DNA of 43,856 nucleotides from Escherichia phage GertrudWoker_Bas73 (PQ850603.1), one strand, 5' to 3'; positions 1-43,856 are shown, counted from the stretch's first letter. A program made the numbers and translations. The notes: a model not told the origin generated them from the sequence alone.

Positions 1-585
1 GTGCGCTCTGATGGTCAGACGCATATGCAAGGGGATTCTATGAAGCTGAAACTCAAGCAGCCATCACCAGAGGTGGTACAAGCTGCACATGAAGAAGCCG
101 TTAGCGCAAACCGTCGCCGTAAACGACCGCGCGGTAAACAGAGCATTTATCAATCATCCCGTAATTCCGCCGCGTTGTGGGACCCGGACTATTGCGATGC
201 ATTGATTCGTTTCTTCGACCGCACGTCATGGGAGCTTGTACCTACGTCTAAGGGTGACGAACGCCCGCTGATTCAGGACAAACCGCCGTCGCTGGCCCGC
301 TTCGCATTACACATCGGCGTCACTATCCCGATTATTAAGCTGTGGCTGCGTGAGATTCCCGCATTTGCCGAAGCCTATGAAACCGCGCAGGCGCTGGAAG
401 ATGCTTATTTCACTGAGACAGGGGCCGCCGGTATCTCGGCTACGTTTGCTGCCGCTAAGCTGGGCCTCGGCAAAGAGAAACCAGTCGAATCCGCCGAAGA
501 AACAGCACCGACTGAGATTATTTTCAGTGTTGCAGAGCCTGTAGGTAAAATCGTAACAACGAATATGGGCGAGGCAGAGGAATGA
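1..585 (+). CDS. putative terminase small subunit (start uncertain at window edge)
   Basis: ORF immediately upstream of and overlapping the large terminase by 4 nt; Arg/Lys-rich N-terminal region; alternative ATG starts at 25 and 43. Confidence 0.4.
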   Translation: MRSDGQTHMQGDSMKLKLKQPSPEVVQAAHEEAVSANRRRKRPRGKQSIYQSSRNSAALWDPDYCDALIRFFDRTSWELVPTSKGDERPLIQDKPPSLARFALHIGVTIPIIKLWLREIPAFAEAYETAQALEDAYFTETGAAGISATFAAAKLGLGKEKPVESAEETAPTEIIFSVAEPVGKIVTTNMGEAEE

Positions 586-1832
586 GTATTCAGCTATCCG
601 CACCACAGGCGCTGTTCCTGAATTGTGATAACAAGTACAAAGCTTATGTCGGTGGGTTCGGCAGCGGAAAGACATTCGTAGGCTGCCTTGACCTGCTTAC
701 GTTTATGCTCAAGCACCCTGGTACGCGCCTGGGCTACTTCGGCCCGACATACCCGGCCATACGTGACATCTTCTACCCGACATTCGAGGAAGCGGCTAAC
801 CTCCTCGGCCTCGATGTGCTGGTTAAATCCGGCGACAAAGAGGTCGTTGTTACGCGAGGCAAGACGGTGCTCGGTACGGTTATCTGCCGTTCAATGGATA
901 ACCCCGGCTCGATAGTTGGTTTCAAAATCGCTGCGGCGGTCGTGGATGAACTGGACGTATTGAGCCGTGAGAAAGCCGAGCTGGCGTGGAACAAAATCGT
1001 AGCCCGCATGCGTCTGGTTATCCCGGGGGTAATTAACCACATCTCCGTCACCACGACTCCGGAAGGGTTCAAGTTCGTTTACGCCAAGTTCAAGGAGAAC
1101 CCGACGCCGAGTTACTCAATGGTGCAGGCGTCCACTCACGAGAACGCCAGATTCCTGCCGCCGGATTACATTAGCTCGCTGACTGAGACTTACCCGGCGC
1201 AACTGATTAACGCGTATCTGAACGGTGAGTTTGTCAACCTGACATCCGGAAGCGTGTATTACGCATACGACCGACGCAAGCACCGCAGCAAAGAGACAAT
1301 TCAACCGGGCGACACGCTGTACATCGGGCAGGACTTCAACGTTACGAAGAACGCCAGCGCCGTGTATGTGCAGCGTAAAGATGGATGGCACGCGGTTGCA
1401 GAACTGAAGGGCCTGTTCGATACGCCGGACACCGTGCGCGTAATTACCGAGAAGTGGAAGTCACAAGGCCACCGCATCGTCGTTTACCCCGACGCTAGCG
1501 GCAAGAACCGTAAGACAAACTCGGCGTCAATCTCTGATATTGCATTACTCCAGCAGGCGGGTTTCGATGTTCGCGCTAAATCAGCCAACCCCCCGGTTAA
1601 AGACCGCGTTTTAGCCGTGAACACCGCGCTGGAAAAAGGTAAGCTGTGGGTTAATGACCACTTATGTCCTGAGATAGCCAAGACGCTGGAACAGCAGGCA
1701 TACGACGATAACGGAGAGCCGGCTAAAGACGGCGTCATTGACCATATGGCTGATGCTCTCGGCTATCCTGTAGTTTATGAGATGCCGGTGGTTAAACCAG
1801 TAATCAACATCCCGGTGACTTTCGCACTTTAA
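582..1832 (+). CDS. terL: terminase large subunit
   Basis: 416 aa; Walker A-like 'GGFGSGKT' near N-terminus; sits directly before the portal gene. Confidence 0.8.
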   Translation: MSIQLSAPQALFLNCDNKYKAYVGGFGSGKTFVGCLDLLTFMLKHPGTRLGYFGPTYPAIRDIFYPTFEEAANLLGLDVLVKSGDKEVVVTRGKTVLGTVICRSMDNPGSIVGFKIAAAVVDELDVLSREKAELAWNKIVARMRLVIPGVINHISVTTTPEGFKFVYAKFKENPTPSYSMVQASTHENARFLPPDYISSLTETYPAQLINAYLNGEFVNLTSGSVYYAYDRRKHRSKETIQPGDTLYIGQDFNVTKNASAVYVQRKDGWHAVAELKGLFDTPDTVRVITEKWKSQGHRIVVYPDASGKNRKTNSASISDIALLQQAGFDVRAKSANPPVKDRVLAVNTALEKGKLWVNDHLCPEIAKTLEQQAYDDNGEPAKDGVIDHMADALGYPVVYEMPVVKPVINIPVTFAL

Positions 1833-1844
1833 GAGGATTATTAA

Positions 1845-3326
1845 ATGTTAACTATGAACGGTCAGAATCAGGGTGTTAAGACAAAACACCGGGAATGGCT
1901 GCATCACTTCGATAAATGGCAGAAGGTACGCCACGCGCTGGAAGGCGACCTTATTCGCTATCTGCGCAACGTCGGGAAGAACGAACCTGACCCGACCTAC
2001 GCAGCCCAGCGCCAGGAAGAATACGAGAACGGTGCTATCTGTTACAACTTCACTAAACGTACCCTGGCGGGGATGACGGGGTCAGTGATGCGCAAAGACC
2101 CTGAGCAGATTATCCCGCCTGAACTTGAGTACCTGTTGCACAACGCTGACGGTTCGGGTGTAGGGCTGTGGCAGCACGCGCAGGATACGTTAATGGAGAT
2201 TGACTCGATAGGCCGTGGCGGGTTGCTGGTGGACGCCCCGGAAACAGCCGCAGCAACGGCGGCAGAGCAGAACGCGGGATTATTAAACCCGGTAATCGCA
2301 TTCTATACCGCGGAGAACATTATCAACTGGAGACTCACCCGCATCGGTTCAGTGAACCGCGTGACGATGGTTGTATTGCGTGAGGCATGGGAATACTCGG
2401 AACCAGGCGCTGAGTTTGAAACAAAATTCGGCGAGCAATACCGCGTCCTTGACCTGATTGACGGTCGCTACCGCCAGCGCATCTACCGCTTCGATGCCGA
2501 AGGTGGCGCACAGGATGAAGTAATCGAAATCTTCCCGGAACTCGGCGAACAGTTGCGCGGTAAAATCCCGTTCACGTTCATTGGCGCAAGCAACAACGAC
2601 GCCACTATAGACGATGCGCCTTTACTGCCGTTAGCTGAGCTAAATATAGGACACTTCAGAAATTCGGCCGATGTGGAAGAGGCCAGCTTTATAGTAGGTC
2701 AACCGACACTGTTCATTGCCCCCGGCGAGAACATGAGCATGGAGCAGTGGAAAGAAGCCAACCCACACGGCATACGCATGGGGTCGCGTTCAGGCCACAA
2801 CATCGGCTCCGGCGGAAATGCGTTTCTGGTTCAGGCGGCGGAAACTAACCTCGCCAAACAGAATATGCTGGATAAAGAGAATCAGGCCATCCAGATTGGC
2901 GCGCAGCTTATCACCCCGACGCAGCAAATCACCGCGGAATCGGCCCGCCTGCAACGCGGCGCCGACACGTCAGTCATGGCAACAATAGCACGTAATGTAA
3001 GCATGGCGTATACCGATGCGTTGCGCTGGGTTGCGGGTATGCTTGGGCTTAGTGAAGATACTGAGATTGAGTTCAAGCTGAATATGGAATTCTTCCTGCA
3101 ACCTATGACAGCTCAGGACCGCGCTCAGTGGATGGCGGATATTAACGCTGGCCTGCTACCCGCCACCGCTTACTATGCTGCGTTGCGCAAGGCAGGTGTG
3201 ACTGACTGGACAGATGAGGACATTCAGAACGCTATTGAAGACGCACCTCTGCCGTTGGGTTCTGTTGCTCAGGTAGCGGGAGAGATTCCGCAGTCGGCGC
3301 AGCAACAGGACACCACTCAGCAGTAA
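1845..3326 (+). CDS. portal protein
   Basis: 493 aa ORF directly after terminase with RBS-like 'aagaggatt'; size, position and acidic C-terminus typical of portal proteins. Confidence 0.7.
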   Translation: MLTMNGQNQGVKTKHREWLHHFDKWQKVRHALEGDLIRYLRNVGKNEPDPTYAAQRQEEYENGAICYNFTKRTLAGMTGSVMRKDPEQIIPPELEYLLHNADGSGVGLWQHAQDTLMEIDSIGRGGLLVDAPETAAATAAEQNAGLLNPVIAFYTAENIINWRLTRIGSVNRVTMVVLREAWEYSEPGAEFETKFGEQYRVLDLIDGRYRQRIYRFDAEGGAQDEVIEIFPELGEQLRGKIPFTFIGASNNDATIDDAPLLPLAELNIGHFRNSADVEEASFIVGQPTLFIAPGENMSMEQWKEANPHGIRMGSRSGHNIGSGGNAFLVQAAETNLAKQNMLDKENQAIQIGAQLITPTQQITAESARLQRGADTSVMATIARNVSMAYTDALRWVAGMLGLSEDTEIEFKLNMEFFLQPMTAQDRAQWMADINAGLLPATAYYAALRKAGVTDWTDEDIQNAIEDAPLPLGSVAQVAGEIPQSAQQQDTTQQ

Positions 3327-3336
3327 GTTCACCTAT

Positions 3337-3358
3337 AGCCCCGAAAGGGGCTTTCTTA
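3337..3358 (+). terminator. rho-independent terminator-like hairpin after portal gene
   Basis: 'agcccc gaaa ggggct' stem-loop followed by 'tttctt'. Confidence 0.5.
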
Positions 3359-3362
3359 TAGT

Positions 3363-4439
3363 ATGCTATTAACTTTAGCGCCACAGGGTTTATCTATGAG
3401 CTTACTTACATCCCTAATCAGCCATCAGATATGGCTGCAACGCACCGCATCCGGTGAGGTGAAAGACCTCACGCCGTTCATTCAGGAGATAAGGGATGAA
3501 ATCAAACGGCAGGTGCTGTTATTCGGTGACGACGGTCGCAGCACTGCGCGACTGAATAAACTGTTACGCGACCTGGAAGAAGCACTAACCGGTATTACGG
3601 GTGACTGGCAAACAAAGCTAACAGACGACCTTAAGGAACTGGCGGCGTACGAGGCTGAGTGGAACGTAAAGACACTGACCGCCAACGTAGACGCGGAATT
3701 TGTTACGCCTACCGCTGAGCAGGTATGGGCCGCTGCCGAGTTTCAACCATTATCATTGAGCGACAAGCCCGTTGATTTCACCAAGCTGATGTCTGGATGG
3801 GGCGAAACGGAAGTAGCACGTCTTGTAACTGGAGTTAAGATGGGCTTTGTGCAAGGCCAGACAACACGGCAGATTGTTAAGAATGTTGTTGGCGCTGGTG
3901 GACTAGCCGACATCTCAGAACGTAACGCGACTACGGTAATCCGCACCGCGCTGTCCCACGTATCCAACGAGGCCCGTAACGAGACGTACCGCCAGAACGA
4001 CGACATCATCGAGAAATATGAGTGGGTGTCAACTTTGGACAGCCGTACCAGCACGATTTGCAGGGCCAGAGACGGAATGACGTGGGAAATCGGTAAAGGT
4101 CCGATGCCGCCAGCCCATCCTAATTGCCGAAGTACCACTGCACCGGTAATCAGTTCAGAGTTCGACTTCCTCGATAAAGGCGCAAAACGGGCGGCTAAGG
4201 GCGCTGACGGCGGCACTCAGGTAAGCGCGGACACAACATATTACGAGTTCCTTAAACAACAACCGGCATGGTTCGTGGATGAAGCACTCGGGCCGACCCG
4301 CGGTAAGATTTTCCGCAACAGCGGTATATCGCCGGAGGAGTTTCGCGTAATATCTGTAGATGGTTTCGGGAATCCGCTTACGCTTAAGCAGATGGCGGAA
4401 CTCGATAAACGTGTTGCTGATTATCTGAAAGGGGATTAA
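3363..4439 (+). CDS. head morphogenesis protein (SPP1 gp7 / Mu F-like minor head protein)
   Basis: 358 aa between portal and capsid genes, as in this family; alternative start ATG at 3396. Confidence 0.55.
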   Translation: MLLTLAPQGLSMSLLTSLISHQIWLQRTASGEVKDLTPFIQEIRDEIKRQVLLFGDDGRSTARLNKLLRDLEEALTGITGDWQTKLTDDLKELAAYEAEWNVKTLTANVDAEFVTPTAEQVWAAAEFQPLSLSDKPVDFTKLMSGWGETEVARLVTGVKMGFVQGQTTRQIVKNVVGAGGLADISERNATTVIRTALSHVSNEARNETYRQNDDIIEKYEWVSTLDSRTSTICRARDGMTWEIGKGPMPPAHPNCRSTTAPVISSEFDFLDKGAKRAAKGADGGTQVSADTTYYEFLKQQPAWFVDEALGPTRGKIFRNSGISPEEFRVISVDGFGNPLTLKQMAELDKRVADYLKGD

Positions 4440-4900
4440 TGATGGGCTTTTTCAAAGTAACTGATGTGCCGTCACGTCGCGTAGTCCAGTACGCTCGGGT
4501 GTCTGGCTCCGGTGAGAACGTAACCTACGTTGAGGATGAAAGTGTACTAGGTACACCTGTAGACGAGATGCCGTACGCAGACAAGACAGGTATCGCACTC
4601 TCTGCCGCTGGTATGCTTTATGAAATTCCGTATCTGGCGGACGCTGGTGACGTGTATTTCTCTGTGCAACCGAAAGACACTGAACTTACAGATGACAGCG
4701 CAACTATCACTGTCGAAGTTAAGGCGGGTAAAGCACCGTATGCCCTGACCTGGTACAAAGACGGTAAGGAAGTGGTAAACGCCCCGGAAGAGGCCTTGTC
4801 TCTGACGGTTAATGCAGTTGGTGAATACTTCGTTAAAGTTACCGATGCCGGTGGCGTAGAGGCCGTCAGTAAAGCGGCGAAGGTCGCTAAACCAGAATGA
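4439..4900 (+). CDS. hypothetical protein with C-terminal Ig-like segment
   Basis: start overlaps upstream stop (ATGATG); C-terminal 'YALTWYKDGKEV...GEYFVKVTD' resembles Ig-like beta-sandwich domains. Confidence 0.4.
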   Translation: MMGFFKVTDVPSRRVVQYARVSGSGENVTYVEDESVLGTPVDEMPYADKTGIALSAAGMLYEIPYLADAGDVYFSVQPKDTELTDDSATITVEVKAGKAPYALTWYKDGKEVVNAPEEALSLTVNAVGEYFVKVTDAGGVEAVSKAAKVAKPE

Positions 4901-4903
4901 TAA

Positions 4904-4930
4904 AAGGCCCCATTAAGGGGCCTTAGTTTT
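4904..4930. terminator. bidirectional hairpin terminator between convergent genes
   Basis: 'aaggcccc attaa ggggcctt' with T-run 'agtttt' downstream and A-run upstream. Confidence 0.6.
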
Positions 4931-5133
4931 CAACGGAATCTTGTGTTTAAATCCTGCTCATGGACAACCCTCAGAACAGTGTCATAATCCCCGTATCTTC
5001 CAGGTTCAAATATATCTAATGCCTTGTAAGCAGACATTGCGTCAAGGAAAACCTGCAGAACCTTTTTAACCCGGCACAAGTCACCGTCGAACTCTTCATC
5101 GAACTCTTGAACTACTTCGCAAATTGCATACAT
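4930..5133 (-). CDS. hypothetical small protein (67 aa)
   Basis: minus-strand ORF with GGAGG RBS (complement of 5140-5144) and its own promoter at 5161-5189. Confidence 0.5.
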   Translation of the reverse strand: MYAICEVVQEFDEEFDGDLCRVKKVLQVFLDAMSAYKALDIFEPGRYGDYDTVLRVVHEQDLNTRFR

Positions 5134-5160
5134 TTTTCACCTCCTGTTTAAGTTAACTGA

Positions 5161-5189
5161 ATAGTACCCTATTATATTGGGGTGTGCAA
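5161..5189 (-). promoter_or_regulatory. sigma70-like promoter TTGCAC-N17-TACTAT with embedded AATAGGGTACTATT palindrome
   Basis: minus strand reads 'TTGCACaccccaatataatagggTACTATtcag' about 25 nt upstream of the 4930..5133 start. Confidence 0.5.
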
Positions 5190-5241
5190 ACTATTTATTT
5201 ACGTATTCCAGTTATTCCACCGAATTGTAAATGTTGGAATA

Positions 5242-5257
5242 AACTATTCGAATAGTT
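5242..5257. repeat. perfect 16-bp palindrome AACTATTCGAATAGTT
   Basis: self-complementary; overlaps the -35 of the promoter at 5256-5284; carries the same CTATTC/GAATAG half-sites as the promoter operators. Confidence 0.6.
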
Positions 5258-5284
5258 GACTTTTCACTGAAAATGTGCTAAGCT
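5256..5284 (+). promoter_or_regulatory. sigma70-like promoter TTGACT-N17-TAAGCT
   Basis: spacing fits consensus; about 225 nt upstream of the Rz start, so it drives a long leader or a short RNA. Confidence 0.35.
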
Positions 5285-5464
5285 CCACCTGAGCTTGTGA
5301 AGTATGAACAAGCGACCGCGGCGCGGGCAGGTAACGGAGCGGGACGTAAGTCCTGAGTGTAGTTACGCTGACGCGTTCGGAAGGGCCATACTCTATTGCT
5401 TGTGTAAAAAGTAACAGGTTTACTTAGATTACGCCGTTTCTATGTTTAAATGATAAGGACTAGC

Positions 5465-5490
5465 GCCCTGCTTTAAGGCAGGGCTTTACT
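5465..5490 (+). terminator. stem-loop / weak terminator in spanin leader
   Basis: 'gccctgc tttaag gcagggc' followed by 'ttt'; located 20 nt upstream of Rz RBS 'gaaagggg'. Confidence 0.35.
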
Positions 5491-5508
5491 TATCGAGAAA
5501 GGGGAAAC

Positions 5509-5895
5509 ATGAATCTTAAAGCAACTGTCGTAGCGGGAGCATGTTTCATCATCCTGGCTTACGCCCACGGCATTTACCAGTATCGCAGCGGCTGGAGCGA
5601 AGGCCGGGCGAATCTCGTTTCGCAGCAACAGCAGAAAGCGCAGGCTGAGTTAGCGAAGAAAACACAACGGCAGCAGCAGGACGAATCGAAGGCAGCCGCC
5701 GCTGACAACGAAGGCAAGACGAAATCAGAGGTGATTACCCGTGAAGTCGTTAAGTACATTAGAACGCCTGGTCGCAGCGTGTGCACTTTTGACCCTGAGC
5801 GCGTGCAGCTCAAGTCCCGCGCCGTCGCAAACGCCAATTCCATCCCCGGATATGACAATGATGCAGCCTCCGTGCAAACTGGCAGCGCCAAGTAG
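5509..5895 (+). CDS. Rz: i-spanin (Rz-like)
   Basis: 128 aa; N-terminal TM helix 'VVAGACFIILAYAHGIY' then Gln/Ala/Lys-rich coiled-coil; contains an embedded out-of-frame lipoprotein ORF. Confidence 0.6.
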   Translation: MNLKATVVAGACFIILAYAHGIYQYRSGWSEGRANLVSQQQQKAQAELAKKTQRQQQDESKAAAADNEGKTKSEVITREVVKYIRTPGRSVCTFDPERVQLKSRAVANANSIPGYDNDAASVQTGSAK

Positions 5896-6004
5896 CGACG
5901 CTGACGAGGATTTAGCTATCGACGTTCAGAACGCTGAATGCGTACGGCAGCTGCGGCTGAAAGTGTTCATGTTGCAGGATTACGTGAGGAATATTCTGGA
6001 ATAG
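5741..6004 (+). CDS. Rz1: o-spanin (Rz1-like outer-membrane lipoprotein), overlapping Rz out of frame
   Basis: GTG start within Rz; signal peptide with lipobox 'LSAC'; Pro-rich mature region 'SSSPAPSQTPIPSP'; extends 109 nt past Rz stop. Confidence 0.5.
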   Translation: MKSLSTLERLVAACALLTLSACSSSPAPSQTPIPSPDMTMMQPPCKLAAPSSDADEDLAIDVQNAECVRQLRLKVFMLQDYVRNILE

Positions 6005-6086
6005 TTGCCTTGTATGTTGGAATAATTTATTCTTGACATGTAAATCCGGGAGGCCCGGATTCCAACGTCCAGGGGACATACTGACT

Positions 6087-6788
6087 ATGAATCGTTTTTT
6101 ACGTTATCCGTTCCAGGAAGAAGCTGGAGCAGAAGATAAAGCTGGTGGCGGTGACGCTCCTAAAATGTTCACCGCTGAAGAAGTTCAGGCGCTGATTGAG
6201 AAAGAAGTTGCCGGGCTTAAGGCTAATCAGGAAGCATTGTTGGCGGAGAAGAAAGAAGCCGCTCGCAAAGCAAAAGAGGCCGAAGAAGAACGGCAGCGCG
6301 CGCACCAGGAGGCGTTAAAAGCCGCTGGTAAGATGGATGAGTTCGAAAAGACGATTCGTAGCCAGTACGACCCTGTGTTAGCCGAGAAAGACGGTCGCAT
6401 CTCCAGAATGGCAGAGCGTATCCTCGGCAGCGAACGTAAAGCGGTGCTAGGCTCTTTCGCGGGTGACTTTATTACCCCAGAAGCAGTGGACATTCTTGCG
6501 CCGTTCGTTAAGACTGAGTTCGAAGGCGATGATGTGGTTACTAAGTTTGTTGGTGCAGACGGTAACGTAATCACGACTGACCCGGAACAGTTCCGCAAAT
6601 ACCTGCGCGAACACAAGGCGTTTTCGCATTTGATCAAAGCAAATGCAGCTTCCGGCGGCGGGGCTTCCGGTAGCAAAGGCGGCGGGGCCGCACCAGCGTT
6701 TAAAGACATGAGTGAAGCAGAGCGTTTAGCCCTGTATAAATCGAACCCTGCCGAATTTGAACGGCAACTTAAAGCCCTGAGGAAATAA
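6087..6788 (+). CDS. scaffolding protein (putative)
   Basis: Ala/Glu/Lys-rich predicted coiled-coil protein immediately upstream of the major capsid gene; track ORF starts 6033, ATG at 6087 preferred. Confidence 0.5.
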   Translation: MNRFLRYPFQEEAGAEDKAGGGDAPKMFTAEEVQALIEKEVAGLKANQEALLAEKKEAARKAKEAEEERQRAHQEALKAAGKMDEFEKTIRSQYDPVLAEKDGRISRMAERILGSERKAVLGSFAGDFITPEAVDILAPFVKTEFEGDDVVTKFVGADGNVITTDPEQFRKYLREHKAFSHLIKANAASGGGASGSKGGGAAPAFKDMSEAERLALYKSNPAEFERQLKALRK

Positions 6789-6790
6789 TA

Positions 6791-7840
6791 ATGGCAATTA
6801 CCACTATCGGCGATATCGTAACTGGCAACATCCCGGTCCTGGCGTCTTATATGACCGAGGACCCGGTAGAAAAAACCGCGTTCTTCCAGTCCGGTATTCT
6901 GACCCCGACTCCGTACGCCGCTGAGATTGCCCGCGGCCCGTCCAACGTCGCTAATATTCCTTTCTGGAAAGCGATTGATACCTCTATCGAGCCGAACTAC
7001 TCGAACGACGTATACCAGGACATCGCCACCCCGCGTAACGTGCAGACCGGCGAGATGATGGCGCGCGTTGCGTACCTGAACGAAGGTTTCGGTCAGGCGG
7101 ATTTGACCGTTGAACTGACCAGCCAGAACCCGCTGCAATCCGTAGCGTCACGTCTGGATAACTTCTGGCAGCGTCAGGCACAACGCCGTCTGATTGCTAC
7201 CGCGCTCGGGCTGTACAATGACAACGTAGCCGCTACCGACGCATACCACGAGCAGAATGACATGGTAATCGACGTGTCTGCTACTCTGGGCTTCGATGCG
7301 GGCGCGTTCATCGACGCTACCCAGACTATGGGCGATGCTCTGATGGGCAACGGCGGTGAAGTGCTGGGGGCTATCGCGATGCATAGCTTCGTTTATGCGC
7401 AGGCACGTAAGCAGCAGCTTATCGACTTCATCCGTGACGCGGACAACAACACCATGTTCGCCACCTACCAGGGCTACCGCGTGATTGTTGACGACAGCAT
7501 GACCGTAGTCGGCACTGGCCCGACCCGTAAGTTCATCTCCATCATCTTCGGCAACGGCGCTATCGGTTACGGTGAAGGTTCTCCGTCCAACCCGCTGGAA
7601 TACGAGCGCGAAGCGTCCCGTGGCAACGGCGGCGGCGTTGAAACCCTGTGGACCCGTAAGACCTGGTTGCTACATCCGTTTGGTTACAGCTTCACCAGTG
7701 CAGTAATCACTGGCAACGGCACCGAGACTACCCCGCGCTCTGCTTCCTGGCAGGACCTGGCGAACGCCTCCAACTGGAACCGTGTGGTTGACCGCAAGCA
7801 CGTACCGATTGCCTTCCTGGTAACTGGTGTCGGTGCTTAA
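6791..7840 (+). CDS. major capsid protein
   Basis: 349 aa directly after the scaffold-like gene, followed by a strong terminator; size and position typical of HK97-fold capsid proteins. Confidence 0.75.
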   Translation: MAITTIGDIVTGNIPVLASYMTEDPVEKTAFFQSGILTPTPYAAEIARGPSNVANIPFWKAIDTSIEPNYSNDVYQDIATPRNVQTGEMMARVAYLNEGFGQADLTVELTSQNPLQSVASRLDNFWQRQAQRRLIATALGLYNDNVAATDAYHEQNDMVIDVSATLGFDAGAFIDATQTMGDALMGNGGEVLGAIAMHSFVYAQARKQQLIDFIRDADNNTMFATYQGYRVIVDDSMTVVGTGPTRKFISIIFGNGAIGYGEGSPSNPLEYEREASRGNGGGVETLWTRKTWLLHPFGYSFTSAVITGNGTETTPRSASWQDLANASNWNRVVDRKHVPIAFLVTGVGA

Positions 7841-7855
7841 GGTTAAGCTATAATC

Positions 7856-7884
7856 GAGAGGGACTTCGGTCCCTCTTTTCATTT
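7856..7884 (+). terminator. rho-independent terminator after capsid gene
   Basis: 'agagggac ttcg gtccctct' followed by 'tttcattt'. Confidence 0.6.
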
Positions 7885-7899
7885 ACTAAGAGGTAAATT

Positions 7900-8199
7900 A
7901 TGGCTAAGACCGGAAAAGGCTTGCCGCGCAGCCTTCAGAATGTCGACTTCGGTGACTTTGATATCCCAGTCACGCCTGCTACTACCAGCGTAGCTGGTGG
8001 GGTTAAAAAGTCAGCTCCTGTGACTGCACCTGGGGCCATTACCGCCGCCGCCAGGGTGCAGTCCGCCGCGGCACCGACTAAGGAAGAGTTCGACGCCCTT
8101 GTAGCGGAGTACAACACACTCCTAACCAATGTTACCGCGCTGCGCGTTACCGTAGTAAAGCTGGTGGCTGCGCTTAAAGACGCAGGAACTGTAAGCTAA
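7900..8199 (+). CDS. hypothetical Ala-rich protein (possible head decoration)
   Basis: 99 aa, RBS 'aagaggtaaatt'; follows capsid gene. Confidence 0.4.
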   Translation: MAKTGKGLPRSLQNVDFGDFDIPVTPATTSVAGGVKKSAPVTAPGAITAAARVQSAAAPTKEEFDALVAEYNTLLTNVTALRVTVVKLVAALKDAGTVS

Positions 8200-8211
8200 A
8201 GGAGCTTAAAA

Positions 8212-8562
8212 ATGGTTGATGTAATCAAACGTCGCATTACCGGTGTTTCTGATGATTCTCCTGCCGATGGTCAGGTTGAAATCGATATGGCGAATATCTC
8301 GCCAGCGTCTTTTTCTGCCGCGCTTGCGGCTACCACCGCAGTTACGGTGGGGCAGACTATGGCTCTTACCGTAGTGGTAACTGGCGGTCTGGAGCCGTAT
8401 TCCTACCAGTGGTACAAAGATAACAACGCCATCGACGGAGCCACCGCAGCTACCTATGCGAAGGCGTCCACTACTACCGCAGATTCAGGCACGTATAAAG
8501 TGGTTGTTCACGATGTGTATGGTAATATTATCTCCAGCAGCACCGTAGCAACTGTGTCTTAA
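8212..8562 (+). CDS. Ig-like domain protein (possible capsid decoration / Hoc-like)
   Basis: 'YSYQWYKDNNAIDGATAATYAKASTTTADSGTYKVVVHD' matches Ig-like beta-sandwich pattern. Confidence 0.45.
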   Translation: MVDVIKRRITGVSDDSPADGQVEIDMANISPASFSAALAATTAVTVGQTMALTVVVTGGLEPYSYQWYKDNNAIDGATAATYAKASTTTADSGTYKVVVHDVYGNIISSSTVATVS

Positions 8563-8598
8563 TACAACGGCCCTTCGGGGCCGTAATAAGGAAAGGTC

Positions 8599-8778
8599 AT
8601 GGCAGATAATTACGTAATCCGCGAAAAGTATACCCACGTTGATATCGTTGACGGACAGGTGATGCCTGTTCGCGGTGTGGTAGAAGCGGATGAACTGGTT
8701 GCAACCCAACCAGACAATGAAGAAGCGCACAACAACGGCGGTGGTACTAAGCGTCGTCGCCGTAAGTCAGAGGAATAA
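8599..8778 (+). CDS. hypothetical small protein (59 aa, below ORF-track cutoff)
   Basis: ATG preceded by 'aaggaaaggtc'; ends with basic tail 'GGGTKRRRRKSEE'; fills the gap between flanking genes. Confidence 0.4.
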   Translation: MADNYVIREKYTHVDIVDGQVMPVRGVVEADELVATQPDNEEAHNNGGGTKRRRRKSEE

Positions 8779-8781
8779 TTT

Positions 8782-9294
8782 ATGCCGCTAATCGTGGAAA
8801 CTGGGGTGATCGTCCCAAATGCCGACAGTTACATTAGTCTGGCTGACGCCCGCGCGTTAGCGGCTAATTATGGCCTTGAGCTGCCGGAAGACGATACCGC
8901 AGCAGAGGTGGCCTTACGCAACGGTGCTACTTATGTAGGGCTTGCAGAACCGCAGATGTGCGGTCGTCGAGTATCCGCCGAACAGTCTCTTGCATACCCC
9001 CGCACCGGCGTTACGTTAAACGGGTTCCCGGTGGTCAACAACGCCATTCCGAAACAGGTGATTCTTGCGCAGGTAATCGCTGCCGCTACATATGGCGAGG
9101 GCACCGAAGTCCGGGCTAACTCAGACGGTCGCGCCGTGCAGACTGAGCGTGTCGAGGGTGCAGTAACAGTGACCTACTTCAACAATGGCAACAGTGGCGC
9201 TACGACCGCGATTACCGCTGCTGACGACGCTTTACGCCCGTTATTGTGTGGCGGTCTTAACAATGGTTTCTCGTTTAACGTGTACCGGGGTTAA
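8782..9294 (+). CDS. putative head-tail connector/adaptor protein
   Basis: 170 aa in the head-to-tail joining region of the operon; tightly packed with neighbours. Confidence 0.35.
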   Translation: MPLIVETGVIVPNADSYISLADARALAANYGLELPEDDTAAEVALRNGATYVGLAEPQMCGRRVSAEQSLAYPRTGVTLNGFPVVNNAIPKQVILAQVIAAATYGEGTEVRANSDGRAVQTERVEGAVTVTYFNNGNSGATTAITAADDALRPLLCGGLNNGFSFNVYRG

Positions 9295-9296
9295 AA

Positions 9297-9911
9297 ATGG
9301 CGAAGACTAAATCAGAGATATTCACGCTAATCGGTTCCGAGCTACCGGACAACACGACCGGACTTATTACGCCTGCGAAGTTGCGCGGGGTATTAACCCA
9401 GATGGCTGACTCACCTATTTACGCCACTCCGGGTGTTAAAGAGGTTGAAGTTCTCCGCGCTGCGTCGACAGTAGCGCAAGCGCCTACCGCAGTAGATACG
9501 GCGTTGCAGGTATCGTTCGGCTCTGCTCAGGGTAGTGCATCCGGCCCGGTAATGATTAATGCCGCTGGCCTGGTTACATTTAACACCGCTGGCAACTACG
9601 CCGTTCGCATCAAGTTACAGGCGGGGCGCACAGGGGTCAGCGGCACGTCCATCCTGTTATCGCGCATTCTTCTTAACGGAGCTCAATACGGCTCACCAGC
9701 TGCCACGAAACTGGTAAGCGCCGATGTAACAATCCCGATTGAATCCCGCGTCGTTATTAACCCGACCGCAGGCCAGACGTTTGCCGTTCAGATTATGCGG
9801 GATAGCGCCGGGAGTAACTTCGGCGGCGTATACCTGCAAGCGGCTACGGTAACTGCATGGGGCACAGCACCATCTGCGCTACTGGTTATTTCGAGACTGG
9901 AGGCTGCGTAA
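9297..9911 (+). CDS. hypothetical structural protein
   Basis: 204 aa; starts 3 nt after upstream stop; Ala/Gly/Thr-rich. Confidence 0.4.
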   Translation: MAKTKSEIFTLIGSELPDNTTGLITPAKLRGVLTQMADSPIYATPGVKEVEVLRAASTVAQAPTAVDTALQVSFGSAQGSASGPVMINAAGLVTFNTAGNYAVRIKLQAGRTGVSGTSILLSRILLNGAQYGSPAATKLVSADVTIPIESRVVINPTAGQTFAVQIMRDSAGSNFGGVYLQAATVTAWGTAPSALLVISRLEAA

Positions 9912-10042
9912 TGCGTAAAATAATTAATATGTGGATTAACTCTGATTTTTTGTGGAAGTACGAATTTTTGGTATCAGTGTTTGCGCTGGTATCAACAACA
10001 GCTCTAATTATATTTTTAGCGGTTTGCGGGGAGTCAACATGA
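9911..10042 (+). CDS. possible small membrane protein (43 aa)
   Basis: ATG overlapping upstream stop (TAATG); hydrophobic segment 'FLVSVFALVSTTALIIFLAV'; lies in an AT-rich gap. Confidence 0.25.
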   Translation: MRKIINMWINSDFLWKYEFLVSVFALVSTTALIIFLAVCGEST

Positions 10043-10398
10043 GCACCGCTTTCAGCAAACGTATGCAGGGCGTGGGTACACGCCTGCTAACCAAATTCGG
10101 TAGCACGGTAGCTCTGGTTCGCGCTGGCTCGAAAGTGTGGGATGAAGTTCTCGGTGAATACGTCTGGTCTGCGGATGAAGCGCTGCCGTTGAAGGCCGTT
10201 CCGGTTCCGGTAAACGCTGGGCTGGTAAACGGTACGACGATTCAGGCTGGCGACATGATTGTTAAAGCGGATTGTAGTGTCGTTCCGAAGATGGAAGACA
10301 AGGTGCAATTCGACGGCGGGCAATGGTCTGTCGTAGCCATCGAGAAGAAGATGGTTAATGGTGATGTCGTGGCATACTTTATTCAGGTGAGAAAATGA
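10039..10398 (+). CDS. putative head closure / tail completion protein
   Basis: track ORF starts 9952; ATG at 10039 with RBS 'gcggggag' preferred. Confidence 0.4.
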   Translation: MSTAFSKRMQGVGTRLLTKFGSTVALVRAGSKVWDEVLGEYVWSADEALPLKAVPVPVNAGLVNGTTIQAGDMIVKADCSVVPKMEDKVQFDGGQWSVVAIEKKMVNGDVVAYFIQVRK

Positions 10399-10895
10399 GT
10401 TTCGCGCTTGATGTCTCTAAGTTCGTGGAAAAGGCGAAGAAGAACCCCGAGAAGGTGATGCGTCAGGTGTCTATCAAGCTGTTTTCCGCTATTATAAAGG
10501 CGAGTCCGGTAGATACAGGCCGGTTCCGAATGAACTGGATGGCCTCTGGCAGTACCCCCGCTTCCGGTACAAGCCGCGGTACTGACCCTAGCGGGGCGAA
10601 CGCAATAAGTGCCATGGTTTCTACCGTGTCTGGTTTACCCGACTGGAGCGAGTTCACCCTGACAAATAATCTGCCGTATGCGGAAGTTATAGAGTTCGGG
10701 GGTTACGCTACCGGCTTCCATGGCCCTAAGCGTCCTTCTAACTTAGGCTCTAAATTTGTTGGCCCATTGAGGCCGAAAGCGCCCAGCAGAACAACCACAG
10801 ACGGATATTCCCTTCAGGCTCCGCAAGGTGTTGTCCGGGTTAACGTTCAGCGATTCAATAAACTGCTCGAAGAAGAAGCGAGGAAGTATAAATAA
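10395..10895 (+). CDS. hypothetical tail-associated protein
   Basis: 166 aa; start overlaps upstream stop (ATGA). Confidence 0.4.
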   Translation: MSFALDVSKFVEKAKKNPEKVMRQVSIKLFSAIIKASPVDTGRFRMNWMASGSTPASGTSRGTDPSGANAISAMVSTVSGLPDWSEFTLTNNLPYAEVIEFGGYATGFHGPKRPSNLGSKFVGPLRPKAPSRTTTDGYSLQAPQGVVRVNVQRFNKLLEEEARKYK

Positions 10896-11308
10896 TGGGC
10901 TACTTTGAGGACTTAACAAAAGCGTTCGATGTTCCGCTGGTAGCCTTCGGAACCGCCAACGGCATCAAGGTTGCGCTTGAAAACATCGACGCGCCGACGT
11001 CAACCGATACGCCGTATCTGGCGAGTTACATGCTACTGGCAGATACCGAGCAGGCGGATTTGTTCTTCACTGAGCAACGCTCTGGTATTTATCAGGTAGA
11101 CATTAACTACGCATCGGTGAAAGGTAGCGCGCCAATCAATAAAATGGCAGACTTACTTAACACGGCGTTTAAAGCAGGTAAGTCATTTTCGCGTAACGAC
11201 ATCTGCGCCGAGGTTCAATCGGTTAGCCTGGGGCCGCTGATTGTAGAAAACGGATGGGCCAAACGGCCATTGTCAATTAACTTTATAGCATTCACCAAGA
11301 GGCTGTGA
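10895..11308 (+). CDS. hypothetical tail-associated protein (possible tail terminator)
   Basis: 137 aa; overlapping start/stop with neighbours. Confidence 0.4.
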   Translation: MGYFEDLTKAFDVPLVAFGTANGIKVALENIDAPTSTDTPYLASYMLLADTEQADLFFTEQRSGIYQVDINYASVKGSAPINKMADLLNTAFKAGKSFSRNDICAEVQSVSLGPLIVENGWAKRPLSINFIAFTKRL

Positions 11309-12477
11309 ATATGGCTACAACTCCTTTTAAGGGCGCGAATACCGCGCAATTCTATGTGGCGGAAGTGACCCCGGGTGTAACACCGACTAACCCGGTCTGG
11401 TCACCATTACGTAACACGGGCGGTGTTCCTGCCATTACCCGTGACACACTGACCTCCAACGAACTCGACGGCAGCCGTGAAACTACATCCATCCGCACCG
11501 GTAACAAACAGGTTAGCGGTGAATACGCAATTGAGCTTAGCTCTAAAAGCCAGGATGACTGGTTGGCAGGTGCTTTAGGCTCTACGTGGCAATCCGGTGT
11601 TTCTCTGCCAGGACTATCGATCACCGTCGCGCCCGCGGGCAAGACGTTCACACGCGCTACCGGCAGTTTTATCACTGACGGAGTTGGGGTAGGCGACCTG
11701 ATTGCGTTTACCGACTTAACAGGCGATAACGCAAAACCATTTATTGTTACCGCAGTAACGGCTACCGTTGTTACTGGTGCAGGCATCCAACACACCCTGA
11801 CCACCGAGACAAAAACTAGTAAGGCTAAAACTGGCGACACGCTGGAAACCGGTAACACATGTAAGACGTTCTCTATTCTCACCTGGTACAAAGGACAGTG
11901 CGGCGGGACTGACGCATACACACTAACCAAAGGTGTGGAAGTTTCCGGTTTCACCGTTGAGCAGGCCGTTAACGCGATGGTTACAGGTAGCTTCCCGTTC
12001 ATCGGGCGCAGCCAGGAGATTCTTACTACGCCGCCGTCTGGTTCCAACTTCTCCTCTGTCACGTTTGGTGATGAGCCATTCTCCTCGGTTGACGTTTCTG
12101 TGTTTGACGGCTATACGCCGTTGCGTTGCGACAGCCTGACCATCACCAACGACAACAGCGCATCCGCGCAGTTCGAACTCGGCAACACTAACGTAGCGTT
12201 TGTAGAACGTAGCCGCGCGGCTAACACCTTCTCCATCTCCGGCAAGCTGTATGACATGGCGATGATTCAGAAGTTTATCAACGAGCAGCAGGTAGAGATT
12301 AACTCTATTCTGGCGGGGGTAAACGGGGCTATGTCTTTCAGTTTGAAACGTGCGGAGCTTACGGCAGTTACCCCAGAGATTGGCGGACCTGAGTCAATCA
12401 CTCAGTCCATTGAAGGCCAGGCTACTGGCAACCAGTACCAGTCGTCTATTGTTATTCAGCGTATCACCTACGCATAA
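11305..12477 (+). CDS. major tail protein (putative)
   Basis: 390 aa Thr/Gly/Ser-rich; last large gene before chaperone/tape measure; followed by strong terminator. Confidence 0.55.
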   Translation: MNMATTPFKGANTAQFYVAEVTPGVTPTNPVWSPLRNTGGVPAITRDTLTSNELDGSRETTSIRTGNKQVSGEYAIELSSKSQDDWLAGALGSTWQSGVSLPGLSITVAPAGKTFTRATGSFITDGVGVGDLIAFTDLTGDNAKPFIVTAVTATVVTGAGIQHTLTTETKTSKAKTGDTLETGNTCKTFSILTWYKGQCGGTDAYTLTKGVEVSGFTVEQAVNAMVTGSFPFIGRSQEILTTPPSGSNFSSVTFGDEPFSSVDVSVFDGYTPLRCDSLTITNDNSASAQFELGNTNVAFVERSRAANTFSISGKLYDMAMIQKFINEQQVEINSILAGVNGAMSFSLKRAELTAVTPEIGGPESITQSIEGQATGNQYQSSIVIQRITYA

Positions 12478-12482
12478 AACTA

Positions 12483-12506
12483 AGGCCCCGAAAGGGGCCT
12501 TTTTTA
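12483..12506. terminator. bidirectional hairpin terminator
   Basis: 'aggcccc gaaa ggggcct' followed by 'tttttt'; between convergent genes. Confidence 0.65.
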
Positions 12507-12737
12507 TTACTCATCAATGTTACTCCTGTACTCCCGTAACTTTTCCAGACTTTCAATTGCTTCCGCTAAGTCGGTTCCGGTGTCCTTGTGTCCACGTAAA
12601 CCCATGCACAATAGCTTCTTCAATGCGTGCTGTAACGCCGGGTCGCGGATGTCGAAAGCGCGGAGCACATCATAAACGTCTACTGTCATAGTGCTGCCGT
12701 GAGTATTTGTCATTGTGCGGTTGTATTTTGAAGTCAT
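12507..12737 (-). CDS. hypothetical protein coupled to the metallophosphoesterase
   Basis: start overlaps stop of 12734..13864 (ATGA on minus strand); no recognisable motif. Confidence 0.5.
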   Translation of the reverse strand: MTSKYNRTMTNTHGSTMTVDVYDVLRAFDIRDPALQHALKKLLCMGLRGHKDTGTDLAEAIESLEKLREYRSNIDE

Positions 12738-13864
12738 CCCAGCATCTCCGGTGAAATAGTTAAACGTGCGACCTCGCCATATTCGGCGCTATAAGTAATT
12801 ACATTTGCACTGCGGCCTGACATCCACCCGCCGCGGGAGGCATAGGCGTCTTTAGCCGCTAAGGTGCGGTGTTGCTCAACAATCATGTTACGGCTTTCTA
12901 CAATCTTCTGGTGGTGCAGGTGGCCTACGTGGGCGTAGCTATAGACACTCTCACCGAACGCTTTGCGGAATTTGGCAATCATAACCGGTTCGATAGCATC
13001 GAATCGCGCCTTATGCCCGTGGTGAAAGAACAACGTCGTTTTTCCGTGTTGCACCATCTTGTAAACATCCGGCGACGTATCGACAATCACTCGGCTGTCG
13101 TTCGAATATAAAACTGTGAACATTTCAGCCAGCCATACAGAGCCTACAGGGTCATGGTTCCCCTGTACGATAAGCAAGCGAACATTTTTATGTTTAACCA
13201 GTGCCATATCTACAACACGGCGTACCATACGAATCATGTAGCGGACGAGTTTCTGGTAGCGAGTGTCTGCGTCCAACACGTGACGCGACTCAGGTGTAAC
13301 GGCATCCAGACTATCGAAGTGCGCGAAATCACCCAGCAGGTTAATAACTCCTGTTCCTGCATCCGGTGCTTTCTGAAACGCCGCGTCGAACCAACGAGAG
13401 AACAGGTCTTCCGCAATCTTTATATCCCAGTCGTCGCCGCTCTCGTCGGCCCAGGCAAGCATACCGAGATGGAAATCAGATACCGTGTAAAGATTGAGTA
13501 GCTTGTCGTCGCGTTTGGCTCGAGTCGCTTTAGCCGGCGCAACTGGCGTAATCTCTGACTTCATGCCTTCAATCACGGCTTTCATCAACTCGACCTGACG
13601 TTCAGCGTCGGTGTCTGTCTTAACCCATTGCAACTTAGTATTGCCGAACTCGTCTACCAGAGACGACGTCCCTTTAATCTTGTAGCCGTCTGGGACAAGG
13701 TGGCTAACGTCACGCCCGTGGCCTACACCTTTCTTAGCCAGCTTCGCTTTACGGATACGAATAACTCGGTCTGAGATGCCGTATTTACGGGCGATGTCTA
13801 CATTCTTCATCCCGGCGTTCAATTCTTCCTGTAACTGTTCGTCGGTTATTTTCTTCTGGGCCAT
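12734..13864 (-). CDS. HTH-fused calcineurin-like metallophosphoesterase (Mre11/SbcD-like)
   Basis: motifs 'SDFHLG', 'GDFAHFD', 'GNHD', 'HHGH', 'GHLHH' in order; N-terminal ~100 aa HTH-like 'VDIARKYGISDRVIRIRKAKL'. Confidence 0.7.
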   Translation of the reverse strand: MAQKKITDEQLQEELNAGMKNVDIARKYGISDRVIRIRKAKLAKKGVGHGRDVSHLVPDGYKIKGTSSLVDEFGNTKLQWVKTDTDAERQVELMKAVIEGMKSEITPVAPAKATRAKRDDKLLNLYTVSDFHLGMLAWADESGDDWDIKIAEDLFSRWFDAAFQKAPDAGTGVINLLGDFAHFDSLDAVTPESRHVLDADTRYQKLVRYMIRMVRRVVDMALVKHKNVRLLIVQGNHDPVGSVWLAEMFTVLYSNDSRVIVDTSPDVYKMVQHGKTTLFFHHGHKARFDAIEPVMIAKFRKAFGESVYSYAHVGHLHHQKIVESRNMIVEQHRTLAAKDAYASRGGWMSGRSANVITYSAEYGEVARLTISPEMLG

Positions 13865-13929
13865 GCTTACTTCCTCGTGTTTAGGATTTGTCCTATTTAA
13901 CCACAGTGGATTCCTTTAAATAAAGGCAA

Positions 13930-14256
13930 CTATTTACTTTCTGCGCCTATCGCCCACCCTGTCATTACCATTTGCAGACGGGTGGCTGTCAGTAGGCTAT
14001 AGAAAGCATCTCCGTTTTTCTCTACCGAACGTATCACTGTGTAGGTTACGGCCTGCGGGGGTAGGCCCGATTTACCAACCTCCACGGCGGCCTCACACTC
14101 GCGAACTGTAGAGTCCTTGAACGCCTTTACAATAGTAGGGTCGGCTTTATCAAGCACACCAGAAGTCATAAGAACAGATTCACTAAATACCTGTTCGCAC
14201 GGGGCCCCAAAAGTAGCAAAAGACATAAACCCCAGAGCTAATACTAATTTACGCAT
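13930..14256 (-). CDS. small secreted/periplasmic protein
   Basis: N-terminal signal peptide 'MRKLVLALGFMSFATFGAP'; two Cys; first gene behind promoter 14285-14313. Confidence 0.5.
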   Translation of the reverse strand: MRKLVLALGFMSFATFGAPCEQVFSESVLMTSGVLDKADPTIVKAFKDSTVRECEAAVEVGKSGLPPQAVTYTVIRSVEKNGDAFYSLLTATRLQMVMTGWAIGAESK

Positions 14257-14284
14257 AATTATACCCTCAGTAAGTTACTGGTGA

Positions 14285-14313
14285 ATAGTACCCTATTATA
14301 TTGGGGCGCGCAA
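14285..14313 (-). promoter_or_regulatory. sigma70-like promoter TTGCGC-N17-TACTAT with AATAGGGTACTATT palindrome
   Basis: near-identical to the promoter at 5161-5189. Confidence 0.5.
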
Positions 14314-14420
14314 GTAGTGTGTTAGAATAAGTTTGCGCCTAGTGTCGCACACGAAAAGCGGGTGGTTCCCGCCTGGCGCATTAACCATAACCAGTAACCT
14401 CTTAACCAAAGGACTAAAGA

Positions 14421-14837
14421 ATGAAACTTTCTGATTTCTATTTTGCCGACCGCCACGCCGCCGGTACTAAAATGCCTATCCTTCTGCCCAGTGGTAAAGA
14501 TTCCGGTGAATGGTTGCAGGTCATCGGCCCCGATTGTGACGCTGGTGTTCGTGCGGGCCGTGCCTACACAACGGCAATTCGACGCCTTACGGAAGAACTT
14601 GCGCCATTAGATAAAGAGTGCGAGGCGCTGAATAACTGGGCGCGCTATAATGATGAGAAGGGCTGGCGGGTGATGGACCTGAACAAGCAGCTTGCCGTGG
14701 AAATCGTCACCGGTTGGTCATTCGACGAACCATTCAGCAAAGAGGCGCTTGCTAACCTGTTCGACCAGTACAGTGGGTTGGCAGAGGCCGTAGTTAAGCA
14801 TCACACCGATAGCCGTGAGAAACTCTCGGAAAAGTAA
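14421..14837 (+). CDS. tail assembly chaperone (gpG-like)
   Basis: 138 aa directly upstream of tape measure gene; downstream -1 frame stays open to 15199. Confidence 0.5.
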   Translation: MKLSDFYFADRHAAGTKMPILLPSGKDSGEWLQVIGPDCDAGVRAGRAYTTAIRRLTEELAPLDKECEALNNWARYNDEKGWRVMDLNKQLAVEIVTGWSFDEPFSKEALANLFDQYSGLAEAVVKHHTDSREKLSEK

Positions 14838-15199
14838 AAGCGCTGTATGAATTTGCGCAATGGTGCTTTGTCGACCGCCACAAACGTAAGCAATTCGACG
14901 ACATCGCGGCGGGCCACCAGGCGGCTTTGATTGCAATGGGCGTGATTAAAGAACCGCAGATGAAAGAAGCGACGGGGCCGGAATGCCCCGTTTCTCTTAT
15001 CGACGTGTTCGAGAAATACCGTGCCATTAAATTCCTACAGCGCGAAACAGATGATACTATCGTTATAATCCCGCGCGATGCGCTCAAATGGCAAGATTTG
15101 GTAGCGTTTCGTGATGTCGCCGGTTACGGCATAAGTTTGTTCGAAGCCGAGGTTATCATGGGCTTAGACGGAATATTTGAGGGCAGAGAAGATGGCTGA
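14828..15199 (+). CDS. putative -1 frameshift extension of tail assembly chaperone (gpGT-like)
   Basis: candidate slippery heptamer 'GGAAAAG' at 14828-14834 just before stop at 14835; -1 frame open from 14822 to 15199. Confidence 0.4.
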   Translation, partial: GKVKALYEFAQWCFVDRHKRKQFDDIAAGHQAALIAMGVIKEPQMKEATGPECPVSLIDVFEKYRAIKFLQRETDDTIVIIPRDALKWQDLVAFRDVAGYGISLFEAEVIMGLDGIFEGREDG

Positions 15200-17504
15200 T
15201 ACGGCTTCCCTAATTGCCAGAGTAAAAACAGAAGGCGCTGATGTAGCCGCTAAACAGCTTGACGCTATGGCGGCATCCGCAGACCGTGCGGACACATCCG
15301 TAAACAAACTAACGCCGGATGTTAATAAAGTAAACTCCGCTACGTCTAAAGCGGCTTCTGACGGTTTCGCTAAATTCCGTAACGCCGCCGGGCAGGTAGG
15401 CTTCCAGGTGCAGGACATGGTCGTCCAGTTGCAGTCCGGCACGTCTGCATTCGTAGCAATCGGGCAACAAGGCTCTCAGCTTGCGGGTGCTTTCGGCCCT
15501 GGTGGCGCGGTGCTTGGGGCCGTAATTGCTCTTGCGTCAGCAATCGGCGGTGTCCTGTATAAATCGTTAACCGAAGCAGAAGGCAGTTCAAAAGACCTCG
15601 AAGCCGCACAGAAACAGCTAAAAGATACTTTCCAGCAAACGGCGTCCGGCTCTCTCGAACTGACAGACGGCCTTATCCAGCTTACCCAAATCAGCAGAGA
15701 AGCGGCGGAGACTCAGCTTGCGCTGGCTAAGGCTAACGCGGACCTTATCGCACAGCAAACAGCTAAAGCTGTTCGTGAGGACGCAGAATCATGGGAGACA
15801 TGGAAGGCATCCACAGCATCAGCTATCAGCCAGTACGATGCACTGACCTCTAAGGGTGCTGATGTAGGTGACACGTTAGAAAAACTCGGTGGTACTTACG
15901 AGGGTAACATCGTAGGCGTCAACATGCTGGCGCAGAATATCGCGGAGCTTAGCAGTAAGTTCGGAGTTAACCGTGACCAGGCGCTGGAGATGATAGCGGC
16001 GCAGAGTGCGTTTAACAAAGAGCCAACCGCCGAGAATGCCCGTCGCATCGCCGATGTGTTTACCGACTGGCTCGGTAACACAAAACAGTTGAACCCGGAA
16101 CTTATCCGCCTGACGGACAACGCCAACAAGAACGCCACGGCACTGGAGAACGCGGAGAAGTCAGCAAACGCGGCGGCAGAGGCCCAAAAGAATCTTGGTC
16201 GCAACGTCAACTCAACCACGCAGAGATTCCAGGAACAGAACGAAGCTATCGTCAAAAACCAGCAAATCGCCATCTTAAGCGACCGTGAGCGTATCCGGGC
16301 GCAAGCTGAACTTGATAAACAGGCGTTCGCTAAACGTGAAGCCGTCACCAAAGAACAGATAGCCGCGTATAATGCGGCCCGCGACGCGGAAGCGCAGCAA
16401 GACATCGCCCGCATTGACAAGACCGAGAAAGAGAAGGCCGACCGCGAGGCTAAATCGAACGAGGAACGTCTGGCGGCACAAGCCAAACGCGAAGAAACAG
16501 CGGCACAACGTCAGAAAAAAGCGGCGGAAGATTTCCTGGCTACTGTCGACCGCACAACCGGAGACGAAATTTCACGTATCACAGCGGCAGAAGAACAGAA
16601 ACTGGCGAAACTTGAAGAGTTCAACCGCGCCGGAACGATAAGCCAGCAGCAGTACGAAAACGCCAAAACTCAAATTATGCTCACCGCCGAGCAGGCCAGA
16701 CAGGAAGAACTGGATAAGAAAAGAAAAGAGCAGCAGGAAAAGCAGCAGAAAGGCGACGACTTCATGGCCCAGATTATGGGTCAGAACGCCGCTGAGCTTG
16801 AGCTTCTCGACATCCAGGAACAGCAGAAACTGTCGGTAGCAGATAAGTACCGCGAGCAGGGTTTGATTAGTGAGAAGCAGTATCAGGCTGCGCTTAATGC
16901 CATCAACGAGCAGTACGCCACGAAGCGTGCCGACGCAACGGCAACGGCCTTCGGTAACATGGCTTCAAACATCGGTTCGGCTTTGGGCGAGGCTTCTGGC
17001 GCGTATAAGGCATTCGCTATCGTACAGGCCACTATCGCCACGTACACCGCGGCTATCGAGGCGTACAAGTCCACAGCGGCTATCCCTGTAGTTGGTCCGT
17101 TCCTGGCTCCTGTAGCTGCCGCCGCTGCCGTTGGGGCGGGTATGGCGCAGATTTCCGCTATCAGGTCCGCACGTGAACAGGGCGGACAGTTATCAGCCGG
17201 GCAGGCTTCCACCATCGCTGAACGTGGTAAACCAGAAGTTATCATGCCCGCTGGTGCGTCACGTGTACGCACCGCACAGCAGATGAAAGAAATTATGGGG
17301 CAAAACGGGTCTTCTTCCGGCCCATCTAATGTTACCATTGTAAATAATACATCGAGTCAGATTGGCAACGTATCCACCGAGCAGGATGATGAAGGCCGTC
17401 TGCGTATCATCATAGAAGAGCAAGTTGCTGCATCTTTGCAGAACAGCAACAGTAAGATTAGCAAGGCCCGCAAGGCCACAAGAAACGCGCCGGGGTTTAA
17501 ATAA
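15177..17504 (+). CDS. tail tape measure protein
   Basis: 775 aa, long Ala/Gln/Glu/Lys-rich coiled-coil regions plus hydrophobic Gly/Ala-rich segment; canonical position. Confidence 0.85.
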   Translation: MRAEKMADTASLIARVKTEGADVAAKQLDAMAASADRADTSVNKLTPDVNKVNSATSKAASDGFAKFRNAAGQVGFQVQDMVVQLQSGTSAFVAIGQQGSQLAGAFGPGGAVLGAVIALASAIGGVLYKSLTEAEGSSKDLEAAQKQLKDTFQQTASGSLELTDGLIQLTQISREAAETQLALAKANADLIAQQTAKAVREDAESWETWKASTASAISQYDALTSKGADVGDTLEKLGGTYEGNIVGVNMLAQNIAELSSKFGVNRDQALEMIAAQSAFNKEPTAENARRIADVFTDWLGNTKQLNPELIRLTDNANKNATALENAEKSANAAAEAQKNLGRNVNSTTQRFQEQNEAIVKNQQIAILSDRERIRAQAELDKQAFAKREAVTKEQIAAYNAARDAEAQQDIARIDKTEKEKADREAKSNEERLAAQAKREETAAQRQKKAAEDFLATVDRTTGDEISRITAAEEQKLAKLEEFNRAGTISQQQYENAKTQIMLTAEQARQEELDKKRKEQQEKQQKGDDFMAQIMGQNAAELELLDIQEQQKLSVADKYREQGLISEKQYQAALNAINEQYATKRADATATAFGNMASNIGSALGEASGAYKAFAIVQATIATYTAAIEAYKSTAAIPVVGPFLAPVAAAAAVGAGMAQISAIRSAREQGGQLSAGQASTIAERGKPEVIMPAGASRVRTAQQMKEIMGQNGSSSGPSNVTIVNNTSSQIGNVSTEQDDEGRLRIIIEEQVAASLQNSNSKISKARKATRNAPGFK

Positions 17505-18904
17505 TGAGCGACTTATATTTCCCACGTAGCCTTAAGCCGGTGGTATCGAAAGGCTACTCAATGACCAGACGCAACAACGTCTGGAGTGTAGATTTAGCCG
17601 GTGGCGGAGTGCGTCAAGGCCGTGACACGTATTATGATGTGTTCCCAATAAGCGTAACCCTGATTACATCTGCACTAGGGCGACAGGCGTTCCTGTCGTT
17701 CCTTGAGAAAGTGGACGGTGGTGCGTCGAGTTTCTGGATGGCGCACGACTTCGGCATGGGTATTGAGGACTACCAGGTGACAATCACGTCCACCATTGCG
17801 GAGTCCACTGAAGACGGGATTAACTGGACGATTACTTTCACGGCAACCGCCGAGAAATCCCCGTTCCAGGACCTCGAGAACCAGTGTCTTGTCAATAATC
17901 TGCCGGATTTGTATGGTTGCTATGGTGACGGGCTGGGGTGTTTCCTGAAAATATACGCGAACTATGAGACAACGTTCCCGCGAATCTGGAGTAATGAAGG
18001 CCCTGCCGGATATCCGCCGATTAACCTTCTGGCGTCGACTCTTGATAGCCGCATTGTGTATGAAGGGCCGCAGGTTTATTACATCAACCGCAACGGCAAT
18101 CTTGTGCAGTCCGCCACTAATGAATGGCCTCTTACGTTTATCGATGGAGTTGCTGTTGGGCGTGTACCACCGGAAAAGGCGGCTACCAATGTGGTAGAAC
18201 ATTCTAACAACTTACTATCTACATCATTTTCGCGCACCATAACAACAACTACGGCGAGTTCTTTGGCGTTATTCCAAGAAACTTATGCTGCTAAATTAAC
18301 CGCAACGTCGGTATCAGGTAACCATTATATAAACAAGGCAGAGGCCCCAGAACAAGAAACAAGATACTCTATTAGTGCTATTATAAAAGCAGATGAGTAC
18401 CAGTCGGCAGCGGTAGCCATCGGCAACCGAGCCGCTTTAGATAATTTCCAGTATGCCTATGTTGACTTAGCCTCCGGCTATTTGATATCAGGCGACACCT
18501 CAAGGTCGTTCGTAAGCAATCTTGGTGGTGGGTGGTATCACGTTTCAATGTCAGCGGACACTAACGACTCCGGCGGATTGATTTATTCGCAGATAAACAT
18601 GTTGTCTCCGTCTAACTCCCTCACCTTCACAGGGGATGATGTCAGTGGGTTCATTATAGCCCTAATCCAGATGGAGCCTTCAGAGTTTGCCTCCTCCCCG
18701 ATAGTGACCGAGGAGTCACCGGTAACTCGTCCAACGGCATCAGCAAAAGTGGCAATGAACGGCGCGACAAGCATCGACATTACCTATTCCGACGGCTCTG
18801 TGGTAAACGTTCTGGCGGCAGATGATTACGCAACCATCCCGCAGGCTGATTCCGCGTGGGGTAGCAAGTACATCACTCGTATTGATTTTAATGTGGACGG
18901 TTAA
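17504..18904 (+). CDS. tail protein (distal tail protein-like)
   Basis: 466 aa; start overlaps tape measure stop. Confidence 0.45.
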   Translation: MSDLYFPRSLKPVVSKGYSMTRRNNVWSVDLAGGGVRQGRDTYYDVFPISVTLITSALGRQAFLSFLEKVDGGASSFWMAHDFGMGIEDYQVTITSTIAESTEDGINWTITFTATAEKSPFQDLENQCLVNNLPDLYGCYGDGLGCFLKIYANYETTFPRIWSNEGPAGYPPINLLASTLDSRIVYEGPQVYYINRNGNLVQSATNEWPLTFIDGVAVGRVPPEKAATNVVEHSNNLLSTSFSRTITTTTASSLALFQETYAAKLTATSVSGNHYINKAEAPEQETRYSISAIIKADEYQSAAVAIGNRAALDNFQYAYVDLASGYLISGDTSRSFVSNLGGGWYHVSMSADTNDSGGLIYSQINMLSPSNSLTFTGDDVSGFIIALIQMEPSEFASSPIVTEESPVTRPTASAKVAMNGATSIDITYSDGSVVNVLAADDYATIPQADSAWGSKYITRIDFNVDG

Positions 18905-18907
18905 TTT

Positions 18908-19423
18908 ATGAGCCAGGAATCTGTAGAAGCCGCCTATCGCCGTAAGCTGGCCTCAAATCCCGACGGCGAGATGGACTACATCACGTTGCAAATCAGCCAC
19001 CCGTTGTTGTCAAAGACGTACTATCTTGTTCGTGGGCTACAGGAACTCACGGCAACACTGGAGACAGGCGAAATTATCACGTTCGAGCCAACCCCGATGG
19101 AGGCGTCGGGGGCGGCTAACAACAGTGATATGGACCAGACGACTACGTTTACTTTACCGGATATTCTCAATCAACTTGACGATGAGATGGATAAAATCCC
19201 TATGAGTAACACCGAGTTGCCGAAGTTCGTCTTCCGTCGTTACGTCAGCACAGACCTGTCTTATCCGGCTGACGGTCCTGTCATGTATGAGTTGCAGGCC
19301 ATCAACCAGGAGAAGGGCGAGTTCTCCGCGGATGTTGGTACACCTATGCTGAACCAGCGAAGCACTGGTATACTGATGACACCTAAAGAGATACCGTTAT
19401 TACGCGGCCTGTTGACCACATGA
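18908..19423 (+). CDS. minor tail protein
   Basis: 171 aa in post-tape-measure tip cluster. Confidence 0.4.
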   Translation: MSQESVEAAYRRKLASNPDGEMDYITLQISHPLLSKTYYLVRGLQELTATLETGEIITFEPTPMEASGAANNSDMDQTTTFTLPDILNQLDDEMDKIPMSNTELPKFVFRRYVSTDLSYPADGPVMYELQAINQEKGEFSADVGTPMLNQRSTGILMTPKEIPLLRGLLTT

Positions 19424-19785
19424 ATATTAACGACTACACGGGCATACCTTACGACTTTCGCAAGCGCAATTGCTGGCATCACGTTCGCATTGTACGGGCC
19501 GATGCCGGGTTAGAAACCCCGGCGTTCGACGTTACAAGCCCAACGGCGATTAACGAAGCGTTCGACGAAGGCCATCGTGACACGAAGGGGCTTACAAAAA
19601 TTGATAAGCCTGAAAACTTCTGTGCGGTTCTTATGGGGTATCGCCGTGGCGGTCGTATCGTGTGGCACGCGGGAGTTTACTTCGACGGGATGGTGAGTCA
19701 TTGCGAGCTTGCGTCCCGTCAGGTACGGCTTGACAGGCTGGCGGATCTCAGAGACACGTACACGGAGATTGAATTTTGGCGATAA
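19420..19785 (+). CDS. tail assembly protein, possible NlpC/P60-like (gpK-like)
   Basis: 121 aa with Cys/His arrangement 'RNCWHH ... WHAGVY ... SHCE'. Confidence 0.35.
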   Translation: MNINDYTGIPYDFRKRNCWHHVRIVRADAGLETPAFDVTSPTAINEAFDEGHRDTKGLTKIDKPENFCAVLMGYRRGGRIVWHAGVYFDGMVSHCELASRQVRLDRLADLRDTYTEIEFWR

Positions 19786-22343
19786 TCCTGCACTACACGC
19801 GAAACGCTGATGGCGCTTTCAACCGTACAAAACACGTCGGGATGCCGATGGAGTTTGTCGTTAACCGTATCCCGGACGGCGTTCCGGTACGCGTCTATCT
19901 TGGCGAGATTGGTGATGATACTGATGTTACAGACGACTTCGACGCGCTCAAAGACGAGGACGCCGTGTACCACATTATTGAGGGCGCTGGCGGCGGCATT
20001 GGCGACGCCATCGGGAGTGTATTCAGTTTCATCCTTAAGCCAATCGCCAAATTGTTCGGGCTAAACACAGCGGCTAACGCTAATTATTCCGCTACCAACA
20101 ATCAGGCTACGTCGCCTAACAACAGTCTCACCGACCGCTCAAACAAGCCACGACCTTATGAGCGTTCCTATGATATCTGCGGGACAGTGCAGACCATCCC
20201 CAATGACCTGATGCAGACATATAAGGTGTTTAATGCCGCGGGTGCGCTTATTGAATATGCGTACTATGACGCCGGTCGAGGGTATCTGCATATTGAGGAA
20301 GACGGTGTAACTGAGGCAGATACCCGAATCAGCGAGATAACTGGCTCGTCGGTGACGGTGTATTCTCCTTACACTTCGCCGAATAACACCAGCACACCAC
20401 AATTGCATATCGGCGACCCTATAGACCAGAAATTGTACGTTACATTTAAAAACGCCGATGTCGATGGCGCTGTTCTTCCCGCCCCTAATGATATCGCTAT
20501 AGACGTGCAGGACTACACTGTCCAGCGGCAGGGAACAACCGGCGTTGTAGTAGGCGATGACGCTGGTTTCGATGAGTTTTTGGCGGTCGGGGACCTGGCA
20601 TACTTCGATAACGTATATGCAGATACAACCCCAGGGTCTTTGGGTAATGAGGTTAACCTGGACGGGAGGTACACGGTTCTTTCGGTTAGTGAAACCACCC
20701 TTATTGTGGACGTCAGTACAAATCAATCAGTATGGAACCAGCTAGGGGCGTCTGTGTGGTTTATAGGTGAAGAGGGTAACCATCTTATAGGCCCGGCGGA
20801 CACTTACGCGGCTTCTCTCTCTGAATGGGCGTACATCACCCGCGGTACTGTCGACCGTGTTGTAGCCAATGTCGCCGCCAGCAACGGCATGTATAAATAC
20901 AACGGCGACTATAACCGCGCTTCAGTGACAGTGGAACTGCAATACCAGATGGTTGATGAGCTGAAACAGCCTGTAGGTGATATATTTACTGTACAAGGAA
21001 CCGTAACAGGCCGGAACACGGATTACACAGGTATTACTCTTTACGGAAGTTTACCAACTGCTTCCAGATTCCGCGCCCGTATGCGTCGTGTTTCCGACAC
21101 CGATAAAGATTTTGAAGGTACTGTTAGTGATGAGGTTACTTTCACTAATCTGTACGGGCAGTCTCTGGACACAACCCCACACTACGGCAACAGAACCACC
21201 GTACACTGCGCTCGTAAACAAACGCCACGTGCCGCGGAGGTGTCAGAACCGGAACTGCGCATGATTGCTACCGAGATGTGCTACAAATACTTAGGTAACG
21301 GCGTATTCGATACGGTAATGACACCGAACACTCAGGCCGTGCAGTCGCTAATCAGGCTGGCGCGTGACCCTGTGGTGGGTAATCTGGAACTGACAACGGC
21401 AAATATGGACAAGTTACTTGCCGTGCAGGAAGAAATTGAGTCGTATTTTGACAGTGAATTAGCCGGGCAGTTCTGCTACACATTCGACGACTACGACACA
21501 ACCATGCAAGACATCGTTCAGACCATCGCGGAAGCCGTGTTTTGTACGGCATACCGTAAAGGTGCGGATATTATGCTGCGATTCGACCGTCCGGTTGCTG
21601 GGCCTGAAATGGTGTTCACCCACCGCAGTAAGACGACCGGTACGGAGAAATGGACGCGCACGTTCAACGATTCGACAACCTACGATAGCCTGTCGTTCTC
21701 GTACATTGACCCAGATACAAACGTACAGGAGACAATTTACATCCCGGAAGAACTCGGTGCAAACACTGAGGAATACGAATCAAAGGGTGTGCGTAACTAT
21801 CAGCAGGCGTACTGGCTGGCGTGGCGTCGCTACCAGCGCAACGCGTTAAGTAAAGTTGTCGTAGAGTTCGAAGCTACAGAAGAAGGTGCGCTCGCTACCC
21901 CCGGCGGGGTAATCAGCGTGGTTAAAGGCTCTCGCATTGCGCCGCAAGATGGTTATGTTGTTGCCGTTAATGGGCTTACGCTGACGCTGTCGCAGCCGGT
22001 TATGTTCACCCCCGGCGACGACCACTCCATCATCCTCAAGAAGCGCGATGGCTCGGTGCAGAGTATCTCCGTTATCAAAGGAAGCCACGACCGCGAAGTG
22101 ATTATGCTCTCCGCACCTGAGGAGGCAATTTACACAGGGAATAGCGCGCTAAAAACTGAGTTTTCATTCGGCAACGAAGCAAGGCATAATGCTCAGAAGA
22201 TAGTTGTTTCTTCAATCGACCCGGGCGACGACCGCACGGTAAAGATTACTGGATACAACTATGACGACGGATTCTATAAATACGACGGCGTCGCGCCATA
22301 CGGCAGCGGTTTCTCCGACGGATTCAGCAATGGTTTTAATTAA
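19776..22343 (+). CDS. tail tip / central fibre protein (gpJ-like)
   Basis: 855 aa, largest ORF after tape measure, immediately before tailspike. Confidence 0.5.
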   Translation: MAIILHYTRNADGAFNRTKHVGMPMEFVVNRIPDGVPVRVYLGEIGDDTDVTDDFDALKDEDAVYHIIEGAGGGIGDAIGSVFSFILKPIAKLFGLNTAANANYSATNNQATSPNNSLTDRSNKPRPYERSYDICGTVQTIPNDLMQTYKVFNAAGALIEYAYYDAGRGYLHIEEDGVTEADTRISEITGSSVTVYSPYTSPNNTSTPQLHIGDPIDQKLYVTFKNADVDGAVLPAPNDIAIDVQDYTVQRQGTTGVVVGDDAGFDEFLAVGDLAYFDNVYADTTPGSLGNEVNLDGRYTVLSVSETTLIVDVSTNQSVWNQLGASVWFIGEEGNHLIGPADTYAASLSEWAYITRGTVDRVVANVAASNGMYKYNGDYNRASVTVELQYQMVDELKQPVGDIFTVQGTVTGRNTDYTGITLYGSLPTASRFRARMRRVSDTDKDFEGTVSDEVTFTNLYGQSLDTTPHYGNRTTVHCARKQTPRAAEVSEPELRMIATEMCYKYLGNGVFDTVMTPNTQAVQSLIRLARDPVVGNLELTTANMDKLLAVQEEIESYFDSELAGQFCYTFDDYDTTMQDIVQTIAEAVFCTAYRKGADIMLRFDRPVAGPEMVFTHRSKTTGTEKWTRTFNDSTTYDSLSFSYIDPDTNVQETIYIPEELGANTEEYESKGVRNYQQAYWLAWRRYQRNALSKVVVEFEATEEGALATPGGVISVVKGSRIAPQDGYVVAVNGLTLTLSQPVMFTPGDDHSIILKKRDGSVQSISVIKGSHDREVIMLSAPEEAIYTGNSALKTEFSFGNEARHNAQKIVVSSIDPGDDRTVKITGYNYDDGFYKYDGVAPYGSGFSDGFSNGFN

Positions 22344-22355
22344 AGAGGACTCTAT

Positions 22356-24287
22356 ATGTCAAGCGGATGCGGTGACGTTTTAAGCCTGGCGGATTTACAG
22401 ACCGCCAAGAAGCACCATATTTTTGAAGCCGAGGTTATCACAGGTAAATCCGGCGGAGTATCTACGGGTGCTGATATCGATTACGCGACAAATCAGGTTA
22501 CAGGGCAGACTCAGAAGACGCTCCCGGCCGTGTTGCGTGACGCCGGGTTCAGACCTGCGCCATTCACATTCGAAACAGGTGGGACTTTGGGCGTTAACGA
22601 CGCTGACCTGGCGGTGTTGTGGCCAGGGCCATCAGGCGACGGCAACTATTATGCATGGAAAGGTGCCCTGCCAAAAACCATCCCGGCATCTTCAACCCCG
22701 GCGTCTACGGGCGGAGTAGGCCAGACCGCATGGGTTGCCGTTAGTGAAGCTGCATTGCGCCGTGATTTGGCCCTAAGCACTGGCGCAGGGCTAGTTGGTA
22801 CGTCTTCGGGTCGCACAGTGCAAGGCGAGGTTGACCATTTCAAAATAGGGTATATGACACCCGATGATTTCGGCGCGGTGGGTGATGGTGCCACCGACGA
22901 CACCACGCCTTTGCAACAGGCTATTGACTATTGTTCAAGCAACGGTATCGCGTTAAGAATCCCCGCAAAATCTTATGTTTGGAATGGCGGTATTATAACT
23001 TCACCCATAACAATAATCGGTGACAGACGTCCAGATTACAATTTTAGCTCCAATTCTATGTCTAACGGGTCTGTCATAATTGGCAATTTAAGATTTTCCG
23101 CAAGCCAGGTGATTATTAAGTCACTTGGTGTGCGTAGGCCTACAGGCTCCCCCGGAGATTGTCTGGTGTTATCGACCGATAACTATGCTGGTGGGTCTTG
23201 TATTGTTCAAGATGTAGTTGCCGCGGGCCTTTCCGGTTCGGACACGTACCACAGCGTTCTTGTTGAAGGCTACGATTCCGCGCATGTATCTCAAATAACT
23301 GGCGGTTATAATCTTTTTGGCCTCGCGATTAAGTCAAGAAACGTTGTTGCCAGAGGCGTAATAACCGTAAGCTGTGATACTGGCGTTATCATTAAATCTG
23401 ATAGTGAGTTCAGCACGGCAAAAAATGTGGTGCTGGACGGGCACATTAATGTCGGTAATGGTGTTTCCAGTCAAGGTGTTTGGATTTACAGCACAACCGC
23501 ACAACTTGAGCGTATTACCTGCGCAAACTTACAAAGCATCGATTCCGCTATACATATGCGGATTAAGTCCGAAAACGTAGCTAATGACGTGCTAATTGTT
23601 GGGGCAAATTATTCAGGATCTACTTATGCGGATGTTTTAGTCGAAGGCACTTCGGCGGGCACATTGTACAATGTTAGTTTAGATAGTATAACAGCAGTAG
23701 ATAGCCAGAAATTTATGGCTGCAGGTTTCTGTGAACAACTGATGGTAACAGGATTCTATGGGTCCCTGAAACCTGGCGCTCCCGCCGATACTGCGTTTGA
23801 GGTTAGCGCCGCCGTAGGGCTTTTTAGCGGGTCAAATATCCAACTAGTCCGTCAATACGGCAGTGACCTAATGACAATGAATCTCGGTAACAGTTATCTT
23901 AATAATAGATTATCATCTGTTAAGGCGAAAGTAATAGGAGACGGCAAACCTAGACCGGGGTATAAAGAACAGAATCTTAGCGGCGCTGCGGCTTCAATGA
24001 TTGTCGGCGACAGTTTGGGTCCCTCTGGGGTTGTGTCTGTCACCGCGTTATCCACCGGCAGTTCATTCAGCAGTATTTCTATTAATGACGACTATGGTCA
24101 GCCGGTTAAGCCAGGTTTTCTTCTAATAATCCGAAACGCATCCACTATCCCGTTCGTTATGAACCATAATCCAGGGTCTGGTGGAATCGCAAATAACGGG
24201 GCGGTGGGTAAGACCATTGCGGGCGGAGACACTATAATGTACGTTTTTGACGGGACTAACTGGCGTCAGACTCCATCAATAACATAA
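22356..24287 (+). CDS. tailspike / receptor-binding protein
   Basis: 643 aa; N-terminal ~120 aa particle-binding-like region then Gly/Ser/Asn/Val-rich repetitive segment suggesting beta-helix; last structural gene. Confidence 0.6.
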   Translation: MSSGCGDVLSLADLQTAKKHHIFEAEVITGKSGGVSTGADIDYATNQVTGQTQKTLPAVLRDAGFRPAPFTFETGGTLGVNDADLAVLWPGPSGDGNYYAWKGALPKTIPASSTPASTGGVGQTAWVAVSEAALRRDLALSTGAGLVGTSSGRTVQGEVDHFKIGYMTPDDFGAVGDGATDDTTPLQQAIDYCSSNGIALRIPAKSYVWNGGIITSPITIIGDRRPDYNFSSNSMSNGSVIIGNLRFSASQVIIKSLGVRRPTGSPGDCLVLSTDNYAGGSCIVQDVVAAGLSGSDTYHSVLVEGYDSAHVSQITGGYNLFGLAIKSRNVVARGVITVSCDTGVIIKSDSEFSTAKNVVLDGHINVGNGVSSQGVWIYSTTAQLERITCANLQSIDSAIHMRIKSENVANDVLIVGANYSGSTYADVLVEGTSAGTLYNVSLDSITAVDSQKFMAAGFCEQLMVTGFYGSLKPGAPADTAFEVSAAVGLFSGSNIQLVRQYGSDLMTMNLGNSYLNNRLSSVKAKVIGDGKPRPGYKEQNLSGAAASMIVGDSLGPSGVVSVTALSTGSSFSSISINDDYGQPVKPGFLLIIRNASTIPFVMNHNPGSGGIANNGAVGKTIAGGDTIMYVFDGTNWRQTPSIT

Positions 24288-24292
24288 AACTA

Positions 24293-24316
24293 AGGCCCCG
24301 TTTGGGGCCTTTTCTC
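24293..24316. terminator. bidirectional hairpin terminator
   Basis: 'aggcccc gttt ggggcct' followed by 'tttct'; near-identical to 12483-12506. Confidence 0.65.
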
Positions 24317-24453
24317 TACTCTTCCGATAACTTCTCCAGCACAAACGCCAGTTGCGCATTAGCGGCATCTCTCTGTTGCCGTAGGCGTAGAACCTCCTCT
24401 TCGAGTTCCTTGATACGTTTTTGCAATGCTGGAATCGGGGCTATGATGTTCAT
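24316..24453 (-). CDS. possible small coiled-coil protein (45 aa)
   Basis: ATG overlaps helicase stop (ATGA); heptad-like 'LQKRIKELEEEVLRLRQQRD'. Confidence 0.3.
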   Translation of the reverse strand: MNIIAPIPALQKRIKELEEEVLRLRQQRDAANAQLAFVLEKLSEE

Positions 24454-25874
24454 TTCTTACCTCGTCTCTTCATGTAGTTAAGCAACTCTTCCTGTACCGA
24501 TTTCTTCTCGTCGGTACGCGCGGCAACAACCTCGTCCAGCGTGTCTTTAGCGACTATGTGATAAAGGAACACCGGGCGCTCGTGCCCAGCTTGTTTCTGG
24601 CGAACAGGGCCGATGCGCTCGACAACCTGCAAATAGTGCTCAAGATTCCAGCCTTGTGAAATAAACGCCAGATGATGGCCGCCGTCCTGTAAATTCAAAC
24701 CATGCCCGGCTGACGCAGGGTGTACGCATAAGATTTCTATTTCGCCGCGGTTCCACGCTTCCATCTGCTTATTACCCTTCGCGCCTTTGGAAAACGCCTG
24801 CGCCTGTGGGAATCGCTTAAGGATGCGCTCAAGTTCGTGCTTGAACTGATAGGCGACCAGCAACGGCGCGCCCTGCAACTCCTCCACAATTGACTCCAGC
24901 GCATCAAGTTTCGTGTCGTGCACTTTCTCCCATTCTTTGGTTGATTCGCCATCTGGCCCCGATACATACACGGCACCGGAGGCAATCTGTAGGCACTTCG
25001 ACGTCTTCGCCGCAGCGTTAGCCGCTTCAACTTCTCCGCTTTCCAGTTCCGCGAATAACTTCTCCTCCATATCGATGTACGCCTGACGTGCTTTCTTCGG
25101 CAGGTCGATTTCAACCGGCACAATAATCGGCGCTTCACACCCGAACCACTCGGCGGCGTCAATCGTGAGACTAATGTCCTTCATCTTCTGGTGAATTTCA
25201 TTATCCGCACCCGGGCGTGCGTGGTATTCACGGGCCATCGCAGATTTCCCTTTCTGTACCGAGTTAAACCAGCGGTCGGTGAATGCTGTGTACGATGACC
25301 CCAGGCGCTCGCCTGCGTCGATAAACCAGTTCTGCCCCCACAAGTCCTTGAGGCCGTTTGGTGACGGCGTGCCAGTCAGGTTAATGAAACGCTTAACTTT
25401 GCCAAATGCCACTTTACTAAGCGCCTTTGCCCTCTTGCTGCCTCCAGAACGGCTACGGAATGACTTGAGCTTCGTGCTTTCATCGGCGACGATAACCGTA
25501 AAAGGCCAGTCGTCTTTGCCGTAGTAGTCAATAAGCCACTCGATAACTTCGTAGTTCGTGCACACCACGTTAGCATCTGACTCCAGCGCCGCGATGCGGC
25601 GCTTCTCCAAACCAGTCGCGTCTACGACACGCAGACATGGGAAATTCCACTTAGTTTGTTCCGCCGGCCATGTGCCTGATGCAACGCGCAACGGGGCGAG
25701 GATTAACACGCGGTCCTCTTCTGTAAGCTGCCCGTTGCGGAACAGTCGGTTTAATGTCCACAGTACGCTGCCAGTCTTCCCGGCGCCCATGCTCGCCCAA
25801 ATATTACAGCGATGGTGCCGCAACATGAACGAAGTCATTAGCTTCTGGTATTCGCGCCTTTGAAACTTACTCAT
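24450..25874 (-). CDS. SF2 DNA helicase (DEAD/SNF2-like)
   Basis: Walker A 'SMGAGKTGS', motif II-like 'VIVADEST', C-terminal helicase motifs 'HPASAGHGLNLQ' and 'QVVERIGPVRQ'. Confidence 0.75.
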   Translation of the reverse strand: MSKFQRREYQKLMTSFMLRHHRCNIWASMGAGKTGSVLWTLNRLFRNGQLTEEDRVLILAPLRVASGTWPAEQTKWNFPCLRVVDATGLEKRRIAALESDANVVCTNYEVIEWLIDYYGKDDWPFTVIVADESTKLKSFRSRSGGSKRAKALSKVAFGKVKRFINLTGTPSPNGLKDLWGQNWFIDAGERLGSSYTAFTDRWFNSVQKGKSAMAREYHARPGADNEIHQKMKDISLTIDAAEWFGCEAPIIVPVEIDLPKKARQAYIDMEEKLFAELESGEVEAANAAAKTSKCLQIASGAVYVSGPDGESTKEWEKVHDTKLDALESIVEELQGAPLLVAYQFKHELERILKRFPQAQAFSKGAKGNKQMEAWNRGEIEILCVHPASAGHGLNLQDGGHHLAFISQGWNLEHYLQVVERIGPVRQKQAGHERPVFLYHIVAKDTLDEVVAARTDEKKSVQEELLNYMKRRGKK

Positions 25875-26661
25875 TTACGGCCCCCATGAACGCCTTTATA
25901 AATTCAGCGGCTACTTGCGGGACGATAGCATTGCCGTAACCGCGCAATCGTCCCACTCTGGCGGGTACCCCATTAGCCAGCGGGAATGTGCTGGGTTCAA
26001 CTGGCCTGAATTTTCCATCCCGGCATCCGAGCCAGTCAGCATCTGACCAGAACCCGTTAGGCGGATTGGCTGTGTCAGAGATGCCTCTGTTTGCAGATTG
26101 TGGCCCCCGTTCCTGCCCTGATGGCCTGCTCCCGCCGAGTTGTTCGCACACGGTGTTGGCCAGTTGCTGCGCTCCGAAGAACAATCGATTCCTTTTGTGC
26201 GGTGCGCCGACGCTACAAGCTGGGAGTACGGCAAACCCGACGGCGTAGTCTTCTCTTTCCAGGTGAGTTTGTAAATCGCACATCCACGATTTTGCAATTG
26301 CTGCCGCAACCTGCTCCCCAAAGATGACTGGAGGGTGGCACTCGCTGATGAGGTCGAGGAGCACAGGTGCGAGGTGTCTCTGGTCGAACTGTCCGAGTTG
26401 CTTTCCTGCCGTGCTAAACGGTTGGCAAGGCGGACTTCCCGTCCATATAGGCGTATCTTCAGAAACTCCCGCAAGTCTGAGCGCGAGAGGCCAGCCGCCG
26501 ATACCCGCGAAAAAATGACACTGGGTGAACCCGTCAAGGTCTTCTGGCTTAACTTCGGTAATGCTTCTTTCATCTACAACTCCAAAAGGTATGTGACCCT
26601 GTTTTATCAACTCACGCAGCCACGCGGCTGCGCCTTTATCCCATTCATTGTAATAGTTCAT
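25867..26661 (-). CDS. DNA (cytosine-5)-methyltransferase, compact
   Basis: motif I 'FAGIGG', motif IV '[13 protein letters not shown]' (catalytic Cys), motif VI-like 'FGEQV', motif VIII-like 'KRNRLFF'; only 264 aa. Confidence 0.7.
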
Positions 26662-26849
26662 TTCGCCACCAGCACCAGCTCTTTACGCCCGAACGCCGTA
26701 ACGTTACCGGTTACGTCTTCAATAACCAGTTTACCGTTCGACTCGACGAACACCGTATCAACGGCAACAGGACGACGGGTCTTAACGTTGAAAATCATGT
26801 CGCCTGGTACGATGTCACGTGCTGGTTTGCGGTCATATTCGTGTTTCAT
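26658..26849 (-). CDS. hypothetical protein
   Basis: 63 aa; stop overlaps methyltransferase start (ATGA); preceded by promoter 26884-26912. Confidence 0.45.
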   Translation of the reverse strand: MKHEYDRKPARDIVPGDMIFNVKTRRPVAVDTVFVESNGKLVIEDVTGNVTAFGRKELVLVAK

Positions 26850-27165
26850 TTCTAAATTCCTTATATTGTTGGGGTATGTGCTTACTATAATAGTCTGCTA
26901 TTAGGGTGTCAATCTGTTTTATCGAACCAACGACAAAAACATTTGCGCCACGTTTACGTATACGCTCGTGTTCCCGTAGCTGGTGCGGGTCTGGCTTAGT
27001 GTTTTCGTCTTTCTTCACCTCGACGAACCAGACGATGCCGCCGGGTAGAATTGCCAGCAGGTCAGGAGCGCCTGAACGTCCTTCGTAGGAAAGTTTACGA
27101 ACGAGGCCACCAATAGCCTCGAATCGCTCTTTTGCGTATTTCTGGATGCGGCCCTCTTTAGTCAT
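26833..27165 (-). CDS. VRR-NUC domain nuclease
   Basis: PD-(D/E)XK-like 'GAPDLLAI ... VWFVEVKKDEN'; ~110 aa. Confidence 0.6.
   Translation of the reverse strand: MTKEGRIQKYAKERFEAIGGLVRKLSYEGRSGAPDLLAILPGGIVWFVEVKKDENTKPDPHQLREHERIRKRGANVFVVGSIKQIDTLIADYYSKHIPQQYKEFRNETRI
26884..26912 (-). promoter_or_regulatory. sigma70-like promoter TTGACA-N17-TATAGT with AATAGtctgCTATT palindrome
   Basis: minus strand reads 'TTGACAccctaatagcagactatTATAGT'; lies inside the 3' end of the VRR-NUC ORF. Confidence 0.45.
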
Positions 27166-27314
27166 GACCGCAGCATCCAGGTAAGGAAAACCCAGCCTAG
27201 AATGGCAACACCGGCAAACTGAAAGAACAGGCCGTAACAGAACATAGCAGCTATTCCCGCACCGAGTAACAGTGCGAGCATGGTTACTATGGTCCTAAAT
27301 ACAAACATTGTCAT
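27162..27314 (-). CDS. possible small membrane protein (50 aa)
   Basis: RBS 'gaggggtg'; hydrophobic 'TMLALLLGAGIAAMFCYGLFFQFAGVAILGWVFL'; stop overlaps VRR-NUC start (ATGA). Confidence 0.35.
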   Translation of the reverse strand: MTMFVFRTIVTMLALLLGAGIAAMFCYGLFFQFAGVAILGWVFLTWMLRS

Positions 27315-27396
27315 AATACGCACCCCTCACGTTTCGTATGCTCAATCCCGCAGCGCGGGCAGATTCGGCAGTCTTCTTCATAAAACCAGTAAATTT

Positions 27397-27528
27397 TCAT
27401 TCCAGCACCCACATATAAATTGCGATGAACATGCCCAATATGGCAACCATCATGCCGTATTGTCCCTCGTGACAGTAGACACCGGCGGCAAATCCCGCCA
27501 GTACCGCGATAATCAGTTTACTTGGCAT
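27397..27528 (-). CDS. possible small membrane protein (43 aa)
   Basis: RBS 'gaaggag'; hydrophobic 'LIIAVLAGFAAGVY ... MMVAILGMFIAIYMWVL'; start overlaps HNH gene end. Confidence 0.35.
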   Translation of the reverse strand: MPSKLIIAVLAGFAAGVYCHEGQYGMMVAILGMFIAIYMWVLE

Positions 27529-28213
27529 CTCTACATTCTCCTTCAGGCCACCTATTAGGAAAAGACGGTATATGTGAAACTTCTCTCGCCGCTTTTATTC
27601 TTTTAATGGTGGGACCTATCTCCGTAACCATTTCAATGAATGTAAACCGGTGTCCTCTGGTAAGATTACATGTCTGACAACAAGAAACGCAGTTAGATAC
27701 TATGTGCCCGCTTGTATTATCTATGCGGTCTACCCCGACTTTTGTAGTGCTTCCGCAATAATGGCATGGCTGTGATATTAGTTTAATAACGCTTTCCAGT
27801 GTTAAATCGCAGATAAGCCCTTTTCCTGAATCTGCTCTTTTGTATCCTAACAAAAGCGCGTACGCCCGCGTCCTTTGGTCCTTATTCACCCGTTCCCTGC
27901 GTTGCTTGTTGAGACACTCCCGGCAATCTTTCCTGATATGAGAGCCATTACTTTTATTTCCTTTCCTGAAGTTTTCCTCTGTTAAAGGTTTTACCTCCCC
28001 ACACTTTCTGCATTTAACAGGCTTCCCAGTGAAAACATACCAAGGGCTTTCTCGTCTGGATTTACCTTGTAATTTAAGTTTTTCGTCATACTTTTCCTTC
28101 CTGTTAGCATTTACACACTCTTTACACCAGCGTTGCAGCCCGAGGCGCGTTGACTTTGAAAAATACTCTGTAGTCGCCGGTTTATCTTCGCCGCATCTTG
28201 AACACTTTTTCAT
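27518..28213 (-). CDS. HNH endonuclease (homing endonuclease-like) with N-terminal zinc-ribbon repeats
   Basis: 'CHYCGSTTKVGVDRIDNTSGHIVSNCVSCCQTCN' HNH motif; two 'CxxCGxxKP...CxECxN' repeats; AT-rich versus flanks; track start TTG 28225, ATG 28213 with GGAG RBS preferred. Confidence 0.7.
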   Translation of the reverse strand: MKKCSRCGEDKPATTEYFSKSTRLGLQRWCKECVNANRKEKYDEKLKLQGKSRRESPWYVFTGKPVKCRKCGEVKPLTEENFRKGNKSNGSHIRKDCRECLNKQRRERVNKDQRTRAYALLLGYKRADSGKGLICDLTLESVIKLISQPCHYCGSTTKVGVDRIDNTSGHIVSNCVSCCQTCNLTRGHRFTFIEMVTEIGPTIKRIKAAREVSHIPSFPNRWPEGECRDAK

Positions 28214-28223
28214 TAATAACTCC

Positions 28224-28259
28224 AAAAAAAAATACCGACATAGCCATTATATCGGTATT
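28224..28259 (-). terminator. terminator-like hairpin between polymerase and HNH genes
   Basis: minus strand: 8-bp stem 'aataccga/tcggtatt' with 13-nt loop followed by 'tttttttt'. Confidence 0.4.
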
Positions 28260-28290
28260 TACATTTTCTACAACGTATTTCCTAAATCTA

Positions 28291-30471
28291 CTACTTGGCG
28301 TATCTGTACATTTCGCTACCTTCTGCTACAAGAGGGAACCCCTCCGCCCACTCCGGTAATTCGCACATCAACCGCTCAAGCTCTGCAACATTGTATTCTG
28401 GCGTATCTGGTGTTTCGCAGATAATTTCGTCGTGTACGTGAAGCACAATAGGATAGCCGTTTGCTTCAACGTTCAGCAGTGCATTGGCCAGCAAATCACG
28501 GCACAGCGCCTGAGTACAGTTTTCCACGAGTTTACCAGAGTAGGTGTACTGGAAGCCCCACTGACGGGTTAACTGGTTCTCCCCCTGGTACTTGATGCGT
28601 ACGTTAGTAGACACTTTTCCATCTTCGTCTGTTTCTTTCGACACGCTTAACCCGACGCCCGGATAAGACATAACGCGACCCGACGGCAACGTCATGCGCA
28701 ACCACCAGCCGGCGACTTTGTTGCCGTTGTTGTCTGTCTCTACGTTGCGCGAAAACTTAACCCCCCTAGGCCCCGCGGTGAACTCTTTACCTGGATTGCG
28801 GATAGCGGCCATAGCTGCGTCTTCAATATCTCGCCAGAAAGCTACTGTTTCAGGGTGTGACTCTCGCCACATACGCTTGATAGCGTCACAGGTACGCCAC
28901 ACTTTCTTATCAAGAATATACGATGGTCGGTCATCCTTCTCCCCGGGTCGCGGCGGTCGCTTGGCTTCCTGAATACGTGCCCATTCATAGCCGCGTGCAG
29001 TAGCCGCCCAGATGTGGTCCGGGAAAGTACCGTCCATTGTTTTTGACATATCAACAAGGTCAAGTCCGAGGTTCTTAGCAAACTGAACGAAAGCGCCAAC
29101 ACCACCAGCGTAGCCGAGGCCAAGCTCGCAGGCTTTACCAATCTGGCGCAAGTCTTTGCGTTCCTTCTTAATGTAATCCGGCTCCATGCCGAACATCTTA
29201 CCCGCGGTTACACAGTAAATGTCCAGCCCGGCGCGGAACGTATCTAGCGCGGTTTCTTCGCCTGCCAGCCACGCAAGCCCCCGACCTTCAACGTTAGAGT
29301 AATCGGCGACGACAAACTTTTTTCCGGCTTCCGGGATAATGCAGCTACGCACCGTCGATGCCGTTAGCTTAGCGACATCGAAACGGCGATGCGCGCGGCC
29401 CTTAAGTAACGCTGAAATACCTTTATCCAGTTCATCATCGTGATAGTACCCACGCGCGAGGTTCTGCGGCTGAAATCCTTTACCGGCAAATCGTAATGTA
29501 CGCTTGGCTCCGCCGTACTGAATGCAACCACGACGGCGGTCGTCCGACGAGCGCCCTAACAGCAGCGGGTTATATTTCGTTGACGCTGTGGACGCGGCCC
29601 CGAGGCGCATTTCGATAATCGTGCGTGCGTCGTCCGGTAAATCATCATCCGCCAACAGGTCGTTAAGCGTAGACTTCTGCGCGTTGTGGATGCGGTGCGC
29701 TGGTGCAAGTTCACGCAGAATCGGCAGGAAGTCTTTACCAGTAAGCGAGCCGCCGTATTTGCGCTGTGCTTCTTCCTGTAGCTGGGCCTTGTGTTTTTCC
29801 ACGGCTTCAATCGCGGCTTCCGCCAGCGTCACATCAACCTTAAACCCACGGTCGTTAATCAACTGGTCCAGTTCCAGTACACGGTCTTCGAACTCGGAGT
29901 TACCCCAACGCGGCAGCTTATGGAAGACTTCACGCATCGCAGTGATGTCGCTCACGGCGTACATGATGAACATCGCCCACTCGTCAGGGTGAGTTTCTGC
30001 GGTGTAGCGGCGGATTTTGTAGTTCTTCGGCGTCGGTTTAGAGAAACGCTTAATCAGAGCCTTGCCGCGTTTATCTTTCGCGTTGTCTGCAGACACGCCC
30101 AGCACTTCGCACAGCGCATCAAGAGAACCCGGCAGCGCGTGACGGAACGCCCAAATCATAGTATCAATGGTGTTACTTACCGGAATATCAAAGTCCCAGC
30201 AGTGTTTCATGATTAGGCGATCGAAAAGTCCACCGTTGTGCCACACCATCTTGATGCGGCTGTTGGGCTTAACAAGGCGGCGCAGTGCGCGGTGTAAATC
30301 CCCCGGCATGTCGCTGCCGTCGGTGCAATCCCATACCCGCACAGGTTCGTCGTCAAAAGCATATGTACAGATAAGCACTTCTGTAGTTGGGTGTTCGGCG
30401 TAAGCGTAAGAGCCGACTTTCTTTAAATCGGCTTCGGAGAATGTCTCAAAGTCTAAGAACAGGTAACTCAT
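28291..30471 (-). CDS. DNA polymerase I (family A) with 3'-5' exonuclease domain
   Basis: Exo I 'FLDFETFS'; motif A 'DYSNVEGRGLAWLAG'; motif B 'RQIGKACELGLGYAGG'; motif C 'VLHVHDEI'. Confidence 0.9.
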   Translation of the reverse strand: MSYLFLDFETFSEADLKKVGSYAYAEHPTTEVLICTYAFDDEPVRVWDCTDGSDMPGDLHRALRRLVKPNSRIKMVWHNGGLFDRLIMKHCWDFDIPVSNTIDTMIWAFRHALPGSLDALCEVLGVSADNAKDKRGKALIKRFSKPTPKNYKIRRYTAETHPDEWAMFIMYAVSDITAMREVFHKLPRWGNSEFEDRVLELDQLINDRGFKVDVTLAEAAIEAVEKHKAQLQEEAQRKYGGSLTGKDFLPILRELAPAHRIHNAQKSTLNDLLADDDLPDDARTIIEMRLGAASTASTKYNPLLLGRSSDDRRRGCIQYGGAKRTLRFAGKGFQPQNLARGYYHDDELDKGISALLKGRAHRRFDVAKLTASTVRSCIIPEAGKKFVVADYSNVEGRGLAWLAGEETALDTFRAGLDIYCVTAGKMFGMEPDYIKKERKDLRQIGKACELGLGYAGGVGAFVQFAKNLGLDLVDMSKTMDGTFPDHIWAATARGYEWARIQEAKRPPRPGEKDDRPSYILDKKVWRTCDAIKRMWRESHPETVAFWRDIEDAAMAAIRNPGKEFTAGPRGVKFSRNVETDNNGNKVAGWWLRMTLPSGRVMSYPGVGLSVSKETDEDGKVSTNVRIKYQGENQLTRQWGFQYTYSGKLVENCTQALCRDLLANALLNVEANGYPIVLHVHDEIICETPDTPEYNVAELERLMCELPEWAEGFPLVAEGSEMYRYAK

Positions 30472-30486
30472 TATTTTCGACCCTTA

Positions 30487-30511
30487 GTAAAAAGGCCCAA
30501 TGAAGGGCCTT
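30487..30511 (-). terminator. hairpin terminator between SSB and polymerase
   Basis: 'aaggccc aatga agggcctt' flanked by A/T runs. Confidence 0.5.
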
Positions 30512-30530
30512 AGTTAAATTGATTCAGATA

Positions 30531-31157
30531 TTAACGGCGGCGACGTTCGCGGCGAGGTGCTTCATCTTCTTCGTCGTCTTCCAGGTCGTTGACGCTGGCG
30601 GCAACTTTAGAACCACCAAACGCTTTACCTTCGCCGACGTATTTAATTGCCAGCAGGTTAACACCGAGAACTTTGTATTTCTGGCTAAACCAGACTTCCA
30701 CGCTTACGTTGGCAACGCAGCCGCTGTAAACCTGTCCACCTTCAATCTGTTCGCCTTCAACGTTGAAGTCAGGCTCTACTTGAGTTTCACCTTTTTTAGA
30801 GGTTACAATCAGAGGCTGTTTCTGTGCCTTCGCTTTGAAGTAGAAGCCTTCCGGGAAGTCTTCGAACGGATTGTCGCGCTCGGCAATGTCTTTAATCGCA
30901 CATTTATCCATGTGCTTACCTTCGCCGTAGTTGGACTTCATCCATTTCTCGGCAGCGGCGGCGCCTAACGCTTCTTCGACTACCGCGTAAACGGTGTCGT
31001 AGAGCGCGTCGATTTGCGCGTGGTCGGACGGCAGGATAATAGTAGCGCTGTACTGACCTTTAGTGATTGAGCCATCGTCGTTTTCACGGTCTTTTTCGCG
31101 TTCGAATACGTTAACCCAGGCAGTGTTTACTTTACGCAGATTTAATTTCAGTCCCAT
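30531..31157 (-). CDS. ssDNA-binding protein (T7 gp2.5-like)
   Basis: OB-fold-like 'FYFKAKAQ', 'QIEGGQVYSGCVANVSVEVWFSQKYKVLGVNLLAIKYVGEG' resembling gp2.5; acidic 'DLEDDEEDE' then basic 'RRERRRR' tail. Confidence 0.55.
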   Translation of the reverse strand: MGLKLNLRKVNTAWVNVFEREKDRENDDGSITKGQYSATIILPSDHAQIDALYDTVYAVVEEALGAAAAEKWMKSNYGEGKHMDKCAIKDIAERDNPFEDFPEGFYFKAKAQKQPLIVTSKKGETQVEPDFNVEGEQIEGGQVYSGCVANVSVEVWFSQKYKVLGVNLLAIKYVGEGKAFGGSKVAASVNDLEDDEEDEAPRRERRRR

Positions 31158-31205
31158 TTGATTTCTCGCTTTTCAGTTTCAGTTTACTCCGGGATCTGCC
31201 CGGCC

Positions 31206-31234
31206 AGTGATTAGAACTATAATAGCTAACTATT
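31206..31234 (-). promoter_or_regulatory. sigma70-like promoter TTGACA-N17-TATAGT with AATAGctaaCTATT palindrome
   Basis: minus strand 'TTGACAcatgaatagttagctatTATAGT' ~45 nt upstream of SSB start. Confidence 0.5.
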
Positions 31235-31433
31235 CATGTGTCAAATAAAATTTTGCAATAGGGATTATGTTCTCGAAATTAAGCATATTGGCCGGTTCGA
31301 ACTCATCCTCTACAGGGTCGTATCGCATCATGGTACCGTTCAAGAACGTGAACGATTCCGAGTGTAGATACCCATCCCAGCGCCATACCATCAAAAAATC
31401 TTTATCAGTCGGCATTTCATTTACTTGAATCAT
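31230..31433 (-). CDS. hypothetical protein (67 aa from ATG at 31433)
   Basis: ATG overlaps exonuclease stop (ATGA) and is preceded by 'GAGGAGGA' SD formed by the exonuclease C-terminal codons; track start 31463. Confidence 0.45.
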   Translation of the reverse strand: MIQVNEMPTDKDFLMVWRWDGYLHSESFTFLNGTMMRYDPVEDEFEPANMLNFENIIPIAKFYLTHE

Positions 31434-32725
31434 TCTAAATCCTCCTCTGTAACTTGATTCCACTCAGGACGTGTGTCATCCGCCGTTGCGACGCATGGCG
31501 CACCGGGCTTACGGGTAATGAAGTCTTTCAGTTCTTCTTCCGGTACAATTTTAACCGCTTCGGTCGGTGTCATAAGAACTACCTTTTGCAGCATAGTACC
31601 GTACTTCTCGAATACTGCGTCGGTATCTTTCCACGCACGATTACCGGGGCGACCTTCAACCAGTTTGTATCCTGGCACTTTCTTACCTGAATGCAAAGCA
31701 GCAGCCATCGCTTTCTCAACCTTGTCGATGTGCTGGCGCAACAACGGCAGCTTCTCATACTCAGCGACGAGTTGCTCTGGCGTAAGTTCCAGCGCACAGT
31801 CGTCCTCAAGTTCTTCCGCCAGTACCGCGTTAACGGTTTTTGTACGAGCTGCGCACTGTTCCGAGAAACGACACCACTGACAACCATCTACCGACGGCTT
31901 GAAGTCCGACGCTTTAAGGTTCTTCTTGCCACGGGAATAAGCATCAAGGGCTAACAGCGCTCGTTTCCGCGCGAACTTAGCGAACAGCTCCAGACCTTCA
32001 ACCGAGATGTCCCATTCCGACGCGCCTCCAGCATACGGCTGGAAGATGACCAGACGAACCACGGTGATGTTATAACGTCTCTTGAGTCGGCGATAAACAC
32101 CGAGAGCGTAAAGCATAAGCTGCTTGTTTTCTTTCGCCTCGACACGATGCCGCCCTGTTTTCAGGTCGCCAATAATGAGCATGTGCTCGTCGGTGTTAGC
32201 CAGTTCCTGAACGGCAACAAGGTCAGCGGTTCCGAACGTCTCTAAATCATCTTCATCGCCGTCTTCGCTATCAATAGGTACTTTGTACCCTGGGTGCAAT
32301 ACCTGAGTAAGATTTACCCGCATTTCCAGCTTGGCGTAAGTCGCTACATCGATAATCGCCTTACAATAGTCAGTGTACTTGCGCACCTGCTCAATCATAT
32401 CCGCCGTAATCAGTACCGCGCCTTTCATTGGGCTGATTAGTGCCTTAATCTGGCCTTTACCCTCATCCAGCACGTAAGCACCGACTTCACGCTCTAACGG
32501 CAACGCAGTGCCTTTGATGTACTGGTTTAGGTGCATCTCCGCTATTGTGTGCATGGCCGTACCTAATACAGCAGCTTTACCCGACGTGTTAGGAATATCT
32601 TTTTCACAGGCCAGTGATGCGGCGCAGCTTAGCCACTTTTTAGCACCGGATGGCGACAATAAGGCGTGTACATCGTTATTACCGCCGCGTTCTTTAAGAA
32701 TCATTCTTCTACCCTCTCCACCCAA
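31430..32725 (-). CDS. PD-(D/E)XK exonuclease (Cas4/RecB-like, Cys cluster)
   Basis: 'IIGDLKTG' and 'NKQLMLYALG' nuclease motifs; C-terminal 'CQWCRFSEQC'; C-terminal tail 'TEEDLE'; start possibly at internal Met 7 codons in. Confidence 0.65.
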   Translation of the reverse strand: MGGEGRRMILKERGGNNDVHALLSPSGAKKWLSCAASLACEKDIPNTSGKAAVLGTAMHTIAEMHLNQYIKGTALPLEREVGAYVLDEGKGQIKALISPMKGAVLITADMIEQVRKYTDYCKAIIDVATYAKLEMRVNLTQVLHPGYKVPIDSEDGDEDDLETFGTADLVAVQELANTDEHMLIIGDLKTGRHRVEAKENKQLMLYALGVYRRLKRRYNITVVRLVIFQPYAGGASEWDISVEGLELFAKFARKRALLALDAYSRGKKNLKASDFKPSVDGCQWCRFSEQCAARTKTVNAVLAEELEDDCALELTPEQLVAEYEKLPLLRQHIDKVEKAMAAALHSGKKVPGYKLVEGRPGNRAWKDTDAVFEKYGTMLQKVVLMTPTEAVKIVPEEELKDFITRKPGAPCVATADDTRPEWNQVTEEDLE

Positions 32726-32809
32726 GCATCGTCAAAAGTATCAAAATCAGGATTATCGTATGCTGCGTACGCGTCATCTACATCCGAGTATCGACTGTGC
32801 TCGTAATCT

Positions 32810-33109
32810 TTACCGCCAATTGAGTACATAACTGCAAACATTCCGTACCTCCCACTGGTCAATTAAATGCCGTGTCTTATGGTCGCAGTGTAGGGCCCAG
32901 CCGTACATCGACTCGAAGACATAAAAGTCAGGCTTGGCGAAAGTCGTGCGCTTAATATGCGACACGTGACAGCCTATATCTTTGGGCCGCGGTACTTTGC
33001 CTAAGTACGCCATCTCTTCCATCTGGTGCGCACCTGACGGCGCACGTAACAGCCATAGCGCCTCTGTGTTATCCCGCCTGTCGACGGCGCGGTAGAGTTG
33101 GTAAATCAT
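32810..33109 (-). CDS. hypothetical protein
   Basis: 99 aa minus-strand ORF in replication operon. Confidence 0.4.
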   Translation of the reverse strand: MIYQLYRAVDRRDNTEALWLLRAPSGAHQMEEMAYLGKVPRPKDIGCHVSHIKRTTFAKPDFYVFESMYGWALHCDHKTRHLIDQWEVRNVCSYVLNWR

Positions 33110-33152
33110 AATTCAGACCCTCAGTTAAAGCGGCCCGAAGGCCGCGGGATAG

Positions 33153-33653
33153 TTATTCTTCTTCGAAATACTTGTTCTTGATTGCCGTCAGGCGTTCCAG
33201 GTATTCGGCCAGGTCTTCGTCTTTAATCGCGGCAATCTTCATCTTCTTACCGGTGAACTCTTCCAGCAGTTCATCAGAATCATCGCACGCGGCATCGCTC
33301 GGACCTTCGTTAATTGCATCGTCGATAGCCTGAATCTGGTCGCGCAGAGACTTATAGTCTACTTCTTCTTTCTCTTCTTCCGGCTCTGGCGTCGTTTCCT
33401 CTACTTTAGCTTTACGCGGCTTGCGTTTTGGCTTCTCTTCCTCCGCCGGTTTAGTGTCAACTACGTCTTCACCTTCAACCGGGATTTCTTTTGTTGCTTC
33501 TTCAGCGCACTCAGCTACCGCTTCTTTGGTGTACGATACCGTCTCTACTTCCAGCGGCGTGGCAACCTGAACAACTTGTTTCGCACTGTTCGCGGCAATC
33601 AGTTCGTGCGCAACTACGAAACGTTCCAGTAATACTAAGAATTTCTCTAACAT
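33153..33653 (-). CDS. hypothetical acidic protein
   Basis: 166 aa with Glu/Asp-rich stretches 'PEPEEEKEEVDY', 'DDSDELLEEF'. Confidence 0.45.
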   Translation of the reverse strand: MLEKFLVLLERFVVAHELIAANSAKQVVQVATPLEVETVSYTKEAVAECAEEATKEIPVEGEDVVDTKPAEEEKPKRKPRKAKVEETTPEPEEEKEEVDYKSLRDQIQAIDDAINEGPSDAACDDSDELLEEFTGKKMKIAAIKDEDLAEYLERLTAIKNKYFEEE

Positions 33654-33677
33654 TATTTATTCTCCTGTTTATTTGGG

Positions 33678-33905
33678 CTACTCGCCGTCGCCTTCTGTAA
33701 GGCTATCGTCTATTAATTCAAATTTACCGTTTGGGTGTTGAATAGCTTCTTGCCCGCAATGGTCGCAGACAACAAGTTTATCGAACCCATCAAACTCATC
33801 CCCTACTACGCAAGAAAGTACAAATTTATGTTTTGTGCACACTTCTTGCGGAGCGCCGAAAATTGCTCGAAAACCTTTAGCTATGGCCCCAGTGATTGTG
33901 TTCAT
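33678..33905 (-). CDS. small zinc-ribbon-like protein
   Basis: 75 aa with Cys pairs 'CTKH...C' and 'CDHC'; preceded by promoter 33934-33962. Confidence 0.45.
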   Translation of the reverse strand: MNTITGAIAKGFRAIFGAPQEVCTKHKFVLSCVVGDEFDGFDKLVVCDHCGQEAIQHPNGKFELIDDSLTEGDGE

Positions 33906-33933
33906 ATCTGCCCCTCTCGTTTGGTATGGGCTA

Positions 33934-33962
33934 ACTATAATAGCGAACTATTCACATGTCAA
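33934..33962 (-). promoter_or_regulatory. sigma70-like promoter TTGACA-N17-TATAGT with AATAGcgaaCTATT palindrome
   Basis: minus strand 'TTGACAtgtgaatagttcgctatTATAGT'; the same region on + strand carries 'TATAAT' facing the Cro-like gene. Confidence 0.5.
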
Positions 33963-34026
33963 TGGGCTTTTCTAAAATAATTAATATGGTACTATTCACA
34001 TATCAACTGACTAAGGAGTAATTGAC

Positions 34027-34242
34027 ATGCAACCATCTGAACTAGGCATCCGTGTAGAACAACGCCGCAAAGAACTCGGCATCTCCCAGCGCCGTTTGGC
34101 GGCCCTGACCGGCGTTTCCCAGGGCGCGATTAACCAACTGGCACTTGGAGTAACTCAGGACGTCCGCCCGGCAACGCTGTTCAAACTGGCGGAAGTTCTG
34201 GAAGTAGACGCCAAGTGGCTGGCGTTAGGTGAAGGGGCTTAA
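34027..34242 (+). CDS. HTH XRE-family (Cro/CI-like) transcriptional regulator
   Basis: 71 aa; 'ISQRRLAALTGVSQGAINQLALG' classic HTH; RBS 'aaggag'; only + strand gene in the leftward block. Confidence 0.75.
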   Translation: MQPSELGIRVEQRRKELGISQRRLAALTGVSQGAINQLALGVTQDVRPATLFKLAEVLEVDAKWLALGEGA

Positions 34243-34257
34243 AGCCCCTTTCTTTTT
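34233..34257 (+). terminator. rho-independent terminator after Cro-like gene
   Basis: 'aggggc ttaaa gcccct' followed by 'ttctttttt'. Confidence 0.6.
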
Positions 34258-34259
34258 AC

Positions 34260-36500
34260 CTATTCCAAATCCTCCTCTGTCACCACCAGCATCTCATTTG
34301 GTTCGTATAGTGTCTTCGGCCTTAATCTATCCCCTATTCTTTCGGGTATACGATATGTTCTCGGTACTACTTCGCCGTTAGCATCGCAACCAAGCATTAG
34401 TTCTCCATCTTTCAACATTTTATCAAGATGGGTGTTAGTCACAGAGAAGTCACCGGAACGAGCCACTATCTGCTGCTGAGTAAAACCGCGACCTGTGTCA
34501 TCTGACTGTTGCAGGTCTTCCAGTGCCGAAAGTATTGACTCCTTCCTTACTTCATCCCTGCCGCGTTTAACTTCTTCCTTTACTTTTTGCTTACCTTCTT
34601 TCGTCAACCCTTCTTCCCGCTCTTTCTCCTCGTCAGTTTTGAACGGCTCGAAACCCCACGGCATCAACACAAGCGCCTTGTGTGGTTCAGGAAGGTCCAG
34701 GTTTACGATTGTGCCGTATTCTTCTGTGCCCCCCAGGAACTCAACCGCACGGTACTCTTTCGGCGGCGGAGCTTCGCGGAACTGCACAGACTCCAGCACC
34801 ATGCCAACCGTTTTCTGTTGAGGACCGTGCTTAAATTTCGAGTGGTATACGTTTATTTGACGGTCGGTTGCACGTTCGATTGTCAGTTCCACGTCAACAC
34901 CCGCATACAGCGCCCCACTGCCGCGTGCTTTCTTTCCACCCTTCGGCGTATGGTGGACAACGCCTACTGCGGCTTTAGTTGCATCGCGTACTTCTTTCAG
35001 AATGGCGATAACTTTACCCATGCCGATTGCTGTTGATGAACTGTTCTCGTCGAACTTATCAATCGTCAGTGCCAGGGTCTGGTTAAGGGTGTCGAACGCA
35101 ACCATGCCAATTGGCTCGTCGCCAGCAGTTTCGCGCATTAACTTAATCAGGCTTTTAAGTTTGCCGACTTCGCCCATATCGATGACGTGTACATAATCTT
35201 TACCTTCCCCGCCATATTTAGCCGCTAGTGCATCAATACGGGTGCGTGTAGCTGCGCCACCCTCACCATCAATATAGAAATGGTGGCAACGCTGGGTATC
35301 CGCCCCCGCAAACCTGTACCCGGCGGCGCTGAGGTACATCATCCCCAGCGTATAGAACGATTTGTACGTGCCAGATTCCCCGACGATATCCCAGATACAA
35401 TCCGACGGCATGTACCCCTCAACGACGAAATCAGCCTTTACCGGCTCCGGTAACTCGTCCTCCTCTGGGTCCTCGTCGCCTTCCAGGTCGTCGAGGCTGC
35501 ATGAAACGGATTCACGTACACCCCAACCGATGGCCTCGGCGACTTCACTGAACGGCAGCCCGGTCGCATCGCACGCATACTTCCACACCTCTTTAGGTGA
35601 CATGCCTTCGGTTGCCGTAATGTCGGTGTCGTGAATCATGGTTACGTTCGGCGCTTCGTACCCCTCGCGCGGGAAGCACAGCAGGAAGTCATCCGGGCGC
35701 GGGGTCGGGTCGCTGTAGTTCTCGGCATGTTCCGGCGTAGCTGGCATTTTCAGGCCGCGTGGCGTCATGATGCCGCCGTACTCGAACGCCAGTGCTTCAA
35801 ACGCATCGGTAAACGCGGTGCGCAGTTCTTCTGGTATCTGGTAGTCAGATGCGCTGCTAACGTCAACGGCGGGGATACCTTCCAGTAGCTCATCCGGGTC
35901 AATCAGGTCGTTGCGGCGCGACCAGATAACGGTAGAGCCGACCGGAGGCAGGTACATCGGCTGGGACAGCGTAAACCCGCTGCGGTCGGCGCCCATGCCT
36001 TTGAAGAAGTGCTCCAGCAATCCATGACGAACACGGATGATGTCGCCGCCTTCGACCGGGCGGGCCAGCGGCATGACGACGCGAAAGCGCGGGGACTCGT
36101 CGGTATGTGACGCCGTGGTATATAGGCACATCGCCTGGCGGCTGCGCTTAACCAGGCGCACAGCTTCCTGATACTCTTCCGGCGTTGCACTGTCGAAGTC
36201 CAGATACGCCAGCGACGATTTGCTTACAGACGCGTCACAGCGATAGAAGAAGCCTTTACGCGCCTGCTTAAAGTCTCCAGTTTCCAGGTCTTTTACGGTG
36301 CTGTGCGTAGAGTCGCACGCGGCTGTGATATAGCCGGGGGCGGTCTTAGGGTTAACACCGTCACGAACAGCATCAAGCGGCTGGATTAACTCTTTCAGGT
36401 CGTCCAGTGTTGCCGTGTGTGTGGTTCTGACGTTTATATCCTTTTTCTCTGCCCGCGCGTTGCGACGTGACCACGAGTAGGATAAAATTACATCGGACAT
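34260..36500 (-). CDS. DNA primase/helicase (RecA-like ATPase with N-terminal primase-like region)
   Basis: 746 aa; Walker A-like 'VGESGTYKS'; 'VAFDTLNQT ... VVHHTPKGG' RecA-like core; C-terminal tail 'TEEDLE'. Confidence 0.6.
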   Translation of the reverse strand: MSDVILSYSWSRRNARAEKKDINVRTTHTATLDDLKELIQPLDAVRDGVNPKTAPGYITAACDSTHSTVKDLETGDFKQARKGFFYRCDASVSKSSLAYLDFDSATPEEYQEAVRLVKRSRQAMCLYTTASHTDESPRFRVVMPLARPVEGGDIIRVRHGLLEHFFKGMGADRSGFTLSQPMYLPPVGSTVIWSRRNDLIDPDELLEGIPAVDVSSASDYQIPEELRTAFTDAFEALAFEYGGIMTPRGLKMPATPEHAENYSDPTPRPDDFLLCFPREGYEAPNVTMIHDTDITATEGMSPKEVWKYACDATGLPFSEVAEAIGWGVRESVSCSLDDLEGDEDPEEDELPEPVKADFVVEGYMPSDCIWDIVGESGTYKSFYTLGMMYLSAAGYRFAGADTQRCHHFYIDGEGGAATRTRIDALAAKYGGEGKDYVHVIDMGEVGKLKSLIKLMRETAGDEPIGMVAFDTLNQTLALTIDKFDENSSSTAIGMGKVIAILKEVRDATKAAVGVVHHTPKGGKKARGSGALYAGVDVELTIERATDRQINVYHSKFKHGPQQKTVGMVLESVQFREAPPPKEYRAVEFLGGTEEYGTIVNLDLPEPHKALVLMPWGFEPFKTDEEKEREEGLTKEGKQKVKEEVKRGRDEVRKESILSALEDLQQSDDTGRGFTQQQIVARSGDFSVTNTHLDKMLKDGELMLGCDANGEVVPRTYRIPERIGDRLRPKTLYEPNEMLVVTEEDLE

Positions 36501-36558
36501 GTTGTATTTCCTTCAGCAAGTAATTTGGCCTCGGCGTTCACCGCGTCGGGGCTTTCTT

Positions 36559-36792
36559 TTATTCCAGGTCTTCTAAAGTAGCGGTCATTCCGCGAACTTC
36601 AGCAACAGCACTATATTTCCCGCCAACATTTTTCACGACACCGGATTTAACCAGTACCTTCAACGACCCTTCAATAATGGCTGAACTATAGTACTTAAAA
36701 TAACTACGGCGCAAGTCGATAACGCTGCACGACCCTTTTTTACGTGTTAACGAAACGACCGCCGTAAATACGCGTGACTGGAACTCGGTCAT
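36559..36792 (-). CDS. hypothetical protein with C-terminal 'TLEDLE' tail
   Basis: 77 aa; stop-start overlap with upstream HTH gene. Confidence 0.45.
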   Translation of the reverse strand: MTEFQSRVFTAVVSLTRKKGSCSVIDLRRSYFKYYSSAIIEGSLKVLVKSGVVKNVGGKYSAVAEVRGMTATLEDLE

Positions 36793-37019
36793 TTCACGTT
36801 CTCCTTAATCCACGCTTCCACTTTCTCCGGGTCAAACGTACCTGGCTGACGGCGGCCCATAATGCGAATACAACAATCCGGGAACTTCCCACTCTTTAAC
36901 CAGTTATTCAGCGTTCGACGAGTAACCCCGATACGCTCAGCTACCTCATTCTGCGTCATTCTCAAACCCTCATTATCAGTTAACGAAACAAGTATACATT
37001 GCGAATAATGGGAAATCAA
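36789..37019 (-). CDS. small HTH DNA-binding protein (AlpA/excisionase-like)
   Basis: 'MTQNEVAERIGVTRRTLNNWLKSGKFP' HTH; likely start at internal ATG (36959) with RBS 'gaggg'. Confidence 0.5.
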   Translation of the reverse strand: MISHYSQCILVSLTDNEGLRMTQNEVAERIGVTRRTLNNWLKSGKFPDCCIRIMGRRQPGTFDPEKVEAWIKENVK

Positions 37020-37306
37020 ACATAATCACACCTATTGACATTATGAAAATCTTCGTTTAAGGTGCTTCTATATCTTAGTTACTTTGATTCTTGTTCACCT
37101 TGTAAAACCGCTTAAAACGCAGCTGCGCGCAGCGCAAGCAAAGTGTTAAGCGCAAGTTTACTGAACACGAGAATTAGCGTAACTTTCCTTCCTAAGTATC
37201 TTCGGTTGCCCTGGGCAAGCTCTATTCTCATCGGCAGCATATCTCTTAAGTATCTGATTTTCTTAATGTGCCGCAGATTCGCAACCGTAAAAATGTAACG
37301 ATTATT

Positions 37307-37332
37307 GGGCAGGCTTAAGGCCTGCCCTTTAG
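37307..37332 (+). terminator. GC-rich hairpin, possible weak terminator in control region
   Basis: 'gggcaggc ttaag gcctgccc' followed by 'tttagtt'. Confidence 0.35.
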
Positions 37333-37399
37333 TTACCAAGTAATAAGAATAATGGCACAACCATACCTGAAGAATCACAACGGCAACGTAACTATTCTC

Positions 37400-37428
37400 T
37401 TGCACACCCCAACATAATAGGATACTAT
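37400..37428 (+). promoter_or_regulatory. sigma70-like promoter TTGCAC-N17-TACTAT with AATAGgataCTATT palindrome
   Basis: 'TTGCACaccccaacataataggaTACTATtcac' 25 nt upstream of the 37454 start. Confidence 0.5.
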
Positions 37429-37453
37429 TCACTTATCGAAACGAGACAGAGGG

Positions 37454-37654
37454 GTGAGGGTTATGTTTAAGAAGGGTCAGTTGGTGAAAACGATGTACGG
37501 TAGCTTCGGTATTATTGAAAAGAAATCGACAGTGTACCGAAGTTCTTATGTCGTTAGCTTACTCAGGGAGCACGGGTTAAGTTCCGCAGCGTATTACCGA
37601 GAGTATGAAATTAAACTCATCGGCAACAATTTTAAATTCAAAGGGGCGAAGTGA
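37454..37654 (+). CDS. hypothetical early protein
   Basis: 66 aa; RBS 'gaggggtgagggtt'; first gene of rightward early block. Confidence 0.45.
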   Translation: MRVMFKKGQLVKTMYGSFGIIEKKSTVYRSSYVVSLLREHGLSSAAYYREYEIKLIGNNFKFKGAK

Positions 37655-37842
37655 TGGAAGAATTAATTTACGACGTATACGTCGACGGGGTTATCTCAGA
37701 GACGACAAGTAATAAAGATTACGCAATAAAGCTGTATGTGTATTACGCCGCAGAGGTAGGAAGGATGGTCGAAGTGCGGGAGCAAACGGCATCGAATCAT
37801 GATGCTCGTGCCGACGACTCTGATGGAGGTTGCCGTGAATAA
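37651..37842 (+). CDS. hypothetical early protein
   Basis: 63 aa; ATGA overlap with upstream gene. Confidence 0.45.
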   Translation: MMEELIYDVYVDGVISETTSNKDYAIKLYVYYAAEVGRMVEVREQTASNHDARADDSDGGCRE

Positions 37843-38059
37843 TATTTTAATTGTGGGGGCTGATATGAGTCCGTATAACGAATTCCGCTTACGCCGTCTG
37901 ATTGGCGGTCTGCGCGCCGCCGAGTTTGGTGTTGAATGCTGGGAAAAGGCGAAGTACACCCCGTGGAAGTCGTGGCATTTGGCTCACGCTAAGGCGGTAG
38001 CGCAGTACCGGGGGTACAAGTTAAACAGTTTCCTTAAACACCATGGGGTTGAGTTATGA
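37835..38059 (+). CDS. hypothetical early protein
   Basis: GTG start preceded by 'ggagg'; track ORF starts 37799. Confidence 0.4.
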   Translation: MNNILIVGADMSPYNEFRLRRLIGGLRAAEFGVECWEKAKYTPWKSWHLAHAKAVAQYRGYKLNSFLKHHGVEL

Positions 38060-38199
38060 GAGAAGCATTTGAACGTTGGGCCGTCGTCGAGGGGCTGCCA
38101 GTTAACAAGGGTTCGAAGAAAGAGTACCTGAACGTTAAGACGCGTCTCGCGTGGCGGGCGTGGAAAGCGGGTGTGCAGTATGCGATGAATACGAGGTGA
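38056..38199 (+). CDS. hypothetical small protein (47 aa)
   Basis: ATGA overlap with upstream stop; below track cutoff. Confidence 0.3.
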   Translation: MREAFERWAVVEGLPVNKGSKKEYLNVKTRLAWRAWKAGVQYAMNTR

Positions 38200-38202
38200 G
38201 AT

Positions 38203-38403
38203 ATGGGTAAGTGGATTAAGTGTAGTGAGATGCTACCAGGTAACGGTAGCACTGATAAAGAGTTCCTGGTGTATGAAACGTTGAATAACGCAGTGCAGCA
38301 CGATTATTACATCGTTCCTGATGACGGGAGAAAGCCGTTCTGGAATCACTATGATAAGTACGTGACGCACTGGATGCCGTTACCTGAGCCGCCGGAAGTG
38401 TGA
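38203..38403 (+). CDS. hypothetical early protein
   Basis: 66 aa; RBS 'acgagg'; Trp-rich 'WNHYDKYVTHWMPLPEPP'. Confidence 0.45.
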   Translation: MGKWIKCSEMLPGNGSTDKEFLVYETLNNAVQHDYYIVPDDGRKPFWNHYDKYVTHWMPLPEPPEV

Positions 38404-38527
38404 TGTTCAATAGTTTGGGATTTTACCGAGTGACTTACGCTGCTACACAGCAGCGTATCATTTTTCTCATTTTTGTTCTATTTCACCAAACGCAACAATC
38501 GAAGCGACTATTGCAGGAGATGCAACA

Positions 38528-38698
38528 ATGAAACTGAATGACATCGTGACCTGGACTGGTAGAAACGGAGAAAAACGATTCGGGCTTATTGTTGCGTCAA
38601 ACGGCAACAAGTACCGTGTTATGCGATGGCGTCAGTGGGCACGCTGCCCGAGGTACTACTGGATTCGCAGTGAACGATTATCTTTAAAACGCCAATAA
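38528..38698 (+). CDS. hypothetical small protein (56 aa)
   Basis: RBS 'gcaggaga'; below track cutoff. Confidence 0.35.
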   Translation: MKLNDIVTWTGRNGEKRFGLIVASNGNKYRVMRWRQWARCPRYYWIRSERLSLKRQ

Positions 38699-38705
38699 AG
38701 TTTAC

Positions 38706-38734
38706 TTGCACGCTAGGATAGAATAGGCTACTAT
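38706..38734 (+). promoter_or_regulatory. sigma70-like promoter TTGCAC-N17-TACTAT with AATAGgctaCTATT palindrome
   Basis: 'TTGCACgctaggatagaataggcTACTATtcat' upstream of the 38766 ORF. Confidence 0.45.
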
Positions 38735-38765
38735 TCATTTACACGAACGAGAGGAGCGACAGAGG

Positions 38766-38879
38766 ATGTACAGCGAATTTGATTTGTGGGACGTGGTTCT
38801 TATATGGGCCTCCGGGGAAGATGTTGTTTGCGACGGTGACACATTAAGTATCGTATGCGAGGAGCCAGAAGATGAGTAA
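38766..38879 (+). CDS. hypothetical small acidic protein (37 aa)
   Basis: RBS 'agaggag'; stop overlaps next start. Confidence 0.3.
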   Translation: MYSEFDLWDVVLIWASGEDVVCDGDTLSIVCEEPEDE

Positions 38880-39417
38880 CAAAAACGAAGTATTCGAGTA
38901 CCTGATTGACCAACTACGGCAGCAGCTACAAGTCGTAGATGTAATGGGTGAGATTGAACGGTGGAGTATCGACCGTAGTATCGCGGGTCGCGGTAACTAT
39001 ACCGACGAGGAAAACGCCGTAATCGACGCTTACATCGGACTGGAGCACAACCCGTACAAGCAACAGTGCGAAGACCTGGCGCACGAGGTGCAGTCACTTA
39101 AGAATCAGCTACGTGATATGTCGGCGCAGATTAAGGAGTTGCATCTGGCGTTGGTCAAAGCTACGGGCGACGTAGAGGCGTACAAACTTATCCGCAAAGG
39201 TGGGTACGTTTCCGCAGGCCAGCGCTACGTGGTTGGCGAACATGCGCCTGGGCCAACGGTAAATTGTCGGTGCACCCAGACGCCTGTACCGCCGGAGCAA
39301 TCTGGTTGCCGTAAAGAGGATACCCAGGAATGGCCCTACCGTTTCTATTATGTAGTGACAGATGGCTCCGCGCCGTTCGGTACGAAAGTATGTAAAACGT
39401 GCGGGGGATACTTCTGA
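38872..39417 (+). CDS. hypothetical protein with C-terminal Cys cluster
   Basis: 181 aa; 'CRCTQ...C...CKTCGG' possible zinc site. Confidence 0.45.
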   Translation: MSNKNEVFEYLIDQLRQQLQVVDVMGEIERWSIDRSIAGRGNYTDEENAVIDAYIGLEHNPYKQQCEDLAHEVQSLKNQLRDMSAQIKELHLALVKATGDVEAYKLIRKGGYVSAGQRYVVGEHAPGPTVNCRCTQTPVPPEQSGCRKEDTQEWPYRFYYVVTDGSAPFGTKVCKTCGGYF

Positions 39418-39620
39418 TGACCAGCATCTTATTTATCTGGGTACTGTCCGCAGGCCAGATGCACCTGGCGGCATCAGAAACGTTTTACTCGATGGAGGCG
39501 TGCCAGTCAGCGGCACGCGCCGCTGAGAACGCGCACTTTCTGTTTCAGGGTGACAAGCCCAACGATTCAGAGGTACGCGCTATCTGCTCACCTAAGCGAC
39601 TTGGAAAACAGGAGAAATAA
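39417..39620 (+). CDS. small secreted/membrane protein
   Basis: ATGA overlap; N-terminal hydrophobic 'MTSILFIWVLSAGQMHLAA'. Confidence 0.4.
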   Translation: MTSILFIWVLSAGQMHLAASETFYSMEACQSAARAAENAHFLFQGDKPNDSEVRAICSPKRLGKQEK

Positions 39621-39621
39621 C

Positions 39622-39825
39622 ATGGTACAGAGATATTCTAAGTATGGGTCCGACAACCATTTCATTGACCGCCACGGGAAGTGGGTTAAGTTTGAGGACT
39701 ACCAGAATCTTGACCTAAAGCTGTTGGAAGTTGAAGCCGAGTTACAGAAATACAAGGACCAGTTCCCGGATTACGTCGAGTGCGCGAACTGTGGGTCAGT
39801 TACACATGTGGAGGGGGTGGAGTGA
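39622..39825 (+). CDS. hypothetical protein
   Basis: ATG with RBS 'caggaga'; C-terminal 'CANCGSVTH'. Confidence 0.4.
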   Translation: MVQRYSKYGSDNHFIDRHGKWVKFEDYQNLDLKLLEVEAELQKYKDQFPDYVECANCGSVTHVEGVE

Positions 39826-40118
39826 TGTCGTTAGCAACTGACATCCTGAAACGAAGCGGCCTTGCGCCGCTGTCACCGAGAGCGAAGACACGTATACACA
39901 AGCGTCGCCGTAACGTGCTGTACCCAGAGATACAAGAACGGCGTAAAGCTATCCGCGCCTGTGGATTCCAGAACGGAAAGGCCGTGAATCTCGGTGAGTT
40001 TAAAACAAAGGAACGCGCAGCTATCGCGAACCGGCTATTTAATTACTGGAAATCGCTGGGGTACGATGATATTCCGACGAAACCACAGAGACGACAATAC
40101 ATCTGGAGACATAAATGA
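39825..40118 (+). CDS. possible AP2-like DNA-binding protein
   Basis: ATGA overlap; basic; 'GKAVNLGEFKTKERAAIANRLFNYWKSLGY' loosely resembles AP2-type domains. Confidence 0.3.
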   Translation: MSLATDILKRSGLAPLSPRAKTRIHKRRRNVLYPEIQERRKAIRACGFQNGKAVNLGEFKTKERAAIANRLFNYWKSLGYDDIPTKPQRRQYIWRHK

Positions 40119-40555
40119 CTACTATCGCGTTTGACGGAAAGACAATGGCCTGTGATACCCGTGTTGTGTGCGGGAGTAACTGTTACAACACAGACACAAA
40201 GATATACGAGAACGAATTTGTTGTTATTGGGGCGGCTGGCGATGCAGGGGTTGGTATCCTTTTAGTGGAGGACGATAGTATTTTAGTGCCTAAGCACTAC
40301 GATTTTGATTTCTCTGCCTTGGTGTGGGTTAAAGACATCGAAACGTTGTGTAGGGTGGAGTTCTATAAATCTTGGGATTGTGCTCTTAGTTTGGTTATTC
40401 AGATTGCGGACAGCTTTTCCGCCGTTGGTTCAGGCGCCCCTTATGCCCTAGCGGCTATGGAATGTGGGTATTCGGCGCAAGGTGGTGTAGCAGTTGCATC
40501 GAAGTTCGACCCTGACACCGGCGGCAAGATTATTACCAAACAACTATTAGGATAA
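40115..40555 (+). CDS. HslV-like N-terminal-nucleophile hydrolase (proteasome beta-like), compact
   Basis: 'MTTIAFDG' with Thr right after Met; 'VVIGAAGDAG' and 'AVGSGAPYALAAME' match recalled HslV signatures. Confidence 0.5.
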   Translation: MTTIAFDGKTMACDTRVVCGSNCYNTDTKIYENEFVVIGAAGDAGVGILLVEDDSILVPKHYDFDFSALVWVKDIETLCRVEFYKSWDCALSLVIQIADSFSAVGSGAPYALAAMECGYSAQGGVAVASKFDPDTGGKIITKQLLG

Positions 40556-40614
40556 TTCCTACCCGTGGTATCCTCCAGTTACTGCATACTTAATACGCAC
40601 CTGGAGGATTCATC

Positions 40615-40923
40615 TTGGATAAATTTACTGAAACAGTGACAGGCTGGCTTCTGGCTGCCGCACTAGCCGGTGGGGTAATCGGACTGCGACAACATAAGTC
40701 CGCTATTTCTGGACCTATCGACGGCTTCTGCTTTATCGCAACTGGCTTCACCTGCGCCGTATTTGGTGCACCTCTCGCCGCTCAATGGTTTGGTATTACC
40801 GGCGAACGCGAGATAGCTGGCCTGGGCTTCATTATCGCTATTCTCTGGATGCCTATCTATTCCCGTCTCTCCGGTATCGTCGCAGGAGAATACATCTCAC
40901 GTCGAGGAGGCCCGGATGAATGA
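40615..40923 (+). CDS. holin
   Basis: 102 aa with three hydrophobic helices and charged C-terminus; TTG start after 'ggagg'; upstream of endolysin. Confidence 0.55.
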   Translation: MDKFTETVTGWLLAAALAGGVIGLRQHKSAISGPIDGFCFIATGFTCAVFGAPLAAQWFGITGEREIAGLGFIIAILWMPIYSRLSGIVAGEYISRRGGPDE

Positions 40924-41188
40924 GCTATTCTGGTTCGGCGGTATGCTGGCAATCGGGGGCACATCGCTGTTTAATGTATATCATCCCAGCGTGGACGACG
41001 GATTATTTGGCCGGGTGCTCTATATCCTGACTGCTATAGTCTGCGCCGCCGGATGTATCCACCTGTTACAGGGCAGCATGTCACCGACGCTGCCTGAGAC
41101 ATTAATCACAGTAGTCGCGCTGCGCCAGATTCGTCAGGCGTGGCTGTCATACGGAGGACATAAGCGTGTCTCGAAATATTTCAGATAA
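40916..41188 (+). CDS. second holin/antiholin-like membrane protein
   Basis: 90 aa, two hydrophobic helices; overlaps previous gene stop. Confidence 0.45.
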   Translation: MNELFWFGGMLAIGGTSLFNVYHPSVDDGLFGRVLYILTAIVCAAGCIHLLQGSMSPTLPETLITVVALRQIRQAWLSYGGHKRVSKYFR

Positions 41189-41278
41189 TGGACTTACCGC
41201 AGATAAGCTGCGCGAGGTTTTACACTACGACCCCGATACCGGAGTTTTCGCGAACCATAAATTACGGGAAGGTGCTTT

Positions 41279-41764
41279 ATGAGAAACATTAGCAACAATG
41301 GCATCAAATTCACCGCCGCGTTCGAGGGATTCCGCGGAACTGCGTATCGTGCTACGCCAAATGAGAAGTACCTGACTATTGGGTACGGTCATTATGGGCC
41401 AGACGTAACGCCAGGCAAGACCATCACCCCGGGACAAGGCCTCCTGTTACTGAATCGTGATATGGCTAAGGCCGTAGCTGCGGTTGACGCAGCAGCACAC
41501 CATTCATTGACACAGGCACAGTTCGATGCAGTGTGCGACCTGGTATACAACGCAGGTGCTGGTGTGATTGCTGCTACTACCGGCACGGGTAAGGCACTGC
41601 GTTCTGGTGATATTGCAACGCTGCGGGCTAAGCTGGCGATGTTCATCAACCAGAACGGCAAACCGCTACTTGGCCTGCGTCGCCGTACTGCGGGCCGTCT
41701 GGCGCTGTTCGACGGTAAACCGTGGCAAGAGGCTGAGGCTATCGGGCGCGCGGTGAAAGGTTGA
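41279..41764 (+). CDS. endolysin (lysozyme-like muramidase)
   Basis: 'FTAAFEGFRGTAYRATPNEKYLTIGYGHYG' with catalytic Glu context typical of phage lysozymes; RBS 'gggaaggtg'. Confidence 0.8.
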   Translation: MRNISNNGIKFTAAFEGFRGTAYRATPNEKYLTIGYGHYGPDVTPGKTITPGQGLLLLNRDMAKAVAAVDAAAHHSLTQAQFDAVCDLVYNAGAGVIAATTGTGKALRSGDIATLRAKLAMFINQNGKPLLGLRRRTAGRLALFDGKPWQEAEAIGRAVKG

Positions 41765-41828
41765 CACCTGAGACTAATCCGACGATACTTAAATCACCTC
41801 CTGTTCCATACCTCTGCTCTCCAGTTTT

Positions 41829-41861
41829 ATCCCGGCCCTGACCCAGCCGGGATTTTTTTTT
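41829..41861 (+). terminator. strong rho-independent terminator after endolysin
   Basis: 'atcccggc cctgaccca gccgggat' followed by nine T. Confidence 0.75.
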
Positions 41862-41883
41862 ATCTATTTTCTGCAATGACTAG

Positions 41884-41912
41884 TTGACTATTACCTACGA
41901 CCCTATTATATT
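41884..41912 (+). promoter_or_regulatory. sigma70-like promoter TTGACT-N17-TATATT
   Basis: consensus-like spacing; ~35 nt upstream of the 41946 start. Confidence 0.5.
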
Positions 41913-41945
41913 TACTCCATCGACAACGAGAACGGAGTAGAGAAG

Positions 41946-42194
41946 ATGAGTAACGTACAGACAATCGCAATAACCGAGGAACTTGAAGCCAAATGTATCG
42001 CATGGACTATGGGTAATGACCCGGTTGCTATGCGTAAATTTCCAATGAAAATCACAGATACCGAAGCATTCAAAGACGCACAACTGATGGCGCGTATCGC
42101 CGTTAGTAACCTGAGCCGCAATATCCCTGCGGATGCGTTCTGGTTCGCTGCTATGCAGACACTGAAAGCAGCTTATGCAGGAGAGAAGAAATGA
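41946..42194 (+). CDS. hypothetical protein
   Basis: 82 aa; RBS 'acggagtagagaag'. Confidence 0.45.
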   Translation: MSNVQTIAITEELEAKCIAWTMGNDPVAMRKFPMKITDTEAFKDAQLMARIAVSNLSRNIPADAFWFAAMQTLKAAYAGEKK

Positions 42195-42388
42195 AAGTTA
42201 AAGCCGCTAAAATTCTCTGGTTAGCCGCCCTTGACTATGTCACAGAGGGTAAAGTGTATGGTGTATACAACCCGACAGCTACTGGTTTCGGTTATATAGA
42301 CTCCGACGACGACTGCCATATTTTCATAGACTTTGGTAACGATGACGGTGATGGTTTCCACGGCGTTAAATGGGAGGTTGTAGAATGA
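42191..42388 (+). CDS. hypothetical protein
   Basis: 65 aa; ATGA overlap. Confidence 0.45.
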   Translation: MKVKAAKILWLAALDYVTEGKVYGVYNPTATGFGYIDSDDDCHIFIDFGNDDGDGFHGVKWEVVE

Positions 42389-42546
42389 GCGAACAAGGTC
42401 AAGTAAGCCAACCATTACGAGTAGGCCGTAAGGTGAGTCACACCCCGTTCCCGACACGCGAGGAACTGATGAAACGTAACAGTTTCCCTGGGCCGGACAA
42501 GAACAAGTATCTCAACCGCATGTGGGGAGAGCGTAAAAATGACTGA
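42385..42546 (+). CDS. hypothetical small protein (53 aa)
   Basis: ATGA overlap with upstream stop; below track cutoff. Confidence 0.3.
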   Translation: MSEQGQVSQPLRVGRKVSHTPFPTREELMKRNSFPGPDKNKYLNRMWGERKND

Positions 42547-42724
42547 CCGTGAATATGAAAAGATGATGGTAGAGGCCGTTAACGGCGGCGTAGACATTAG
42601 CCACGTGATGTGCGTCCTGAATAATAAAATCGCGGTAGCCGAGCAAATGGTGGAGTCGCTTTATGAGACGCGCCGCGAACTGATTAACCGCTTCAACCTG
42701 AACAAAGGTGACACCAATGCCTAA
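42539..42724 (+). CDS. hypothetical protein
   Basis: 61 aa; overlaps neighbours in operon fashion. Confidence 0.4.
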   Translation: MTDREYEKMMVEAVNGGVDISHVMCVLNNKIAVAEQMVESLYETRRELINRFNLNKGDTNA

Positions 42725-43016
42725 AATCACAATTGCATCGCTCGAGCGCCGTATTATGGTGCTTGAGTCGGAGAAACAGACGTTAGGCGGGCAACTGTCA
42801 ATTAACGGTGAGTTTCAACTGGAGGCGTATAAAGAACTTCTAGAGGCGTTTAAAGAGCTACAAGCCATCGCGTCTGACATAGAAAATATGATTGGATTGT
42901 TGCAATCCGGGGAGTGGGCCGAACACTGCACTAAATCGGCGTTAGGAAAACGGCTTGAGACGGAGATTACTGACATGCTGAGTTGTCTTGTTGAGGCGCC
43001 AGATGAGCACGCCTGA
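42708..43016 (+). CDS. hypothetical coiled-coil protein
   Basis: 102 aa; ATG at 42717 is the likely start. Confidence 0.4.
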   Translation: MTPMPKITIASLERRIMVLESEKQTLGGQLSINGEFQLEAYKELLEAFKELQAIASDIENMIGLLQSGEWAEHCTKSALGKRLETEITDMLSCLVEAPDEHA

Positions 43017-43185
43017 GCCGGTAGTTATCGATGGCGTCCTGTGGAAACCTTACTCGGTTAACCACATCGACGCCGATGGGAAGAAGTTCAGCTTCTACAT
43101 TTTTGCAATTAGCCGTGAGCATGCTGCCTGTGTGGTCGATGATATACGAGAAACGGCGTGGCTCGGTGATGAGATAGTGGGGTAA
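42988..43185 (+). CDS. hypothetical protein
   Basis: 65 aa; ATG at 43003 overlapping upstream stop region is the likely start. Confidence 0.4.
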   Translation: MLRRQMSTPEPVVIDGVLWKPYSVNHIDADGKKFSFYIFAISREHAACVVDDIRETAWLGDEIVG

Positions 43186-43272
43186 GAGTATGAGTCTTGA
43201 GGTTGTTATTGGCCTGGTTGGTCTTAGTTACTTCATTGGGCTATTGGTCGGTTTTCTGTGGGGTAGATACTA

Positions 43273-43443
43273 ATGTTCAGCGACATCAACGCAGCAATCG
43301 AAGAAGCAATCTGGCGCCGTTACAACGGCGAGCAACAGCGTCACTTCTGCCTGGTGCAACGTGGTAACATGGTCGCCGTGGTGCAGGACCGCGATAACAA
43401 ATATCCGAATGCGATGTGGACAACGAGGAATTTCTTAGGATGA
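43273..43443 (+). CDS. hypothetical small protein (56 aa)
   Basis: ATG overlapping stop of a 27-codon hydrophobic ORF (43189-43273); below track cutoff. Confidence 0.3.
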   Translation: MFSDINAAIEEAIWRRYNGEQQRHFCLVQRGNMVAVVQDRDNKYPNAMWTTRNFLG

Positions 43444-43676
43444 TTACCAGCATTCCTAACCTGATTAAAGAATATGGCACGATGGCCGAGACATGCCGAC
43501 AAACCGGCATCAACGAAATGACTATTGCTAAGTACAGCAAAGATGTTAACTGCGATCGCCACGTAATTTTTAACAACCGTCTGATGACGCACGTTAAGAC
43601 AAGCCCGGTGTTATTCACGCGCCGTGGTATCACTAAAACAGAGCAACGCATTGCGCGAGAGGAGAGTGGGGAATGA
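43416..43676 (+). CDS. hypothetical protein, possible HTH
   Basis: 'ETCRQTGINEMTIAKY' HTH-like; ATG at 43440 (ATGA overlap) is the likely start. Confidence 0.4.
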   Translation: MDNEEFLRMITSIPNLIKEYGTMAETCRQTGINEMTIAKYSKDVNCDRHVIFNNRLMTHVKTSPVLFTRRGITKTEQRIAREESGE

Positions 43677-43778
43677 GACTACTAGTCTTTCCGAATTCCT
43701 GGGCTATCGCCGTAGCTAACGACCATTACGGCGGCGACGGTAAACGAGCGCCACGCCACGGCCTATATAACTGATACA

Positions 43779-43802
43779 AGCCCTCTACGGAGGGCTTTTC
43801 TG
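43779..43802 (+). terminator. rho-independent terminator at end of early block
   Basis: 'agccctc tacg gagggct' followed by 'tttctgt'. Confidence 0.6.
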
Positions 43803-43856
43803 TACATCCCGCCCAATCCCCTTATATAATCCCTTTAGACGCGTAGGGCGCGTCTG

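Follow-up and report, generated by a model that had tools for sequence, protein, structure and literature searches.

A 14-bp palindrome within σ70-type promoters of Escherichia phage GertrudWoker_Bas73 as a candidate operator of a small Cro-like protein

The sequence of Escherichia phage GertrudWoker_Bas73 (PQ850603.1), considered here over its full 43,856 nucleotides (the window), is a complete genome of the Kagunavirus type (Guernseyvirinae), with about 95% identity to the BASEL phage Bas72 (25 kb compared) and 89–92% identity to XY1 in the regions compared. Kagunavirus is a siphovirus group regarded as virulent, and neither an integrase nor a repressor of CI length was found among the ORFs of the window or among the genes annotated in XY1, Bas72 and the Salmonella phage Jersey. 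Likewise, the large ORFs of the window specify neither an RNA polymerase nor a sigma factor, and none is annotated in these three relatives; the large non-structural ORFs correspond to a family A DNA polymerase, an AAA_25 helicase-primase, an SNF2 helicase and a DUF2800/PD-(D/E)XK nuclease. The small genes include one for a helix-turn-helix (HTH) protein of the Cro/CI type and one for an AlpA-like protein (Table 1).

Across the whole window, the 14-bp palindrome AATAG-N4-CTATT is present in seven exact copies where 0.06 would be expected, a number that was reached in none of 100 dinucleotide shuffles. With up to one mismatch tolerated, 11 copies are found against 1.04 expected. It is also the most enriched 5-N-5 palindrome of the window, the following ones being G+C-rich stems of the terminator type. 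The extended form of the motif, TGAATAG-N4-CTATTATA, lacks this symmetry, and relative to transcription it points in opposite directions in the two classes of promoters described below. The hairpin that the palindrome could form has a free energy of -1.8 to -1.9 kcal/mol, and at three of four sites shuffled sequences give comparable values. This negligible stability, together with the location of the sites upstream of the predicted start sites, points to recognition of the duplex and not to a structural element. An element acting at the RNA level was ruled out by the same location and by an Rfam search of the window, which returned no match.

Class A promoter-operators carry the palindrome with its centre at about -12.5, overlapping the -10 hexamer. 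A previous reading of this DNA from its sequence alone had proposed a family of four such elements, TTGCRC-N17-TACTAT, each located 20–30 nt before a gene start. All four were recovered where they had been placed and on the strands assigned to them, each containing AATAGGnTACTATT, and in every case an ATG preceded by a Shine-Dalgarno sequence follows at 22–29 nt. The family was real but incomplete, as three promoters of the form TTGACA-N17-TATAGT with the palindrome in the spacer, as well as the control region of the Cro-like gene, also belong to it. The class A promoters have a consensus score of 7/12, are conserved among paralogues and take the form TTGACA-18-TACTAT in Jersey. The hexamer pattern alone, with two mismatches allowed, gives 11 matches against 6.9 expected, which is not significant. 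The Jersey orthologue of the 14280 element reads TTGCAT-N17-TATTAT, with the register of the palindrome shifted by 3 nt. The cassette at 37416 is kept in 23 of 27 relatives and is missing as a unit from the other four, and of the complete genomes compared, only the window and Bas72 contain the cassette composed of the 5160 promoter and its gene. A terminator-like hairpin is also present on the plus strand at 37307-37327, just 5' of the 37400-37433 promoter.

Class B comprises the three further exact palindromes, all on the minus strand and centred at about -18.5 in the spacers of near-consensus, presumably stronger promoters (consensus score of 11/12). One of these promoters, named PL, adjoins the Cro-like gene, and the promoter of that gene, named PR, carries an imperfect copy of the operator. 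The two sites of this control region, 44 bp apart from centre to centre, are dyads in divergent promoters beside the regulator gene, that of PL in the spacer and that of PR on an extended -10 element. Palindromes with one mismatch overlap the -35 hexamers of two further promoters, at 41879 and 5251, whose membership of the regulon is uncertain; in the Jersey orthologue of the 41879 site the mismatch lies in the other half (AATAGTTGACTAGT).

Table 1. Promoter-operators, associated genes and candidate regulators in the window (43,856 nt); gene assignments to promoters are predictions.
Feature	Position	Strand	Elements and remarks
Class A promoter-operator	37400-37433	+	-35 TTGCAC 37400-37405; -10 TACTAT 37423-37428; palindrome AATAGGATACTATT 37416-37429
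Gene block under the 37400-37433 promoter	first ATG 37463	+	small genes; predicted
Class A promoter-operator	38706-38739	+	-35 TTGCAC 38706-38711; -10 TACTAT 38729-38734; palindrome AATAGGCTACTATT 38722-38735
37-aa ORF 3' of the 38706-38739 promoter	start 38766	+	
Class A promoter-operator	5156-5189	-	-35 TTGCAC 5189-5184; -10 TACTAT 5166-5161; palindrome 5160-5173
67-aa gene under the 5156-5189 promoter	4930-5133	-	ATG 5133; predicted
Class A promoter-operator	14280-14313	-	-35 TTGCGC 14313-14308; -10 TACTAT 14290-14285; palindrome 14284-14297
Cassette under the 14280-14313 promoter	13930-14256, 12734-13864, 12507-12737	-	ATG 14256 (first gene); predicted
Class B promoter-operator PL	33934-33962	-	TTGACA 33962-33957; TATAGT 33939-33934; palindrome AATAGTTCGCTATT 33939-33952
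Genes under PL	33678-33905 and onward	-	leftward operon adjoining the Cro-like gene; predicted
Class B promoter-operator	31216-31244	-	TTGACA 31244-31239; N17; TATAGT 31221-31216; palindrome 31221-31234
Genes under the 31216-31244 promoter	30531-31157 (ssDNA-binding gene)	-	ssDNA-binding gene and DNA polymerase operon; predicted
Class B promoter-operator	26884-26912	-	TTGACA 26912-26907; N17; TATAGT 26889-26884; palindrome 26889-26902
Genes under the 26884-26912 promoter	26658-26849 (63-aa ORF)	-	63-aa ORF, methylase, SNF2 helicase; predicted
Imperfect operator of PR	33983-33996	+	AATATGGTACTATT; over the extended -10 TGGTACTAT (33987-33995) of the Cro-like gene promoter
Cro-like gene (favoured candidate binder)	34027-34242	+	71 aa; HTH_3 (Cro/CI-type), Pfam E=4e-13
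AlpA-like gene	36792-36959	-	56 aa; HTH_17, AlpA-like/excisionase-type; ATG 36959
AlpA-like gene promoter		-	TTGATT 37019-37014; N17; TATACT 36996-36991; no palindrome
Promoter	41879-41912	+	TTGACT 41884-41889; N17; TATATT 41907-41912
One-mismatch palindrome	41879-41892	+	ACTAGTTGACTATT; overlaps the -35 of the 41879-41912 promoter
Promoter	5251-5284	+	TTGACT 5256-5261; N17; TAAGCT 5279-5284
One-mismatch palindrome	5251-5264	+	AATAGTTGACTTTT; overlaps the -35 of the 5251-5284 promoter

The motif search was extended from the genome to its relatives, as the sequence-only reading had suggested. To avoid selection by the motif itself, 36 IMG/VR loci were retrieved through the neighbouring ssDNA-binding protein, and the remaining sites in relatives were anchored by BLAST with the downstream sequence. 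In a survey of 40 genomes, 143 of 151 distinct palindrome contexts (95%) lie inside σ70-like promoters with a TTG-type -35, a hexamer that was required for the assignment because scoring by the best hexamers alone selects, in class A, an internal TATAAT with no -35. The spacers of these promoters are of 17 bp, rarely 18 bp. The centre of the palindrome falls at -18.5 in 87 of the 143, at -12.5 in 53 and at -15.5 in three, the third register occurring in Jersey. By using a score threshold of at least 9/12, a promoter overlaps 88 of the 151 palindromes, compared with 40 of 3000 random positions.

Conservation within single promoters follows the same dyad. In 32 distinct sequences of the ssDNA-binding gene promoter, AATAG is intact in 31 and CTATT in 31, the four central bases occur in seven forms, and 5' of the -35 the lineages have unrelated sequences. 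The promoter at 26889 keeps one half-site intact in 30 and the other in all of 32 relatives, with ten variants of the centre, and at PL both are intact in all 29 distinct relatives, with five variants. Near-invariant half-sites around a free centre, in DNA whose 5' flank is unrelated, represent the footprint that a protein dimer is expected to leave on double-stranded DNA. The left half-site of class B is located at -25 to -21, where σ70 makes no demand on the sequence, and its conservation therefore needs another reader. The PR site is kept in its imperfect form (AATAT) in 29 of 29 relatives.

The relatives also separate the palindrome from the promoter. Exact palindromes number 6–7 per complete genome in Kagunavirus and four in Jersey, and the Cornellvirus-like phages SE1, GRNsp27 and SP-031 have none while keeping the σ70 hexamers at the orthologous promoters. 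In these phages the promoter of the ssDNA-binding gene reads TTGACA-N17-TATATT with a decayed spacer, and PL retains a palindrome relic with two mismatches. As the hexamers persist without the palindrome, the factor that reads it appears dispensable for promoter activity, which fits a repressor. Outside the group, a search of 185,579 bacterial and archaeal species genomes returned no class B promoter-operator. In a scan of IMG/VR with TGAATAG-N4-CTATTATA, all contigs with multiple hits were Guernseyvirinae of 40–45 kb, and single matches elsewhere were at about the level of chance by a rough estimate, so that no independent lineage was found.

Taken together, enrichment, embedding in promoters, the contrast between half-sites and centre and the loss in Cornellvirus-like phages support the earlier proposal of an operator for a dimeric HTH protein within σ70-type promoters. 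It is rather likely that AATAG-N4-CTATT is the operator of a dimeric repressor of the phage, probably the 71-aa 434-Cro-like protein, set inside σ70 promoter cores. Its predicted targets, with a reasonable degree of likelihood, are the operons for early functions and for replication, together with a number of small cassettes of accessory genes; nearly all predicted early promoters of the phage and its relatives carry the palindrome. That these promoters are active, that a protein binds the DNA, which protein it is and in which direction it acts are inferred from the sequences. The overlap of the sites with core elements, their occurrence in three registers and the separability observed in Cornellvirus-like phages point to repression rather than activation. 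Since class A agrees poorly with the promoter consensus, an activating role may nevertheless exist there.

Of the two binders that the sequence-only reading had put forward, the Cro-like protein encoded at 34027 is favoured by an invariant recognition helix and by the PL and PR sites, whereas the AlpA-like protein is disfavoured. The Cro-like protein is homologous to 434 Cro (E=8.5e-6), the 434 repressor (E=1.1e-5) and P22 C2 (E=5e-3). A search for homologous proteins recovered close relatives only and no independent genomic context. Its gene is present in all eight complete genomes, whether or not they bear the palindrome, and its recognition helix, GVSQGAINQLALG, is identical in every Kagunavirus-type variant except one (G33S, contig L028), being retained even in proteins of 77–89% overall identity, as would be expected of a regulator constrained by many targets. 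In the Cornellvirus-like clade this helix is changed (GVTQSAISHLCCG), the AlpA-like gene is absent and another palindrome, TATTA-N6-TAATA (equivalent to ATTAG-N4-CTAAT), occurs in two to three copies per genome against about 0.03 expected, overlapping the -10 at the orthologues of class A promoters. This parallel change of helix and palindrome suggests co-variation, the new motif being low in information content. Jersey complicates this picture: its helix, SQSLITH, differs from the Kagunavirus SQGAINQ at four of seven positions, yet the AATAG core is unchanged, the flanking base being T in 18 of 18 Jersey half-sites, compared with G in 41% and T in 51% of those of Kagunavirus. The Cornellvirus-like helix is in turn nearer to that of Jersey than the Jersey helix is to that of Kagunavirus, yet its clade has no AATAG palindromes. 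The co-variation of helix and operator is thus not clean, and another binder may be involved.

Such a binder could be encoded by the phage and have escaped recognition, or it could be a transcription factor or nucleoid protein of the host, common to E. coli and Salmonella, an option that we consider unlikely but worth some weight. Besides the imperfect co-variation, two small conserved ORFs track the palindrome phyletically, one of 63 aa (97–100% identical) at 26658-26849 and one of 43 aa at 27397-27528. Neither has a DNA-binding signature, and both products were dropped as binders for this reason. The NinH-like HTH protein does not track the palindrome and was set aside in turn, its phyletic pattern being uninformative or unfavourable. 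Against a host factor stands the absence of the class B promoter-operator from every bacterial genome searched, and we know of no host factor whose consensus matches AATAG-N4-CTATT. For the AlpA-like HTH_17 protein, which would be produced early from its palindrome-free promoter and would repress or activate through the same sites, the chance is slim. This candidate was attractive at the beginning because of perfect co-occurrence in eight complete genomes, five having the gene and 4–7 palindromes and three having neither, and its protein is 87.5% identical between Kagunavirus and Jersey, the groups that share the common core. The orthologue in phage K1B4, gene 008, is moreover one of four genes classed as "early" (PMC12645636). 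However, the co-occurrence in the eight genomes amounts to a single evolutionary split, and contig L031 has eight exact palindromes in normal class A and B contexts together with an intact Cro-like gene, while no AlpA-like homologue was found in the 29.4 of 34 kb inspected, where its slot at the head of the helicase-primase operon is taken by other genes (47 and 149 aa). The recognition helix also varies where the palindromes are identical (VTRRTLNNWLKSG, VTRQTINNWLRSG and, in K1G, VSPMTLNRWLRSG), and the protein consists of an HTH only, without an evident dimerisation element or a solved homologue. It was contig L031, together with a variable helix facing a constant palindrome, that led to the candidate being dropped.

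Other explanations of the palindrome were also weighed. The palindrome could be a by-product of promoter sequence, arising from back-to-back -10-like elements (TACTAT with TATAAT or TATAGT) or from cassettes duplicated by descent. Every half-site does overlap or abut a -10-like hexamer, the extended motif is asymmetric, and a duplication would fit the near identity, along about 34 bp, of the two class A copies at 5160 and 14284. This origin is nonetheless improbable, as one and the same palindrome is placed in two registers that differ by 6 bp relative to the hexamers, and in Jersey in a third, the mid-spacer left half-site of class B is conserved in 30–31 of 32 sequences next to a variable centre, the opposite strand offers no usable -35 on inspection, and Cornellvirus-like phages keep the hexamers without the palindrome. 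It is highly unlikely that a processive antiterminator is loaded at the site, as happens with AlpA on its binding element (ABE) in P. aeruginosa or with lambdoid Q on QBE. The genome does contain many terminator-like hairpins, and the AlpA binding element is similarly located between -35 and -10, but AlpA of P. aeruginosa binds as a single molecule to a non-palindromic element of 6 bp, whereas the site described here is a dyad, and it contacts DNA up to position 142, forms a Q-like ring and needs a σ-dependent pause site (PMC9371919). The local AlpA-like protein has only 56 aa, and in L031 the site is present without its gene. Least credible of all, to the point of being nearly negligible, is recognition of the motif as a promoter by an RNA polymerase of the phage, or its action as a hairpin promoter of the N4 type, even though in relatives the repeat emerges from PHIRE as the dominant "phage promoter" motif (PMC9825357, PMC7203180). 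The motif lies between good σ70 hexamers in a genome that encodes no RNA polymerase or sigma factor, and a hairpin of -1.9 kcal/mol is negligible.

Under the favoured interpretation, a repressor operator read by the Cro-like protein, host σ70 RNA polymerase would start on these promoters unaided. The Cro-like protein would then build up from its own extended -10 promoter, and its dimer would fill the perfect palindromes centred at -18.5 (TTGACA-N17-TATAGT) and at -12.5 (TTGCAC-N17-TACTAT). Once bound, the dimer would cover the -10 and spacer region and thereby sterically exclude RNA polymerase. Given that its site is conserved as an imperfect one, PR would presumably be the last promoter to be shut, which would constitute negative autoregulation through a weaker site.

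The proposed system resembles the Cro arm of the switch of 434 and P22, judging by analogy, without being a full member of that family. The operators of 434 measure 14 bp; their outer bases are conserved and their centre is not contacted. Those of P22 C2 and Cro are 5-N4-5 dyads, again with an uncontacted centre. Here, too, the dyad spans 14 bp, and its conserved outer bases enclose four central bases that vary freely; the candidate regulator is homologous to 434 Cro and equal to it in length (71 aa), it shares the HTH_3 family with P22 C2 (E=0.005), and the sites lie on divergent promoter cores flanking the regulator gene, the one on its own promoter being weaker. In contrast to the switches of 434 and P22, a CI partner and an integrase are missing, as is any array of the OR1-3/OL1-3 type. 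A single site is present per promoter, and at least seven scattered promoters, including those of accessory cassettes, are targeted in a virulent phage group. The half-site AATAG differs from the ACAA(T) of 434, and the operator sequence of P22 is unrelated to AATAG-N4-CTATT. Regulators of the MerR type share with class B the location of a dyad between -35 and -10, but their promoters have spacers of 19–20 bp instead of the optimal 17 bp seen here, no MerR-type regulator is encoded, and the near-consensus class B promoters would need no activation. Activation of the MerR type was consequently dropped, on the grounds of the spacers (17 bp, rarely 18) and the lack of a regulator of MerR length. 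P. aeruginosa AlpA offers a further parallel in its small element between -35 and -10 and in the label "AlpA-like" given to the neighbouring gene, but it has a ring that enters the RNA exit channel (PMC9371919), whereas the local protein is only an HTH, so that the two are not comparable.

The motif itself has been noticed before. In the Kagunavirus phage fBC-Eco01 it was reported by PHIRE as tgAATAGTa-ccTATTat-T and attributed to a phage-encoded RNA polymerase (PMC9825357), and seven PHIRE promoters were listed for Golestan, likewise a Kagunavirus (PMC7203180); in both phages it is the same motif, with seven copies per genome. Those papers assign the element to an RNA polymerase or give no mechanism, whereas here it is located inside σ70 promoters of a genome encoding no such enzyme, which leaves the published label of "phage RNA-polymerase promoters" unsupported. 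The GenBank record of Jersey annotates orthologous σ70-type promoters, for example at 29238-29266, 32925-32953 and 39893-39920, on the basis of hexamer similarity only, leaving the embedded palindrome unannotated. No paper proposing an operator role for the motif was found in the literature search. The only transcriptome of a relative is the time-course RNA-seq of K1B4, which gives abundances per gene and classes some palindrome-driven genes as "late" (PMC12645636); by gene identity mapping, gene 004 of that phage is the Cro-like gene and gene 008 the AlpA-like gene. Its "early" class, from 5 to 30 min, spans the entire latent period of 30 min at an MOI of 100 (PMC12645636), and the temporal programme and its shut-off are thus beyond its resolution.

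Kagunavirus and Jerseyvirus phages rank among the most frequent isolates when phages are sought for use against E. coli and Salmonella, and to our knowledge their gene regulation is essentially undescribed. The present analysis provides a concrete predicted regulon, composed of about eight promoters, one 14-bp operator and one candidate repressor of 71 aa, and it corrects a recurring annotation in a group that has no RNA polymerase. The compact promoter-operator cassettes could also be useful for engineering the expression of payloads in these phages. A Cro-type module used in a strictly lytic phage would be a further example of an ordinary kind of switch, one that involves no new principle and would not surprise a specialist. 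A bolder and quite doubtful proposition is that a virulent lineage reduced a lambdoid switch to its Cro half and expanded this into a genome-wide timer, with one operator in two registers and a portable cassette. If this were true, the registers at -18.5 and -12.5 could allow graded shut-off by one small protein, and the cassette would travel with accessory genes, wiring new genes automatically into the temporal programme.

At the class A sites of 5160 and 14284, which lie in divergent regions, the operator may act in both directions, repressing the leftward accessory genes and helping the rightward late operons. For these rightward operons a TATATT is present in the register of class B, with no -35.

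The Cornellvirus-like phages SE1, GRNsp27 and SP-031 carry a promoter-embedded palindrome of their own, TATTA-N6-TAATA, which occurs two to three times per genome, compared with approximately 0.03 expected, and is located at promoters orthologous to those of class A in the window (TTGCRC-N17-TACTAT). Another relative, L027 (IMGVR_UViG_3300010278_000001), has ACTAG rather than AATAG as the left half-site in two different putative class B operators, those lying in the spacer of TTGACA-N17-TATAGT promoters, with unchanged recognition helices in both candidate regulators, the Cro-like and the AlpA-like protein.

A second dyad, GGAATAAnTTATTC, is found in the late region and is conserved across the three genera, those without the AATAG palindrome (AATAG-N4-CTATT) included; it was also found in Jersey (L003), at 7256 and 8012, and in SE1, GRNsp27 and SP-031. 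In the window, the copy at 6019 directly abuts its -35 hexamer, and the one at 5236 lies 6 bp from its own, with additional copies of TTATTCC at ~5206-5222. This conserved dyad may serve as an activator site for late promoters. The same stretch holds a 16-bp perfect palindrome, AACTATTCGAATAGTT (~5242-5257), in which the AATAG half-sites stand in everted order (CTATTC/GAATAG) and which overlaps the first bases of the -35 hexamer (5256-5261) of a TTGACT-N17-TAAGCT promoter. An Rfam search of the + strand leader that follows this promoter (5285-5508) gave no match; in the close relative Bas72, a 36-aa ORF is annotated there. For the tail operon, which starts at 14421, no convincing + strand σ70 promoter was identified at window positions 14257-14420; in + strand orientation, the class A site at 14284 has a TATATT at the class B register but lacks a -35.

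Sequence elements in the window and in Cornellvirus-like relatives
Feature	Genome	Position	Strand	Setting
TATTA-N6-TAATA	SE1 (L004)	3781; 25391
TATTA-N6-TAATA	GRNsp27 (L041)	18349; 37359
TATTA-N6-TAATA	SP-031 (L043)	14066; 26544; 33280
Dyad GGAATAAnTTATTC	window	5236-5249; 6019-6038		5' of TTGAC-type -35, late (spanin/scaffold) region
Non-coding leader, ~220 nt	window	5285-5508	+	between 5256 promoter and spanin gene
Hairpin CACTGGCCGGGCAG(n)TCCCGGAGT	window	~31180-31210	-	5' leader, directly 3' of 31221 promoter
CA-rich element ACACCAACA / ACCCCAACA	window	e.g. 26860-26880	-
CA-rich element ACACCAACA / ACCCCAACA	window	e.g. 37406-37415		class A spacer

Upstream of the ssDNA-binding gene, the leader hairpin has an invariant stem and a variable loop across 32 relatives, and it could act as an mRNA stabiliser or as a translational operator. 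In every clade, XY1, K1G and SE1 being among the carriers, the CA-rich element recurs just 5' of early-gene Shine-Dalgarno sequences, and it is also present within class A spacers; it may enhance translation or be left over from cassette duplication.

The helicase-primase operon opens with the AlpA-like gene and a 77-aa gene (window 36559-37019, -). In the related contig L031 (4445-5030), a 47-aa CxxC...CxxC protein and a 149-aa protein take the place of this pair, as do other genes in the Cornellvirus-like phages. The two genes appear to constitute a swappable module, whose proteins may be accessory to replication initiation. Directly 5' of the palindrome-free AlpA-like promoter lies an inverted repeat, CATAAT-N13-ATTATG (window ~37021-37045, -).
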